Source: Nitrospirota bacterium
GTDB taxonomy: Bacteria > Nitrospirota > UBA9217
DNA length: 64,000 nucleotides
Direction: 5' to 3'
NCBI GenBank assembly: GCA_963740085.1
Contig: CAVUCU010000001.1
Span: 32,001 to 96,000, forward strand
A model generated the notes under the pieces. It was not told where the DNA came from. It ran no database searches and saw only the letters and a program-made list of their open reading frames with translations. This document shows positions 1-64,000 of the stretch, piece by piece; positions within the stretch are counted from its first letter, which is position 1, and the number at the start of each line of letters is the position of its first letter. The position numbers were made by a program, and so were the translations under genes.

Positions 1-1217
<1,217 letters not shown>

Positions 1218-1248
1218 GAATCCTCACTCTTTCCCTTGCAAAGTTATG

Positions 1249-1512
1249 CTACTTTCTTATGCCCAGCTGCTCAATGACCTTGCGATAGCGGTCAAGATCG
1301 TTCGTCTTCAGGTAATTCAAATGCCGGCGCCTCTGCCCGACCATTTGCAGAAGACCTCTCCGCGAATGTTGATCGTGCTTGTGCGTCTGCAAATGCTCCG
1401 TCAGATGGCTTATCCGTCCGCTCAGAATTGCAATCTGCACTTCCGGAGAACCTGTATCTGATGGATGCCTGCGGTACGTATTGATCAGACCTGTTTTCTG
1501 TTCCTTATCCAT
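1249..1512 (-). CDS. rpsO: 30S ribosomal protein S15
   Basis: [13 protein letters not shown]...[23 protein letters not shown]; GGAGG RBS upstream. Confidence 0.98.
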
Positions 1513-1597
1513 TCAACCGTCCCTCCTTTCATCAAGAAATTTCTGAAGCGTGCTAAAATATCATATTTACAGCGTGTTGTAAAGCATTTTATTCATG

Positions 1598-1635
1598 ATC
1601 GGACGGATCCGACTGATCCGCCAAATCCGTCCGAT
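1598..1635. repeat. 11-bp perfect inverted repeat built from 9-nt ATCCG units
   Basis: ATCGGACGGAT (1598-1608) / ATCCGTCCGAT (1625-1635); units ATCCGACTG ATCCGCCAA ATCCGTCCG. Confidence 0.7.
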
Positions 1636-1648
1636 AATAAAAAAAATT

Positions 1649-2530
1649 CTACGAAAAAACCAGATCGGGTTTGAGCACCCCGGCAACGATGCGTGCAAGT
1701 CCCAGGAGCCTGCCGGAAGGGCTGTGAAGCCTGACATGGTCACTGGCGATGTTTTCAAAAGACGAGGGACACGATATCTGGTTGCCATGCAGCACCCGTA
1801 CCGTCTCCGCCTCGCTGATCGGAATTGCCGGGAACGCGGCGAGTGCATCGTCCATCGGCGTGATCGCCCGTTCCCCGTCTCCTGACGCCATCATCGCCTG
1901 GAGCCGATCGAGTGTAATGGCGCGATCAATGCTGAACCGCCCGGAGCGCGTTCTTTCCAGGCCGGTCAGATGCGCTCCCATACCCAGGGCATCTCCTATT
2001 TCGGCGCACAGCGTGCGGATGTACACGCCTTTTGAGCATGCTACCGTGAGACTCGCCACGGGGTCTTCGAACGCCGTCAGCTCGATGCTGAATATCGTCA
2101 CCGGACGCGGCTTGAGCAATTCCGCCTTGCCTTCGCGTGCCAGCTTGTACGACGGCACCCCCGCCACTTTCACGGCAGAGTATGCCGGCGGGCGCTGCAT
2201 GACCGAACCGGTGAAACCCTGCAGAACTTCAGCGATCTTCCGCCGGTCGGGAGGCGCATACGACCTCGTTTCTTGTATCCGTCCATCGGCATCAAGGGTA
2301 TCGGTGGTCACCCCGAGCCGCATGGTCGCCTTGTACTCCTTCTCCCCTGCTTCAAGGTACTGCGCTATCCTGGTTGCCCTGCCCGCGCAGAGAACGAGAA
2401 CACCGGTCGCGAGCGGGTCGAGCGTACCCGTGTGGCCGATCCGCCGTTCATGCAGGATCCTCCGGACGCTCTCGACGACATCGTGAGAGGTCACGCCGGA
2501 CGGTTTGTTGATGTTAAGGACGCCGTCCAT
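1649..2530 (-). CDS. truB: tRNA pseudouridine(55) synthase TruB
   Basis: INKPSGVTSHD, GHTGTLDPLATGVL, CSKGVYIRTL motifs. Confidence 0.97.
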   Translation of the reverse strand: MDGVLNINKPSGVTSHDVVESVRRILHERRIGHTGTLDPLATGVLVLCAGRATRIAQYLEAGEKEYKATMRLGVTTDTLDADGRIQETRSYAPPDRRKIAEVLQGFTGSVMQRPPAYSAVKVAGVPSYKLAREGKAELLKPRPVTIFSIELTAFEDPVASLTVACSKGVYIRTLCAEIGDALGMGAHLTGLERTRSGRFSIDRAITLDRLQAMMASGDGERAITPMDDALAAFPAIPISEAETVRVLHGNQISCPSSFENIASDHVRLHSPSGRLLGLARIVAGVLKPDLVFS

Positions 2531-3515
2531 CCGGCCTCGTTCCTATGCTTCCCATCTGCGCAGCAATTGTCTTCTCGACGTCGCCGATCACCCGTTTTTT
2601 TACTTCGTCGAGCGTCCCGTCGAGAATGCCTCCGGCGGCGTTCTTGTGTCCGCCGCCACCGAACGATTGGGCCAATCCCGAGAGGTCGACCCGCCCCTTG
2701 GAACGCATGCTGATCTTATACTGTGCGCTTCCCGTTTGCCTCAACAGGATCGCCACCTCGACACCCTTTGCCGACCGCACAAAATTCACGAAGTTGTCCG
2801 TGTCCTCTGCCGTGGTGTTGGTCCGGCGATACAGCTCATCGGTCACCACGACCCACGCGGCCCGTCCGTCCGCGCTCCGTTCCATGTTCGCGAGGACCGT
2901 TCCAAGGAGCTTCAATCGAGGATAGGAAAAGGATTCGTATACGTTTTCCGTGACCTGCCAGGGGTCGGCGCCGGCCTCGAGCAGCGTTGCCGCTATCTTC
3001 ATGCTTTCCGGCGTGGTATTCGAATAACGGAAGGACCCCGTGTCCGTAAAGATAGCGGTATACAGGCAGAGGGCAATATCCCGATCGACCGGGACTCCCA
3101 GCTCCCGGATAAGCCTGAAGATCATCTCGCCGGTGGCCGATGCGGCCGTATCCAGCCAGGTAAGCGGCCATTCAAGAGGATTGGTAATGTGGTGATCGAT
3201 ATTGATCAATACTTCGGCGGGATAGGTCTCGTCAAACAGTCCCGTTCGCGGCGGGTCCGCATCAACGACAACGAACGCATCATAACGACCCTGGACCGGT
3301 TTCCCGATCCTGATCAGTTCATTCTGCGGCAGGAACCGGTAGATCTCCGGCACCGGATCCAGATTGTGCGCGACCACCGTCTTGCCCATTTTCCCCAGAG
3401 CGAGCATAAGCCCGAGCTGAGACCCGAGGGCGTCTCCGTCCGGATTTTTGTGCGTGGAAAGAAGAACGGTCGTGCACCCTTTCAGTGCCGCTGCAATGCT
3501 CTCAGGTCTACTCAT
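2514..3515 (-). CDS. nrnA: DHH family bifunctional oligoribonuclease/PAP phosphatase NrnA
   Basis: HKNPDGDALGS, NIDHH, TDTGSF, GGGGHKNAAG; start set at MSRPESI (3515), overlapping the rbfA end. Confidence 0.92.
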   Translation of the reverse strand: MSRPESIAAALKGCTTVLLSTHKNPDGDALGSQLGLMLALGKMGKTVVAHNLDPVPEIYRFLPQNELIRIGKPVQGRYDAFVVVDADPPRTGLFDETYPAEVLINIDHHITNPLEWPLTWLDTAASATGEMIFRLIRELGVPVDRDIALCLYTAIFTDTGSFRYSNTTPESMKIAATLLEAGADPWQVTENVYESFSYPRLKLLGTVLANMERSADGRAAWVVVTDELYRRTNTTAEDTDNFVNFVRSAKGVEVAILLRQTGSAQYKISMRSKGRVDLSGLAQSFGGGGHKNAAGGILDGTLDEVKKRVIGDVEKTIAAQMGSIGTRPDGRRP

Positions 3516-3903
3516 GCCCAGGGTCCTTCTTTTCCTTCTCTTCCGTTTCCTGCCCCTGATTTTTCTCGATCTCGTGCAGGAGTTCCATGATATGCGCCCC
3601 CTGCTCCACGGTGGCATCGAAACGGAACAGGATCTCCGGAACGCTCCTCATGGCCATTCGTCTGCCGAGTTCCGACCTGATGAACGCCGAGGCGCTTTTC
3701 AGACCCTTGAACGTTTCTTCCTTGTCGCCGCCGTAGACGCTCACGAAAACCTTCGCATTCCTGAGGTCATCCGACAGCTCGACATCGGTCACCGTCACGA
3801 ACCCTATTCGGGGGTCCTTTATCTTGCGCATGAGGATATCGGCGATCTCCTGCTTCATCTGATCGCCCACGCGCACCGATCTTTTATAGGTTGGTTTGGC
3901 CAT
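3508..3903 (-). CDS. rbfA: Ribosome-binding factor A
   Basis: KDPRIGFVTVTDVELSDDLRNAKVFVS; PEILFRFD; operon position. Confidence 0.97.
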   Translation of the reverse strand: MAKPTYKRSVRVGDQMKQEIADILMRKIKDPRIGFVTVTDVELSDDLRNAKVFVSVYGGDKEETFKGLKSASAFIRSELGRRMAMRSVPEILFRFDATVEQGAHIMELLHEIEKNQGQETEEKEKKDPGHE

Positions 3904-3910
3904 TTTAATT

Positions 3911-4010
3911 CAGTAGTCAGTTGTCAGGAGGCAGGAGTCAGGAGAAGAAGGTTTAATTCAGAATTGTTTTGATGTTATTCCGGCTTCTGGATACTGACTT
4001 CTGGCTCCTG
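3911..4010. repeat. Inverted pair of heptamer tandem arrays
   Basis: CAGTAGT CAGTTGT CAGGAGG CAGGAGT CAGGAGA (3911-3945) versus GCTTCTG GATACTG ACTTCTG GCTCCTG (3983-4010). Confidence 0.8.
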
Positions 4011-4014
4011 TCCT

Positions 4015-4296
4015 TTAAAATATCTCTATATGATAATCCAGGAGGTCTATTTCCGGCACTCCGCGGACCATGTTCAGGACATGGTCCAGCGTCTGGTTGA
4101 GGTGGGATTTATCATTGCTCACTGCCGCTACTGCCAGTGATGCCTTTTGCCAGAGATCGTTGTCGTCGACCTCGGCCACCGAGACGTTGAACTTGTTCCG
4201 GATCCTGTCTTTCAGGCTTCGGAGTGAATGCCGCTTGTCTTTGAGCGACCCGCTGCCGGGAACATGCATCTCTATGGTACAAACACCGATGAACAT
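4015..4296 (-). CDS. DUF503 (YlxP-like) protein
   Basis: SLKDKR...IRNKFNVSVAEVDDNDLWQ; canonical position between infB and rbfA; start set at MFIGVC. Confidence 0.9.
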   Translation of the reverse strand: MFIGVCTIEMHVPGSGSLKDKRHSLRSLKDRIRNKFNVSVAEVDDNDLWQKASLAVAAVSNDKSHLNQTLDHVLNMVRGVPEIDLLDYHIEIF

Positions 4297-4320
4297 AGCC
4301 AGAACGTAAAAAGGCACGAT

Positions 4321-4420
4321 TGCAAAATGCAGAATTCAAAATGGAAAAGTTAAAATGAACGGATATGAAATCATGGCCTGTGGCCATACCTCAATTTTGC
4401 AATTTGCATTTTGAAATTTG
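4321..4420. repeat. Inverted pair of heptamer tandem arrays
   Basis: TGCAAAA TGCAGAA TTCAAAA TGGAAAA GTTAAAA versus AATTTTG CAATTTG CATTTTG AAATTTG. Confidence 0.8.
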
Positions 4421-4435
4421 AATTATGCGGTTGTC

Positions 4436-7081
4436 CTACAGCTTTCCCGCCACTTTATCGATCACGAAACACTCGATGACGTCGCCGACCTTGATATCGT
4501 TGAAGTTCTCGATACCGATGCCGCACTCGTAACCGGACTGCACCTCGCGCACATCGTCCTTGAACCTCTTGAGCGAATGAAATTTCCCCGTGTACACGAG
4601 CACGTTGTCCCGGATCACCCGGACACCATCGCACTGGCGGCTGAGGACGCCCTCCACGACATATGATCCTGCGATCGTGCCGACCTTGGACACATGAAAG
4701 GTTTGACGCACTTCGGCGCGCCCAAGGATGCGCTCTTTGAGCGTCGGTTCCAGCAGGCCTTCCATGGCGGCCTTGATGTCATCGATGGCATTGTAGATGA
4801 TGTTGTAAAGGCGGATGTCCACTCCCTCGCGCTGGGCAAGTTCCGTCGCCTTGGGTTCCGCACGGACGCTGAAGCCGATGATGATGGCGTTTGACGCTGC
4901 CGCGAGCATCACGTCGGTCTCGGTGATCGCGCCCACGGAACTGTGGATGACCTTGAGCTTGACCGCTGTGGTGGAAAGTTTTTCGAGCGAATCGACGATG
5001 GCCCCGGCCGATCCCGACACGTCCGCTTTGATCACGATATTGAGCTCCTTGACCATGCCCTCCTGGATCTGGGTGTGCAGGTCTTCGAGCGTCACCTTTT
5101 TGATCGAGCCCATCTCCGTGCTTCTCTGCTTGGCCTGCCTGCCTTCCGCGATCTGACGGGCCTTGCGCTCCTCTTCGAGCACCACAAAACGGTCCCCCGC
5201 GAGCGGGACGCTGGAAAATCCGATGACTTCAGCGGGCGTGGATGGTCCCGCGCTCTCCACCCGTTCGCCCTTGTCGTTGATTAGCGCCCGCACCTTTCCG
5301 AACTGGGACCCGGTCACGAAGAAATCGCCCACCTTCAACGTACCGGACTGGACCAGGACGGTGGCGACCGGGCCGCGTCCCCTGTCAAGTTTTGCCTCGA
5401 TGACCGTGCCGCGCGCCATCTTGTCGGGGTTCGCTTTGAGCTCGAGCACATCGGCCTGGATGAGGATCATCTCGAGCAGATGTTCGAGACCGATCTTTTT
5501 CTTCGCCGATACTTCGCAGAAGATGGTCTGGCCGCCCCACTCTTCCGGAGTCAATTCGAATTCCGCGAGCTCCTGTTTCACCCGGTCCGGCTTTGACTCG
5601 GGTTTGTCGATCTTATTGATGGCCACGATGATCGGCACGTTGGCCGCCTTTGCGTGGTTGACCGCTTCACGCGTCTGCGGCATCACGCCGTCATCGGCCG
5701 CGACAACGAGGACCACGATGTCCGTCACCTGCGCCCCGCGGGCGCGCATTGCCGTAAAGGCCGCATGGCCCGGTGTGTCGAGGAACGTAATGTCCCTCCC
5801 TTTCAGGCTCACCTGGTAGGCGCCGATATGCTGGGTAATTCCGCCGGCTTCACCCGAGACGACGTTCGTTTCCCGAACCGCGTCAAGGAGCGAGGTTTTG
5901 CCGTGGTCCACATGTCCCATGATCGTGACCACCGGCGGCCGCAACAGCTGGGATTCCGCCGTATCGGCCTTTTCCTCCAGAACATCCTCGGCCGTTTCGA
6001 TGCTCGTGATCTCGGCCTTGATGCCGTAATCTTCAGCAAGGAGCATGGCGGCATCGGTATCCATGACCTGGTTCTGCGTTGCCATGATGCCGTTGGCCAT
6101 GAGCTTCTTGATCACGTCGCTCACCTTCTGACCGATGACCTCGGCGAATTCCTTGATGGTTCCGCCTTCCTGGATCTTGACGACCTTTTTTCTCGGCTTG
6201 GTGATCTCGGCCAGATCGGTCTGCGGAGCGTGTCTCTCGTCTTTTTTATGAGGTCTCTTCCCAAGGGGCAGCGTCTTCAGATCGGGAAGCTTCTTAAACG
6301 ACGGCTTCGCGCGGAACTCCCGGTCGGACTTGTTCTCGAATTCTCCTTTTTTCTGCCACTTTTTCTTTGACGGCTTGGCCGGGACCGGCATCAGCGACGG
6401 CGGCACCTGCGCGGGTTCAAGCACCGGACTTCTGAAGGAGGTTCTTTCAAAAGGACGCCCTCCCGGACGCGCCGGCGAGCCGGGACGCTGCGGTGTGTAG
6501 CCCGGACGCGGCGGGGCGCCGGGGCGCTGCGGTGAAAAACCCGGACGAGCCGGGGCACCCGGTCGTTGTGGAGCGAAGCCTGGCCGCGCGGGAGCACCAG
6601 GACGCTGCGGTGCGGGGGCCGGCTGCGCTGTCGCTGCCGGCTGGGGCTGTGCGGGTTGAGTGGACTCCGGAGAAACCCCTGCTTCTTCAACCTTGGCAGG
6701 TTGTATCGGAGCTGCATGGGACACCGGCGGAATGACCGGCGGAGCAGGCAGGGTCGGTTTCGGGGGAGGAATGGGTGCCGGCTTCGGCTTTGCCCCCGGT
6801 TTTTCAAGCGTTGATGAAAATTTTCCGATCAGTGCCGCGGCTTTCTTCAACCGGTCCTCTTTGGAGACGATCACACCACCGGCCGGTTCCTTCTTGATTT
6901 TTTCTTTTTCCTTCTCTTTGCGGACAGCCTTCAACTTGTCGATCAGGGACTTGGCCTCTTTGTCATCAAGACCGCTCGATGGAGTTTTGCTCTTGATGCC
7001 CATCTTCTCAAGGACGGATATGAGGTCCTTGCTTTCGACTCCCATTTTTTTGGCCAGTTCGTGTACCCTGATTACCGTCAT
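4436..7081 (-). CDS. infB: Translation initiation factor IF-2
   Basis: RVHELAK N-terminus; [17 protein letters not shown] GTPase motifs. Confidence 0.99.
6460..6615 (-). repeat. About four 36-nt coding repeats (PQRPG[AS]P[AP]RPG) in the IF-2 linker
   Basis: [51 protein letters not shown]. Confidence 0.85.
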
Positions 7082-7125
7082 AAAATCACATGCCCCCAGA
7101 AAGTTGTTTAATGTGGAATTCTACT

Positions 7126-7708
7126 CTACTCACTGTTTTTTATCAAGACTTTTAATCTTTCGGCCTCTGTCCAGAGCGAATCAGAGAGCCCTTTATCCTC
7201 TATCCCGATCACGCCGACCAGTTCACGGTTGAGCATCGCCCCAAGCTCTTCGCGGGTGAAAAGCGTCGTACACCGCACTGATGCGGCATGGGGACCCGCC
7301 ACTTTTTCCTTCGTCCCTTTTGACAGGTCGATCGCGTACAGGAGCATTGAAACTCGACCCTTCTCAACGGCATCGTGGACCGCGGAGTAGCCGGCCGCCA
7401 GTTTACCCGCCTTGGCCGACATTACGATGAGGGATCTTATCTTCTCCGTAATGAGCGCCGCAAGCTGACCGATAAATGCATCCGGCTCCGGCGACCTGAC
7501 CTTGCTGTGAAGCGCCCGGGAAAGGTTTTCTTTGCTCAACGCCTTATGTTATGCACTCCACCGTGGGACAGACATAGGCCGCGCGGCCGGGCAGTTTCTC
7601 CCGGTAGTCGATCACGATGCCAAGCGGTCCGGCGGCGATCCGGATCACGGCATCCTTCTCAAATACACCTCGACAACCGATACACGTTCTCTCCGGCCCC
7701 TGTTTCAT
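7126..7708 (-). CDS. YlxR/RnpM (DUF448)-L7Ae fusion protein, split by one extra base near 7546
   Basis: ATG 7708 gives MKQGPERTCIGCR...PGRAAYVCPTVECIT*; removing one base continues as KALSKENLSRAL into the L7Ae-like KAGKLAAGYSAV...LFTREELG. Confidence 0.85.
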
Positions 7709-7729
7709 CCTTGACCTACCTGACCATGT

Positions 7730-9088
7730 CTACGTTCCGAGGCGTGCTCGCGCCGACAGCAGTATCTTCTGCGCCGTTTTCTCACCGATACCCGGAACTG
7801 CCAGGATCTCCTCGTCGGACATGGCGGCGATCTTCTCCAGTGTATCGTAGCCCGCCTCGATGAGCAGTTCCGCTGTTTTTGGCCCAACACCTTCTATCAA
7901 TGTCAGGCCTGACTCCGGCGGCTGCGCATCATCGGCTGTTGTTGTCCCGGAGGCTTCGGCTTCCATTTTCCCGGCAGCTTCGTGCTCCTCGGCCAACTTC
8001 CGCGTTTCCTCAACGATCGCCGCTTCGATCTCCTGCTCTCGTTCCTTTTGCCGTTCCTGATCGTATTCGGATTCACTCAGTATATCGATCTTCCAGCCGG
8101 TGAGCTTTGCCGCAAGCCTCACGTTCTGACCCTTTTTCCCGATGGCGAGTGAAAGCTGGGAATCGGCGACCACGGTCAATGCCGAGCGGTCTTCCTCGGT
8201 CACACCCACCTTTTCAACCACGGCGGGGCTCAATGCCTTCGCGATGAAAATGCGCGGATCTTCGGACCAGGGGATGATATCGATCTTCTCTCCCCGCAGT
8301 TCGCGGACCACGGCCTGCACACGGGAGCCCTTCATGCCCACACAGGCGCCCACCGGATCAACCTGCGAGTCCTTTGAAGCCACGGCTATCTTCGTGCGGT
8401 CTCCCGCCTCGCGGACGACGCCTTTGATCTCGACGATATTCTCGTAAATTTCCGGGACCTCCATCTCGAACAGCCGGGAGACGAAATCCGGATGGGCGCG
8501 GGAAAGGACCACCTGCGGTCCTTTCGAGGTATCGCGCACCTCAAGCACATACGCCCTGACGCGGTCGCCCCTGCGGTAGCTCTCGCGCGGCACCTGTTCC
8601 CGTGCGGGCAGCACGGCCTCGGTCTTGCCAAGGTCGATGTAGTAGGCGCCCTTCTCATGGCGCAGGACGATGCCGTTCACGAGCTGTCCGATCTTGTCGT
8701 TAAACTCCTTGAGGATGACCTCGCGCTCAGCCTCGCGCACCTTCTGCACGATGACCTGGCGCGCGGTCTGCGCCGCGATCCTGCCGAAACCCTGGAACTC
8801 GACCTGCAGCGGGACTTCACCCTCCATCTGCGCGTCGGGATAGAGCGTCTGCGCCTCTTCGAGGGTGATCTCCTCCTCGGGGTTCAAGACCTCGGCCACA
8901 ACCTTCTTGTAGGCATACATGATGATGTCTCCCCGCTTGGGGTCGATCTGCACCGCGATCCGCTGGGCGCCATACTTCTTTTTGGCCGCGCTCACGAGCG
9001 CCGACTCCACGGCCTCGACAACCATCTCCTTCGAAATGCCCTTTTCCTTGCTGATCTGATCGATAACATGAATCAGCTCTTGACTCAT
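7730..9088 (-). CDS. nusA: Transcription termination/antitermination factor NusA
   Basis: FGRIAAQTARQVI, DPVGACVGMKGSRV, LAIGKKGQNVRLAAKLTGW; C-terminal HhH repeats. Confidence 0.99.
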   Translation of the reverse strand: MSQELIHVIDQISKEKGISKEMVVEAVESALVSAAKKKYGAQRIAVQIDPKRGDIIMYAYKKVVAEVLNPEEEITLEEAQTLYPDAQMEGEVPLQVEFQGFGRIAAQTARQVIVQKVREAEREVILKEFNDKIGQLVNGIVLRHEKGAYYIDLGKTEAVLPAREQVPRESYRRGDRVRAYVLEVRDTSKGPQVVLSRAHPDFVSRLFEMEVPEIYENIVEIKGVVREAGDRTKIAVASKDSQVDPVGACVGMKGSRVQAVVRELRGEKIDIIPWSEDPRIFIAKALSPAVVEKVGVTEEDRSALTVVADSQLSLAIGKKGQNVRLAAKLTGWKIDILSESEYDQERQKEREQEIEAAIVEETRKLAEEHEAAGKMEAEASGTTTADDAQPPESGLTLIEGVGPKTAELLIEAGYDTLEKIAAMSDEEILAVPGIGEKTAQKILLSARARLGT

Positions 9089-9303
9089 AAGCCTTTCTCC
9101 TCCTGATGGACCATTTATATAAATTCTTGAGAGATTAACTACCTAACCCGAACAAGCCTAAAACGAAAAGGCGTCTCTCGCGGAGCACGCAGAGTTAAAT
9201 CAACACCCTTCAGTCCTGGCCTTAACCGGGATCATTTCTTGAGCTCTTCTCCACAAACGCCGCCTCCGCGAGAAAATTTCTTGCCTCTTTGAAAAATCAA
9301 TGG

Positions 9304-9765
9304 CTAAAACTCCACTTCCAGCGAAGCCTTGGTGATGCCGGTCATCGGTATTTCTATGATCTTTTCAGTTTCAAGTTCCACCCTGACCGTGCCTTCAACG
9401 AATCCGAGCAGCCTGCCGCGAAAGACCTTTTGCCCGTCGATGGGCTGATAGGTCTTTATCCTGACCATACTGCCCGTGAACCGGACGAAGTGCTCGGGTT
9501 TCGAGAGAGTACGGTCGAGACCGGGTGACGATACTTCAAGCGTATACGCATGAGGTATAATGTCCTCGACGTCCAGCACCGCGCTGAGGTCCCTGCTCAC
9601 GGTCTCGCAGTCGCTCAGCGTGACACCGCCCGATTCCCGGTCGATAAAGATCCGGAGAAGCCACTGCGGGCCCTGCTTATGAAACTCCAGGTCCCAGAGC
9701 GACAGGCCCATGGATTCAAGGATCGGATCCAGTAACTGCCGGACATTTTCCGCGGCATCAGCCAT
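9304..9765 (-). CDS. rimP: Ribosome maturation factor RimP
   Basis: LRIFID...DCETVSR...YTLEVSSPGLDR; start set at MADAAEN. Confidence 0.96.
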   Translation of the reverse strand: MADAAENVRQLLDPILESMGLSLWDLEFHKQGPQWLLRIFIDRESGGVTLSDCETVSRDLSAVLDVEDIIPHAYTLEVSSPGLDRTLSKPEHFVRFTGSMVRIKTYQPIDGQKVFRGRLLGFVEGTVRVELETEKIIEIPMTGITKASLEVEF

Positions 9766-9781
9766 TCGACCCCCAAATAAA

Positions 9782-9808
9782 AAGAGTGGGCAACAAATGC
9801 CCACTCTT
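9782..9808 (-). promoter_or_regulatory. rimP leader hairpin (attenuator/terminator-like)
   Basis: Minus strand AAGAGTGGGCA-TTTGT-TGCCCACTCTT followed by TTTATTT, directly upstream of rimP. Confidence 0.75.
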
Positions 9809-10009
9809 CAAGGAATTTCCCAGAGTGTTGATTATGTTTTAACATACTGGCCAGGCGAATGCAAGAAAAAAATGGTCTCGTTTTTTAAACCAGATTATCT
9901 CGCGCAGGCACGCGCGTCAGACAGAACAGGGCACCGGCTCCTGCTGATAAACACTGCAAAGTCAAAAAAGTTCCAGGGGCGGTCTCGATAATTTCGATAA
10001 AAAAAGTTC

Positions 10010-10038
10010 TTGTCAATGACGGCTGAATGGCATATAGT
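10010..10038 (+). promoter_or_regulatory. Sigma70-type promoter of the HU gene
   Basis: TTGTCA-17 nt-TATAGT. Confidence 0.6.
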
Positions 10039-10091
10039 TGCCGTATTGCAGCACTATTCTAATACACGTCTAATACACGGGAGGGAAATAC

Positions 10092-10373
10092 ATGGCAAAG
10101 GCAATGACGAAATCACAGTTGGTATCGAAGCTCGCGGAGAAGGCATCACTCACCAAGAAGGCTGCCGGAGAGATATTGGATTTCATCGCAGAGGTGGCCT
10201 ATAAAGAAGCAAAGAACACCTTCACCCTGCCCGGGCTCGGCAAGCTTGTGCTTGTCCAGCGCAAAGCACGCATGGGCAGAAACCCGGCAACCGGTGAAAC
10301 CATCAAGATAAAGGCAAAGAAGGTCGTCAAGTTCCGGGTTGCAAAAGCCGCCAAGGATGCGATCCTCGGTTAG
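10092..10373 (+). CDS. HU family DNA-binding protein
   Basis: MTKSQLV, PGLGKL, ARMGRNPATGETIKI; GGAGG RBS. Confidence 0.95.
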   Translation: MAKAMTKSQLVSKLAEKASLTKKAAGEILDFIAEVAYKEAKNTFTLPGLGKLVLVQRKARMGRNPATGETIKIKAKKVVKFRVAKAAKDAILG

Positions 10374-10400
10374 CGATAACGACTCAGGTGGATAGACGAG

Positions 10401-10478
10401 AGACTGAAGTTAGAGAGACTGAAGGTGGATAGGCTGAAGGGGAGTGTGTAAGGTTTTTACTTCTTCAGCCATCAGTCT
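10401..10478. repeat. 15-nt period AG(A/G)CTGAAG array with an inverted partner
   Basis: AGACTGAAG at 10401 and 10416, AGGCTGAAG at 10431; inverted CTTCAGCC and TCAGTCT at 10463-10478. Confidence 0.7.
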
Positions 10479-10509
10479 TCATCCTCAATAACCTGCAGTA
10501 GTTACTTCC

Positions 10510-10788
10510 ATGACCGATCCTCCGTCGATAAAACTGCCCATAGACGGCACGCTCGACCTGCACACGTTCCTGCCCGGAGAGGTGAAGGACCTGGTTCCCG
10601 AGTATCTCGCCGCCTGCCGGGAGCGCGGCATCACGCAGGTCCGCATCATACACGGGAAAGGCGTCGGCACGCTGCGACATACTGTTGAATCAATTCTTAA
10701 GAAACTGTCTTGCGTGGAATCAATGAGAACTGGTGATGAGACCTCGGGGGGTTGGGGAGCGACGATCGTGACGCTGCGGAAAATATGA
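10510..10788 (+). CDS. Stand-alone Smr/MutS2 C-terminal domain protein
   Basis: LDLHTF, VRIIHGKGVGTLR, GGWGATIV. Confidence 0.92.
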   Translation: MTDPPSIKLPIDGTLDLHTFLPGEVKDLVPEYLAACRERGITQVRIIHGKGVGTLRHTVESILKKLSCVESMRTGDETSGGWGATIVTLRKI

Positions 10789-11199
10789 TCAGTCAGCGGA
10801 GCGATTTTCGCCGACCCGCCCTTTCCATGCTATAAAATCCATTTCAATAGCCACCTCTTTCGGAAGACGTGAAACCTCGACCGTAGCACGTGCAGGCGGT
10901 TCAGAGGGGAAATACCCGCCGTACACCTCGTTCACTGCCGCAAAATCAGCCATGTTCTTGAGATAGATAGTGACCTTTACAACCTGCTGCAGGCCGCAAC
11001 CAGCGGCCAAGAGAATGGCCCTGGTATTCTCCATCACCTGCCTGGTCTGAGCTTTTATGTCAACCTGGACCACATTTCCGCCTTTAGGGTCTACCGGTAT
11101 CTGACCGGATACGAACACAAGACCGCCCGCCACAACAGCCTGGGAATAAGGCCCGATCGCCTGGGGAGCATCTGCAGTTTTTATGATTTTTTTCTTCAA
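10789..11199 (-). CDS. RidA family enamine/imine deaminase
   Basis: [30 protein letters not shown]. Confidence 0.95.
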
Positions 11200-11303
11200 A
11201 AATAAACCTCCACAGTATCTTTAATTAAATTACACAACTTATTATTATTTTATGCTTTTTAATATTTAATGTAAACCATTATGTGTTTCGCTTGCCAGAA
11301 GTA

Positions 11304-11419
11304 GTCATACCCGTCTCAACCGCTTCCCGGGGATAAACTTTGCCCGTGAAAACGGCGGGCTTGTATCCAGGTGTCACGTGTATTTGAAACGACTGGATTC
11401 CCGTTTTCACGGAAATGAC
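11304..11419. repeat. REP/RPE-like palindromic element (GTCAT-CCCG...ATCCAG...CTGGATTCCCG...ATGAC type)
   Basis: GTCATACCCG at the left end; CCCGTGAAAACGG and ATCCAG mirrored by CTGGATTCCCGTTTTCACGGAAATGAC. Confidence 0.65.
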
Positions 11420-11501
11420 GAAATAATCATGATTCAGCTCGTGATAAGTTGCGGTGAGCGCTGTTAGCCTGAACTCTGAGCATCAAACCCTTGGATCTTC
11501 C

Positions 11502-13661
11502 CTACCCTGTCCTGATCCTCTTCACATCAATGACCCCTTTTATCGCCTCGATGTTCTTGATGATCCTGTTCAGATGCTCCACATCCCTTATATCTATGGT
11601 GAAGGTAAGCGTTGCCTGCCGGTCCTCGTTGGTGGTGACCTCGGCATGTGTAATGTTCGCCTCTGCCGCGCTGATGGATGATGAGACGCTGGCAAGGAGG
11701 CCGGGCTTGTCCTTTGTCTGGACCGATATCTTGACCGCGTGAGCCCCGGCCTGCAGGTCTCCCCACGATACTTCCACCAGCCGGTCCTTATCAAAGGTAA
11801 GATCGCCGATGTTCGTACAGTCCACCGTGTGGATGGAGACTCCCCTCCCCCTGGTGATGAACCCGAGTATCTTGTCTCCGGGCACGGGATTGCAGCACTT
11901 GGAAAGATGAATAAGCATGTTGTCCATGCCGTTGATCTTCATGCCCCCGCTGCTGCTGGCGGGCTTTGCCCGTTTAAAGAACGACCTCTTGGGCTTGGGG
12001 GCCGGCTCGATGTGCACCTTGTCCGGAGCAAGTTTGTTGGCCACCTGGAGAGCGGATATCTTGCCGTAGCCGATGGCCGCAAACAGGTCTTCTGTCGTAT
12101 TCTGGGACAGCTCTTTCACGACACCGAGAAGTTCCTCCGATTTGAAGAATTTTGAGGGACTGAGTTCGTGCCTGCGGAGCTCTTTTTCGAGCAATTCCTT
12201 CCCCAGAAGCATGCTGCGCCTTCGCTCCTCGATCTTGAGCCACGCCTTGATCCTTGTCTTGGCCCTTGAGGTCTTGACGAATTTGAGCCAGTCGCGGCTC
12301 GGCGTGTGGCCTGCCTGGGTGGTGACCTCGACCTTGTCGCCGTTGCGAAGCTCGTGTTTAAGCGGCACGATCTTGCCGTTCACCTTGGCGCCAACGCACT
12401 GGTGACCGATATCAGTATGCACGCTGTAAGCAAAGTCCACGGGTGTCGACCCCAGAGGCAGTTCCTTTACGTCCCCGCGAGGCGTAAAAACATAGACCAC
12501 GTCCGGGAACAGGTCGCCCTTGACCGTTTCCATGAACTCCTTGGCGTCCGGGACGTCCTTCTGCCATTCCAGGAGCTGTCTGAGCCAGGCATACTGCTGC
12601 TCATCGCGCTGACTGATGGCTGATTTTTCCTTATACCTCCAGTGCGCGGCAATGCCTTCCTCGGCAAGGCGGTGCATTTCCTCGGTGCGGATCTGGAACT
12701 CGACCCGCTCCCCCTTGGGGCCGATGATCGTGGTATGGAGCGACTGGTAGAGGTTGGACTTGGGCACGCCGATAAAATCCTTGAAGCGTCCCGGAACGGG
12801 GGTCCAGAGCGAATGGATGAGCCCGAGGATAGCGTAGCAATTTACCTTGGTATCGGTGATGATCCTGATCGCGATCAGGTCGTAGATGTCTTCAAAGGCA
12901 ATCCCCTGCTTCTGCATCTTCTGGTAGATGCTGTAAAAGTGCTTGGGCCGGCCCTTTACCTCGCCCTTATACCCGTGCTCCCCGAGCTGCTGTTTCACGA
13001 TCTCGATCAATTCGTTGATATACGACTCGCGCTCGATACGGCGCTGATTGACCTTCTGGACCAGGTCTTCGTAGGCCTCGGGGTTAAGGTACATGAACGA
13101 AAGATCTTCGAGCTCGATCTTGATCCTGGAGATACCCATGCGGTTGGCGAGGGGAGCATAGATATCGAGTGTTTCCTGGGCAATTCGCTTCTGTTTATCC
13201 GGCGGGAGTGATTTGAGGGTGCGCATGTTATGCAGCCGGTCGGCCAATTTGATGAGAATGACCCTGATGTCCTTTGCCATGGCCACGATCATCTTGCGGA
13301 AGTTCTCGGCCTCGCGCTGTTCGCGGCTCTGGAGTTCCATGCGGGAGATCTTTGTCATACCATCCACCAGTCCCGCGACCTCCGCGCCGAACATCTCTTT
13401 GAGTTCTTCAGGTGTGGCAGTGGTGTCTTCGATGGTATCGTGAAGCAGGCCGGCCGCCACCGTGGCCGCATCGAGCTTGAGATTGGCGAGAATTGCGGCC
13501 ACTTCGATAGGATGGTTGAGATAGGACTCTCCCGAGAGACGCGTCTGTCCCTGGTGTACCTTGGCCGAGAAAATATAGGCGCGTCTCAGGAGGTCCACAT
13601 CGGCACCGGGATTGTAGTTTTGGATCCTCTCAACTATATCTTCGAGGCGAACTGAGGGCAT
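11502..13661 (-). CDS. rel: Bifunctional (p)ppGpp synthetase/hydrolase (long RSH)
   Basis: Intact HD (LLHDTIED), KLADRLHNMRTL, YQSLHTT, EFQIRT; TGS, ZFD (KCCNPVPGD) and ACT domains. Confidence 0.97.
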   Translation of the reverse strand: MPSVRLEDIVERIQNYNPGADVDLLRRAYIFSAKVHQGQTRLSGESYLNHPIEVAAILANLKLDAATVAAGLLHDTIEDTTATPEELKEMFGAEVAGLVDGMTKISRMELQSREQREAENFRKMIVAMAKDIRVILIKLADRLHNMRTLKSLPPDKQKRIAQETLDIYAPLANRMGISRIKIELEDLSFMYLNPEAYEDLVQKVNQRRIERESYINELIEIVKQQLGEHGYKGEVKGRPKHFYSIYQKMQKQGIAFEDIYDLIAIRIITDTKVNCYAILGLIHSLWTPVPGRFKDFIGVPKSNLYQSLHTTIIGPKGERVEFQIRTEEMHRLAEEGIAAHWRYKEKSAISQRDEQQYAWLRQLLEWQKDVPDAKEFMETVKGDLFPDVVYVFTPRGDVKELPLGSTPVDFAYSVHTDIGHQCVGAKVNGKIVPLKHELRNGDKVEVTTQAGHTPSRDWLKFVKTSRAKTRIKAWLKIEERRRSMLLGKELLEKELRRHELSPSKFFKSEELLGVVKELSQNTTEDLFAAIGYGKISALQVANKLAPDKVHIEPAPKPKRSFFKRAKPASSSGGMKINGMDNMLIHLSKCCNPVPGDKILGFITRGRGVSIHTVDCTNIGDLTFDKDRLVEVSWGDLQAGAHAVKISVQTKDKPGLLASVSSSISAAEANITHAEVTTNEDRQATLTFTIDIRDVEHLNRIIKNIEAIKGVIDVKRIRTG

Positions 13662-13786
13662 ATGAACACCAAACTCCGAATATCAAGCACTAAATACTAA
13701 ATAAATAACAAAGCGCCATGCACAATAAAATAAACATTTTGGTGATTCGCTCATTGGATTTTGGAATTTATTGAGAATTTAGCGGG

Positions 13787-15586
13787 TTAGGATTTAGACA
13801 TTTCCTTTTCAGTTTTAATGTCCCTTATCTCCAACTCCACCGCTGTTGTTCCATTCCAGGTATTGAGGCGGGGAGTGAACACCGCGGCAAGACGCATTCC
13901 ATCCCATATCTGTTTGCCGAGAAGATGCCCGCGTTTGAAGGCAATCGCGTCGAGCGAAACGCCGCTCTGCTGCCGCAATCGCAGCTTGAGGTGGCCATTG
14001 CCTACGATCCGTGAAGAAACCACACTGAGGGCCCTCGCCCCCAGCCGGGGCTCGGGATTGCCCTGGCCAAAAGGACCCAGTTTTTCAATGTCTTCCATCA
14101 AATCGAGCGTTAACTCATCGAGTGTTACGGCGCCGTCCACGGAGAGCGTACGCACGAACCCTTGAGCACCGATCCGCTCCAGCACAAGGGCGCTCAGCCT
14201 CTCGCGGAACTGCGGGATATTCCCCTGTGCAATGGTAAATCCCGCAGCATACTTGTGTCCGCCGAATCCCATAAGCAGGTCGGAGCACCCGACCAGGCCC
14301 TCGTACAGGTCAAAACCCGGGATGCTCCGTGCCGAACCCTTGCCCATGCCGTCCTGGACGCAGATAAGCGCTGTAGGGCGATAAAATTCTTCGGCTATCC
14401 GTGAGGCAACGATCCCTATGACCCCCGCGTGCCACTTTTCGGATGACAGCACGAGCGCTCCCGCAGCGCCGGTATCGATCGCGCGACAGAGCCCGCGGGC
14501 GTCTTCCCCGATGCCCTCTTCCACGGACTGGCGCTCCCTGTTCACCGCATCGAGCGCCAGGGCCAGTTTCAATGCCTCTTCGCGCGAGCTTGTCGTGAGC
14601 AGGTTTAATGCCGCATCAGCCCTCTCCAGCCTGCCGCTCGCATTGATCCTCGGCGCCAGGGTAAAACCGACAACGCCCACGCCGATCTTCTTGTTATTCA
14701 GCCTTGATACCTGTTTGAGCGCGGCGATCCCCGGCCGCTGGGTTTCCGAGTCCGACGATAGCAGGTCAAGTCCATGCTTGACCAGGATCCGGTTCTCGCC
14801 CGTGATCTTGCCCACGTCGGCGATCGTACCAAGGGTCACGAGGTCGAGATAGGTCGTCAAGCGTTCATCGGTGCTGCTTACACCCAGAAGGGCTTGTGCG
14901 AGCTTGAAGGCAACGCCTACACCGGTCAGTCCGCTTACGAAATCCCGAAGAACAGGCGAAATGTCTGCAGAGAGAAGTCCGGGGTGAAGGACGGCGTAAG
15001 CATCCGGTAAGACAATTTCTAAATTCGGATGCTGTGGAAAATCGTTTCCTTTAGAATTTAGAAATTCGGACTTAGGATTTGTCGTAAACTCGTGGTGATC
15101 GGTGATGATCAGATCAAGGCCGATCGAGAGGGCTGATTCAGCCTCCCGAACAGCAGTAATGCCGCAATCTACGGAAATGACCAGTGTCGTTCCGGCGGTT
15201 TTTAATGTTTTCAGGGCATTTGCATTCAGTCCATACCCCTCGGTCATTCTGTCCGGGATATAGCAGTCCACATTCGCGCCCGATTGCTTAAGCGCCAGGA
15301 ACAGGAGGGCGGCGCCGGTGACGCCATCGACATCGTAGTCCCCGTACACCACGATCTTCTCACTACGCGCGATCGCCGTGCGAATTCGTCCGACGGCTTT
15401 TTCCATCTGGCTGAAGACGCCCGGGTCGGATATCGCCGACAGATCGCAGGCGAGAAAAGAGGATGCATCCGGGGCCCTGGTGATGCCCCGATTGACCATC
15501 AGCCTGGCAATGAGCGGATGCAGGCCTGTTTGTTCAGCGAGCGCGGCCGTAACGCCGTCATCAGACCCGGCAAGGACCCATTTCAT
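13787..15586 (-). CDS. recJ: Single-stranded DNA exonuclease RecJ, with an insertion of about 25 aa after DHH
   Basis: YGDYDVDG, EGYGL, TDHH, LGTIADV, PRINASGRL, GSARS, GGHKYAAG. Confidence 0.97.
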   Translation of the reverse strand: MKWVLAGSDDGVTAALAEQTGLHPLIARLMVNRGITRAPDASSFLACDLSAISDPGVFSQMEKAVGRIRTAIARSEKIVVYGDYDVDGVTGAALLFLALKQSGANVDCYIPDRMTEGYGLNANALKTLKTAGTTLVISVDCGITAVREAESALSIGLDLIITDHHEFTTNPKSEFLNSKGNDFPQHPNLEIVLPDAYAVLHPGLLSADISPVLRDFVSGLTGVGVAFKLAQALLGVSSTDERLTTYLDLVTLGTIADVGKITGENRILVKHGLDLLSSDSETQRPGIAALKQVSRLNNKKIGVGVVGFTLAPRINASGRLERADAALNLLTTSSREEALKLALALDAVNRERQSVEEGIGEDARGLCRAIDTGAAGALVLSSEKWHAGVIGIVASRIAEEFYRPTALICVQDGMGKGSARSIPGFDLYEGLVGCSDLLMGFGGHKYAAGFTIAQGNIPQFRERLSALVLERIGAQGFVRTLSVDGAVTLDELTLDLMEDIEKLGPFGQGNPEPRLGARALSVVSSRIVGNGHLKLRLRQQSGVSLDAIAFKRGHLLGKQIWDGMRLAAVFTPRLNTWNGTTAVELEIRDIKTEKEMSKS

Positions 15587-15607
15587 ATCCGAGAGGACCT
15601 TTGTTGA

Positions 15608-15790
15608 TCAGGATTTGCTTTCTTTTTTCTCTGAATCTTTTGTGTTTTCGCTGGTATCAGAGATACCCTTCTTGAACCCCTTGATGGCCTTTCCGAGCCC
15701 TTCGCCCAGCTGCGGAAGGCGGTTGGCGCCGAAAATAACCAATACGATAACCAATATGACTATCAGCTCCGGCATTCCAAGTCCAAACAT
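15608..15790 (-). CDS. tatA: Twin-arginine translocase TatA/TatE subunit
   Basis: [29 protein letters not shown]; GGAGG RBS. Confidence 0.95.
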
Positions 15791-16353
15791 GTTGCCTCCT
15801 TGTATTCCTCTGGCGTATTAAGATTCTTAAACGACCGCTGATCAGGATCAAAACGGGCGATCTCCGGTCCTGTAACATACCGCACTCGTGCATCACTATA
15901 AATACCCTGGATCTTTCGCGCGTCCCGGCTGAGCCGCTCTTCGATGACCGGCAGCAAACGCCGGTGATAGAACGCATGAAGCGGCTCGAGGTAGCCTGCA
16001 ACCATCGGCGCGACGATGTCATGGCCATTAGCAAGAGTGGCCATATACGCGATCAAACCGGGGTTCAGAAACGGCATGTCGCAGGCAACCACAAAATTAT
16101 AATCGTCCTGGGAATGCAGCAGGCCGGAATAGATGCCCGTGAGCGGTCCCTGCTTTTCAACAGCATCAGTGACCACAACAGCGTCGTACGAAACATACGA
16201 CGCCGGATCGTTGGTCACGATGATGATCCTCGAGAACACACCGCGGAGCGTCCTCAGAACATGCCCGATCAGAGGAATTCCGTCAAGCATGAGGAATGCC
16301 TTGTCCCTGCCCATTCGCCGGCTCTCGCCGCCTGAAAGCACAATACCAGTCAT
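15763..16353 (-). CDS. mobA: Molybdenum cofactor guanylyltransferase
   Basis: [39 protein letters not shown]. Confidence 0.93.
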
Positions 16354-16358
16354 GTTTA

Positions 16359-16387
16359 AAATTACAGCATTTACCGGGGCGTGTCAA
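16359..16387 (-). promoter_or_regulatory. Promoter of mobA (leaderless arrangement)
   Basis: TTGACA-17 nt-TAATTT, ATG 5 nt downstream, no SD. Confidence 0.55.
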
Positions 16388-16515
16388 CCACGAAGTGTGT
16401 CGGAGAGAGTATTATTGAATACTAAAGCCGGGATATGGATGCGAGGTGCGCGCCATTCAGCGGGGCCGAGGAAAGGCGTTTTATCGAGATGTCAGGGCTG
16501 ATATTGTTATGTATA

Positions 16516-16610
16516 TGGAGACTGGTTTCGGAATCGGACCGATAGCGAATCTTGCACGGTTGCCCGACAGGTTTGAAGCCTGCGGCCGGCTCCAGACGAC
16601 TGAACCAGTC
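16516..16610 (-). tRNA. Non-canonical tRNA with UCA anticodon, 8/4 acceptor/T fold, U73 and encoded CCA (selC*-like tRNA-Sec mimic, probably Cys-accepting)
   Basis: Manual fold: acceptor GACUGGUU/AACCAGUC + U-CCA; D arm GUCGUC-UGGA-GCCGGC; anticodon arm GCAGG-CUUCAAA-CCUGU; variable region of about 24 nt; T arm UCGG-UCCGAUU-CCGA. Confidence 0.88.
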
Positions 16611-16678
16611 TGATGATAAGCATCCGATGAGAAGTGGTTCTGAATACCGCAATAGTTAATTATGAGGTCACTTCCGAA

Positions 16679-17302
16679 TTATACCCACACGGTCTTTTCA
16701 AAATCCTGCATGCCTTCCACGACGATATTCATGGTGCCCCGGTGGCCGACGGCAAGTTTTGACTCAAGGTTATACTTCGTGAGACAGGTACCGCAGGAAT
16801 ATATCTCCACACCCATCTTTTCCATCTCTTGCAACAACCCTGCAATATCAACATCGGTTGTCGTCAGGTACACACCGGTGTTCAGAAAAAAGATCGTGTG
16901 TGGAAGCTGTTTATATACTTTCATTGTTTCAAAGAAGGCCTTCATCAGGGTCTTACCCAGGTACTCTTCCCTCCCCATGATATCGGACCCGACAATGAGA
17001 AGTAGCGACTTCTTCTGTGCCTCCTCACGTTTGACAGGTCCCATATCGAGGCGTGACTGCGGAGAGGCCTCTGATGACTGGACCTTGCAGTCGTATCCCT
17101 TGACGATTTTTACTCTCCAGTCCCTGCCCTCTTTTTTCGATTCGGCAAACAGCGCGTTCAGGACCGCAAACCCGGCGACATTCAGCGCCGACTCCTCGTT
17201 ATCGACTAGGACCTCGATAATTCCCTCCTTTATCTTTGAAAGCGCCTCCTCGGCCATCATCACCGGCTTGGGACATCCCTGCCCTCGTGCATCTATCTGC
17301 AT
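16679..17302 (-). CDS. yedF: Selenium metabolism protein YedF (TusA/SirA + DsrE domains)
   Basis: IDARGQGCPKPV (TusA motif) fused to LGKTLMKAFF...FLNTGV...SCGTCL (DsrE-like). Confidence 0.9.
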   Translation of the reverse strand: MQIDARGQGCPKPVMMAEEALSKIKEGIIEVLVDNEESALNVAGFAVLNALFAESKKEGRDWRVKIVKGYDCKVQSSEASPQSRLDMGPVKREEAQKKSLLLIVGSDIMGREEYLGKTLMKAFFETMKVYKQLPHTIFFLNTGVYLTTTDVDIAGLLQEMEKMGVEIYSCGTCLTKYNLESKLAVGHRGTMNIVVEGMQDFEKTVWV

Positions 17303-17334
17303 TACTACATGCCTCCTAAATATTATTTCTATTC

Positions 17335-17813
17335 CTATGCAACCGTTCCACTTGTTGCCTCCGCGGCAAACAGCGCGGCGCCCACGGCCCCGACGAGGTC
17401 AGGCGTCGGAGGCACCAGAACGGCTACCTCGAGTTTCTCATGCAGAAGCCGGACCATGGCATGGTTCTTTGCAACACCGCCGGTGAATACGACCGTGTTG
17501 CCGCGTCCGAGACGATGCACATGGCGGCAAGCCGCTCGACGACGGACAGATGGACAGCCCTGCCGATGTCCCGGGGCGATGCGCCGTGGTTCTTGAGAGA
17601 GATCACCTCCGACTCGGCAAAGACCGTACACATGCTGTTCACCTTGATATCCGCGGTCCCCTTCAATGCCTCGTCGCCGAACTCAGAAAGCGGGATTCCC
17701 AGAGACGCAGCCATTATTTCGAGAAACCGCCCCGTGCCCGCAGCGCACTTATCGTTCATCTGGAAATTCACGACCTTGCCGCTCTCGTCAAGAGAAATGA
17801 CCTTCGAATCCTG
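17335..17813 (-). pseudogene. C-terminal half of an acyl-CoA dehydratase activase (HgdC/BadF ASKHA ATPase), 5'-truncated and frameshifted
   Basis: QDSKVI...MNDKCAAGTGRFLE...CTVFAESEVI, frameshift near 17520, then FTGGVAKN...GAVGAAL; N-terminal half absent. Confidence 0.85.
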
Positions 17814-18356
17814 TCAGCCCACGGGCACTTTTTTACATAACCCGGGAAATACCCGCCGTAACATATCATCACTAAGACGACTCTCCAGGGATTCTTCATA
17901 CTCTACAAGCATTCTCCGTTCCTCAAGAATGTCCCGGGGAGTGTCGTCCCCGGCTATATAATTCCCGTGCTCGATCCGGAGCGAGCCCTCCGCTGCGCTC
18001 AAATCGAATTTCATGCCCCGGTTCCGTTCTATCCACCTGAAACAATCATCATGAGTGCCCACATAGAGAAACGCAAGGTAGCCGTCTTTTTTTATGCAAA
18101 CAATGCGATACCCACATCCCAGGTCGATCTTCTTGCAGTTCTTGATCCGGGCTTCGCCTTTTCTGGTAAACCTGAACTTCTCCCGATCGCCCCGCTTGTC
18201 CCGATGCAAAAGGATGTCTATAAACTCATCGACTTTCCTCGCGGCAACAAGGCTTTCCCCACCCTTTGCCCTTAGAGCCTCAAGACATTTATCGAAGAGA
18301 GGCTCGCGGTAAAAAGTGACCGTATGTCCTCTATCTCCCGTGCAGAAATCCACCAT
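17814..18356 (-). CDS. Hypothetical protein, possible RelE/ParE-like fold
   Basis: 180-aa ORF; GYRIV...LYVGTHDDCFRW resembles RelE-like C-terminal strands (inference). Confidence 0.6.
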   Translation of the reverse strand: MVDFCTGDRGHTVTFYREPLFDKCLEALRAKGGESLVAARKVDEFIDILLHRDKRGDREKFRFTRKGEARIKNCKKIDLGCGYRIVCIKKDGYLAFLYVGTHDDCFRWIERNRGMKFDLSAAEGSLRIEHGNYIAGDDTPRDILEERRMLVEYEESLESRLSDDMLRRVFPGLCKKVPVG

Positions 18357-18365
18357 CGTTTCACC

Positions 18366-18857
18366 CTACCGATAACTATGCTGCGCGTTGCACAGCTCAA
18401 GAAATTCAATGAGCTCCTTCCGGATCGCTCTGCCTTTCTGCATGTCATCCGTAGAAAGCAGTTCCAGGAACAAGTCTCCTCCCTCAAGCACGATGGAATA
18501 ACGGGTGATCCCGTATCCTTCTTCGACAGTAAGGTTCTTTTCGATCAGGTTAACGTTATCAAACATCCCGAGCTGGAATGTCTTCTGTTTTTTGAAGAAA
18601 GAGAACCCTCCTGTCTTCTTTACCGTGCCGTCTCTGCGGTTGATCTCTATAACCGTGCCTGTCAGTCTCGATACTACAACGACGATAATGGCAGCTACAC
18701 TGAGAATTACAGGCCAGGGTGGTTCAACACTTCGACTGAACGCGATCATTAGAAGGAATGAAATCGCGAGTACGCCCAAAGCCACACAGAAAAGTTTCGT
18801 TCCTGGCTCATCCCTGTATGACCAGATGTTTTCCTGCGTAGTAAAATCCATAGCCAT
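18366..18857 (-). CDS. Hypothetical membrane protein (two TM segments)
   Basis: Two hydrophobic segments then a soluble domain; start uncertain (ORF track extends to 18935, overlapping the rhodanese gene). Confidence 0.55.
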   Translation of the reverse strand: MAMDFTTQENIWSYRDEPGTKLFCVALGVLAISFLLMIAFSRSVEPPWPVILSVAAIIVVVVSRLTGTVIEINRRDGTVKKTGGFSFFKKQKTFQLGMFDNVNLIEKNLTVEEGYGITRYSIVLEGGDLFLELLSTDDMQKGRAIRKELIEFLELCNAQHSYR

Positions 18858-18901
18858 GAAGTATTGGGCGCTATTTTGCTGCATCCCGTCTTTACCGCAC
18901 T

Positions 18902-19654
18902 TTACTGCACAACCGGCATCTTCGCCTCTTTCCATTCCGCAAAAAGTGCCTGGGCAATAGAGGGATAGGCGAGTTTCATGAGCTTTCGGTAGGCCATGTA
19001 GCTCCTTCCTCCGGTATTGCAGTAAACGATGATCTTCTTCTCTTTCGGCAGAACCTCAGACTTCAGAGCAAAACTCTCCGCGGGGATGTTGATCGCCGAA
19101 GGGATGTGCCCTTCCTTATATTCCGACTCATCCCGCACGTCCACAATAACGAAGTCCCTGTTGCCGCTATCGATCAGCTTCTTAAGATCAGAAGGACTGA
19201 CCTTTGTGGTTTCGATCTTTTTTGCATAATCGGGGCCGGGAACGATCGCATTGCCCTTCTCCTCCCACACAGGGAATCCATCAGCGTAAATGAGAATATT
19301 CTTGTATCCCATCGCGTCCGCTTTTTTTGCAGCTTTCCTGCTCTTACCGCATTTCACGCCGTTGCAGTAGAAGACCATCTGATGGTTCTTGTCCGAAGGG
19401 AGAAGTGAGGTGGATTCTTCCATGCTCTTTTCGGGGATACTCAGGGCGCCCGCGATATGGGCCTCCTGATATTCTTCCCTGGTTCTCGCGTCGATGAGCA
19501 TAAAGTCTTTTTTCTCATCCATCATTGCCTTGAGCTGGTCGGTCGTAACGACCTTGAACTCGATTTCCGCTCCGTGAGCGGATGAGAGCGCAGCTGCTAT
19601 CAGCAGAATTCCCGCGAAGAATAAAACATGCATGATCCTTCTCGTTCTGGGCAT
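18902..19654 (-). CDS. Exported tandem rhodanese-domain protein
   Basis: Signal peptide; two domains IDART...HIAGA...YCNGVKCGKS and VDVRD...HIPSAINIP...YCNTGGRS; AGGAGG RBS. Confidence 0.92.
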   Translation of the reverse strand: MPRTRRIMHVLFFAGILLIAAALSSAHGAEIEFKVVTTDQLKAMMDEKKDFMLIDARTREEYQEAHIAGALSIPEKSMEESTSLLPSDKNHQMVFYCNGVKCGKSRKAAKKADAMGYKNILIYADGFPVWEEKGNAIVPGPDYAKKIETTKVSPSDLKKLIDSGNRDFVIVDVRDESEYKEGHIPSAINIPAESFALKSEVLPKEKKIIVYCNTGGRSYMAYRKLMKLAYPSIAQALFAEWKEAKMPVVQ

Positions 19655-19795
19655 CGAATCCTCCTTATATGATTAACTGAGATCGTTTAGTCGGGGTAAA
19701 AAGGTGCGATCAACCTGATTTTACAGACCAGGAAGGGCACCTCTCTATTCCCAATTAGTAGGACATACTGTATCTAAAGTTTTAAAGCTTGTACA

Positions 19796-19810
19796 ATAGT
19801 TAATATCTAT
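19796..19810. promoter_or_regulatory. Putative LysR operator (ATAG-N7-CTAT, T-N11-A)
   Basis: ATAGTTAATATCTAT between the LysR gene and the rhodanese-yedF-tRNA genes. Confidence 0.55.
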
Positions 19811-19858
19811 GGCAGGGACAAGTGGCATAGGTCCGGCCTTATATCGGACAGGAAGGGA

Positions 19859-20752
19859 TCAAACTAATTTTGACTGGGATTTCAGGTGTTCCAGGAAGAG
19901 TTGATAGAGCCGTGGAAGAGAGCGTTTCTTGTGCGTTGCCACATAAAAACTTCTTTTCATCCGGATATTCGTGATCTTTATTTCTTTGAGCGTTTTGTGC
20001 TTTAATTCTTCTTCAACGGAATATTTCGATACGACTGCGATTCCCAGGCCAGCCTTGACAGCTTGCTTGACCGCATCGGTAGATCCGAAGACACCTGCGT
20101 GCAGCATGGTCTCCATGGAAAAGCCCTGGGCCTCTAATAATTTTTCAGCTTCCCGGCGGGTGCCCGACCCTTCTTCACGCATTACCATGGGATATTTTGA
20201 AAGGTCTTTCAGCTTTATGATGTTGCCTTTAACCATGGGAGGAGAGGACACAACGATCAGTTCATCCTCCATGAACGGTAGAGAGGATATTTGTGAGCTG
20301 TTCAGCCTCGCCCCAACCAGGCCCAGGAGAATTTCGTGCTGCAAGACCTTCTGCACAATCGCCTTCGAGTCGGATACGAGGATCTGAAACGACACCGCTG
20401 GATAAGTTTTTTTAAAGGTTGCCACCAGGGAAGGAAGCAAATAAGTGCCCGGTATCGAACTTGCGCCGATGATCAGTTCTCCGGCGACTTCTTTCTTGAA
20501 TTGACCGATAGCATGTCGGATGCCATCAGCCTTTTCGGTTACTTCGATGGCGTAATTGTACAGGACCTCGGCCTCACCCGTCGGGATGATCTTTCTCCCC
20601 AATCGTTCGAACAGCGTGCACTCGAGATAGTCCTCCAGGGATTTGATATGATCGCTGACGGTCGGCTGGCTGAGCCGCAACTCCCGTGACGCCTTCGAGA
20701 AGCTGCGGTTCCTGAATACGGAAAGGAATATCCTGAGGTGATGAATGTCCAT
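19859..20752 (-). CDS. LysR family regulator, CysL/selenium-metabolism-associated type
   Basis: SFSKAS...LSQPTVSDHIKSLE; GASSIPGTYLLP; REEGSGTR; start set at MDIHHL. Confidence 0.93.
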   Translation of the reverse strand: MDIHHLRIFLSVFRNRSFSKASRELRLSQPTVSDHIKSLEDYLECTLFERLGRKIIPTGEAEVLYNYAIEVTEKADGIRHAIGQFKKEVAGELIIGASSIPGTYLLPSLVATFKKTYPAVSFQILVSDSKAIVQKVLQHEILLGLVGARLNSSQISSLPFMEDELIVVSSPPMVKGNIIKLKDLSKYPMVMREEGSGTRREAEKLLEAQGFSMETMLHAGVFGSTDAVKQAVKAGLGIAVVSKYSVEEELKHKTLKEIKITNIRMKRSFYVATHKKRSLPRLYQLFLEHLKSQSKLV

Positions 20753-20758
20753 GGAATG

Positions 20759-20788
20759 ACAATAGCATCTCCGTTTACGATATGTCAA
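20759..20788 (-). promoter_or_regulatory. Promoter of lysR (leaderless arrangement)
   Basis: TTGACA-18 nt-TATTGT with TGn extension, ATG 6 nt downstream. Confidence 0.6.
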
Positions 20789-20906
20789 TAGAAACCGTCC
20801 ATTATCTGCAGGAAGGATTCATCCTGAACGATGTAATTATACAGACCGGGAAGCCGCGGAACATATTTTCCCGAACGCGACATAAAGATAAAATTAGAAC
20901 TTTACA

Positions 20907-20935
20907 TTGACATCATCTCTCTCAACCTTTATAGT
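20907..20935 (+). promoter_or_regulatory. Promoter of the copper-associated operon (leaderless first ORF)
   Basis: TTGACA-17 nt-TATAGT, ATG 6 nt downstream at 20942. Confidence 0.7.
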
Positions 20936-20941
20936 AATCTT

Positions 20942-21226
20942 ATGAGATGGCAGGCATTCATCATACTTGCGGCAATCGTCCTGAGCATTGCCGGCCCCCC
21001 TACTTTGATTCTGACCGGCGTTCATGACAGCCGGACAGAGATTGGAACTCTTGACGTCTGCCACTCGTCGGCTCCCGCGCTCTCTTCAAACGGCGAGATG
21101 CCCTGCGTGAACGAATGTACGTTCAATGCACATCCACTGGCGCCGAGCATGGTCTCTGAAATTTCGAATTCCCCTTGTAAACCCTTCTACATCGCCTTTC
21201 AAGACGAACGTCCTCCGAAAAGCTGA
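20942..21226 (+). CDS. Small exported Cys-containing protein with C-terminal RPP (CutF/CruR/DUF2946-like candidate)
   Basis: Hydrophobic N-terminus, DVCH, CVNEC, ends ERPPKS; first gene of a metal operon. Confidence 0.65.
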   Translation: MRWQAFIILAAIVLSIAGPPTLILTGVHDSRTEIGTLDVCHSSAPALSSNGEMPCVNECTFNAHPLAPSMVSEISNSPCKPFYIAFQDERPPKS

Positions 21227-21454
21227 TCGCTGGTCCACTACCGAAATCGTAACTGTGCGTCCCTGGAATTAACACGTGCATGCGTTGCAGGTGCTGGGAA
21301 GCTCGAGCCCGCTTCAGCAATATCCGTCATAAATATGGTGCTCTTGTTCTCATCTGAAACGCTGCCGATGTTGCCATCACCGGGTGCATTACGATTTCAT
21401 ATGCTATCAGCTATTTTCAATAAAAAGTCAGTGAGTATCCTGAATGGAGGAAAA

Positions 21455-22327
21455 ATGAATTCATATTTTATTAGAATCTTCAGCGTTATATTCCCGGTCG
21501 TCATCGTAATGCTGCTGTTCGTCTCTGGATGCGGCAAGTCATCATCTGATCCTGCATCACCGGTGTATAAGGTCGAATATGTCCCCGGCACGGGCATGAA
21601 CGCGCCTGTCCAGGGGAAAACCGTGTATCAGCTCAAGATCACCAGGCAAAGCGACGGCTCCGCGGCAACCGGCCTCGCGCCGACGCTGACCATGACCATG
21701 TTCATGATAAATGGAGACAAACATTCAACGCCTGCTGATGCCGTCAAAGAATCAGCCACACCCGGTTACTATGACTGCACGGTCTACTATCTCATGGCAT
21801 CCGGCCCGACCATGGGTACCTGGGAAATGAAGGTCTCGGTCGCCGGAGAGACTACAACCATCAATCCCGATGTTGCCATGGCGATGGGAAGCGACACGGT
21901 TCGCGCAACTCTCTATGGCTCCGACGATATCGTCAGCGGCATGTCGGGTACGACCTATAACAAATATTATATCTTCCGGGACGGGATGACGAGCCAGTCA
22001 ATGCCGACCTTAAAGTTGTACATTTCCCACGCTGAGGACATGATGATGGACTTCAAGGCCGCGTCCGAAGGATCGGTCCTGAGCAGCCCGACGGACACCG
22101 TGGCGACGATGACCATTCAGGCGTCCATGGATGGAGGATCCACCTGGATACCCGGCATTGACAATACGAATGGACACTGGTCGGTTCCCGGATTGACAGG
22201 ACTGGTAACGGGCCAGACCAGCACGATCTATGTTAAACTGAATGTGAATAGCCAGGATAAAACAACGGACGGTAATACGGCATCCAGCTCGAATAACTAT
22301 GCGACATTCATCGTTACCCCGCAATAA
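21455..22327 (+). CDS. Met-rich lipoprotein (YtkA/FixH-like Ig folds), probable metal binding
   Basis: GGAGG RBS before ATG 21455; lipobox LFVSGC; MTMFM..HSTP, YYLMAS, HAEDMMMDF. Confidence 0.75.
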   Translation: MNSYFIRIFSVIFPVVIVMLLFVSGCGKSSSDPASPVYKVEYVPGTGMNAPVQGKTVYQLKITRQSDGSAATGLAPTLTMTMFMINGDKHSTPADAVKESATPGYYDCTVYYLMASGPTMGTWEMKVSVAGETTTINPDVAMAMGSDTVRATLYGSDDIVSGMSGTTYNKYYIFRDGMTSQSMPTLKLYISHAEDMMMDFKAASEGSVLSSPTDTVATMTIQASMDGGSTWIPGIDNTNGHWSVPGLTGLVTGQTSTIYVKLNVNSQDKTTDGNTASSSNNYATFIVTPQ

Positions 22328-22337
22328 AAGGATACGA

Positions 22338-23312
22338 ATGGTTCAGCGGACTATCATTGCAGCGGCCCTTCTCTGGGGGGCCGCATGCTTCTTCGCATCA
22401 CATGCCCACGCAGGTTCCTGCTGCGGAGGCGGCGGGGGCGCGACCCTGGTGTTGCCGGAGTTCTATCAGGCCATGGTCGACGTCTCTTTTGATATGGAGA
22501 AATACGATGGCTTCTGGAACCAGGATGGGAAGTATACGCCCGACCCTGCGGGATCCGATCTGCGGCAATACCGGCTGAACACCGGCTATGCCCGGCGTCT
22601 TTCAACAAAATGGCAAGCCAGCATCATCGTCCCCTATGTCTGGAACGAGAACAAATACTCGGGCCTTTCCTCCCGCTCCGAAGGATTAGGCGACACGACG
22701 TTGAACCTCTGGTACGAGGCAATTGACGACAAGTCGGCTTGGAAGATCCGGAATTTAAAGGAGATGATGCCTTCGATCACTATCGGCACTGCGCTGCTCG
22801 TTCCTACCGGCATTTCACCCTACGACAGCGTGAACAGCAGTTTCGATGTCACCGGACGGGGCTTCTACAGGCTCGACGGCAACGTCCTTATCGCAAAAAT
22901 GCTCCATCCCTGGAGCGCTACGGTCTCCCTGGGCTATGGGACCTACCTCGAAAGACCGGTCAACCGGGAATACGGAAAATACGTGGAACCGTACCAGAAG
23001 AAACTGGGGGACCGCACGTCGGCATCTGTTTCCCTGGGTTATATTTATTATCTCGGATCGGGAGGCGACACGCTGACCGGGACCGGATCGTTTTCCTATC
23101 TGCATGAGGACGATGCTTCCATAAATGGAAGCCGGCAGCCTTTGAGCGGATTTGAGAAAAATGCCTTCGGGGGGACCATCGCTTATTCCGGCACCGACAG
23201 TGATTGGACCATCAGGGTTTCATGGAGCCACGCGATCCAGCGAAATGACTGGGGAAAGAATTTCCCCACAACCGACATCTATACGATAGGAGCCAGCTAT
23301 GGGTTCCGTTAA
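22338..23312 (+). CDS. Outer-membrane beta-barrel transporter-like protein
   Basis: Signal peptide then SCCGGGG; GLGDT motif; amphipathic strands; ends SYGFR. Confidence 0.7.
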   Translation: MVQRTIIAAALLWGAACFFASHAHAGSCCGGGGGATLVLPEFYQAMVDVSFDMEKYDGFWNQDGKYTPDPAGSDLRQYRLNTGYARRLSTKWQASIIVPYVWNENKYSGLSSRSEGLGDTTLNLWYEAIDDKSAWKIRNLKEMMPSITIGTALLVPTGISPYDSVNSSFDVTGRGFYRLDGNVLIAKMLHPWSATVSLGYGTYLERPVNREYGKYVEPYQKKLGDRTSASVSLGYIYYLGSGGDTLTGTGSFSYLHEDDASINGSRQPLSGFEKNAFGGTIAYSGTDSDWTIRVSWSHAIQRNDWGKNFPTTDIYTIGASYGFR

Positions 23313-23850
23313 TATGCTTGCACTAGTTCTGATCCTGATGATGTTCACCGGATGCGGCAATACGCTGAACGATCTCAGTCCATCCAACAGCGATAAACGA
23401 CCCGCCGCGCAGCCGGGTACCACGGGATCGGAAGTTGGCCAGGATGCCCCGGATTTCACGGTCTCCGACACCCTTGGAAACAACGTAACACTCTCGTCGG
23501 TGACCCCGTCAGTGCAGGGCGTCGTTATGTACTTTACCATGTGGTGCCCTGTCTGCGACGGCCATATGAGCAACATGCGGGATGTCGTGATACCCGCATT
23601 CCCGGGCGTGCGCTTTTACGCGGTCGACTATGTGTCCGGCACTGTTGAGAAGGCAAGGAGTGAACAACTCGCGAGCGGATATGGCGGGTCAGCGTTCACG
23701 GTGCTGGCGGATACGAATCAGGCAGTCAGTGGACTTTACAATGGTACGATGGGGACCACGATCGTCATAGACCGGTTCGGTGTTATCCGGATGAATGAGG
23801 ACTACAAGGACGGCACGCGGCTTCAGGCCATCCTCTCCGGGTTGCCGTGA
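23299..23850 (+). CDS. Thioredoxin-fold (TlpA/peroxiredoxin-like) lipoprotein
   Basis: Lipobox FTGC; VGQDAPDFT; WCPVC. Confidence 0.85.
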   Translation: MGSVNMLALVLILMMFTGCGNTLNDLSPSNSDKRPAAQPGTTGSEVGQDAPDFTVSDTLGNNVTLSSVTPSVQGVVMYFTMWCPVCDGHMSNMRDVVIPAFPGVRFYAVDYVSGTVEKARSEQLASGYGGSAFTVLADTNQAVSGLYNGTMGTTIVIDRFGVIRMNEDYKDGTRLQAILSGLP

Positions 23851-23882
23851 TCCATGCGACCTCACTACGAAAGGAGTCTTTC

Positions 23883-24353
23883 ATGTTAAAACGAAGATAT
23901 TTTGCCGCCATCCTTATCTCCGTGGTCCTGTCCTGTTTCTCAGGCGCGGCCATTTTTGCCCAGAGCGATATCGATGATCACCGTTCATGCGCCCAATGCG
24001 GCATGGACAGAAAAGCCTACGGATACAGCAGGATGCTGATCCGGTACCAGGATGGTTCCGAGGTGGGCGTCTGCAGCCTTCATTGCGCTGTTGTTGATAT
24101 GGATGCGAACAAGGCGCGCGCGGTACAGTCCCTGCTCGTCGCCGACCGGGATACCCGTGTCCTGATAGATGTGGAAAAAGCGATATGGGTCGTGGGCGGC
24201 ACAAAGCGCGGCGTGATGACGCAGAGACCGGCATGGGCCTTCGCGTCAAGAACCGCGGCCGATGCTTTCATGAGATCCTATGGCGGAGAGATCGCCGCCT
24301 GGAGCGATGTCCTCGCTTCAGCCCGATCGGAAGCTGCCGGGGGGCATCGATAG
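23883..24353 (+). CDS. NosL family copper-binding accessory protein
   Basis: CAQCGMD, CSLHC, GVMT...AFAS..AADAFMRSYGG; AAGGAG RBS. Confidence 0.85.
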   Translation: MLKRRYFAAILISVVLSCFSGAAIFAQSDIDDHRSCAQCGMDRKAYGYSRMLIRYQDGSEVGVCSLHCAVVDMDANKARAVQSLLVADRDTRVLIDVEKAIWVVGGTKRGVMTQRPAWAFASRTAADAFMRSYGGEIAAWSDVLASARSEAAGGHR

Positions 24354-24513
24354 AAGGTTATCAGACCGCATTATACAACAACACCGCGCGTGGTTGGCCT
24401 TTTTTACATCTCCCCTTGCATGGGGCGGCTCCTGCATGATCGACGACATCGGAATAAGCGCTATAATTATTCGAGACATAGGAATGCAGACTTATTAAAT
24501 TAAGGAGAAAAAC

Positions 24514-25488
24514 ATGAGTGCCTGTGAGAAAGGTTCAATGGCGAGATGGTTGCGGCAAGCTTTCTGTTTCGCTCTTATGATGATCATCGCATCAATCCCG
24601 GCAACTTCATTCGCTCACGGGGTCGCGGGACAGAGATTCTTCCCGACCACGTTTGCAGTCGATGATCCATTCGTCTCCGATGAGTTTTCAGTGCTCTTTA
24701 ATTCCCTGAAAATGGACGATCAAGCGGGCGGGCCGCAGGTCCGGACTTCGTCGATTGACGTCGGATTTGCCAAGCGCATTCTGCCCAATTTCGGAATAGA
24801 GGTCGCTGAATCGTACCAGCGCCTGCAGACCGCGGGCGACGGCTCTGTCAGCGGCTACGGCAACCTTGAAGTGAGCGCTAAATATCAGTTTTACACGAGC
24901 GCTTCACATGAAACGATCGTTTCCTTCGGCGTGTCGGACGAGATCGGGAACACGGGTTCCCGCAAAGTGGGCGCAGAGTCCTTCTCTGTCATTTCGCCCG
25001 CCTTCTTTTTCGGCAAGGGGTTTGGAGACCTGCCCGACTCAATGAATTTTTTGAAGCCTCTGGCAATCACCGGGGTTATCGGCCCGAACTTCCCCTCGCA
25101 GAAACAAACGAGCACCGTCAACGAGGACACGGGAGACATAGACGTGGAACGTCATTCGACCACGCTGACCTGGGCGTTCACCCTTCAGTACAGTCTCATG
25201 TATCTCCAGTCGGCAGTGAAGGACGTTGGGCTTGGCGTTCCCTTCAACCGGATGGTCGCGGTCGTCGAATTTCCGATGGAGACGTGTCTGAACAAGGACT
25301 GTAAAAACCAGACGAGCGGGACCGTCAATCCGGGGATCGCCTGGATCGGAAAATATTCGGAGTTGGGCATTGCTGCGGAGATCCCGATGAACCCGCGGTC
25401 GGGAGCGGGAACCGGTGTCTTCGTTCTTTTTCACCTCTTTATCGATGACCTGTTTCCGACGAGCATAGGGAGGCCGATATTCCCTTGA
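24514..25488 (+). CDS. CopC-associated exported protein, probable outer-membrane copper channel
   Basis: Signal peptide ending SFA, mature N-terminus HGVAGQRFFP; beta-strand pattern; directly upstream of copC. Confidence 0.65.
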   Translation: MSACEKGSMARWLRQAFCFALMMIIASIPATSFAHGVAGQRFFPTTFAVDDPFVSDEFSVLFNSLKMDDQAGGPQVRTSSIDVGFAKRILPNFGIEVAESYQRLQTAGDGSVSGYGNLEVSAKYQFYTSASHETIVSFGVSDEIGNTGSRKVGAESFSVISPAFFFGKGFGDLPDSMNFLKPLAITGVIGPNFPSQKQTSTVNEDTGDIDVERHSTTLTWAFTLQYSLMYLQSAVKDVGLGVPFNRMVAVVEFPMETCLNKDCKNQTSGTVNPGIAWIGKYSELGIAAEIPMNPRSGAGTGVFVLFHLFIDDLFPTSIGRPIFP

Positions 25489-25874
25489 AAAAAACATCCT
25501 CACGATCTTCCGATGTAAGGACAACAGCCGCGCTCTTGTTCATGCTGTTTCTCTTCATCCTGCCAAATGCAGCGCGGGGCCACGCGTACCCGGACCACGC
25601 CGATCCCAGAGTGGGATCGACTGTCAACGCGTCTCCTGACCGTGTACGCATATGGTTCGACAGTGAACTGGAACCGGCCTTTTCCACTATCACGGTCCAT
25701 AATTCGCAGGATACGACGGTGGACAACAAGGATGGACGCGTGAATCCGTCCGATGCAACGCTGCTTGAAGTGAGCGTGCCCAGGCTTCCTCCGGGCAAGT
25801 ATCGCGTGGTTTGGAATGTCGTGGCCAGGGACGGGCACCGTACGGCAGGCGACTATCTCTTCACGATCAAATGA
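25485..25874 (+). CDS. copC: Copper resistance protein CopC
   Basis: Mature N-terminal His (HAYPDHADP), WNVVARDGH. Confidence 0.9.
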   Translation: MKKTSSRSSDVRTTAALLFMLFLFILPNAARGHAYPDHADPRVGSTVNASPDRVRIWFDSELEPAFSTITVHNSQDTTVDNKDGRVNPSDATLLEVSVPRLPPGKYRVVWNVVARDGHRTAGDYLFTIK

Positions 25875-27667
25875 CTTCCTTTCTTCACATTATTCCTGAA
25901 TGGTTCGAACTCGGCGCCCTGACCTTCTGCATCGGCTTGCTTACCTGCCGTCTCTGGGTCTTTCCTCTTGCGGCGCACACCGGCCTTATCGAACAAGACA
26001 ATATCCTCGATACGATGTGGAACCTGCTCTTCGTTTGCGCGGCGGTGATGATCGTCAGCAGCGGCGTCAATTTGATCTTGCGCGCCGCGGAGATGAGCGG
26101 AAATTCCCTCTCGACGGTTTTCCCCGTGCTTCCTGCGGTCATCTTCCGAACCCACCTCGGACGTGCCTGGCTTATTCGCATCGTGTGTCTTGTTATTTTG
26201 TTGATTTCGCTTCTGGCGGGTGGACGGCGCCGTGATTCGCGCGGACTTATGGGCCTCATGCTCGGCATCGTCGTAATCATCGTCATGACCGAAAGCGCAT
26301 CAGGACACGCTTCTGATAAAGGAGATTTCAGTGTCCCTGAAATTATGGATTTTCTCCATCTCCTCGCCGTCGGCGTTTGGGGAGGAGGGCTCTTTGCTTT
26401 GTCCCTTGTCGTTCTTCTAAAATTGACAAGGGCAGCTGATCAGGCAGCGGCATCGCTCGCCGACGTTGCCCAAAGATTTTCAAGACTCGCGGGCTACGCC
26501 GTAGCGGTCATCGCGATCACGGCGATCTACAACGCCTGGTCATACGTGGGGAGTTTCGGACCTGCCTGGAAATCGCCCTACGGCATGACGGTCCTCGCAA
26601 AGATCGTCATTTTCCTCCTGCTTGTTCTTCTCGGAGCATTCAATCGGTACATCAGCGTTCCCCTGTTGATCGAATGGGGAGGGTCTTCTTTTCCGGGACT
26701 CGGCATGATCGATCGCTTCACGAACCGTTTTCTTTCCCGTTCTCTCCGTGATCGAGCGGGAAAATCGATCGCTTTTTTGTTCATGCGAGCCGTGCGGGTC
26801 GAGGCACTGCTCATGGTGTTGGCACTCTTATGTGCGGCCATGCTTCGTCATGATGTCCCGGCACTTCATTATTCTCATGGTGGACATGGGCACGCGCACC
26901 ATCCGGCCCAGGGTTCCGCCCCGGTCGTCAGCCTTGAGACCGAACCTTCAACGATTAACGCGGGAAGCCCGGTGAAGATAACGGTCCGCATGAAAGATCC
27001 CGGGGGGAGGCCCCTGCAAGGGCTCGCCATCTCCCATGAAAGGATACTTCATATGCTTATCATCGGTCAGGACATGAGGTCCTTTGCTCACATCCATCCC
27101 GAGGATGCGGGGCCGATCACCGGTGAGATGCTGAAAAAGGCTGTCTTCCCGCTGCGCTTTACGTTTCCAAAGGCGGGGGAATATCTTGTCGGGGTCGACT
27201 TTTATGCGGGAGATGAATTTTACAGCCAAGTGTTTCGCGTCTCTGTCGGTGGCAGGCCGGCGATGAGAGCTCCCGAGACGGATCTCTCGACGAGAAGGAT
27301 TTTCGGAGAGTACACGGTAACCTTAGCCACCTCCCCGATGCAGGTCAAGGCGGGTGAGGAAACCTCACTGAGATACGTCATTGAAAAAGATGGGGTGCCT
27401 GTTACCGACCTAGGTCCCTACCTGGGCGCGGCGATGCATATTGCCGTCGTCTCCGATGACCTCAAACGGTATATTCACGCCCACGGGACAATTCCCGGAG
27501 AGCCCCATGCCCACCACGACCATATGCATTCCCTACCCCCGAGAAGGTTCGGCCCGGAGATAGAGTCCGACGTCGTCTTCCCTGTCAAGGGGATCTATAC
27601 GATATTCAGTCAGGTAAAACACGGTGACAAGGTTCTTCGCTTCGATTTTATGGTGAATGTACAATGA
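25871..27667 (+). CDS. copD: CopD family membrane protein fused to two His-rich soluble domains
   Basis: SGHA, LHLLAVGVWGGGL, RFSRLA, LGAFNR; then LHMLII..HIHP and MHIAVV..HAH; ATGA overlap with copC. Confidence 0.85.
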   Translation: MTSFLHIIPEWFELGALTFCIGLLTCRLWVFPLAAHTGLIEQDNILDTMWNLLFVCAAVMIVSSGVNLILRAAEMSGNSLSTVFPVLPAVIFRTHLGRAWLIRIVCLVILLISLLAGGRRRDSRGLMGLMLGIVVIIVMTESASGHASDKGDFSVPEIMDFLHLLAVGVWGGGLFALSLVVLLKLTRAADQAAASLADVAQRFSRLAGYAVAVIAITAIYNAWSYVGSFGPAWKSPYGMTVLAKIVIFLLLVLLGAFNRYISVPLLIEWGGSSFPGLGMIDRFTNRFLSRSLRDRAGKSIAFLFMRAVRVEALLMVLALLCAAMLRHDVPALHYSHGGHGHAHHPAQGSAPVVSLETEPSTINAGSPVKITVRMKDPGGRPLQGLAISHERILHMLIIGQDMRSFAHIHPEDAGPITGEMLKKAVFPLRFTFPKAGEYLVGVDFYAGDEFYSQVFRVSVGGRPAMRAPETDLSTRRIFGEYTVTLATSPMQVKAGEETSLRYVIEKDGVPVTDLGPYLGAAMHIAVVSDDLKRYIHAHGTIPGEPHAHHDHMHSLPPRRFGPEIESDVVFPVKGIYTIFSQVKHGDKVLRFDFMVNVQ

Positions 27668-28146
27668 AGAGCTCAGTTACTAAAATGAATTATATGATCC
27701 GCAGAAAAGTCATAACCTGGATTTTGATCGTTCTCTCGATGCCTCTCGTGCTCGCGCTGTTCGCCTCTTGCTCCCGCCAGCCATCTTATCCCCCGCCTCT
27801 TCTAAGCGGTACGGACGTCGTTATTGAGGTCAACGAACTTCAGCCGGAAACTCCGAAGTTTTACACCTATCGATATCAAGGCAAGAGCATTAATTTTTTC
27901 GTGATCAAGATCCAGGACAAGGTCCTGGCCTTTCTCGATGCCTGCGTGACCTGCTTTCCCCACAAGAAAGGTTACCGCTGCGAGGATGGAGCCGTCATTT
28001 GCCGCTATTGCAACACGAAATTTTCGATCTATCAGCTGGAGAAAGGGTTGGGAAGCTGTTATCCGATCAAGATCGAAGGTAGAACTGAAGGGGGTCAGTA
28101 TCGCATTCCCGCAAGGACCCTGGAAGAAGCCGTTGGCAAGTTCTGA
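27664..28146 (+). CDS. DUF2318-like Cys-rich (Fe-S/metal) protein
   Basis: DACVTC..KGY...ICRYC...GSCYPI. Confidence 0.8.
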   Translation: MKSSVTKMNYMIRRKVITWILIVLSMPLVLALFASCSRQPSYPPPLLSGTDVVIEVNELQPETPKFYTYRYQGKSINFFVIKIQDKVLAFLDACVTCFPHKKGYRCEDGAVICRYCNTKFSIYQLEKGLGSCYPIKIEGRTEGGQYRIPARTLEEAVGKF

Positions 28147-28160
28147 TACGGCCAGAGGGA

Positions 28161-29369
28161 CTACTCGTAGCGCAGTGCCTGGATGGGGTCCTGGAGCGCT
28201 GCCCTGCGCGCCGGATACACACCGAAGAACACCCCCACGGCTGCCGAGAACGTGAACGCCATGATGATCGACCAGGCCGATACGCTGGTAGGAAGAACAG
28301 TCACAAAAACGGGGATGAGAAGAGCAAGACCGACCCCCAGCAGAATCCCGATCACCCCGCCCGCCCCGGAGAGCGTTATTGCCTCGATCATGAACTGGGC
28401 CATGATGTCCCTGTTCCGGGCGCCAAGGGCCTTCCGGATGCCGATCTCCCTCGTGCGTTCCCGCACCGACACCAGCATGATGTTCATGATGCCGATGCCG
28501 CCCACGACCAGTGATATCCCGGCGATGCCGCCGAGCACGGCGGTCAGCACGCCGAGGATCGTGTTCATCGTTTCAAGCATGGCCCCCTGGGTCTGGATGG
28601 TGAAATCCTCCTTGTGGGCATGCCGCTTTATCAGGATATCCTTGATCTGGGCTATGGCGCGGTCGACATCCTCCGCCCTCGGTGTTGATGCGATGATCTC
28701 GAAGAGCGAGTCGGTATCAAAGAGTTCCTGGCCGCTCGTCACCGGGACGTAGACGATGTCGTCGATGTCCATCCCGAGGCTGGTCCCCTTTTTTCGCATT
28801 ACGCCGATCACGCGATAGCGCGCGTCGGACAGCGTCACCACCTTGCCAAGCGGATTATCCGCGCCGAACAGCTCTTCCTTTACCTTCGTGCCGAGCACAA
28901 TGACCTTGGCCTTTGAATCTACATCTCCCTGTGACACATAGTTCCCCGTGTCGACGAAGAGACTCCTCACCCGCTGGAATTCCGGCGTCGTGCCGATCAC
29001 CATGGTATCCCTGCCCATGTTCTGGTACTTGATCTTTCCGGTGCCTAACACGAGCGGCACCGCGTCGGTCAGGATCCATGCGCGCCGCCTGAGCGCGAGC
29101 GAATCGTCATACGTCAGCTTGCGGACCGTGCCCGCCGATGGAGGATGAAATCCTCCGCGCGTTGATGTTTTTCCCGGAGTGATGATCAGAAGGTTCGTTC
29201 CGAGGCCGGTCAGTTCTTTTGTGATATACACCTGCGCACCCTCGCCGATGGATACAAGAAGGATCACCGCCATGACGCCGATGATCACGCCGAGCATCGT
29301 GAGCCCGGAGCGGACCTTGTTCGAGAGGATCGCCTCGAAGGCGACGCGGAATGTTTCTATAAAGTTCAT
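28161..29369 (-). CDS. MacB-like ABC transporter permease
   Basis: RSGLTMLGVIIGV; GGIGIMNIMLVSVRERTREIGIRKALGA. Confidence 0.95.
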   Translation of the reverse strand: MNFIETFRVAFEAILSNKVRSGLTMLGVIIGVMAVILLVSIGEGAQVYITKELTGLGTNLLIITPGKTSTRGGFHPPSAGTVRKLTYDDSLALRRRAWILTDAVPLVLGTGKIKYQNMGRDTMVIGTTPEFQRVRSLFVDTGNYVSQGDVDSKAKVIVLGTKVKEELFGADNPLGKVVTLSDARYRVIGVMRKKGTSLGMDIDDIVYVPVTSGQELFDTDSLFEIIASTPRAEDVDRAIAQIKDILIKRHAHKEDFTIQTQGAMLETMNTILGVLTAVLGGIAGISLVVGGIGIMNIMLVSVRERTREIGIRKALGARNRDIMAQFMIEAITLSGAGGVIGILLGVGLALLIPVFVTVLPTSVSAWSIIMAFTFSAAVGVFFGVYPARRAALQDPIQALRYE

Positions 29370-30043
29370 ACCCGCACCTGATCGTTTATGATCTGCCCGT
29401 CCTTGACGTTGATGATGCGCCTGCAGCGCGTTGCCACGGTCTGGTCATGGGTAACGATAATTACCGTGACGCCCTGCTCGTTGAGCCCGGTCAGTATTTT
29501 CAGGATGTCCTCTCCGGAGCGGCTGTCGAGATTGCCCGTTGGCTCGTCAGCGAGCAGAAGCGCCGGGTTGTTCACGAGGGCCCGCGCGATGGCAACACGC
29601 TGCTGCTGACCTCCGGAGAGCTCCGTCGGTTTATGTTGCATGCGATCGGCGAGGCCGACCTTTTCGAGCAAGGGAACGGCCCGCCCTTTGCGCAGACGCG
29701 CCGGAACGCCGCCGTAGATAAGCGGGACCTCAACGTTCTTGAGTGCGGAAAATCGAGCGAGCAGGTTGAAGGTCTGGAATACGAAACCGATCTTGACATT
29801 CCTGATCGACGCAAGCTCATCGTCCGTCATGGCGCTGATCTCCCGGTCCTCGAACCGGTACGAGCCGCTCGTAGGCCGGTCCAGGCATCCGATAATGTTC
29901 ATGATGGTGGATTTGCCGGAACCTGACGGTCCCATGATGGCGATAAGCTCCCCGCTCTGCACATTCAGGGAAACGCCGGAAAGCACGGTGAAGTCAACAT
30001 CTCCCATGCGGTAGGTCTTGGTTATGTCCTTGAGCTCGATCAT
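29366..30043 (-). CDS. ABC transporter ATP-binding protein (LolD/MacB type)
   Basis: GPSGSGKST, LSGGQQQRVAIARAL, LADEPTGNLD. Confidence 0.96.
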   Translation of the reverse strand: MIELKDITKTYRMGDVDFTVLSGVSLNVQSGELIAIMGPSGSGKSTIMNIIGCLDRPTSGSYRFEDREISAMTDDELASIRNVKIGFVFQTFNLLARFSALKNVEVPLIYGGVPARLRKGRAVPLLEKVGLADRMQHKPTELSGGQQQRVAIARALVNNPALLLADEPTGNLDSRSGEDILKILTGLNEQGVTVIIVTHDQTVATRCRRIINVKDGQIINDQVRV

Positions 30044-30046
30044 ATG

Positions 30047-30122
30047 GCGTGGATGCGTTGATGCGTCAATGCGTCGAAGCGTGAACGCGTCTATGCGTTA
30101 AAGCGTATATGTGTGAATGCGA
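30047..30122 (+). repeat. Ten-unit octamer array GCGT-NNNN
   Basis: GCGT at 30047, 30055, 30063, 30071, 30079, 30087, 30095 and 30103, then GTGT 30111 and GCGA 30119. Confidence 0.92.
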
Positions 30123-30536
30123 TTATGCGGCTTTGCCCTTGATATACTTGATGAAGTTCAGGTGTTTGCGCCGTATATGTTCGATATTTTCCATGATGTC
30201 TTGATCGTTCCTGTATTGTAAACGATTCGCAATAATTAGTTGCGTCTCAACTTCAGCCGGTGAGCCGAGACAGATATAGAGGTACTGTAAATATTCACGT
30301 TTCGAATTTCTTGCTGCTCCTTCTGCAATGTTCGAAGGAATGGATACGGCTGCCCTGCGAAGCTGCGATGTGAGCCCGAATTGTTCATCCTTCGGAAATC
30401 TTTCCGTTAATCTGTAGACCTTTTCGACTATGTCAAGCCCCATTTTCCATACATCCAAATCTTTATGCGTCACCAATCCATACCGCCATCTCCGCTTCTT
30501 CGCATCCACGCATACTCCACGCGTCTCACTCATCAA
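30123..30536 (-). CDS. Four helix bundle protein (23S rRNA IVP / TIGR02436 family)
   Basis: HKDLDVWK, FPKDEQFGLTSQLRRAAVSIPSNIAEG, GSPAEVETQL; true start probably near 30475. Confidence 0.93.
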   Translation of the reverse strand: MMSETRGVCVDAKKRRWRYGLVTHKDLDVWKMGLDIVEKVYRLTERFPKDEQFGLTSQLRRAAVSIPSNIAEGAARNSKREYLQYLYICLGSPAEVETQLIIANRLQYRNDQDIMENIEHIRRKHLNFIKYIKGKAA

Positions 30537-30539
30537 CAG

Positions 30540-31646
30540 CTACTCAATCCTCACCTTCGCCCCGTCCTTCAAGCCCTCTGCCTCCGGGGTGGTGATGACG
30601 AACTCTCCCGCGACAAGGCCCTTCGTCACCTGGGTGAAGCTCCAATTCGTCTCCCCTATCTCGACCGGTTTGAGCTTTGCGACGGCCTTTTCCCCCGACC
30701 TTATAGTGCTTCCAATCGCCACAAACACCTGTTTTTTCCCTTCCCGTTCGATGACCGCCTGCGACGGCACCGACAGCACGGAAGGGAGAGTGGAAACGAG
30801 TATCTCGACATCGGCGGACATTCCGGGTTTGATCTTGTGCTGCGGCTTGTCGAAATAGATCCAGACGTCCGCCGTGCGCGTTTCGAGCTTCCCGCCGCTC
30901 ACGATAGGCGAGATGCGCCTAATCTTTCCTTCAAATTTTTCTCCGGGAAATGCGTCGATCGAGATCGTCACCGGCTGGCCAATGCGAAGGCGGCCAACAT
31001 CCACTTCATCGATCGTCGCAAGGACGTATATTTTATCAGGATTGACGATCGTAACGATCTCTTTTCCCGGCAACAGGAGTTCGCCCACCTCGGTGGATTT
31101 TTTTGCGACCACGCCGTTAAAGGGCGCCCGTATGACCGAGTACTTTCGTTTCACTTCCGCATCGGCGACCGAGGCCTGGTACTGCGATCTAGCAACGTCA
31201 TAGGTCCTGCGGACCGCATCGAAATCCTGCTGAGAGATCATCCCCTTGTGGAACAGGTCTTCCGAACGCTTCAGGTTCTTTCCCGCCTCTTCATAGGTGG
31301 CCTTGCTCTGCGCCAGCGCGTTCTCGCTCTGGACCGACTCTTCGGTCAGATCAAGCCTTGCTATAAGCGCTCCGGCCTTGACGACGTCGCCCTCCTGCAC
31401 GGGGAGCTCTACCACTCTGCCCGTGCGCTGCGCGGAAAGCGTTACCTCGGTCTCGGATTTCACGGTGGACGTGGTCGTAGCGTTCACGATGACGCGAAGT
31501 TCACCCGGTTTGAGCTCAATGACCTTGACCGATACCGGTTTCTTCCCGGCCAGGACAATTATTACGATGATGAGAACCGCCGCCAGTACGGAAATCCATA
31601 CCAGTTTGCTTTTTACCACCTTGGCCATGGTCAACACGGTATCCAT
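30540..31646 (-). CDS. Efflux periplasmic adaptor subunit (MacA-like)
   Basis: N-terminal TM; GRVVELPVQEGDVVKAG; IRAPFNGVV; IKPGMSADV. Confidence 0.93.
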   Translation of the reverse strand: MDTVLTMAKVVKSKLVWISVLAAVLIIVIIVLAGKKPVSVKVIELKPGELRVIVNATTTSTVKSETEVTLSAQRTGRVVELPVQEGDVVKAGALIARLDLTEESVQSENALAQSKATYEEAGKNLKRSEDLFHKGMISQQDFDAVRRTYDVARSQYQASVADAEVKRKYSVIRAPFNGVVAKKSTEVGELLLPGKEIVTIVNPDKIYVLATIDEVDVGRLRIGQPVTISIDAFPGEKFEGKIRRISPIVSGGKLETRTADVWIYFDKPQHKIKPGMSADVEILVSTLPSVLSVPSQAVIEREGKKQVFVAIGSTIRSGEKAVAKLKPVEIGETNWSFTQVTKGLVAGEFVITTPEAEGLKDGAKVRIE

Positions 31647-31854
31647 CCTTTTTAGAAGAGCGAAGGTCAGTTGATAATATCTTTATGAGTCACAGGAGTT
31701 GAATACTGCTGACCGGAGATCTCCGGTCTTTCAGGTCTTCACTCAGGCCTTCACCTTGTGCACCCGGTGACTATGCCGCAAATAGAGGCTTCTTATGTAT
31801 TTATCAGAATTGAAAAATACTGCTTATTCAGGGCTTGATCCGCCGTTATCCGTT

Positions 31855-32322
31855 TCAATGACCTTTACCCGGCTCTTCTTCATTTTGCGCATTGTACTCA
31901 AGACGTTCTTTGATGCCCTTCATAAAACCACGGGTCAATTCGCCGAGCTTTTCGGAAACGACCATGTCTTGAAGAAAAGAAAACTTGTCGGTCACGTGCC
32001 CCTCAAGTTGGTAGTCGATCTCCGTTTCATGGTCGGAGATCTTCCTGAACGTAACGATCCCCGAGGTGATCAGGTGTTCATGCTTGGCAATCCATGCAAT
32101 CCGCTCGTGGTGGACCATCTCGGTCGTGTGCGCGTTCATCACGAAGGTGCGGGAGAAAGGCCCGAGCGACATCTTGACCGTCCAGATGGAGTCCACATCG
32201 TTCAGGATCTCCACGCCCTTGCACCCCGGGAATAGACAGCCGACCTCCTTCCGGTCCGACATGAACGACCATACGCTTTCGATCGGCATCTTCACGGTAA
32301 AGGTAATTTCTCTCTTTGGCAT
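31855..32322 (-). CDS. SRPBCC/CoxG (START-like) ligand-binding protein
   Basis: PIESVWSFMSD...CLFPGC; C-terminal helix; GGGGAG RBS. Confidence 0.8.
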   Translation of the reverse strand: MPKREITFTVKMPIESVWSFMSDRKEVGCLFPGCKGVEILNDVDSIWTVKMSLGPFSRTFVMNAHTTEMVHHERIAWIAKHEHLITSGIVTFRKISDHETEIDYQLEGHVTDKFSFLQDMVVSEKLGELTRGFMKGIKERLEYNAQNEEEPGKGH

Positions 32323-32341
32323 AGTCTCTCCCCCTGCTTCT

Positions 32342-32390
32342 GATGGACGATTGATGACCGTTCGCTTCGCTCACTATGACGATGGACGAT
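32342..32390 (+). repeat. Dispersed repeat copy 1 (GATGGAC heptamers + GACCGTTCGCTTCGCTCAC core)
   Basis: Matches 57068-57117 and the reverse complement of 43941-43981. Confidence 0.75.
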
Positions 32391-32435
32391 TAAAACCCTT
32401 CATCCCGCATTCCACGTCCCTCGCCTCTCGTCACT

Positions 32436-33710
32436 TCACTCGAGCCGTCCCATTGCCTTGAAGAACCGCGCAGCAGCAAGCTGGTAATCGTAAAGCGCCT
32501 GAACGTGATCGGTCTCGGCATTGACCGACGCAACCTGCGCATCCGTCACTTCGATATAAGGTCCCACACCGGCTTCGTATCTGCCCTGGGCCAGTTCCAG
32601 ACTTTCCCCGGCCTTCTTCTTTGACGACTCCGTCATTGCAATGCGGGCCGACGCGCTCTCGATGTCCGCGTTCGCCTGATTCAGTTCAATAATGATGGAT
32701 TGTCGGATCAAATATCCCTGCGCTTCAAGAACGTGCAGATTTGCCCGCGCCTCGCTGACCTTCCCTCCGGTGACCCCTCCTTCGAACAGGGGCATTGTCA
32801 GTATTACCCCCGCGTTCCAGCTGTTCTGGATGTCCCCTTTGAAGGGCCCCATTTCCTGTGTCCCGCTCGCCCAGTTGTATGCGCCATTCGCCGACAATGT
32901 CGGAAAATAATTCGATTGTTCGGCTTTGACCCTGGCCTTTGCAGCATCCTTGTCCGCTTCATTCTTGAGCATCTCCGGACGGAAATTGAGCGCTTCTGCC
33001 AGTGCCTGCTCTAACGTCGGGATCGTCACCATTGTGGAGAGGATGTCCTCGATGTCAATGTCTCGTTTCGGATCAATGCCCATCGTGTTGTACAGCGTCA
33101 GGGTGCGGATCCTCACACTATTCCGGGCATTGATCAACCCGAGTTGTGCGCTATTCACTTCCACTTCAGCACGCGTAACATCGAACTTCGGCCTGGACCC
33201 GGCCTTGAAAAAGGCCTCGGCCTGCCGGAGGTGGCTTTCCGCTTGTTCAAGCGTTTTCTGAGATACGATCACGAGCATCTTTGCCTGGAGCAGGGCAAAA
33301 TACGCCTGTTTCACATTCAGCACCGACTCCTGAATGACGCGCTGCTCATCCAACTCCTCCGAGCGCGCCCCCGAGCGCGCCGCATCGAGCGCATTGCCGG
33401 ACCTTCCAAAATCATAGATCACCTGATTGACGGACATCGTCGTGGTATAGCTTTTCCCAACGCTGTCGCCGAAAGCGCCGCCCAATGAATGGTTCTCGGA
33501 ATAACCGGTGCTTGCGTTGACCTGCGGCAGGTAGGGCGATCTGGCCTGTGTCACGCGTCCCTGGCCGGCATTCACGCTTTCCCGCGCAGCCCTGATCGCG
33601 GGCTGGTTCTTCAAGGCCAGTTCGACGCATTCGCGAAGGGTGAGGCTCTCTGCCGCATTCGCGGAAGAGAAAAGGACCGCAGTCGATATCAAGATGGTCA
33701 ATATTCGCAT
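32436..33710 (-). CDS. TolC family outer-membrane efflux protein
   Basis: LTLRECVELALKNQP; YDFG; PLFEGG; RYEAGVG. Confidence 0.93.
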   Translation of the reverse strand: MRILTILISTAVLFSSANAAESLTLRECVELALKNQPAIRAARESVNAGQGRVTQARSPYLPQVNASTGYSENHSLGGAFGDSVGKSYTTTMSVNQVIYDFGRSGNALDAARSGARSEELDEQRVIQESVLNVKQAYFALLQAKMLVIVSQKTLEQAESHLRQAEAFFKAGSRPKFDVTRAEVEVNSAQLGLINARNSVRIRTLTLYNTMGIDPKRDIDIEDILSTMVTIPTLEQALAEALNFRPEMLKNEADKDAAKARVKAEQSNYFPTLSANGAYNWASGTQEMGPFKGDIQNSWNAGVILTMPLFEGGVTGGKVSEARANLHVLEAQGYLIRQSIIIELNQANADIESASARIAMTESSKKKAGESLELAQGRYEAGVGPYIEVTDAQVASVNAETDHVQALYDYQLAAARFFKAMGRLE

Positions 33711-33750
33711 ATTACCCGTTCAATCTGGTTCGTCCTTTTATCTGAAACGC

Positions 33751-33779
33751 TTGCAATTCAGAGTGGGGTATTGTATAAG
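33751..33779 (+). promoter_or_regulatory. Promoter of the PAP2 gene (leaderless arrangement)
   Basis: TTGCAA-17 nt-TATAAG, ATG 5 nt downstream. Confidence 0.55.
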
Positions 33780-33784
33780 TTCTT

Positions 33785-34669
33785 ATGCGGACGCTTCTCA
33801 CACCGATCGACCGCCTCACGTTATGCATGCTTGCGCTGCTTTTGGCGGTCATGCTGCTCTTCGTCCCAACAATGCATGCCTGGCAACGGCCCGGGTTAAC
33901 CTATCTGCTGCTCGCTCTCGTTATCGTCGCACTCGCCGTGCTGGACCGTAAAGCAGGCACGTGGAAGATACTCTCTTCGATCCGCGTCTTTGCTCCCATT
34001 GTTTTCATTCCGATCATCTTTAACAGCCTCGGCGGCCTTATTGCCGGCATCGGTCCCCGGCAATACGATAACGTCCTCATCCGGATCGACTACGCGCTCT
34101 TCGGCGGTCATCCGACCGTATGGATGGAACAATTCAATGATGTCCTGCTCACCGGACTGCTCCAGACCGCCTATATCAGTTATTATTTCATGCCCATCTC
34201 TCTTGCCCTCGTGCTCTTCTTCAGAAAAAACAGGGACTCATTTGACAGCGCGGTCTTTGCTATTCTCCTCTGTTTTTATCTTTCTTACGTCGGGTACCTG
34301 CTCGTACCTGCCGTGGGCCCGCGGTTCACGCTCAGCCACCTCCAGACAGCCGACCTCCCGGCAGGTCCGGTTACCTTGTGGATCCGGCAGACCCTCGACG
34401 GGCTCGAGCACAACAAGACCGACGCCTTCCCGAGCGGTCATACCGCGGTAGCGCTCGTCACACTCGTGTATTCCTGGAAATCCCGCGAGAAGGTGCTGTT
34501 CCTGATATTGACTCCGGCAGTAGCGGCATTGATCGTCTCGACGGTGTATCTCAGATATCACTACGTCGTCGATGTCATCGCCGGCGTTCTGCTTGCCGCA
34601 CTGACCGTCCTGATCGCTCCGGGAGCATACCGGATTTTCTCCGGGTCATCCGACCATCCTCAAAGCTAA
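33785..34669 (+). CDS. PAP2 family membrane phosphotransferase (Aur1/IPC-synthase-like)
   Basis: YLLVPAVGPR, DAFPSGHTA, STVYLRYHYVVDVIAG; multiple TMs. Confidence 0.88.
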   Translation: MRTLLTPIDRLTLCMLALLLAVMLLFVPTMHAWQRPGLTYLLLALVIVALAVLDRKAGTWKILSSIRVFAPIVFIPIIFNSLGGLIAGIGPRQYDNVLIRIDYALFGGHPTVWMEQFNDVLLTGLLQTAYISYYFMPISLALVLFFRKNRDSFDSAVFAILLCFYLSYVGYLLVPAVGPRFTLSHLQTADLPAGPVTLWIRQTLDGLEHNKTDAFPSGHTAVALVTLVYSWKSREKVLFLILTPAVAALIVSTVYLRYHYVVDVIAGVLLAALTVLIAPGAYRIFSGSSDHPQS

Positions 34670-35230
34670 TTCCATTATTCCGCCGGACACGAGCGGGATC
34701 AGGAGATTATCGTTCACCGGGAGCGTAAGAAGCTCAACGCCTGCGGCCACAAGAACGCCGAGGGCCATCACCCCGATGGGAAGATGGACCCCTAACAACG
34801 AAAGCAGGAACCCTGACACTGCCGCGGCAACAATAAAAGCAAGGGTCCCTTCCAGGCTCTTGTCACCGATCTTTGTTCTGCCGTAGCGTTCACCGACGGC
34901 CGTAGCAGCTACATCGCCGAATGCGAGAAAACAGATCGCAGCGGACGCAACGGGCAACGAATACGCGTAGAGCGACATCCCGATTCCGAGAACATAGGGC
35001 GGTGTACCGGTGAGCCTGTGCTCTTCATTCTTGCGGATGAAGCTCCCGAACCGGGTGAATACAAAGCGGTTCCATGCCGGAATCGCGAGCCGGGCAACGT
35101 CAATGACAAGGACAAGCATGAAAAGTACAGCGTAGAATAACAGCGCCTGTTTCCTGCCGAGGATATAATAGACGGACAGGAGCCCCGCACCTCCGGCCAG
35201 GTGATATAATTTACGGCCGATTTGTTTCAC
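34646..35230 (-). CDS. CTP-dependent lipid kinase (dolichol/phytol/DAG kinase Dgk1-like)
   Basis: RKLYH, FGDVAATAVG..YGR, KSLEGTLAF, DNLLIP. Confidence 0.85.
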   Translation of the reverse strand: MKQIGRKLYHLAGGAGLLSVYYILGRKQALLFYAVLFMLVLVIDVARLAIPAWNRFVFTRFGSFIRKNEEHRLTGTPPYVLGIGMSLYAYSLPVASAAICFLAFGDVAATAVGERYGRTKIGDKSLEGTLAFIVAAAVSGFLLSLLGVHLPIGVMALGVLVAAGVELLTLPVNDNLLIPLVSGGIMELALRMVG

Positions 35231-36341
35231 GATATTCTTTTCTCATAGATCCTGTATTTTTTGTACAGCTTTCCGCCCATGAATTCACATCCTTTTTGCA
35301 TCAGGGTGTTGTCTTCCAGGACCCATGACATCTCGGCCCGCTTATAGCCTTTGCTCATGGCGGCTTTGAACGACTCGAGATACAGGAGTCCTTCAAGCCC
35401 TTTTTTCCGGTACTCTTCCTTTACGCCCATGGTAAGAACGCGGATATCCGATATCGTCCTCGAGTACCAGAGGAATTTTATCATCTCAAGCGGGCCGAGC
35501 CTGCCGTTCATCCTGCTGAAGACCTGGTTATAGTCGGGCACAGCCATATAGAACGCGGCCGGCCTTCCATCCACCTCCACCATGATGAGCAGCTCCGGCA
35601 CGATAAGCGGTTTGAGCCTCTTTGCCATGGATTCGATCTCTTCATCGGTCATCGGCACGAAACCCCAGTTATGGCTCCATGCGGAATTATAGATGTCCTT
35701 GACCGCTTCCAGTTCCCTTCTGAAATTCTTCATATCGGCCGGACGGACCACGAGACCCGGGATCCTCTCCTTGATCGCGGTCGCCAGGCGTTCAAGCCTT
35801 TTTCCGGTGGATACGTCGGCGATCACCGATATATATGCATAGAGGTCTTTCGCCTTGACCAGGCCGCACTGTTCCATGTACTCGAGGTAATATGCCGGCG
35901 TGTAGGTCATCATGATCATGGGGGGAGAATCGAAGCCTTCGAGGAGAAAACCGCATTCATCGTTCGACGAAGGGTTCATGGGCCCTCGCATGATCTCGAT
36001 ATCGCGTTCTCTGAGCCAGCCCGCTGCCGCATCCAGAAGTCATGCGCAATGATTGGATCGGGAAGGCATTCGAAAAAGCCGAAAAAGCCCGCTTGTTCAT
36101 TCTGGAAGTTGATGTGGTTGCGGTCGAGGATCGCCGCCACTCTTCCCACGACTTCTCCGTTCCTGCGGGCAATAAAATATGCGGCTTCGGCATGTTTGAA
36201 AAAAGGGTTCTTTTCGCTGAGGATGAATCTCACCTCGCTCAAAAGAGGCGGGACCCAGTGCGGGTCTCCCTGATACACCTTCCAGGGAAAGCGGATGAAT
36301 TCGTCCAGCTCCTTTTTGTTTGAGATTTGTTCGATTTTCAT
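35227..36341 (-). CDS. GNAT family N-acyltransferase (YghO/bacterial ceramide synthase-like), one frameshift near 36040
   Basis: DPHWVPPL, GFFGFFEC joined to RGPMNPSSNDECG, WSHNWGFVP, PDYNQ, EMSWVLEDN. Confidence 0.8.
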
Positions 36342-36473
36342 GGGGCATTCCTGTAAAGATAACTTACCGGATCGCGAGCAAGCGCCAATAACCAAACACC
36401 GGATTTCAAGCGTTTGGTCATGGTAATTGGCTGAAGTGAGTTTGGGAGTTAGTGTTCTTCCCTGGAATTTGTC

Positions 36474-37660
36474 TTATGATATGACTCCGAGCTTCTTTCC
36501 TGCCTTTTCGAGTATGTCCAGCACCCGGTCGAGCATCTCATCGGTATGGGTTGCCATGTAGCTCGTGCGGATCAGGCATCTGCCGGGCTGTCGTTGCCGG
36601 GGGGACCACGGGGTTCACGAACACCCCGTCTTCGTACAGGGTCTTCCACATCATGAACGTCCGCTCCATGTCTCCCATGACGAGCGGTATGATGGGTGTT
36701 TCGGCAGACCCCGGTGTCGAAGCCCATCTGCTTGAAGGCCTTCATCATCTTGTTCGTATTGTGCCAGAGCCGTTCCCTGCGTTCCGGTTCCCGGTCGATG
36801 ATATCAAGCGCCGCGATGACCGCCGCCACCGAGGCCGGCGGAGGGCTTGCGGAAAAGATGAGGGGCCGCGAGGTGTGCTTCATGTAGTGGATCACCTCTT
36901 CGCTCGCCGCGACGAAGCCGCCGATGGAGGCCAGTGACTTGCTGTAGGTGCCCATGATGATGTCGACTTCCTTCTCCAGTCCGAAATGCTCCGCCGTGCC
37001 GCGTCCGGTCTTGCCGAGCACCCCGATGCCGTGCGCATCGTCCACCATGAGCCGGGCCCCGTACTTCTTGCAGAGCTTTGACGATGTCGGGAAGCGGCGC
37101 GATATCCCCTTCCATGCTGTAGACGCCGTCCACGACCACGAGTTTGCCGCGGTTCCCGCATTCCTTGAGAACGTACTCAAGGCTGCCCATGTCGTTGTGC
37201 TTGAATTTTTTGACATCGGCATAGGACAGCCGGCATGCATCGATGATGCTGGCGTGGTCAAGCTTGTCGATCACGACCACATCGTGCTTGCCGGCAGGAG
37301 GGAAGAGATGATCCCGAGGTTGGTTTGATAGCCCGTGGAAAAGGTGAGTGCCGCCTCCTTGCTGAAAAACGAGGCAAGCTTCTCCTCGAGTTTCACATGG
37401 ATATCGAGGGTGCCGTTCAGGAAGCGGGAACCGGCGCAGCCGCTGCCATATTTTTTGACGGCCTCGATGGCCGCTTCCTTCACTTTCGGATGGCTGGTAA
37501 GCCCGAGGTAATTGTTCGACCCGAGCATGATCATCTTCCTGCCCTCGACGATCACCTCGGGGTTCTGTTCAGATTCCACGACATGAAAATAGGGATAGAG
37601 CCCGGCGGCCATGACCTCTTTTGCGGTCGTGTATTTCCGGCATTTTTCAAAAAGATCCAA
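36474..37660 (-). CDS. spt: Serine palmitoyltransferase-like alpha-oxoamine synthase, about four frameshifts
   Basis: [70 protein letters not shown] across shifting frames (shifts near 37300, 37077, 36705, 36590). Confidence 0.8.
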
Positions 37661-37702
37661 AGCTCTTTCCTCAATGTTCTTTGTTGAATATCCGTTCCTC
37701 CG

Positions 37703-38703
37703 CTATAGCCATTTGTTTTTTCTGTACCATTTCCATGTGAGTCTCCAGTCCTTTCTGCAAGGGGATACTGCGCTCGGAAGCCGAGGTCGTTCTCGATCAT
37801 GCTGACGTCGCACAGCCAGTATCTTTGTGAAGCCTCCCGCACCTTCTGCCTGTTCATGAGCGCGGGCCTTCAGGTGAACAGGCTTGCCACTTCGGACGCA
37901 AGGCCGATCAGGTAGGCCGCCCCGTAAGGTAGTTTGAGCGTTGCGAGCCTTTACTCCCCCCGTGGAGAGCAGAGCCCGCCTGAATTCAGACCATGAATAG
38001 CTCCTGTTCTCCGCAACAAAATAAATGCTCCCGTTCGGCGTCTTCTTTTCCGCTGCGAGAAGCGCGCTGCTGCCAGGTCTTCGACGTAGCAGAGATTGAA
38101 ATACCGCTCCCCTCCCCTGATCTCAAGCGTCAACCCGCGGGCTGCCCAGCGGAAGAGTTCGTACATGTCCGCGTCTCTGGGTCCGTACACCGCCGAAGGA
38201 CGGAGGATAACAACGGGCAATTCGTTTTTATACCTGAGCGCTTCTTCTTCGGCAAGAAGCTTGCTTCTGCCGTAGTCAGAGACTGGTCCCGGGACATCGG
38301 TTTCCTTCACCGGCCTGCCGTCCCGACTCGGACCGGCGGCGGCATGGCTGGAGACCAGTACGAATTTCTCGATTCCCGGATTATGACGAGCGCATGCTTC
38401 CAGGATATTTCTCGTGCCCAGGTGGTTGACCCGGTAATAGTCCCGGGCATGAATCGCCTTCGTAAGCCCGGCAAGGTGAAATACGATCGATGCACCTCGT
38501 ACCGCAGGCACGAGCGATCCGGGCTGTGAACAATCACCCTGCACGAGATCGACGTCCATTCCCCCGAGCCAGCGGAGCCGTTCAGGGTCTCGCACCAGAC
38601 AGGTGACGGCGTGGCCCTTCCGGAGGAGCAGTTCAACGAGGTGGCTTCCAACAAGACCCGTGCCGCCGGTTACCAGTACTCTTGTTAAGCCTTTCTGCTC
38701 CAT
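37703..38703 (-). CDS. NAD-dependent epimerase/dehydratase (extended SDR; candidate keto-ceramide reductase), disrupted 3' third
   Basis: TGGTGLVG, HLAGLTKA, YGRSK, RPSAVYGPRD; C-terminus TWKWYRKNKWL reached through several shifts and an in-frame TGA at 37870-37872. Confidence 0.75.
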
Positions 38704-38799
38704 CGTCTCCGCATGCAGCATAACAAATTTTTGTGTGGCAGTTTAACCAAATTATATTGTATTGTCAAGACATTCGGGCGTTGAAAGGCGCGTTCCCGT

Positions 38800-39774
38800 T
38801 TACCGGGAATTCTGAACCGCGCCGGGCAGGCTGCACAAGCCCGTCGAGTCGCACCGTTCACACTCGAGTTGGATGGTGCTGTGCAGGACCTTGAACTTAT
38901 CTGCAAGAAGGTCCCTGATCTTATCGAGCAGTTCCCTGCTCCCGCTTACGGGCTGGTCGTCGATGAGCACGTGAGCGCTCATCGCGTAAACGCCGGACGT
39001 GATGGTCCAGACGTGGATGTGATACGCCTCGCGGACACCCTTGATTTTTGCGAGCTCAGCCGCCACGGTCTCGATATTGATGTGGGACGGCACTGACTCG
39101 AGCAGTATATTTATTGATTCCTTCACGAGCGACCACGAGCCGTACATGATCACCAGCGATATCATGATGCTGAGTATCGGGTCGATCAGGTACCACCCCG
39201 TGTAAATGATGATGATCCCGCCGATGACCACGCCGACCGACGAAAGGGCGTCACCGACAATGTGAAGATAAGCGCCGCGTATATTCAGACTGCTATGGCT
39301 ATGTTTGAACAGGAATAGTGCGCCGACGATGTTCGCGACCAGTCCGATGATCGCGACAACCAGCATCAGCATTCCCTGGACCGGCTGCGGATGGACCATC
39401 CGCAGATAGGCATGATACATGATGTAGAACGAAATCAGGACCAGGATGATGCCGTTCACGAACGCGGCCAGGATCTCAAGACGGTAGAACCCAAAGGTCT
39501 TGCGATCGGTCGCCGGTAACGAGGCAAAGGTCATTGCAAAGAACGAGAGCAACAGGGCGAGGTTGTCGGTCAGCATATGACCGGCGTCCGAGAGCAGGGC
39601 AAGGCTGTTCGAAAGCAGTCCGCCGACAATCTCGGCGAACATCATCAGGAACGTGATGGAAAGAGCGATCAGGATACCTTTTTTTCCGCTTGCAGGCTTC
39701 TGATTCAGACCATGATCGTCGTCGTGTTCGTGACCATGTTCATGGGTATCGGTATGAGGATGGGTCATCGACAT
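38800..39774 (-). CDS. Cation diffusion facilitator (CzcD/ZitB-like Zn/Co exporter)
   Basis: His-rich N-terminus; SLALLSDAGHMLTD; LHIVGD; HIHVW; HSTIQLE. Confidence 0.95.
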   Translation of the reverse strand: MSMTHPHTDTHEHGHEHDDDHGLNQKPASGKKGILIALSITFLMMFAEIVGGLLSNSLALLSDAGHMLTDNLALLLSFFAMTFASLPATDRKTFGFYRLEILAAFVNGIILVLISFYIMYHAYLRMVHPQPVQGMLMLVVAIIGLVANIVGALFLFKHSHSSLNIRGAYLHIVGDALSSVGVVIGGIIIIYTGWYLIDPILSIMISLVIMYGSWSLVKESINILLESVPSHINIETVAAELAKIKGVREAYHIHVWTITSGVYAMSAHVLIDDQPVSGSRELLDKIRDLLADKFKVLHSTIQLECERCDSTGLCSLPGAVQNSR

Positions 39775-39927
39775 GGTGCTTACGCTCTCTTCAATTCATG
39801 CTCTCCGCATACAACGATAAATCCGCAACAGTGGCACTGAACACGGAACTTTCATTTTGAAATGAAAGGCGTTTTTCTCCGTGCACCGCCGTAACGCCGC
39901 AGTTACCTGCGGTCATTTTCGATATCA

Positions 39928-40761
39928 TCAACTTTTTGTCCAGAACCGCAGCTCCGGAATTGTTTCGATCACTCCGATTTCCGAGGCATAGGCGTAAAAA
40001 GCGCGAAGTCCTTTTTGCTCTTCTCTACCCAGGCCATAGCTGAAAGAATTCCAATACGATAAAAGCAGTTCCGCCGGGACTTCGAACCGTTTTGCCTCCG
40101 ATTGTGCCAGATCCCCCAGATGAGAGATGCCATATTCCTTGGACGCGATAAGTATATCATACAGCATGTCGAGCTCCCGTTCAATGTTCTTTTTGTAATT
40201 AACGTGCCAGAGCGCGAATACGAAGGGAAGGCCGGTGAATTCATGCCAGAGCTCTCCCAGGTCATAGCGATGGGGAAATTCCGGCAACGGTGTTTTCGTG
40301 AGCGCCAGATCGCCGATCGTGAGCATTGCATCTGCCTGATCCGAGGGGTCGTCAACACCCTGCTCATACTGGGTATATACCGGATTCATATTATGCTGGA
40401 CTTCCAGCAGAATACGCAGAAGCACCACCGAGGTTGCGGAGGCCGTGGTCATGGCAACGATCTTATCATTCAGTTCATCGATCGGCACCTTGCTTTCAAG
40501 AAGAATGCTCATGACCTTCTTCTTCGAGGTGATCGAAAGGGTCGGCAAAAGAAGATAGCGCCCCGGGTTCATGGCGTACTCGATGGACGAGGACGGCGAT
40601 ACATCGACCTTTCCCTCATAGAGCAGGCGGTTCAATTCCGTGGGAATGCCCTCCACCAGTTTGAACGGGAACGGGACCTGTCCCCTGACGATCGCGGCAT
40701 GGGGCGGGAAACAATTTGAGTAGACGATGTGGCCAAGTTTGAGCATATGATTAGTGATCAA
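39928..40761 (-). CDS. mqnA: Chorismate dehydratase MqnA (futalosine pathway)
   Basis: LGHIVYSNCFP, PTELN, SSIEY, SATSVVL, IGDLAL, DLGELW..FTGLPFVFALW. Confidence 0.9.
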   Translation of the reverse strand: MITNHMLKLGHIVYSNCFPPHAAIVRGQVPFPFKLVEGIPTELNRLLYEGKVDVSPSSSIEYAMNPGRYLLLPTLSITSKKKVMSILLESKVPIDELNDKIVAMTTASATSVVLLRILLEVQHNMNPVYTQYEQGVDDPSDQADAMLTIGDLALTKTPLPEFPHRYDLGELWHEFTGLPFVFALWHVNYKKNIERELDMLYDILIASKEYGISHLGDLAQSEAKRFEVPAELLLSYWNSFSYGLGREEQKGLRAFYAYASEIGVIETIPELRFWTKS

Positions 40762-40832
40762 CTCCTGATAGTCGTCCTCATTAAACGGAACGAATGTATG
40801 GCTTATGATTTATCGCGGTCATTCTTCGCACT

Positions 40833-43800
40833 TTATGCCTTTGCCTTTTTCTTCTTAAAGAAATTCTCCAGATCATCCACAAGCGTGTACACGACCGGAA
40901 TGACCACGAGCGTCAGCAGTGTCGAGGTGATGAGGCCGCCGATCACGGCAATGGCCATGGGTGCGCGCTGCTCGGCACCCTCGCCGATCTTGAGCGCCGT
41001 CGGCAGCATGCCGAAGACCATGGCCGCCGTAGTCATGATGATAGGCCGGAGCCGCACCGGACCAGCCTTCATGAGCGCTTCATCGCGCGACATGCCCCGG
41101 CTGCGAAGCGTTATCGTGTAATCCACGAGCAGAATGGCGTTCTTGGTAACCAGCCCCATCAACATAATGATGCCGATGAGGCTGAATATGCTGATACGTT
41201 CTCCCGTAATTAACAGCAGCCCCAGGGCGCCGACAAGGCTCACCGGGAGCGAGAACATGATGGTAAAGGGATGCACGAAGCTCTCGAACTGGGCAGCCAG
41301 GATCATATAGACCATGATGACGGCAATGACCAGTGCGAAGGCGATATTTTTGAACGCGTCAAGCATGACGTCCGCCATACCCACGAGCTTGAAGGACATG
41401 TCCGGCGACAGGTTCTTGTTGATGATCTGCTCGAGGTCATTGACCGCCGTGGCCATGGGCTTCGTCTTGCTGATGTTCGAGAATACCGCCGCGCCGCGCT
41501 GCCGGTTCATATGCATGATCACCGTGGGCCCGGTGCCGGTAGACTGCTCGGTAACATCCCGCAGTCTCACGAGCTCTCCCGTGGACGAGCGGACCTGCAG
41601 GACGCCGATGTCGTCAGGCTGGTCCCGCTCGGACTTGATAAGACGCGCCGTGATGTCGTAGCGCTCCCCTTCCTTCTCGTCCTTGTACTTGCCGACGATC
41701 TCACCGCCGATCATCGTATTGACCGTGGCGCCAATGGCTGCCGCGCTGACGCCGTAGTTGGCAGCCCGGTCACGATCGATGCGGAGTTTAACCTCCGGCT
41801 TGCCGATCTCGATGGACGTATCGGCGTCTACGATCCCCGGAACCTTCGCAAACTGGTCCTTGATTGCCATCGTCCTTTGGTTCAGTTCATCCAGATCCCG
41901 TCCCTGGATCATCACCTGGATGGGGACCGCCCGTAAACCACCGCCCACCATCGCTATCTCTTCTACGGAAGATTTGATCGCCTTTGCCGTGGACAGCTCG
42001 TCGCGCACCTGCTTCATCGAGTCGAGCTGAATGAGTTGCCGGTCCTTCCGTTCCTTCAGGTTGACATAGATCTTGCTTTTGTTACTTTCCGGGGCAAAAT
42101 CCGAACCAGTAACGTAGAAGGTGCTGGCGATCTCCTTGCGTTTCCTGAGCTGTTCGTCAACCTGCCGCATGACGGCATCGGCCCGTGGCAATGAATAATC
42201 GATGGGGGTTTCCAGGCGCACCAGGTAGCGTCCCTGGTCCGCAGCCGGCATGAATTCCTTGTCGATGATAACAAAAAGGGCAAGTCCGGCAATGACGCTT
42301 GCCAAGGCGAGCAGGATGGTCTTCCAGCGGTTCCGGAGCGCCAGGGCGAGAAGGGGCTTGTAGACGCTAAAAAGGGCATCGAATCCCCGCTCCAGGAACA
42401 TATAGACTTTTCCATGCTTCGGCCGGTAGCTCAAAAAACGCGACGACAACATGGGCGTCATGGTCAGCGACACAAACAGCGATATCAGGACCGCCACGGT
42501 TACCGTGATCCCGAATTCGTAAAAGAACTTGCCTATGATACCTTTCATGAACGCAACGGGCACGAATACGGCAACGATCGACATGGTGGTGGCCATGACC
42601 GCGAGCCCGATCTCCGACGCGCCTTCCCGTGCGGCCTCCATCGGGGCCTCCCCCTCCTCCATGCGGCGATAGATGTTCTCGAGCACCACGATGGCGTCAT
42701 CGATCAGGATGCCGATCGAGATCGACAGGCCGAGCATGGTCATCATGTTCAGGGTGAATCCCAAGGCATAGATGAATGCAAAGGTGGCGATAACGGAGGT
42801 CGGCAGCGCCACAGCGCTGATGAGAGTGCTCCGGATACTCCGGAGAAAGACGAAGATGATCAAAATAGCAAGCACCGCACCGAGCCAGAGCGAAACCTGG
42901 ACATCCTCGATAGACCGGCGAATGTAAACAGACTGGTCGAAGGTAATGTCAAGCTTGATCCCTTGGGGCGGTTTGACGGCGGCGACCGCAGCCTTGATGC
43001 GCTCGGCAACTGCCACGGTGTTCTCTCCGGACTGACGTTTTACCGACAGTCCCACCGCGGTCTTTCCGTTGAATCGGGTAATGGAGCGCTCTTCCTCGAG
43101 ACCGTCCTCGGCATAACCGATATCGCGGAGCTTGATGAGCTGTCCATGACGATATGACACCACCAGATCGTTGAACGCTTCCGGCGTTTCGAATTCACCC
43201 TTGGTCTTTACAATATATTCTATCCGCTGGTTCTCGATCTTGCCGCCGGGAACCTCTTTGTGCTCCGCGCCGAGCGCCTGCTTTACATCGTTTGACGTAA
43301 GCGCAAACGCATCCATTTTTTTTCGGTCAAGCCAGATCCGGACCTGCCGCGTGCGGCCGCCGTTTATGGTCACAGAACCCACGCCGGGTATCTTCTCGAT
43401 GTCACGCTTCAGGACCTTGTCCGCATAGTGGGTGAGGTCCTTGATGTTCCGGTCTCCCCACACAGCGATCAGGATGATCGGCTGGTCCTCGGGGCTGATC
43501 TTCTCGATCACCGGCGGATCCGTATCCTTGGGCAAGCGGTTCCGCACGGCCGCAACCTTATCGCGAACATCCTGGGCCGCCTGTTCCACATTGCGTTCGA
43601 GAAAGAACTCTACCGTGACAATGGAGTTTTCTTCCATGCTCCGTGAAGTGATGGTCTTGACACCGTTAATAGTATTCACGGCCTCTTCAATGACGTCCGT
43701 GACATCGACCTCCATGACCTCCGGGGAGGCGCCCACGAGCTTTGTCGTGATGTTCACGATCGGGAAGTCGACTTTGGGGAAGAGGTCCAGGGCCAGACGC

Positions 43801-43889
43801 GGCAGGGCGACAAGCCCGAACACAATGAGCGCCAGCGCAATCATGGTCATGAATACGGGACGTTTGATGGCTATTTCAGGAAGTCGCAC
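40833..43889 (-). CDS. RND efflux permease (AcrB/HAE1 family)
   Basis: [39 protein letters not shown]. Confidence 0.97.
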
Positions 43890-43940
43890 GCTTAACCTCG
43901 TGTATTAAAACCAAAAAGGGATGAAAAAGCAAGTCTGTCC

Positions 43941-43981
43941 GCGTCCCTCATCCTGGTGAGCAAAGCGAACGGTCGTCCATA
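43941..43981 (-). repeat. Dispersed repeat copy 2
   Basis: Minus strand ATGGACGACCGTTCGCTTTGCTCAC. Confidence 0.7.
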
Positions 43982-43987
43982 ATCCGT

Positions 43988-45298
43988 TCACGGTTTTTCA
44001 ATATTCTTTCCCATCATACCGATGCTCTTCTTGAGCCTCAGGATCGCCACCTGACGGTCGTAGGTCGTGTTTATCAGTTCATGCTCCGCCATATTCAACG
44101 CCTGCTCGGCGTCGATGAGCGATAGACTCGGCGCCAGTCCTTCGGAAAACAATCCCTCTACGGCATCGAAATTTCCCTTCGCATACTCCATCTGGAGCTT
44201 TACCGTCTCCAGCACCGAGGTAACCGTCTGAAGATTTACATAAGCCTCATGCACGTCAGACTCAATGGATTTTCGCATAAAATCACTGGCAAATTCCGCC
44301 TGGCGGGCCTTGGACCGCGCCTCCGATACTTCGGCTTTCATCAGACCGCCCTCAAAAATCGGTATCTGGAGCCGGAGGCCGCCATAATAAGAAGTCGCGT
44401 CCGTAAAAATTGCGGGCCGCGAGTCCTGGTACTGTACACCGGCCTCGGCGTACAACTGAGGATAGTGGCCGCCTTGCACGATCGTGACATTTTCCGAGGC
44501 GATACCTGCGGTTATTTTCGATCCGGCGTAATCGTCCCTGTTTTGAAGGGCCAGGGCCTTGAGACTCTCAAGATCTTCAACAGGCTGGTCCAGCGCTCGG
44601 GGTTCGGTCAAGATCGCATCCACCGGAAGTTTAGTGAGAAGGCCTAATTTTTCCCTGATTATCTTGAGGCCGTCTTGAGCCCTCACGAGGTTGATACTGG
44701 CCTGGCTCACGAGTGCGTTGGCGCGCAGAAGGGCCGAGGCATTTGCCCTGGTCTTCCGCGTCGCTGCCTCACGCTCTGTCACCAGCTTGAAGTGCTCCAT
44801 GCGCTTGAGTGAATTCTTGCTGATCTCAATGGACCTTTGCGCCTTCAGTACACCGAAGTATGCTTCGGCCACCCGGATCAGGAGGTCCTGTTTGGCAACA
44901 GACAGCCCCTCCCTGCTCGATTCCCACATTTTCTTCGCGGTGCGGAGCGCTGCTAAAGTCCTGCCGCCGGTATAGAGCGGCTGGGTCAAGACCAGCGCTG
45001 CCTGGTATTGCTCCAGCGGCTGGAAGAGAAAGTCACCGCCTTCAGGAGGAAGGGTCTCGTTGAAACGTGTATACGCTGCCCGGGCAGTCAAGCGGGGGTA
45101 AAGATAGGTCCCTGCCTGGTCAACGATGTCTTCCGACTGCGACACTCCTTCTTCGGAGATCTTGATCTGTTCGTTTGTGCCGAGAGCGGACCGATAAGCG
45201 TCCTCAAGGGTATAGACCCTTTCCTCGCCAGATACCACCGTCGCGCTCAAGAGAAGTGTCATCAGCAGGGCGATCCCCGGCAAAGTCCTTCTTGTCAT
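43988..45298 (-). CDS. TolC family outer-membrane protein
   Basis: YTLEDAYRSAL, QPLYTGG, IPIFEGG. Confidence 0.9.
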   Translation of the reverse strand: MTRRTLPGIALLMTLLLSATVVSGEERVYTLEDAYRSALGTNEQIKISEEGVSQSEDIVDQAGTYLYPRLTARAAYTRFNETLPPEGGDFLFQPLEQYQAALVLTQPLYTGGRTLAALRTAKKMWESSREGLSVAKQDLLIRVAEAYFGVLKAQRSIEISKNSLKRMEHFKLVTEREAATRKTRANASALLRANALVSQASINLVRAQDGLKIIREKLGLLTKLPVDAILTEPRALDQPVEDLESLKALALQNRDDYAGSKITAGIASENVTIVQGGHYPQLYAEAGVQYQDSRPAIFTDATSYYGGLRLQIPIFEGGLMKAEVSEARSKARQAEFASDFMRKSIESDVHEAYVNLQTVTSVLETVKLQMEYAKGNFDAVEGLFSEGLAPSLSLIDAEQALNMAEHELINTTYDRQVAILRLKKSIGMMGKNIEKP

Positions 45299-46002
45299 GT
45301 TCGGACCCCTGTCTTTTGTTTCAGTTTTCGGGTGTTGTTCGGAACGCTCAACCCGCTGAAAAATATCTCGGTGACAAATGCGCCCAGTTTCTCTGATGAC
45401 AGATCCACCTTCTTTTTCTGTATGTAGGGGCTGATCGGGATATAGATGAAGCTGTGAATGATCATGCCGATCAAAGCGACCACTGCCATAAGCGGGTTCA
45501 TTTTCTTGAGTTCACCCGACTTCATGCCTGCCTTGAGGATTTTTACCAGCGTGGCGTGGTTTTTAGCGAAATAGTGTTGTGCTATCCATTTGAGGTTCTC
45601 GCTCTTTGTACCCGTTGTGGAGAATTCCATGGCGAGGATCTTCCGGAGATCTTCATTGTCATGCTGAAAACTGATGAAGCCTTTGATATATCTTTGGATC
45701 TTCTCGCGTGCCGGCGCCGTTCCTTGAAAGATCTCATGCCTCCAGATTTCCTGCATGGCATCAAAAGAATCTGACAGTACCGCGCGATACAGATCTACCT
45801 TGTCCTGAAAATAATAGTAGATCATGGCCTTATTGACCCGCGCGGCTTCGGCGACCTCACGGATCGAGGTCCCGGAAAAGCCCCTGAGCGCAAAGACCTT
45901 GCGCGCGGCAGCGAGGATATCGGCCCTCGTGTCCTCGTCACTTCCCGACAACTTCGGGCGGCGACCCACCGCTCTTTTTATTGTTCGTTGAGGTTTAGGC
46001 AT
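45295..46002 (-). CDS. TetR/AcrR family transcriptional regulator
   Basis: ILAAARKVFALRGFSGTSIREVAEAARVNKAMIYYYF. Confidence 0.95.
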   Translation of the reverse strand: MPKPQRTIKRAVGRRPKLSGSDEDTRADILAAARKVFALRGFSGTSIREVAEAARVNKAMIYYYFQDKVDLYRAVLSDSFDAMQEIWRHEIFQGTAPAREKIQRYIKGFISFQHDNEDLRKILAMEFSTTGTKSENLKWIAQHYFAKNHATLVKILKAGMKSGELKKMNPLMAVVALIGMIIHSFIYIPISPYIQKKKVDLSSEKLGAFVTEIFFSGLSVPNNTRKLKQKTGVRT

Positions 46003-46005
46003 ATT

Positions 46006-46065
46006 TTAACTAATCGGTTAATTAATTGGTTGTTCAGAATACATTAAGGAGGGCTTCTTTGTCAA
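46006..46065 (-). promoter_or_regulatory. Promoter and probable TetR operator
   Basis: TTGACA-18 nt-TATTCT (46065-46036); palindrome TTAAC-TAATCG-GTTAA (46006-46021) between promoter and ATG. Confidence 0.65.
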
Positions 46066-46116
46066 GGTATTTTGGCGTCCTGCAAGGGACTGCGATTGGC
46101 ACGAGACGTGAATATC

Positions 46117-46806
46117 CTACCAGAACCTTTCCATCGGTATCCATCCGTTGAATGCCATACCGCGGAGGAAGGTGCGAAGACCAAGGAGAACGATCAGGAC
46201 AGCGGCAGAGCGGTAGAGAGCGAGCTTCATGTGCGGCTGCAAACGGGTTATTAAAAAACCAAAAGACATCATGGCTGGTACGGTACTGAACCCGAATGTC
46301 CCCATGATCAACATCCCGGAGAAAAAACCGCCGCTTGCAGCAGCATTCATGAAGATCGGATAAAGCAGTCCGCAGGGAAGAAACCCGAGCAGCAGACCAA
46401 GCAGAAACGTACCCCACACGCTCTCGAGCGCGAGTATTGTGTGAAGCAAATTACGGAACGCAGAGGTCCTGGTTATCCCGGTTTCTTCAAAGATGCCCCT
46501 CTTCCCGAGGATCCCGGCGATATTCAAACCCATCAGTACCATGAATGAGCCCGCGATCAGCAGTACCGCTCCGGGGATACCGCGGTGTTCGCCGATGTAG
46601 GCGACAAAGGAGCCGATATATCCGAGAATTCCGCCCAGAAGGGAGTAGGTTGTTATTCTGCCGAGGTTATAAAGGATATGATAAGGCAAGGTCGGTTGCG
46701 CCGTCGGCTTTTTGAGCGAATACATAGCCACAAAACCGCCGCACATGCCGATGCAATGCATGCTTCCGAGGAGGCCGATGAAAAAGATTTCTATGACATT
46801 GGTCAT
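46117..46806 (-). CDS. DsbD_2/TauE-like membrane protein (cbb3 maturation-associated)
   Basis: GSMHCIGMCGG, YNLGR, GFLPCGLLY. Confidence 0.9.
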   Translation of the reverse strand: MTNVIEIFFIGLLGSMHCIGMCGGFVAMYSLKKPTAQPTLPYHILYNLGRITTYSLLGGILGYIGSFVAYIGEHRGIPGAVLLIAGSFMVLMGLNIAGILGKRGIFEETGITRTSAFRNLLHTILALESVWGTFLLGLLLGFLPCGLLYPIFMNAAASGGFFSGMLIMGTFGFSTVPAMMSFGFLITRLQPHMKLALYRSAAVLIVLLGLRTFLRGMAFNGWIPMERFW

Positions 46807-46836
46807 GATTTGCCCAGCATCCTGATCAGGCGTAAA

Positions 46837-47448
46837 TCAGGTGGAAGTGTATGGACAGCCACCGTGATAAATCGGCCCCCCCGCGGTCACGTATTCCTGG
46901 AGGACCGTCACGGCATCCTTACGGAGCACGTCGCGCAACACCGCGATGCCTCGTTCGTTGAGCGATGAAACCCAGTCATCCATCTTTGGTCCTTCATCGA
47001 AGCCAATGGCCAGTGCATCCTCTTCACGCGCCCCGCACACGAGCCTTCTCACGCCGGACCAGGGGATGGCTCCAAAGCACATTGCGCATGGTTCCGTCGT
47101 AGCAAAAAGATCATAGTGCAACTTTCCGCCATCACTCAGATCATACCTGCCAAGGACCTGTTGCGCGATTGCCAGCGCTACGATCTCAGCGTGGAGAACC
47201 GAACAATTTGAAGATATAACCATATTGACACCCGGAGCGATCAGGCGCCCATCGTTGTCGAACACCGCGGCAGCGAACGGACCTCCGGTTGCGCGATGGA
47301 CATTCTGGTGTGAAAGTTCTAGAACGAACCGCATCCTGTCCTCCACTCCCGGGAAAACCTCAGGCGATTCGGACAAAAAGTGTTCCACCCATTCGGGTAA
47401 ATGGATATTGATTCCCGGTAGTTTCATTTCAGTACTCCTGGAATGCAC
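46837..47448 (-). CDS. Zn-dependent nucleoside/nucleobase deaminase
   Basis: GGPFAA, HAEIVA, EPCAMCFGAI, GFDEG. Confidence 0.9.
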   Translation of the reverse strand: MHSRSTEMKLPGINIHLPEWVEHFLSESPEVFPGVEDRMRFVLELSHQNVHRATGGPFAAAVFDNDGRLIAPGVNMVISSNCSVLHAEIVALAIAQQVLGRYDLSDGGKLHYDLFATTEPCAMCFGAIPWSGVRRLVCGAREEDALAIGFDEGPKMDDWVSSLNERGIAVLRDVLRKDAVTVLQEYVTAGGPIYHGGCPYTST

Positions 47449-47478
47449 GGCTTCTCTCGCCGGTCGTCACACCGGTCC

Positions 47479-47622
47479 TCAGCTGTCATCATCCAACATG
47501 CGGTGCTTCGGACGTTCTATGTCGTCGAACTGGCCGGTCTTGGCCGCCCAGAGGAAAAGGAACCATGCGGCGAGGCCGATGAAGAACATGAGGATGATGA
47601 GTGCAATGATGGTCCAAAGCAT
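47479..47622 (-). CDS. ccoS: cbb3 oxidase maturation protein CcoS (47 aa, below the ORF-track cutoff)
   Basis: MLWTIIALIILMFFIGLAAWFLFLWAAKTGQFDDIERPKHRMLDDDS; GAGG RBS. Confidence 0.92.
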   Translation of the reverse strand: MLWTIIALIILMFFIGLAAWFLFLWAAKTGQFDDIERPKHRMLDDDS

Positions 47623-47755
47623 AATATTTTATTCCTCTTTTTCAGATTTCTACTGTCTCCTTCACCTCGGTCCTCTCCTGTCAAGAGAGTTTATGTTGAA
47701 GAGGAATCCAGAAAGCAGTCCATCACGCGAAGGCCGAGGTTCCGGGAGGGGATAT

Positions 47756-50242
47756 CTAGCCTCTCAATCTCAACGAATTCATCACCACCGTCACGGAACT
47801 CATCGCCATGGCTGCTGCGGCTACAATGGGACTGAGCACCCCTGCCATGGCGAGTGGGATCGCAACTACATTATAAAAGAATGCCCAAAAGAGATTCTGT
47901 TTGATGATCTTGAAGGTCTTTCGGGATAATTCGACGGCCCGAACGACGCTCGAAAGGTCCGACCGCATCAGGACCACATCAGCCGATTCCATGGCAATGT
48001 CCGAACCCTCAGCCATCGCCATGCCTATATCGGCAGCCGCGAGCGCGGGCGCATCATTGATACCATCGCCGACCATGGCCACGACCTTTCCCGTCGACCG
48101 CAGTTTTGTAATTTCTTCAGATTTTCCCGCGGGGAGAACACCTGCGCTTACCTTACGGATCCCTGTCTTTTCAGCAACAGCCTTCGCCGTAGTTAAATTA
48201 TCCCCCGTGATCATGATAATGTCAATCTTCATGCCTTTCAATCTTCCAATGGCGCGCTGCGCATCCATCTTCGGCGTATCCATCAAGGCAATGATGCCGA
48301 GGACAGTTTTGTCCTGAGAGACCCATACAATCGTTTTTCCCTCAAGTTCACGCTTTAGGGTTTCAGCCGCGAACTCCGGTATTATCTGGACGCCTTCTTG
48401 TTCAAGAAAGACCTGTTTCCCGACGCGTATCGATGCACCCTGAACCTCCGCAATAACGCCCCGGCCAGGCAAGGCTCTAAACGCTCCCGCCTTGAAAAGT
48501 TCTATGCCGTGCTCTTCTGTATAACTCACGATCGCCTGTCCCATCAGATGCTCGGACCCCTGTTCAGCGGACGCGGCGTATTGCAGCATCAATCTGGAGT
48601 TTCGAGTTCGGCGTTCAGCGTTCTTGTTCGGCAATCCGCAATCCGCACTCAGCACTTCCACAACCCGCATCTTCCCGGTTGTGATCGTGCCGGTCTTGTC
48701 AAGGACAACGGTATCCACCTTATGCAATCGTTCCAGGATATCCCCTCCTTTTATCAGGATGCCGCCGCGTGCCGCCTTCCCCGTACCGGTCAGAACGGCA
48801 ACAGGAGTGGCAAGGCCGAGCGCGCAGGGACATGCTATCACCAGCACAGCCACCGCATGAAGTATTGGTATGGCGCCACTTGATCGTTGAGACCAGAAAA
48901 AGAACGTTGCCAGGGCCGTAATAATGACGACAGGAATGAAATAAAGAGATATTCGGTCTGCAAGTCGCTGGATCGGTGCCATGGATGCCTGGGCATTTTC
49001 CACGAGCCTTGAGATCTGCGAGAGGATCGTCTCCTTGCCGACGCGGGTAACTTCAAGAATGATTGTGCCGAGCCCGTTCATCGAACCCCCGATGACATCC
49101 ATGCCGGATAACTTTTCCACCGGTTTCGACTCTCCGGTGACAAAAGACTCGTCCACTTCGGAGGTCCCGTTGCGGACAATACCATCCAGCGGTATCTTCT
49201 CGCCAGGCCTCACTTCGAGCCTGTCGCCTCTTCGCACCTCCATGATAGATGCGAGAGTACGATCGTCTCCTCGAACGATCCTCGCTTCCTGAGGCTGAAG
49301 CGAGAGGAGCCGGGAAACTGCTTGTGAAGCCTTGTGTTTGGCTGAATTTTCCAGGAATCTGCCGAGAAGGACAAGGGTAATGATCATGGCAGCGGTATCG
49401 AAATAGACCTCTCCACCCGAGAGCAGGTGGTGAACGCTCAGAAAATAAGCGGACAGCGCGCCAAGAGAGACCAGGAGGTCCATGTTCAGCGTACGGTTTC
49501 TTATTCCGCGGTACGCACCGCTCAGGAATGGCCATCCTGAGTAGAACAGGACCGGCGTGCACAGGAGAAAGGCAGCAAGCTCCAGCACCCTTTTGGCAGC
49601 AGGTTCGATCCCCTGGAAAAAGCCTGCATACAGACCGAAACTCACCATCATAAGCTGCAGGGAGAAGAACGAGGCAGTACCTAACCGGATAAGCAGGTCG
49701 CGATTCTGTTTTTGCATGAACGCTTCCTGTGACGCTGGTGTATAGGGCCGCGCAAGATAACCGATGGAAGAGATCCGTGACATGATCCTGCTGAGAGTGA
49801 TCTGTGAACTGTCCCATTTGATAAGCGCCCGATGCGTGGCAAAGTTTATGCGCGCCGAAGCAACACCCGTGGTCCGCTCGAGGATCCTCTCATTCAGCCA
49901 GATGCATGACGAGCAGCGGATACCATCGATCATAAGGTCAGCTTCTTTGATCATGCCATCGCCCCTGATGAAAGGAATAAGCGGCTCGCTCTCCACGACC
50001 GGCAGGGAAGTTTCACGAGCCTTTGATTCTCGAAGTGCCTCGGGAAGACCGAAAGATATCCAGTCGCGCTTTTTATAAAAGTCCTGGAGCCCTTCTTGCG
50101 TTATGAGGATATAAATTGCACGGCAGGCATGGCAGCAGAAGACCTTTTGCCCCGTGGGAAGAGCCTCATAAACGGCGTCCTGTTCAGAAACCGGCAGGAG
50201 GCAGTGATCACAGATCAACTGAGTACGGTTCAAGGATGGCAC
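47756..50242 (-). CDS. ccoI: Copper P1B-type ATPase CcoI/FixI
   Basis: CDHC..FCCHAC, CSSC, CPCALGLATP, DKTGT, GDGIND; start set at GTG 50242. Confidence 0.94.
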   Translation of the reverse strand: MPSLNRTQLICDHCLLPVSEQDAVYEALPTGQKVFCCHACRAIYILITQEGLQDFYKKRDWISFGLPEALRESKARETSLPVVESEPLIPFIRGDGMIKEADLMIDGIRCSSCIWLNERILERTTGVASARINFATHRALIKWDSSQITLSRIMSRISSIGYLARPYTPASQEAFMQKQNRDLLIRLGTASFFSLQLMMVSFGLYAGFFQGIEPAAKRVLELAAFLLCTPVLFYSGWPFLSGAYRGIRNRTLNMDLLVSLGALSAYFLSVHHLLSGGEVYFDTAAMIITLVLLGRFLENSAKHKASQAVSRLLSLQPQEARIVRGDDRTLASIMEVRRGDRLEVRPGEKIPLDGIVRNGTSEVDESFVTGESKPVEKLSGMDVIGGSMNGLGTIILEVTRVGKETILSQISRLVENAQASMAPIQRLADRISLYFIPVVIITALATFFFWSQRSSGAIPILHAVAVLVIACPCALGLATPVAVLTGTGKAARGGILIKGGDILERLHKVDTVVLDKTGTITTGKMRVVEVLSADCGLPNKNAERRTRNSRLMLQYAASAEQGSEHLMGQAIVSYTEEHGIELFKAGAFRALPGRGVIAEVQGASIRVGKQVFLEQEGVQIIPEFAAETLKRELEGKTIVWVSQDKTVLGIIALMDTPKMDAQRAIGRLKGMKIDIIMITGDNLTTAKAVAEKTGIRKVSAGVLPAGKSEEITKLRSTGKVVAMVGDGINDAPALAAADIGMAMAEGSDIAMESADVVLMRSDLSSVVRAVELSRKTFKIIKQNLFWAFFYNVVAIPLAMAGVLSPIVAAAAMAMSSVTVVMNSLRLRG

Positions 50243-50243
50243 G

Positions 50244-51494
50244 TTATATCTCGACTCCTTTGTCCGAGCGTTCAGGGTATACGAATGGAGCTTCCTGAAC
50301 CATCTTGATCTCCTTTGAATCAGTATTCTCAAGGATAAAGTGCAACTGCGTCACCCGTTCGATAAGGTTCTTTCTCTGAACAAACACATACACCTTGATC
50401 CTCAATGAGGAGTTGGGCAGAAGCAGGAATGGGTTTTGAGAAACCACCAATTCCGCGTCTTTGATACCTGCAATTCTCAGTCGGTAACCGGCAGGAGCCA
50501 GGCTCCTGTTCTCCACGATCAGAAAGTAAGCATTCATCATTCCGCCCTTGATCCCCATCTGATGGTAGGGTTGTGATTCATCGCGGAACACCCAGAAATC
50601 GAAAGGGATCCTGATGTGGATCTGATACACAAGCATCATGGCAATGAACGCAAAGACAATCGAGAGCCCGATAACGCGGGCACGCGGACCTTTTTGGGTT
50701 CCGTCGCCGGAATCACCCCGGGAATATTCGATGAGCGGCGCCTTCCCCTGCGGCGCCATCTGTCCCGCACAGGCGTCGATACACTCCGCACAGTTGATGC
50801 ATTCCACCTGAAGTCCGTTCCGGATGTCAATGCCTGAAGGACAGGTACGCGTACAGGCCTCACAACCAAGACACTCGTCTTCGCGCTTCCGGTTAAAACC
50901 GATGGTAAGCGTCCGGTCATCGAAAAATGCGCTCTGGAGCCTTGAATAAGGGCACACCGATCGGCAGAATCTCTGACGGACGAATGCAAGATCGAGGTAG
51001 ATCAGAATAGTGAACAGGGTCCACGACCAGAACACCCAGGGTCCCAATGAAAGGTTCCTGATATCGGAAAGCATATCATAGGGAGAGACAAAGAACCAGA
51101 TGAGGTTGGCAGAAACAAGGAGCGATACAAGGAGCAGGATGACATGCGATCTTGTCGTTCGGAGGACGTGATGGCGGGTAAACCACGATGCCCTTCGTTC
51201 AATGAATCTCGCGAGATCAGACAGTATCGTTTGGGGACACGCCCAGCCGCACCAGATGCGGCCGTAAAGAACCGTAAAGAGCATAACACCGATAAAGAAG
51301 AGGAGAAACACGAGCAGAAGGAAGTAAGCTTCACTGATCCAGATGACAGAGCCGAAGAAATAGAGTTTGAGGGAAGGCACATCGAAGCGCAGGGCGCTTT
51401 CACCGTGAATTCTCAGGAAAGGCAAACCAAGCATCAGGACAGCCTGCAGCCATGCAACTAACCTGCGTCTGGTCCGAAAGGGTGTTGGTATCAT
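50244..51494 (-). CDS. ccoG: CcoG/FixG 4Fe-4S membrane protein
   Basis: GRIWCGWACPQT, FCRSVCPY, CLGCEACTRTCP, CINCAECIDAC. Confidence 0.93.
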   Translation of the reverse strand: MIPTPFRTRRRLVAWLQAVLMLGLPFLRIHGESALRFDVPSLKLYFFGSVIWISEAYFLLLVFLLFFIGVMLFTVLYGRIWCGWACPQTILSDLARFIERRASWFTRHHVLRTTRSHVILLLVSLLVSANLIWFFVSPYDMLSDIRNLSLGPWVFWSWTLFTILIYLDLAFVRQRFCRSVCPYSRLQSAFFDDRTLTIGFNRKREDECLGCEACTRTCPSGIDIRNGLQVECINCAECIDACAGQMAPQGKAPLIEYSRGDSGDGTQKGPRARVIGLSIVFAFIAMMLVYQIHIRIPFDFWVFRDESQPYHQMGIKGGMMNAYFLIVENRSLAPAGYRLRIAGIKDAELVVSQNPFLLLPNSSLRIKVYVFVQRKNLIERVTQLHFILENTDSKEIKMVQEAPFVYPERSDKGVEI

Positions 51495-51500
51495 GCCTGC

Positions 51501-51977
51501 TTACTTGTTGTGTTTGAAATAGATATAATGGGCAACGGCGCGGACCTTTTCCGTACCAAGTTGTTTCTGGAAGCCGGGCATGCCATTCGGTGTCCCCTCT
51601 GCGATCACGCGAATATGGTCGGCAAGCGTCTTGCCGTAAATGAACTTCGGGCCCGTCAATGAAGGTCCGATGTTGCCTTTGAGGTTCTCGCCGTGGCACA
51701 TGGCACATTCTGATGCGTAGATAGCCGGGCCTTTGTCCGCCTTGGCCTCGGACAGACCGGATGCCACTTCCTTTACTTCGTGCGTAATGACGGCAGCTTT
51801 ATGGGCTTCCATCCGTTGTTCATACTGATCGACCTGTCTCCATCCCGTCGTCAGGGGTGAGAACAGGTACAGATAGACCAGCCCGAAAACAAGCAGCGAC
51901 AGAAAAAGGACCGCCATGCCAAGAGGCATTTTTTTTCCGCCCTCTTCGCGTTCTCTTATGCCGTCATATTCACCCAT
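51501..51977 (-). CDS. ccoP: Short monoheme CcoP-like subunit
   Basis: EYDGIRE N-terminal motif, one TM, single CAMCH, GMPGF. Confidence 0.85.
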   Translation of the reverse strand: MGEYDGIREREEGGKKMPLGMAVLFLSLLVFGLVYLYLFSPLTTGWRQVDQYEQRMEAHKAAVITHEVKEVASGLSEAKADKGPAIYASECAMCHGENLKGNIGPSLTGPKFIYGKTLADHIRVIAEGTPNGMPGFQKQLGTEKVRAVAHYIYFKHNK

Positions 51978-52107
51978 AGTTCAGCTCCTGATGAGTAAAT
52001 GACAAATCCCAAGCAACAACTTTCAAATGATGACCAAATTTTAACAACCGAACCGTTGTGTGCCTTACACCCGGTCATTTGCATTTATTTTGCGGCCTTG
52101 GCGCTTG

Positions 52108-52266
52108 TTACCGTTTGCTTGTTTTTTCATCCTCGTCCAGCATCCGGTACTTCGGAGACTCTACCCTGTCCTTCCGCTTACTACGGAAGAAGTAGATCAT
52201 GATGCCGATCAGGACTACGGTGAGCAGTGTCGTGAAACCGAAGTAGAGCCAGGCTTTGAATTCCAT
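52108..52266 (-). CDS. ccoQ: CcoQ-like small subunit (52 aa, below the ORF-track cutoff)
   Basis: MEFKAWLYFGFTTLLTVVLIGIMIYFFRSKRKDRVESPKYRMLDEDEKTSKR, between ccoO and ccoP. Confidence 0.85.
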   Translation of the reverse strand: MEFKAWLYFGFTTLLTVVLIGIMIYFFRSKRKDRVESPKYRMLDEDEKTSKR

Positions 52267-52267
52267 C

Positions 52268-52840
52268 TTACGGTCTCAGCTCCTTGCCGAGTCGCAGAAG
52301 ATACGATACGAGTGCATCCATCTCCGTCTTCCCTTTCAATACATCCATGTCTTCGGTTGTATAGGGGAAATCAAGCGTCCTCATCTTCTTTTCGGTATAT
52401 TGTGTATCGAGCTTGTTCTCTGCAAGCCACGCGTAGGCAGGCATGTTTGATTGAGCGTACATGCTTTGAGGATTTTTCAAATGAATAAAGTGCCACACAG
52501 CGGGATATTTCGTGCCTACCCGGGCCAGGTCCGGCCCTGTGCGCTTGGATCCCCACAGGTGTGGCCGGTCTATGGCCGATTCTTCGAGCTTGGAATAATT
52601 CCCATACCGCGCAGTCTCGAAGGGAAGCGGCCGCACCGTCTGAGTATGACAGTTGTTACACCCCTCGCGGATATAAATATCGCGACCTTCGACCTCCATT
52701 GGCTTATAGGGGATCACCTTCTCTATCGATGGTGACGCGCTCCCGACAAACAGCGGAATGAAGGTCGTCAACAGGGTTCCCACAAGAATCGCGAGCGTTG
52801 CAAGAACGATAAAGGTTACTGGCTTTTTATCGACGTCCAT
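52268..52840 (-). CDS. ccoO: cbb3 cytochrome c oxidase subunit II
   Basis: GRDIYIREGCNNCHTQTVRP, WGSKRTGPDLAR, SNMPAY. Confidence 0.96.
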   Translation of the reverse strand: MDVDKKPVTFIVLATLAILVGTLLTTFIPLFVGSASPSIEKVIPYKPMEVEGRDIYIREGCNNCHTQTVRPLPFETARYGNYSKLEESAIDRPHLWGSKRTGPDLARVGTKYPAVWHFIHLKNPQSMYAQSNMPAYAWLAENKLDTQYTEKKMRTLDFPYTTEDMDVLKGKTEMDALVSYLLRLGKELRP

Positions 52841-52914
52841 GGACAGCCCCTTGTTGACGGCAAGAAGTTGCGTACCGGGAAAGTTTGAAAGCTGGCGATC
52901 AAGCTCTCACCTTC

Positions 52915-54324
52915 TCATGTTCCCCTATTTAAGCCTTCTGAACTATCGGCGCGTTCCTTGATCGTTTTGTAAATGTTAAAAACAAACACTATAAATCCGG
53001 CAAAAAAGATAACTCCCCCCGCCGTCCTCATGTTCCAAAACGGATAATTGGGCGTCAAGGTCTGAATAAAATTTGGATAAAGCAGACTGCCGTCCTTGTC
53101 CATCGCCTGCCACATGGCACCCTGTCTTATACCGGTTATCCACATCGTCACGGAGTAAATAAGCTGTCCAACAAGCACGAGCCAGAAATGGAGGTTTGCG
53201 AGTTTAACACTGTATACTTCCGTGTTGTATATGCGGGGGATCATATAGTAGAAACCGGCGGAGATCGTCATCGTGACCCATCCCATGGTGCCCATGTGCA
53301 CGTGGCCCGGAACCCAGTCGGTATAGTGGATAAGAGCACTGAAGGAACGGATCGCCTGACTCGGTCCCTGAATGGTCTGGAGGCCGTAGAATGTTATCCC
53401 GAGGATGATGAACTTGACAAGATAGTTCGACCGCATCTGCGCCCACTGGTTGTTCATGGTCCCGTATCCGTTGATCACTGAAGCCCAGGACGGCGCGATC
53501 AGAAAGATACTGAAGGCGATTGCCACGGTCTGGATCCAGTCCGGCAGAGGGGTGTAGATCAGGTGGTGGGCTCCGGTCCAGAGGTAGGCAAAGACCAGGG
53601 CCCAGAACCCGACGATCGAAAGCCGGTGACTGTAGAGCGGTGCCCCCGTTGCCTTGGGAAGGATGTAGTAGAAGATCGCAAGCGGGATCGTGGTGAATAC
53701 GAAAGCAACAGCGTTATGCCCGAACCACCACTGCACGTTCGCATCATTTGCGCCTGCATACACCGAATAGGACTTGAACCACGATACCGGCGCTGCGAGG
53801 TTGTTCCCGATGTAGACAATGGCCACACCCACAACCGTGGCCAGGATGTACCAGAGCGAAACATACATCTGTTCTTCTTTACGTTTCATGATGGTGCCGA
53901 TGATATTGATCGAAAACATCACCCACAGGATGACCACCCCAATGTCAAGCGGCCACTCGAGTTCCGAATACTCCTTGCTTGAGTTCATGCCGGCGAAGAG
54001 AGACAGCGCCGCAAGCACAATGGCGATGTTAAATACATAGAGCGTGACCCGCGCCAGGCCGGGAAAGGCAAGGGATGTCCTTCCAAGCCGCTGAACAAGG
54101 TAGAAAAAAACACTGAATGCCGCCGGGACGGTGAAGCCGTAGATGAGCGCATTCGTATGGAGCGGACGCAGTCTTCCATAGGTGAGCCAGGGCGTGAAAT
54201 TCAGCTGCGGGTAGACAAGCTGGAGAGAAATAAGGATCCCGATGAGGAGTCCAACGATCCCCCAGAAGAGAGAGGATAAGGCAAATCCCTTTACTGCACG
54301 GTAATCATAGGTGTTATCTGCCAT
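52915..54324 (-). CDS. ccoN: cbb3 cytochrome c oxidase subunit I
   Basis: GRLRPLHTN, QWWFGHNAVAF, WTGAHHL, HYTDWVPGHVH. Confidence 0.97.
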   Translation of the reverse strand: MADNTYDYRAVKGFALSSLFWGIVGLLIGILISLQLVYPQLNFTPWLTYGRLRPLHTNALIYGFTVPAAFSVFFYLVQRLGRTSLAFPGLARVTLYVFNIAIVLAALSLFAGMNSSKEYSELEWPLDIGVVILWVMFSINIIGTIMKRKEEQMYVSLWYILATVVGVAIVYIGNNLAAPVSWFKSYSVYAGANDANVQWWFGHNAVAFVFTTIPLAIFYYILPKATGAPLYSHRLSIVGFWALVFAYLWTGAHHLIYTPLPDWIQTVAIAFSIFLIAPSWASVINGYGTMNNQWAQMRSNYLVKFIILGITFYGLQTIQGPSQAIRSFSALIHYTDWVPGHVHMGTMGWVTMTISAGFYYMIPRIYNTEVYSVKLANLHFWLVLVGQLIYSVTMWITGIRQGAMWQAMDKDGSLLYPNFIQTLTPNYPFWNMRTAGGVIFFAGFIVFVFNIYKTIKERADSSEGLNRGT

Positions 54325-54366
54325 ATGGTGGTCCCTGTAAGCGGAATTATTGTTCGGGAAAGTGTT

Positions 54367-54774
54367 CTACGCTTTTTGTCTCGCCAGGTCTTCGAAATTT
54401 GTCTTCTTGAGAGTTTCGACTATCTTTGATTGAACGTTGGCCCAAAGAAAATAGGTCGGGCAGTGTTTTGAAAAATTGCACTTTTTCTTGTCGACAAGGC
54501 AAAGATTGATGGCAAGCTTGCCCTCGATCGCAACAAGTACGTCCAGCGCCGTGATCTCCCTCGCCTGTTTGGCGAGCGAAAAACCACCATTCACGCCGCG
54601 ATAGGACCTGACGATCTTCGCCTTCACCAGCTTCTGGAGTATCTTTGCGAGAAAACTCCTCGGTATCTTGTATTCCTCGGAAATCTCGTTTACAAAACTT
54701 ACCTTGTTGAACGGCTGGCGGGCAAGATACAGGACACTTCTAATCCCGTAATCTCCTTCACGTGTTATCTGCAT
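54367..54774 (-). CDS. Rrf2 family regulator with three C-terminal Cys
   Basis: ITREGDYGIR, FLAKILQKL, SYRGVNGGF, CLVDKKKCNFSKHC. Confidence 0.93.
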   Translation of the reverse strand: MQITREGDYGIRSVLYLARQPFNKVSFVNEISEEYKIPRSFLAKILQKLVKAKIVRSYRGVNGGFSLAKQAREITALDVLVAIEGKLAINLCLVDKKKCNFSKHCPTYFLWANVQSKIVETLKKTNFEDLARQKA

Positions 54775-54776
54775 GC

Positions 54777-54808
54777 TTGAACTATATCAAACCCGCTGTT
54801 TTTGTCAA
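54777..54808 (-). promoter_or_regulatory. Leaderless promoter of the rrf2-cco operon overlapped by an FNR-like palindrome
   Basis: TTGACA-16 nt-TATAGT, ATG 6 nt downstream; TTGAT-ATAG-TTCAA at 54790-54777. Confidence 0.6.
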
Positions 54809-54932
54809 GCCCGATATGATACTTTTTGAGGAAAGATGAAGCTGCACTATCTTAAGGCAATACATCACTGCTTCGTGATATAATGACCGTTAAGGGCTGC
54901 ATGCATATATCTCGCCAGGGAATATCAATTGT

Positions 54933-55487
54933 ATGAAAGAAATACGGCTTCCCATACCCGTCAAGCTTTTCATCGGGATGCTTTCACCAGAGCCGGCGCT
55001 GTTCGCCACATGCACCGACATCGTGTGCAAGGAATACGGCCCCGTCGATTATCAGAGCGAGATCGTTCCATGGACCAATTCTGATTTTTATCGGGAAGAA
55101 ATGGGCCCCGGCATTTTACGAAAGTTTATTTTCTTCGAGCGTGTGATAGACCCGGGCGATCTGTCTGCGATAAAAATCAATACCACCAGGATCGAGAAAA
55201 GTTTTGCCGAGCAGGAAGGGAACCGCACGCGACGCAGGATCAACCTTGACCCCGGATATGTGACCGAAGCCAAGGTCGTGCTTGCAACAACCAAAGACTA
55301 TGCTCACCGTCTTTACATCGGCAAAGGCATCTATGCCGAAGTCACGCTCCGGTACGGCAATAAAGACCGGAGCTTTACGCCCTTCGATCATACCTACCTC
55401 GACTATTGTTCGGAAACGTACAGAACGATGTTCAACAAGACGCGTGAGCTCTTACGAACCGCTCTGCAACGACCGGAGCGGAAATAA
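54933..55487 (+). CDS. DUF4416 family protein
   Basis: FYREEMG, RRINLDPGY, VLATTKDYAHRLYIGKGIYAEVTL. Confidence 0.85.
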   Translation: MKEIRLPIPVKLFIGMLSPEPALFATCTDIVCKEYGPVDYQSEIVPWTNSDFYREEMGPGILRKFIFFERVIDPGDLSAIKINTTRIEKSFAEQEGNRTRRRINLDPGYVTEAKVVLATTKDYAHRLYIGKGIYAEVTLRYGNKDRSFTPFDHTYLDYCSETYRTMFNKTRELLRTALQRPERK

Positions 55488-55615
55488 TCATGAGAAGAGT
55501 GGTGAAAAAGAGAACGGGAACGGGGTAACGTGCCGCAGTTGCTCTTCCCTCTAAGGCATGCGATCCCGATAATCCTGTTTTCCAGGCGTCTGGGCTAAAG
55601 CGTGCGGAGGTAGAT

Positions 55616-56284
55616 CTATTTCACTGCCTCATTGATCGCTGATTTAACCTCCTGATCGATTGAGGTGAACTTGACCCCGTAAAGAAAAACACCGGGCTCC
55701 TCCTCCAATGGGATGACCCTGGTGATCTCGCCATATCCGCTGACGTGCGTGCCGTCGGGAAGAAAGAACGAAATGAAAATTCCGGCTTCTCTCGAAAGCG
55801 GCTCCTCTGTTTTGATGAGCATCCCGCTAGCACTGATGTTTTCAGTCCAAAAAGGAAGTGGCCTGTTCTTGAACTTTCCCTCAATGGCAACAGCGAGTGC
55901 AGCCCTATATTTTTTTCTAGGCGCAATATTGAGAAATTGCCGCACCTTGCTGTTCAGGAGGTCCGTATCAACCGGTGTGGTTATGATCGCGTTGGCACCG
56001 CATTGTTTACAAAGTTCCCTGTTGACGAGGTTGCCCTTGCAAATAATGATGACGGAGACATCCCGCAGATCCTTATTGCTCCTGATGATCCTGAAGAGAT
56101 CCACGTTCTTGATACCGCTCATGTCGAGATGCGTGATGATGAGGTTGGCCTTTACCTCCCTATGGAGACTCAGCAGCTCATCGTTCGTAGCCGCCGTATA
56201 TATCTTCACGCCCGCATTGTTGAGATAGCTGCTTCTCCTCCCGAGGAATTTATTCAGGTCATTCGCTATCAGTATCTTTTTCAT
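55616..56284 (-). CDS. Atypical receiver domain + PilZ domain protein
   Basis: Receiver-like N-terminus lacking canonical acidic residues; PRKKYR and ENISASGM PilZ motifs. Confidence 0.8.
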   Translation of the reverse strand: MKKILIANDLNKFLGRRSSYLNNAGVKIYTAATNDELLSLHREVKANLIITHLDMSGIKNVDLFRIIRSNKDLRDVSVIIICKGNLVNRELCKQCGANAIITTPVDTDLLNSKVRQFLNIAPRKKYRAALAVAIEGKFKNRPLPFWTENISASGMLIKTEEPLSREAGIFISFFLPDGTHVSGYGEITRVIPLEEEPGVFLYGVKFTSIDQEVKSAINEAVK

Positions 56285-56336
56285 GGTCGGTTCCGCTCTT
56301 TCTCTATAAGAGATTTGGTTGAGATTTCCGAATCGC

Positions 56337-57047
56337 CTACCTGACCTTCTTCACAAAGATCTCTTTTGTAATGTCCTTGTCAACGGCGATCATGGTCTCG
56401 CCAAGCTGGATCACATAGGACGGCCTCTTCTGGTGAAGTTTGACGATACTGCCCGGTACTACTCCCATCGCCGAGAGCCGGTCAAGTCGGGAATGAGAAT
56501 GCGGCGTGATGAACACTATCTTTGCCTGTTCTCCCGGCACGAGATCCGCCAGCGGCGCAACGAGGGGTTTCATCTCCTGCCGGAACATGGCGCAGCATTC
56601 GCCTCGTGGAATGGGCTTGCCGTCCGGAGAGTTCGGCGGATGGCCGAGCAGGGTGCAGACGCTGTCCGTCACCTCGGGGGAAAGAATGTGCTCGAACTTG
56701 CACGCCTCTGCCTCGGCGCCGTCCAGGGCAAAAAGATCGTAGAACATCCGCAGCGAAAGACGGTGTCTCCGGACCAGCTCCCGTGCCCTTTTTTCGCCTT
56801 TGGCCAGAAGCTCCACGGACTGGCCTTTTATTTCGATCCATCCCTCCTTGGCGAGATCTTTAAGGATATCCTCACATCCCTGGATGGTACAATTCTGAAC
56901 GATCTGGTCCACGGATAGATCTCCATCTTCCCGCAGGGTCCAGATGATTTCAAAAAGTTCATCCTCTTTCTCGATCTCCGGCAGCACGCACAGCGCGGGA
57001 TGGCCTGCTTTCCCCTCAATGGTGTCGATTCGCTTATGTTCTGACAT
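56337..57047 (-). CDS. DtxR/MntR family metal-dependent regulator with C-terminal FeoA domain
   Basis: VRRHRL, ACKFEHIL, LGHPPNSPDGKPIP; FeoA RLSAMGVVPG. Confidence 0.88.
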   Translation of the reverse strand: MSEHKRIDTIEGKAGHPALCVLPEIEKEDELFEIIWTLREDGDLSVDQIVQNCTIQGCEDILKDLAKEGWIEIKGQSVELLAKGEKRARELVRRHRLSLRMFYDLFALDGAEAEACKFEHILSPEVTDSVCTLLGHPPNSPDGKPIPRGECCAMFRQEMKPLVAPLADLVPGEQAKIVFITPHSHSRLDRLSAMGVVPGSIVKLHQKRPSYVIQLGETMIAVDKDITKEIFVKKVR

Positions 57048-57067
57048 TGCTCACCTCCTGATAAATC

Positions 57068-57160
57068 TGATGGATGATGGACGACCGTTCGCTACACTCG
57101 CTTTGACGATAGACGATTGAGTCATTTTCGTCCTTCGTCCCTCGTCCGTCACCCCTCGTC
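57068..57160 (+). repeat. Dispersed repeat copy 3 with inverted heptamer arm
   Basis: TGATGGATGATGGACGACCGTTCGCTACACTCGC...GACGATAGACGAT versus TCGTCCT TCGTCCC TCGTCCG. Confidence 0.75.
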
Positions 57161-57172
57161 TTTTCTCTTCCC

Positions 57173-59158
57173 TCATAGTGCCACCTTCAAAGATCGAAGT
57201 ATCCAATTCATCACCCCTCCCACACCAAAAGCAAAGGGGAATATGAATGCCAGCATAAACAACGCGGTCTTCATTCCCCGCTCCTTAACCATCATGAAAA
57301 AGTTCGCTATACAGGGAACGAACAACGTCATCACCGTAAGACTCACCACGATCTGTATCGGATCGAGCAGGCCTTCTTTGGCAAGCATAAAGAGGCCGGC
57401 TGCTCCGTAATCCCGGCGCAGAAAACCGATCACAAAGGCCTCGGCCGCCCTGCTCGGCAGACCAAGGAAATTGACGACGATCGGATCGGTCAACTTTTGG
57501 ATATAAGCCAGCGCCCCTATCTTGTGACCGATGAAAAGGATGAACGTACCCAGGATAAAGAGCGGCACCGCCTCCTTCAAATACCACTGCACACGTGCAG
57601 CGGTCTTGACCAGGATGTTCGCGAGCTGCGGCACACGGATCGGCGGCAATTCGAGAACAAAGTCCGACGGTTCGCCGGGTATGACCTTTGCCGCAAGATA
57701 TCCAACGAGAAGCATGACGGCTATAAGTGTTCCGAGCCAGATGACCGTTGCAAGGGCCGAAAGCCCCGCAACCAGACCAAGGATCACTCCCAGTTGAGCT
57801 GAGCAGGGAACTCCGAGCGCCAGGAGAAGCGTTACCAGTATCCTTTCTTTTTTTGTCTCCAGGATGCGGGTCGTAAGCGTTGCCATGGTATCACACCCCA
57901 GCCCGAGGATCATCGGGAGCACCGCTTTGCCATTCAGGCCCATGATCTTGAAAACCTTGTTCACCATGACCGCCAGTCTTGGCAAATACCCTGAGTCCTC
58001 GAGCAATCCAAAGGCGATGAAAAAGAAACTAACGATCGGCAAAACGATTGCAATGGAATAGGTGAGCGCCATGGTCACCAGGCCATACTCTCCGACAATA
58101 AGCTCCTGCAAAAAAGGTATCGGGAAAATAAAGTCTACGATCTTTATCGCCCACGGGTTCAGGTATTCGCCAAAGACGGTCTTCTCCAGAAAGTTGACAG
58201 CCGTACCGGCGCCGAGAACGCCAACGAACTGATAGACCACATAGAGCACGGCAAGCAGGATCGGCAACCCATAGACCGGATGCATGGACCACTTGCCGAT
58301 GTAGAACGCGATAGTGGAGCCTTTTCCGGCCTCGTGCAGACTCGTCACCTGCGCCAGGATCTCGTCAGCCTTTCTAATTCGTCGCTGGTTGATCAGATAA
58401 CCGAGAGAGTTGTTGAATTTCGACTGCACCCCCTGTCGGATCTTTTCGATATCCGCGATCACGTGGTCCTGAAGGTTCGCATGAAGCCATCCCTTGAGAC
58501 TCTCGTCCCCTGCAAGGACCATGAGTGCGAGCGCCCGACGGGAGATATTCGCTTCCGGCAGCAACGCGGCTATGTCCCTGATCCCGCCTTCGATCGTATC
58601 ATCGTACCGTACCTCGATGCCGGACGGCCGGGGATGTTGAATGCCTTTCAACAGCCTGTCGATGCCGCTCCTCCGGATGGCGACGGTCTTTACCACTTCA
58701 ATGCCGAGGATTGTTGAGAGCGTCTCTTGATTGATGACGATACCGCGGCTCCTGGCCTCATCGTCCATATTGAGGTCGAGGATAAAGGGTACCCCCATCT
58801 CCGCAAGCTGGAGGGTTATCAAAAGACCTCTCCGCAAGTTCTTGGTATCAGCGACCTGGACAATTACATCGGCCCGGTCCGAGAGCAGCATGTCCCGTGT
58901 CACCTTCTCGTCCTCTGACATGGGAACCAGGCTGTTCACGCCGGGAGTGTCTATCACCAGGGCCTTTGTTTTATTCAGGACCGCATTCCCGTAGGTAACC
59001 TCCACGGTGGTGCCCGGATAGTTGGATACGGTGACGTAGGTCCCCGTCAGGAGACCGAAAAGCGCGCTCTTGCCGACATTTGGATTGCCGATCAAGAGGA
59101 CTTTATGTAACGAAGAGTCGCGATAACGATTCTCATCACTTGAACCATGATCGTGCAC
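57173..59158 (-). CDS. feoB: Ferrous iron transporter FeoB
   Basis: GNPNVGKS, NYPGTTV, DTPG, LEDSGYLPR, PCSAQ, FVLELPP. Confidence 0.96.
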   Translation of the reverse strand: MHDHGSSDENRYRDSSLHKVLLIGNPNVGKSALFGLLTGTYVTVSNYPGTTVEVTYGNAVLNKTKALVIDTPGVNSLVPMSEDEKVTRDMLLSDRADVIVQVADTKNLRRGLLITLQLAEMGVPFILDLNMDDEARSRGIVINQETLSTILGIEVVKTVAIRRSGIDRLLKGIQHPRPSGIEVRYDDTIEGGIRDIAALLPEANISRRALALMVLAGDESLKGWLHANLQDHVIADIEKIRQGVQSKFNNSLGYLINQRRIRKADEILAQVTSLHEAGKGSTIAFYIGKWSMHPVYGLPILLAVLYVVYQFVGVLGAGTAVNFLEKTVFGEYLNPWAIKIVDFIFPIPFLQELIVGEYGLVTMALTYSIAIVLPIVSFFFIAFGLLEDSGYLPRLAVMVNKVFKIMGLNGKAVLPMILGLGCDTMATLTTRILETKKERILVTLLLALGVPCSAQLGVILGLVAGLSALATVIWLGTLIAVMLLVGYLAAKVIPGEPSDFVLELPPIRVPQLANILVKTAARVQWYLKEAVPLFILGTFILFIGHKIGALAYIQKLTDPIVVNFLGLPSRAAEAFVIGFLRRDYGAAGLFMLAKEGLLDPIQIVVSLTVMTLFVPCIANFFMMVKERGMKTALFMLAFIFPFAFGVGGVMNWILRSLKVAL

Positions 59159-59220
59159 TAAATGAACATCCTCACTTTCAAGACCATTTTCAGACTCCCT
59201 GCTCTCAATTCCAGCCCTTT

Positions 59221-59276
59221 ACTCCTCACGCCTCACTCCTGGCTTCTGGCTCCTGGCTTCTGGCTCCTGACTCCTT
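59221..59276. repeat. Eight-unit heptamer array spanning the fur stop codon
   Basis: ACTCCTC ACGCCTC ACTCCTG GCTTCTG GCTCCTG GCTTCTG GCTCCTG ACTCCTT. Confidence 0.88.
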
Positions 59277-59712
59277 TTTCCTTCCCCTGGCATATCTCGC
59301 ACAAGCCATACAGCTCCAGCTTATGGTTCTGAACCTTGAAGCGGTTCTCTCTCGCTACGTCCTGCTGGAGCGATTCGATTCGCTCGTTTGCGAACTCAAT
59401 GATGGCGCCGCATTGCGTGCAGATAAGATGATCGTGGTGCGCGTCGGGGGTTGCGTGCTCATAACGGGTAAACCCATCCTCGAACCGCCGCTCCTGGGCA
59501 AGCCCCGCTTCGGCCAGCAGTTTGAGCGTCCGGTACACCGTGGCAAAGCCGATACCGGGGTGCGACTTTCTCACGCGGGCATACAGCTCTTCGGCGCTCA
59601 GGTGCCGGCCGGCTTTGACAAAGATATCCAGGATCTTGTCCCGCTGGCTGGTTGATTTTAACCCCTGATCGACGAGGTATTCGCTCAGATGTTCAATCGG
59701 CTTTTTTTGCAT
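59233..59712 (-). CDS. fur: Ferric uptake regulator Fur
   Basis: TSQR, HLSAEELY, ATVYRTLKLL, HHDHLICTQCG, LYGLCEIC. Confidence 0.95.
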   Translation of the reverse strand: MQKKPIEHLSEYLVDQGLKSTSQRDKILDIFVKAGRHLSAEELYARVRKSHPGIGFATVYRTLKLLAEAGLAQERRFEDGFTRYEHATPDAHHDHLICTQCGAIIEFANERIESLQQDVARENRFKVQNHKLELYGLCEICQGKEKGVRSQKPGARSQE

Positions 59713-59721
59713 AATATGATT

Positions 59722-59776
59722 TTGATAACCATTTTCAATATGTAGCTTTATACCATGGGGTGAAAGAGCCTGTCAA
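59722..59776 (-). promoter_or_regulatory. fur-feoB promoter and Fur box
   Basis: TTGACA-18 nt-TATAAA (59776-59747); TTGAAAATGGTTATCAA (59738-59722) just downstream. Confidence 0.75.
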
Positions 59777-59938
59777 CAGGTTTTCAAACAATCGAAAGGA
59801 TTTGTTGACCCTGTTCGTGTTTATTCTGTCTCGCTGCAGAATCCGACTTCCCATGGCCGTCAATTTGTGGTAGACTTAATACAAAATATCGGCAAGGTCA
59901 GAGTATCTGTGGCAAGCATGACAATGAAGGGGGTAGCT

Positions 59939-60600
59939 ATGAAACGGACGTTCTTTGCAGCAGTAATGGTGTTCTTGATCCTGTCCCTGACAGGATGTGG
60001 TCACGATCACAACAATTCAACCCAGATAATTAGCACATCTATCCTCAGTGATCCGGCGTTTGACGGCGATATTGAACAATACCGCGACTACTTCTCTCGA
60101 TTATCACGATAGCTCGGAGGCACACTGCAAAGTGTGTTTGCCGGTATACGATCCTGCTAACAAACACGGAATATCCGTGCATTCCTGGACTTCCCCTTGA
60201 GCTGAGCGTCCCGTTGAATGCAATCATTGATTCGGCGTTCCTCGATATTGTGATCAATAACATTGATCTTCAATCGGCGATCAGGACGATTCCCATTCGT
60301 ATCGACCTTGTTGAAATTCAATCGCCGACATTGACGTCGAGTGATTATGACCGGACTTCCCAGCCGGCGTTGCAACCATCACGATCAACCTCCGATTTCC
60401 CAAGCTGATTATCGGTCACACATGTATCCGTTGATGTGACTTCATTGATGACGGAGGCGCAGAATTTGGGACTGACTGATTTCCAGATTCGAATATTAGA
60501 GGATCTCGGGCCAGTCACCCCCGGGATTATCGAGATCAACGACACCACAGGTGCGTATCGAAGCGATCTTGCACCTCTGTTGCAAGTCAACTATTTCTAA
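59939..60600 (+). pseudogene. Hypothetical lipoprotein with several frameshifts (pseudogene or assembly error)
   Basis: Lipobox LTGC; ILSDPAFDGDI; further segments in other frames (RAFLDFPL, NAIIDSAFLDI, VDVTSLMTEAQ...APLLQVNYF*). Confidence 0.65.
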
Positions 60601-60690
60601 GACGTGTTATCCTTATCGGGAACAGACAGATTTTATGGATAAGAGCGATCAGCGAATATATTCCTTTTTGTTTCCGTTTCTGCCTGAATT

Positions 60691-61749
60691 CTATTTCACT
60701 TTTCCGGCTTCACCCTTTCCCTCCGTCGTCGCCGGCCGTCGACCTTTTTTCTGTCTCTCGACCATCCACCCCGGATACTCCGAAGGCAGCGCGCTCGCAC
60801 TGTCAAGCTGGGCCACATGCTCGGGAGCAAGTTGTACGTCACTTGCGCCGAGGTTATCGATAAGCTGCTCCCGCGTCTTCGCCCCGATGATAACGCTGGT
60901 GACAAAGGGCCGCGTCAAAAGCCAGGAGAGCGCCACCTGCGCAACCGAGATGCCCATGGACGCGGAAACAACGCGCATTGCCGCAAGCACGATCCTCGTG
61001 CGCTCACGGTCAACCGGTGGAAAATCGTATGTGGTCCGCCGTGCGCCTTCCGGCCCTGCTTTATCCATGTCGAACTTGCCCGAAAGCAGTCCTCCCGCGA
61101 GCGGACTCCAGGGGAGTACGGCGAGGCCCTGGTCCTTCACCAGCGGGACCACCTCGCGCTCGATATCGCGGCCTGCGATCGTGTAGTACATCTGCGCGCT
61201 TACAAACCGCGGGAGCTCGTGTGCGTCCGCGTATGCCAGCGCCTTCATGGCCTGCCAGGCCGTCAGGTTGCAGTAACCGACGTAGCGCGCCTTTCCCGCG
61301 CGCACCACGTCACCGAGTGCGCGTACCGTCTCATCTATGGGCGTTTCACTGTCAAATCCGTGGATCTGATAAAGGTCGACGAAATCCATTTTCAAACGCC
61401 CCAGACTCGCGTCGATCGAATCAAGGATGTGCTTGCGTGACAACCCCACCTGGTTCGGCCCCGGGCCCACCCGTCCGCGCACCTTGGTCGCCACAATGAC
61501 CTGATCGCGCGGACGCCCGAGCGCAGCAAGGGCCGCGCCAACGTGCTTTTCCGACTCACCTTCGGAGTAAACGTCGGCGGTGTCGATAAAGTTCACGCCC
61601 GCGTCGAGCGCCGTTCCTATGAGCGCCTCGGACTCCGACATCGTCAGCTTTCCGATCACCTCCCAGAACCCTTTTCCTCCGAATGTCATTGTTCCAAGAC
61701 ACATCTCAGAGACAAACAAACCTGTTTTTCCTAATGGACGATAGCGCAT
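60691..61749 (-). CDS. Aldo/keto reductase
   Basis: LGTMTFG, DTADVYS, ATKV, DLYQIH, WSPLAGGLLSGK. Confidence 0.96.
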   Translation of the reverse strand: MRYRPLGKTGLFVSEMCLGTMTFGGKGFWEVIGKLTMSESEALIGTALDAGVNFIDTADVYSEGESEKHVGAALAALGRPRDQVIVATKVRGRVGPGPNQVGLSRKHILDSIDASLGRLKMDFVDLYQIHGFDSETPIDETVRALGDVVRAGKARYVGYCNLTAWQAMKALAYADAHELPRFVSAQMYYTIAGRDIEREVVPLVKDQGLAVLPWSPLAGGLLSGKFDMDKAGPEGARRTTYDFPPVDRERTRIVLAAMRVVSASMGISVAQVALSWLLTRPFVTSVIIGAKTREQLIDNLGASDVQLAPEHVAQLDSASALPSEYPGWMVERQKKGRRPATTEGKGEAGKVK

Positions 61750-61955
61750 GGTTTTCTCCTCAAGTGTAATATCCTGGCAGGCTCTCTCTTAGAAGTTTAG
61801 CACGGGGTGTGGGACAAGTCTGCGATGACGCATTAATTCGTCATGCGTGTAAAAACGGGCATCAAGCAGAATTCAGGCAATCCTGAATCCCCACCTGTGG
61901 AGAAATGACGCGGATGAGGTAAATAGTATTTCACTGAAAGCAAGCATCCCGGGCT

Positions 61956-64000
61956 TCAGGTGCTGCTGCCTCCCAAAACCTGTTGCAATGTCTCGCCGAG
62001 TTCGGACGGTTTATAGGGCTTCCTGACAACACCGACAAAACCGAAGTCCCTGAAGTTGGCCATTGCCTGATCCTGTGAATATCCGCTCGATACAATCGCC
62101 TTTACATCGGGATCAATTTTACGAAGCCTCTCCATTGTTTCTTTGCCTCCCATCCCCCCTGGCATGGTCAGGTCCATGATAACGGCATGAAAAGGATTTG
62201 CTGTTTGCCGGGCCTGTATATACCTCTTGATCGCCTCATTTCCGTCGCTCGCGTAATCGGCCTCGTATCCCATGGCTCTGAGCATTTCACCGGCAACGTT
62301 CCGCACGATCTCTTCATCGTCCACAACCAGTATCCTTCCTCTGCCTTTCATGAGCTTCTCTGCCTTTGTCTTCGCTTCCGCATTTTCCCTTTCAAGAGCG
62401 GGCAGATACATATGAAACGTCGTCCCCGACCCCAACGCTGATTCAACGGTCATACGTCCGTCATGCCTTTGAACGATGGAGTAAGCACTTGCAAGCCCGA
62501 GACCGCTTCCTTTCTGCTTGGTGGTAAAATAGGGATCGAATATCTTGTTGAGATGCTCTTCACGGATTCCGCTTCCCCGGTCCTGGAAGTCTATTTTCAC
62601 ATACCTGCCGGCTTGCAGTAATAACGTATTTCCCGGTTCGAGCGTCACATTCTCACACAAGATCGTAATGGTACCTCCCTCCGGCATGGCCTGATCGGCA
62701 TTGATAATAAGGTTATTGATGACCTGGCTGATCTGACCTGAATCAACCTCAGCAGGCAGAAGGGGCCCGGCAATCTTGTAGATACATTTCACATCGGAAC
62801 CGCTCAGCGAAAAGGAAGCAGTCTCCTTGATCAACTCCCCGATGTTCACGGCCGTCTTGACAGGAGCCCCGCCCCGGGAGAAGGTGAGCAATTGCCGGGT
62901 CAAGTCTCTCGATCTCAGGGAAGCCTTTTCGGCTTCCACCAGCCATGAGTATATCTTGCTCGCAGGTTCGGCCTGCATTTTGGCCAGCGAAATATTGCCG
63001 AGGATCCCCGTCAACAAATTATTAAAATCATGCGCTATGCCGCCCGCAAGGACCCCGAGCGACTCCAGCTTCTCCCTTTTTAAAAACTCTTCTTCCAGCC
63101 TCTTCCGGTCCGTGATATCCCGTACGATGTCCCGTGAGCCGATTGTCTTTCCATCCTTAATGATCGGCGACGAACTGACCTCAACATCCAGCCAGCGTCC
63201 TTCTCTTGTCTTGATCTTGCCGACGAACTTATCATAGGATTCCTGATTCTTTAATTTTATAAATTCTTTTTCCGATTTCGGCTTTTGTTCCGGCGGGATG
63301 ATATCCAGGATGTTCATGTTCATCAGCTCTTCCTTCGAATACCCGAACAATTCGACCGCTTTTTTGTTCACATCGATATAATTCAGATCAGCATCTACAA
63401 TGAATATTGCATCATTCGCATTTTCAAAAAGATCCCGGTATTTTTCCTCGGATTCTCTCCGTGCTTTTTCCGCGTATGCACGTTCGGTGATATCCTCCCC
63501 GGAACTGAGGCTTCCGACTATGTTGTTTGCCTCATCTCTCAGGAGCGTGTTATGCCATGCGATCATCCTCTGTCGGCCGCTTTTGGTCATGACAGCGTTC
63601 TCATATGTTTCAATCTGCCCGGTTCTTCTGGTCATCAACTCTTTAAAACCGGCCCTGACTTCCTCCCTTTTCTCATCCGGGATGAACACATCGAACCAGT
63701 TTCTGCCGATGACCTCCTGTTCGCCGTACCCTAATATCTCACATCCCTTTTTATTGATAAGCATTACTTTTTCATCGGCATCAATGGCAAGCATGATGAC
63801 CCCTGCGACATTCAGATATTTCCGGACCTTGTCCCTCTCATATCTGAGCAATTCTGCCGCCTTTTTATTTTCAGCGATCTCCTGTTCCAGGTCACGGTTC
63901 ATCTCGACCAGGGCCCCCGTTCGCTCCTTGACCATCATATCGAGTTTATCGCGGGAATTGATCAGTTCTTCCTTCGATTCAAGATCGAAGATATCCAATA
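61956..64000 (-). CDS. PAS-domain hybrid sensor histidine kinase/response regulator, 5' end outside the window
   Basis: Two PAS domains, GGIAHDFNNLL, FDPYFTTK..GSGLGL, receiver ILVVDDE..MDLTMPGG. Confidence 0.95.
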   Translation of the reverse strand, partial: LDIFDLESKEELINSRDKLDMMVKERTGALVEMNRDLEQEIAENKKAAELLRYERDKVRKYLNVAGVIMLAIDADEKVMLINKKGCEILGYGEQEVIGRNWFDVFIPDEKREEVRAGFKELMTRRTGQIETYENAVMTKSGRQRMIAWHNTLLRDEANNIVGSLSSGEDITERAYAEKARRESEEKYRDLFENANDAIFIVDADLNYIDVNKKAVELFGYSKEELMNMNILDIIPPEQKPKSEKEFIKLKNQESYDKFVGKIKTREGRWLDVEVSSSPIIKDGKTIGSRDIVRDITDRKRLEEEFLKREKLESLGVLAGGIAHDFNNLLTGILGNISLAKMQAEPASKIYSWLVEAEKASLRSRDLTRQLLTFSRGGAPVKTAVNIGELIKETASFSLSGSDVKCIYKIAGPLLPAEVDSGQISQVINNLIINADQAMPEGGTITILCENVTLEPGNTLLLQAGRYVKIDFQDRGSGIREEHLNKIFDPYFTTKQKGSGLGLASAYSIVQRHDGRMTVESALGSGTTFHMYLPALERENAEAKTKAEKLMKGRGRILVVDDEEIVRNVAGEMLRAMGYEADYASDGNEAIKRYIQARQTANPFHAVIMDLTMPGGMGGKETMERLRKIDPDVKAIVSSGYSQDQAMANFRDFGFVGVVRKPYKPSELGETLQQVLGGSST

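What the first reader, a model, noticed from the sequence alone, without database searches (positions are those of the whole stretch)
16516..16610. Opal-reading tRNA with 8/4 fold, U73 and branched variable arm at the end of a selenium-associated operon
Seen: a complete 95-nt cloverleaf with a UCA anticodon and encoded CCA. The D arm is tRNA-Sec-like (6-bp stem with one mismatch, UGGA loop). The acceptor/T branch is 8+4 bp rather than the bacterial Sec 8+5, and the discriminator is U rather than the G typical of SerRS-charged tRNA-Sec. The T loop reads UCCGAUU (C at 55). The variable region folds as CGG-GCAA-CCG plus a second weak hairpin instead of one long arm. Established: U73 is a CysRS (and bacterial GlyRS) identity element, and 8/4 Cys-type tRNA-Sec mimics (selC*) are described from anaerobic bacteria as possible opal suppressors. 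Inference: co-oriented with LysR, rhodanese and yedF, it could form a regulated system that inserts Cys at UGA-Sec codons when selenium is scarce, bypassing SelA/SelD. Standard annotation would likely miss it or call it selC.
Basis: partly seen in the sequence, partly recalled or inferred. Interest (0 to 1): 0.92.

Follow-up and report, generated by a model that had tools for sequence, protein, structure and literature searches.

The report
Cysteine-type look-alike of selenocysteine tRNA
This is a real second UGA-reading tRNA that resembles the selenocysteine tRNA but carries the end base typical of cysteine tRNAs, a kind already described (selC*/tRNAReC) and thought to insert cysteine where selenocysteine normally goes; here it sits inside a conserved selenium-metabolism operon.

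Summary
The tRNA is real. It lies on the minus strand at 16516-16610 and is 95 nt long. It has a UCA anticodon, an 8/4 acceptor/T branch, a 6-bp D stem with a 4-nt loop, U73 and an encoded CCA. Rfam scores it as tRNA-Sec at 52.6 bits. ARAGORN misses it.

It is not the genome's selC. A canonical G73 tRNA-Sec lies beside selA and selB on another contig. selD carries an in-frame UGA.

Relatives occur in 22 of 64 genomes of this Nitrospirota class. Across 24 distinct sequences, 92.5% of stem cells pair and 13 of 31 pairs show compensatory changes. U73 and UCA are each kept in 23 of 24.

Covariation supports one long bulged arm. C55 is specific to a few lineages.

The tRNA sits in a LysR(selenium)-rhodanese-YedF operon. 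Other Nitrospirota carry a tRNASec-like tRNA-Cys(GCA) with U73 in the same slot.

It meets the published sequence criteria for selC*/tRNAReC (Mukai 2017). It lacks the delta-proteobacterial selB*/cysS* partners. Charging with Cys and delivery by SelB are inferred, not shown. I rate it a new member of a known kind, of moderate interest.

The parts
16516..16610 (-). selC*/tRNAReC-type tRNA (G1 at 16610, A76 at 16516). It has an 8-bp acceptor stem, a 6-bp D stem with loop UGGA, and a 5-bp anticodon stem. The variable arm has 7 bp with one bulge. The T stem has 4 bp. U73 is followed by an encoded CCA.
   Evidence: - Rfam tRNA-Sec scores it 52.6 bits.
- Own model R1 scores it 117.5 bits, and R1 finds homologues in 22 of 64 genomes of the class.
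- Covariation supports the fold.
- Contigs of two runs of one study reproduce the sequence with no difference inside it.
16574..16576 (-). Anticodon UCA, which reads UGA, within the loop CUUCAAA.
   Evidence: Direct reading. UCA is kept in 23 of 24 distinct homologues. The exception, L105, lacks the whole anticodon arm.
16519..16519 (-). Discriminator U73.
   Evidence: U in 23 of 24 distinct homologues. Among this genome's 42 ARAGORN tRNAs that end in CCA, U73 occurs only in Cys (1), Gly (3) and Thr (3). Four tRNA-Ser and the canonical tRNA-Sec have G73.
16679..17302 (-). yedF: a fusion of TusA-like and DsrE-like domains, named selenium-metabolism protein YedF. Its stop lies 68 nt upstream of the tRNA 5' end.
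   Evidence: Pfam TusA and DsrE. NCBIfam TIGR03527, 181.3 bits against a cut-off of 110.
17335..17813 (-). Remnant of an acyl-CoA-dehydratase-type activase gene. Only the C-terminal half is present, starting inside the GGQD motif, and its last part lies in another frame.
   Evidence: Read-through translation. The sister locus L015 has an intact 253-aa activase (TIGR00241, 242 bits) and a double-cubane reductase (NF040772, 494.5 bits) at this place.
17814..18356 (-). Conserved 180-aa protein of no named family. Its N-terminal ~100 aa is predicted to fold like RelE/YafQ. It recurs beside the tRNA in other genomes.
   Evidence: - No Pfam or NCBIfam hit.
- 115 homologues.
- AlphaFold2 model with pLDDT 72.3.
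- Foldseek against the PDB gives a best E of 1.1e-4 and TM 0.70-0.75 on RelE/YafQ-type toxins.
- It neighbours the tRNA in L098, L099, L100, L102, L103, L040 and L043.
18366..18935 (-). 189-aa protein of unknown function. The hydrophobic stretch was judged by eye only.
   Evidence: ORF. No family at E <= 0.001. Conserved in L015 at 90% identity.
18902..19654 (-). Protein with two rhodanese domains.
   Evidence: Pfam Rhodanese, 2 stretches, 139.4 bits.
19859..20788 (-). Selenium-metabolism-associated LysR-family regulator, the first gene of the co-oriented cluster.
   Evidence: NCBIfam NF040786, 300.8 bits against a cut-off of 250. Pfam HTH_1 and LysR_substrate.
15763..16353 (-). MobA-like molybdenum-cofactor guanylyltransferase. 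It starts 162 nt downstream of the tRNA.
   Evidence: Pfam NTP_transf_3, 139.8 bits. Best NCBIfam matches are MobA models, all below their cut-offs.

Best explanation
This is a functional tRNA of the selC*/tRNAReC kind: a structural mimic of tRNA-Sec that carries the cysteine-type discriminator U73.

Proposed mechanism (all steps inferred):
1. It is transcribed with, or next to, the LysR(selenium)-rhodanese-YedF operon.
2. It is charged with cysteine by the genome's single, ordinary CysRS, using U73 together with C35 and A36.
3. It pairs with UGA through its UCA anticodon.
4. Because UGA is also the commonest stop codon here, it most likely acts only at selenoprotein UGA codons, delivered by SelB with a SECIS element. 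Candidate targets are selD residue 14 and at least three molybdopterin oxidoreductases.
5. The result is Cys forms of selenoproteins, plausibly when selenium is short.

Shown here: the gene, its fold, its conservation and covariation, its identity marks, the coexisting Sec machinery and the operon linkage.

Inferred: the charging amino acid, the elongation factor and the regulation.
For: Real, conserved tRNA:
- Rfam scores it as tRNA-Sec at 52.6 bits.
- Homologues occur in 22 of 64 genomes of the class, and in 12 of the 32 high-quality ones.
- On 24 distinct sequences 92.5% of cells pair, against 87.6 +/- 0.5% in shuffles (0 of 500 reach the observed value) and 30-50% with slid partners. 13 of 31 pairs change on both sides.

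Identity marks:
- U73 is kept in 23 of 24 and UCA in 23 of 24, while position -1 varies freely.
- In this genome U73 belongs only to tRNA-Cys, tRNA-Gly and tRNA-Thr. Four tRNA-Ser and selC have G73.
- Of those three classes, only Cys shares two anticodon bases (C35, A36) with UCA. The anticodons are; the comparison is mine.

Separate Sec system:
- Canonical tRNA-Sec at C3:198420-198518 scores 66.7 bits and ARAGORN calls it SeC. selA is at C3:190328 and selB at C3:193452.
- selD has one in-frame TGA, at residue 14.
- 3 of 7 molybdopterin-oxidoreductase matches carry one in-frame TGA.

Same operon slot as a Cys-anticodon tRNA:
- In 6 of 69 YedF loci of other Nitrospirota, a ~95-nt tRNA lies between the selenium LysR and YedF or just upstream of the operon genes.
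- ARAGORN calls it tRNA-Cys(gca), Rfam calls it tRNA-Sec (55-67 bits), and it ends in U-CCA.
- The UCA type in L019 occupies the identical LysR-tRNA-YedF position.

Operon linkage of the UCA type:
- 14 of 25 loci have YedF within 1.5 kb.
- 6 more have rhodanese, LysR, the 180-aa protein or the activase.
- 5 have none of these. Every matched neighbour lies on the tRNA's strand except a second LysR-like gene in L096.

Published function of the kind:
- selC* tRNACys has U73 and a GCA or UCA anticodon, is found in Nitrospirae among others, and always coexists with selABCD. A Desulfococcus biacutus UCA form suppressed the selD UGA in E. coli when paired with an engineered CysRS variant (PMC5389517, sections 13 and 17 read).
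- tRNAReC decodes UGA as Cys with SelB and SECIS (Vargas-Rodriguez 2018, seen only as cited in passages of PMC13582414 and PMC11415595).

UGA remains a stop codon:
- TGA closes 874 of 1899 open frames of 300 codons or more.
Against: - No aminoacylation, expression or proteomic data exist for this tRNA.
- G34, a major CysRS identity element according to PMC5389517, is replaced by U.
[quoted passage not shown] Here the first pair is G1:C72, and the only CysRS is a 509-aa enzyme with DALR_2 and a weak CysS_C match.
- A long variable arm with U73 is also compatible with SerRS according to the same paper (section 13).
- The branch is 12 bp (8/4), the length EF-Tu accepts, so dependence on SelB is not assured.
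- The window copy has two pair-breaking substitutions (linear positions 15 and 61) that are absent from the sister species. ARAGORN fails on it.
- Distribution is patchy. The tRNA was not found in 42 of 64 genomes, including two of the same genus that are 99-100% complete.
- The promoter and terminator scan found no more sites than expected by chance, so it gives no evidence on transcription.
Confidence: 0.6

Rival explanations
1. It is a serine-accepting 8/4 tRNA of the allo-tRNA type. SerRS charges it through the long variable arm. The Ser-tRNA is then either converted to Sec by SelA, making it a second tRNA-Sec, or it inserts Ser at UGA.
For: - The fold matches the published allo-tRNA description better than the delta-proteobacterial selC* description: a true 8/4 branch without the A51a bulge, and a 6-bp D stem with a tetraloop (PMC5389517 section 13).
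- That paper states that a long variable arm with G73 or U73 suggests Ser identity.
- It also reports allo-tRNAs beside toxin-antitoxin genes (section 16). A protein with a RelE/YafQ fold is a recurrent neighbour here.
- The tRNASec-like D arm is what SelA is recalled to recognise (recalled, not tested).
Against: - Four tRNA-Ser and the canonical tRNA-Sec of this genome have G73, while this tRNA keeps U73 in 23 of 24 sequences.
- In the paper's own test only the G73 allo-tRNA variant inserted Ser (section 15).
- Allo-tRNA anticodons are highly diverse (35 codons, section 14), whereas this family keeps UCA.
- The same operon slot holds a GCA-anticodon, U73 tRNA in other Nitrospirota.
- Allo-tRNAs were reported from Clostridia, Proteobacteria and Acidobacteria, not from Nitrospirae.
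Confidence: 0.2
2. The family is functional, but the window's own copy is impaired or decaying along with its operon.
For: - The copies in L084 and L085 are 100% identical to each other (95 of 95), although their yedF genes are only 79.7% identical.
- The window copy differs from both at 5 positions. Two of these break pairs, one in the D stem and one in the variable arm.
- ARAGORN finds the L015 and L019 copies but not the window copy.
- The adjacent double-cubane reductase is lost and the activase is reduced to a frame-shifted remnant.
- Degenerate copies exist elsewhere. L105 lacks the anticodon arm, and L017/L108 have a poor anticodon stem.
Against: - The acceptor stem, anticodon stem and loop, T arm, U73 and CCA are all intact.
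- 5 changes in 95 nt is proportionally about half the 9.6% nucleotide divergence of the neighbouring yedF, so constraint persists.
- Single mismatches in D and variable stems are common in working tRNAs (general knowledge).
- yedF, LysR and the rhodanese gene are intact.
Confidence: 0.12
3. It is a non-translational tRNA-like element of the operon, for example a processing or stability signal, or a partner of the RelE-fold protein.
For: - It always lies inside or at the edge of the same gene cluster and on the strand of nearly all its matched neighbours, but its position within the cluster varies.
- Some published irregular tRNAs were charged but not used in translation (PMC5389517 section 16).
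Against: The anticodon triplet, U73, the encoded CCA (19 of 24) and the T-loop consensus are all conserved together with full cloverleaf covariation. This is what is expected of a decoding tRNA and is more than a processing signal would need.
Confidence: 0.08

Closest known systems
selC* tRNACys, also called tRNAReC (Mukai et al. 2017, NAR, PMC5389517; Vargas-Rodriguez et al. 2018, RNA Biol, not held here)
   Same: - tRNASec-like shape: 8-bp acceptor stem and long variable arm.
- U73 and a UCA anticodon.
- Found in an anaerobe-type lineage of Nitrospirae.
- Coexists with a complete selA/selB/selC/selD set.
- Picked up as a tRNA-Sec 'false positive'.
- It also meets the operational rule used in PMC13582414: at least 80 nt, UCA or GCA anticodon, discriminator U.
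   Different: - No selB* or cysS* downstream.
- G1:C72 rather than the A1:U72 that accompanies UCA in the Desulfobacterales type.
- A plain 8/4 branch without the A51a bulge.
- One bulge in the variable arm.
- Embedded in a LysR(selenium)-rhodanese-YedF operon. 'yedF' and 'yedE' do not occur in the main text of that paper.
tRNASec-like tRNA-Cys(GCA) with U73 in the LysR-YedF operons of other Nitrospirota MAGs (found here: L027, L031, L034, L040, L043, L048)
   Same: - Same operon slot, downstream of the selenium LysR and upstream of YedF.
- About 95 nt, with the U73-CCA end, a UGGY D loop, a long variable arm and a C.C juxtaposition closing the anticodon stem.
- Rfam tRNA-Sec scores of 55-67 bits.
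   Different: - GCA rather than UCA anticodon.
- 5-bp T stem (read by eye) and no 2-nt linker after the acceptor stem in the model alignment.
- Only 38-46 bits against the UCA-type model.
- They could therefore be distant orthologues, or the UCA type could be a non-orthologous replacement.
Canonical bacterial tRNA-Sec (selC; Rfam RF01852)
   Same: UCA anticodon, long acceptor stem, 6-bp D stem with a 4-nt loop, and a long variable arm. It scores over the Rfam gathering threshold.
   Different: U73 instead of G73, and 8/4 instead of 8/5. The genome has its own G73 selC beside selA and selB, which scores higher (66.7 bits).
(8/4) allo-tRNA (Mukai et al. 2017)
   Same: A true 8/4 branch of 12 bp, a tRNASec-like D arm and a long variable arm. 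U73 is allowed. It also shares the neighbourhood of a toxin-fold gene.
   Different: The anticodon is fixed at UCA rather than diverse. The context is a selenium operon. The phylum is Nitrospirota. A Cys-anticodon counterpart occupies the same slot in other genomes.

Membership tests
selC* tRNACys / tRNAReC | tRNASec-like architecture (8-bp acceptor stem, long variable arm) detected by the tRNA-Sec covariance model | tested here: met
   RF01852 scores 52.6 bits against 47. The 8-bp acceptor helix is 97.4% paired and the 7-bp variable arm 91.6% paired on 24 sequences.
selC* tRNACys / tRNAReC | Discriminator U73 | tested here: met
   U at 16519. U in 23 of 24 distinct homologues.
selC* tRNACys / tRNAReC | Anticodon GCA or UCA | tested here: met
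   UCA at 16574-16576. Kept in 23 of 24.
selC* tRNACys / tRNAReC | Coexists with a complete Sec system (selA, selB, canonical selC, selD) | tested here: met
   for the window's genome. SelA was found in 20 of the 22 genomes that hold the tRNA, but also in 55 of all 64, so this is not discriminating within this class.
selC* tRNACys / tRNAReC | Charged with cysteine by CysRS | not testable with these tools
   Only indirect evidence: U73, C35 and A36; a single canonical CysRS; and a GCA-type counterpart in the same slot.
selC* tRNACys / tRNAReC | Delivered by SelB to UGA codons followed by a SECIS element | not testable with these tools
   One selB is present. The 12-bp branch leaves use by EF-Tu open.
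Delta-proteobacterial opal subtype (selC*-selB*-cysS*) | selB* and cysS* (without anticodon-binding domain) downstream; A1:U72; A51a bulge | tested here: not met
   - Only one SelB-wing_3 locus and one CysRS locus in the genome.
- The CysRS has DALR_2 and a weak CysS_C match.
- The first pair is G1:C72 or G1:U72 in 24 of 24, and the T stem has no bulge.
- The gene downstream of the tRNA is MobA-like.
Canonical bacterial tRNA-Sec | G73 and a 13-bp (8/5) acceptor/T branch; the sole UCA tRNA next to the sel genes | tested here: not met
   It has U73 and an 8/4 branch. A separate G73 tRNA-Sec lies beside selA and selB.
(8/4) allo-tRNA | 8/4 branch with a tRNASec-like D arm | tested here: met
(8/4) allo-tRNA | Ser (or Ala) identity with diverse, mostly sense anticodons | tested here: inconclusive
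   The anticodon is fixed at UCA in 23 of 24, unlike the published diversity. There is no G3:U70; the third pair is C:G in 24 of 24. Ser identity could not be tested.

The most novel reading that the evidence does not exclude
The LysR(selenium)-tRNA-YedF module may be a selenium-sensing switch of the genetic code.
- When selenium is short, the regulator would co-induce the opal-reading Cys tRNA with sulfur/selenium-relay proteins (rhodanese, YedF). In many genomes the module also includes a ribosome-nuclease-fold protein.
- Selenoprotein UGA codons, including that of selD itself, would then be re-read as Cys.
- This would need only the housekeeping CysRS and SelB, with no dedicated synthetase or factor.
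- The module would be ancient in Nitrospirota, with a GCA-anticodon form in one class and a UCA form in another.
Probability: 0.25. Interest if true: 0.75.

Novelty: new member of a known kind. Interest (0 to 1): 0.42.

Why it matters
- Genomes of this class carry two 'tRNA-Sec' calls. Unless the U73 copy is told apart, selenoproteome predictions are ambiguous, because a UGA may yield Sec or Cys.
- The tight, conserved placement of the tRNA next to a selenium-associated LysR regulator and YedF gives a concrete and testable handle on an open question: when and why cells use tRNAReC/selC*.
- This family also shows that an opal-anticodon form can exist without the dedicated CysRS*/SelB* pair described in delta-proteobacteria. 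That raises the question of how an ordinary CysRS would accept U34.

Tried and rejected
- **A UGA codon served by the tRNA inside the operon.** Reading TGA through joins the 180-aa ORF to an activase-like sequence (17424-18356). I rejected this. The 180-aa protein is a full-length member of a family of about 175 aa (115 homologues). The downstream part is the C-terminal half of an activase that is intact in sister locus L015, and its tail is frame-shifted. No in-frame TGA is needed in the rhodanese, YedF, double-cubane reductase or activase genes of L015.
- **Gly or Thr identity.** These are the other U73 classes in this genome. I set them aside because the anticodon shares only C35 with Gly anticodons and none of the last two bases with Thr anticodons. 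This is an inference.
- **A 9-bp acceptor stem with an A1:U72 pair**, as the Rfam alignment draws it. I rejected this because position -1 varies freely and the encoded CCA fits the reading G1...U73.
- **MFE and RNAalifold folding** of the single sequence or of 5 sequences did not return a cloverleaf. I relied on counting the named structure instead.
- **UCA type outside the class.** In a phylum sample of 151 genomes the only match outside the family, G069, is an ordinary G73 tRNA-Sec. The class-level search covered the same 64 genomes as the order-level search. GCA-type tRNAs were not recovered by these stricter-filtered genome searches, so their true frequency is unknown.
- **Promoter and terminator scan.** It found no more sites than in shuffles, so it gives no evidence either way.
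- **Expression.** No RNA holder was listed for the stretch, so nothing can be said about expression.
- **Reads laid on the stretch.** Only DNA contigs of 4 runs of one study were available. Those of X1 and X3 cover the tRNA with no difference inside it. X1 may be the sample the assembly came from.
- **Literature limits.** The 2018 tRNAReC paper (PMC6103700) is not held. The supplements of PMC5389517 (Table S1, Figures S1 and S8-S13) were closed, and they may already list these sequences and loci. I found no statement of it, which is not proof that none is in print.
- **tRNAscan-SE** is not available here.
Full report
**1. What is there**

On the minus strand, 16610 to 16516, lies a 95-nt tRNA. 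Rfam's tRNA-Sec model is the only family over threshold in the whole 64-kb window, at 52.6 bits against a gathering score of 47 (E 9.1e-08). ARAGORN reports no tRNA in the window.

Read directly, the tRNA has these parts:
- an 8-bp acceptor stem starting at G1:C72, followed by a 2-nt linker
- a 6-bp D stem with one U.C mismatch and loop UGGA
- a 5-bp anticodon stem closed by a C.C juxtaposition, with loop CUUCAAA (anticodon UCA)
- a 23-nt variable region
- a 4-bp T stem with loop UCCGAUU
- U73 and an encoded CCA

42 of the 43 tRNAs that ARAGORN finds in this genome also encode CCA. This supports the reading G1...U73-CCA over the 9-bp stem drawn by the Rfam alignment.

**2. It is a conserved gene, and the fold is supported**

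A covariance model built from the window copy and three relatives (R1) finds matches in 22 of 64 genomes of the window's order. That is 12 of the 32 genomes that are at least 90% complete, and 10 of 19 genera. The class-level search covered the same 64 genomes.

In a phylum sample of 151 genomes, strong matches lie only in the window's family (10 of 27 besides the window's genome). The one outside match, G069, is an ordinary G73 tRNA-Sec.

I realigned 27 matches, 24 of them distinct. On these, the cloverleaf I named gives:
- 92.5% of cells paired, against 87.6 +/- 0.5% in shuffles (0 of 500 reach the observed value) and 30-50% when partners are slid
- 13 of 31 pairs with changes on both sides, against a shuffle mean of 5.8

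The alignment was fitted to R1's helices, which favours those helices. The variable-arm helix was not in R1. It is nevertheless 91.6% paired, with 4 of its 7 pairs changing on both sides.

The variable region is therefore one long arm: 7 bp, a single bulged base on the 3' strand and a 6-nt loop.

Other points from the same alignment:
- The sixth anticodon-stem pair is unpaired in 17 of 24.
- The outermost T pair is unpaired in 7 of 24.
- A fifth T pair is impossible in 11 of 24, so 8/4 is the consistent reading.
- U73 is kept in 23 of 24 and UCA in 23 of 24. The exception to both is L105, a remnant without an anticodon arm.
- CCA is encoded in 19 of 24.
- Position -1 varies freely.
- The T loop is UUCGAUU in 18 and UCCGAUU in 5, so C55 is lineage-specific.

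**3. It is not the genome's selC**

The genome is 3.46 Mb in 7 contigs and 98.5% complete. It has a better tRNA-Sec at C3:198420-198518, which scores 66.7 bits, is called tRNA-SeC by ARAGORN and has G73.

That tRNA-Sec lies next to selA (C3:190328-191425) and selB (C3:193452-193589, the only SelB-wing_3 match).

selD (C1:750805-751725) has one in-frame TGA, at residue 14. Three of 7 molybdopterin-oxidoreductase matches also carry one in-frame TGA.

There is one CysRS. It is 509 aa, with DALR_2 and a weak anticodon-binding-domain match.

TGA closes 874 of 1899 long open frames. UGA is therefore an ordinary stop here, and a free suppressor would be costly.

**4. Context**

All neighbours are co-oriented on the minus strand. 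In order they are:
- a selenium-metabolism LysR (NF040786, 300.8 bits against a cut-off of 250)
- a protein with two rhodanese domains
- a 189-aa protein of unknown function
- a 180-aa protein of no named family
- an activase remnant
- YedF (TIGR03527, 181.3 bits against 110)
- 68 nt of spacer, then the tRNA
- 162 nt of spacer, then a MobA-like gene, followed by recJ and relA/spoT

In the sister locus L015, an intact double-cubane reductase and its activase stand where the window has the 180-aa gene and the remnant.

Across 25 loci holding the UCA type, each with 1.5 kb on either side:
- 14 have YedF
- 6 more have rhodanese, LysR, the 180-aa protein or the activase
- 5 have none of these

Every matched neighbour lies on the tRNA's strand, except a second LysR-like gene in L096.

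Among 69 YedF loci of other genomes, R1 finds 4 UCA-type and 6 further tRNAs. ARAGORN calls those 6 tRNA-Cys(gca) and Rfam calls them tRNA-Sec at 55-67 bits. They end in U-CCA and sit just downstream of the selenium LysR and upstream of YedF. The UCA type in L019 occupies exactly that slot.

This positional equivalence with a tRNA carrying both the Cys anticodon and the Cys discriminator is my strongest indirect argument for Cys identity.

**5. What is known**

Mukai et al. 2017 (PMC5389517; I read the abstract and sections 13-17 and searched its main text) described selC* tRNACys as follows:
- tRNASec-like, with U73 and a GCA or UCA anticodon
- found in Firmicutes, Thermodesulfobacteria, Nitrospirae and Proteobacteria
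- always accompanied by selABCD
- with phylum-specific secondary structures

In Syntrophobacterales and Desulfobacterales a selB* follows selC*. In a Desulfobacterales subgroup, the UCA type has A1:U72 and a CysRS* without an anticodon-binding domain. A UCA form suppressed the selD UGA in E. coli when given an engineered CysRS.

Passages of PMC13582414 and PMC11415595 cite Vargas-Rodriguez 2018, which is not held here. According to them, tRNAReC is the same as selC*, and it decodes UGA as Cys through SelB and SECIS rather than EF-Tu.

By the operational rule in PMC13582414 (at least 80 nt, UCA or GCA anticodon, discriminator U), the window's tRNA is a tRNAReC.

It differs from the delta-proteobacterial opal subtype in having G1:C72, no bulge, no selB* and no cysS*. 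Structurally it is as close to the paper's (8/4) allo-tRNA description as to selC*. That paper notes that a long arm with U73 may allow serylation, which keeps the Ser/Sec rival alive.

**6. State of the window copy**

The L084 and L085 copies are identical to each other (95 of 95), although their yedF genes are only 79.7% identical. The window copy differs from both at 5 positions. Two of these break pairs, one in the D stem and one in the variable arm. ARAGORN finds the relatives' copies but not this one.

Contigs of two runs of one study show the same letters, so the differences are not an assembly slip.

Five changes in 95 nt is still proportionally fewer than in the neighbouring yedF (90.4% identity). 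I therefore read this as mild relaxation rather than a dead gene.

**7. Verdict**

The interpretation matches a published kind.

The mechanism remains inference: Cys charging by the ordinary CysRS, and SelB-restricted reading of selenoprotein UGA codons, expressed with a selenium-regulated operon. My confidence in it is about 0.6.

What this case adds:
- a new lineage
- an opal form without dedicated partners
- a conserved LysR-tRNA-YedF module spanning the window's class (UCA form) and other Nitrospirota lineages (GCA form)

I could not find that module in the main texts I searched. The closed supplements may show it.

Noticed in passing
window 17814-18356 (-): A conserved 180-aa protein with no Pfam or NCBIfam family has 115 homologues, mostly Nitrospirota and some Acidobacteriota. 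Its N-terminal ~100 aa is predicted to fold like ribosome-dependent RelE/YafQ/HigB nucleases (pLDDT 72.3; Foldseek best E 1.1e-4; TM 0.70-0.75 on the targets). It has a helical C-terminal extension. It recurs next to both the UCA-type and the GCA-type tRNA. A role at stalled UGA codons is speculation.
   Followed up: partly
window 17335-17813 (-): A pseudogene remnant of an acyl-CoA-dehydratase-type activase. It begins with a TGA at the second Gly of the GGQD motif, and its last ~45 residues lie in another frame. Sister locus L015 has the intact activase and a double-cubane-cluster reductase at this place.
   Followed up: yes
L031, L043, L027, L048, L034, L040 (tRNA coordinates): tRNASec-like tRNA-Cys(GCA) genes of about 95 nt with U73, placed between the selenium LysR and YedF in other Nitrospirota MAGs. 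They are presumably the Nitrospirae selC* of the literature. Their fold (8/5 by eye, with no 8-9 linker) was not tested by covariation.
   Followed up: partly
L105 (G005:C35:4742-4823); L017 and L108 (the L108 copy is G027:C220:30198-30291); L107 (G049:C3:325140-325234): These are degenerate or second copies of the UCA-type tRNA. L105 lacks the whole anticodon arm and has A73. L017 and L108 have a poorly paired anticodon stem. L107 has a D-stem deletion. Three genomes (G027, G036, G049) hold two copies. In G036 the second copy lies about 10 kb from selA.
   Followed up: no
G000:C3:9433-9522: A second tRNA-Ser(UGA) scores 49.8 bits against the tRNA-Sec model. It is the only ARAGORN tRNA of the genome without an encoded CCA.
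   Followed up: no
G000:C1:1079976-1080929 and C5:397108-398168: YedE-type (Sulf_transp) genes are present but lie far from yedF. One of them appears to be split into two adjacent frames.
   Followed up: no
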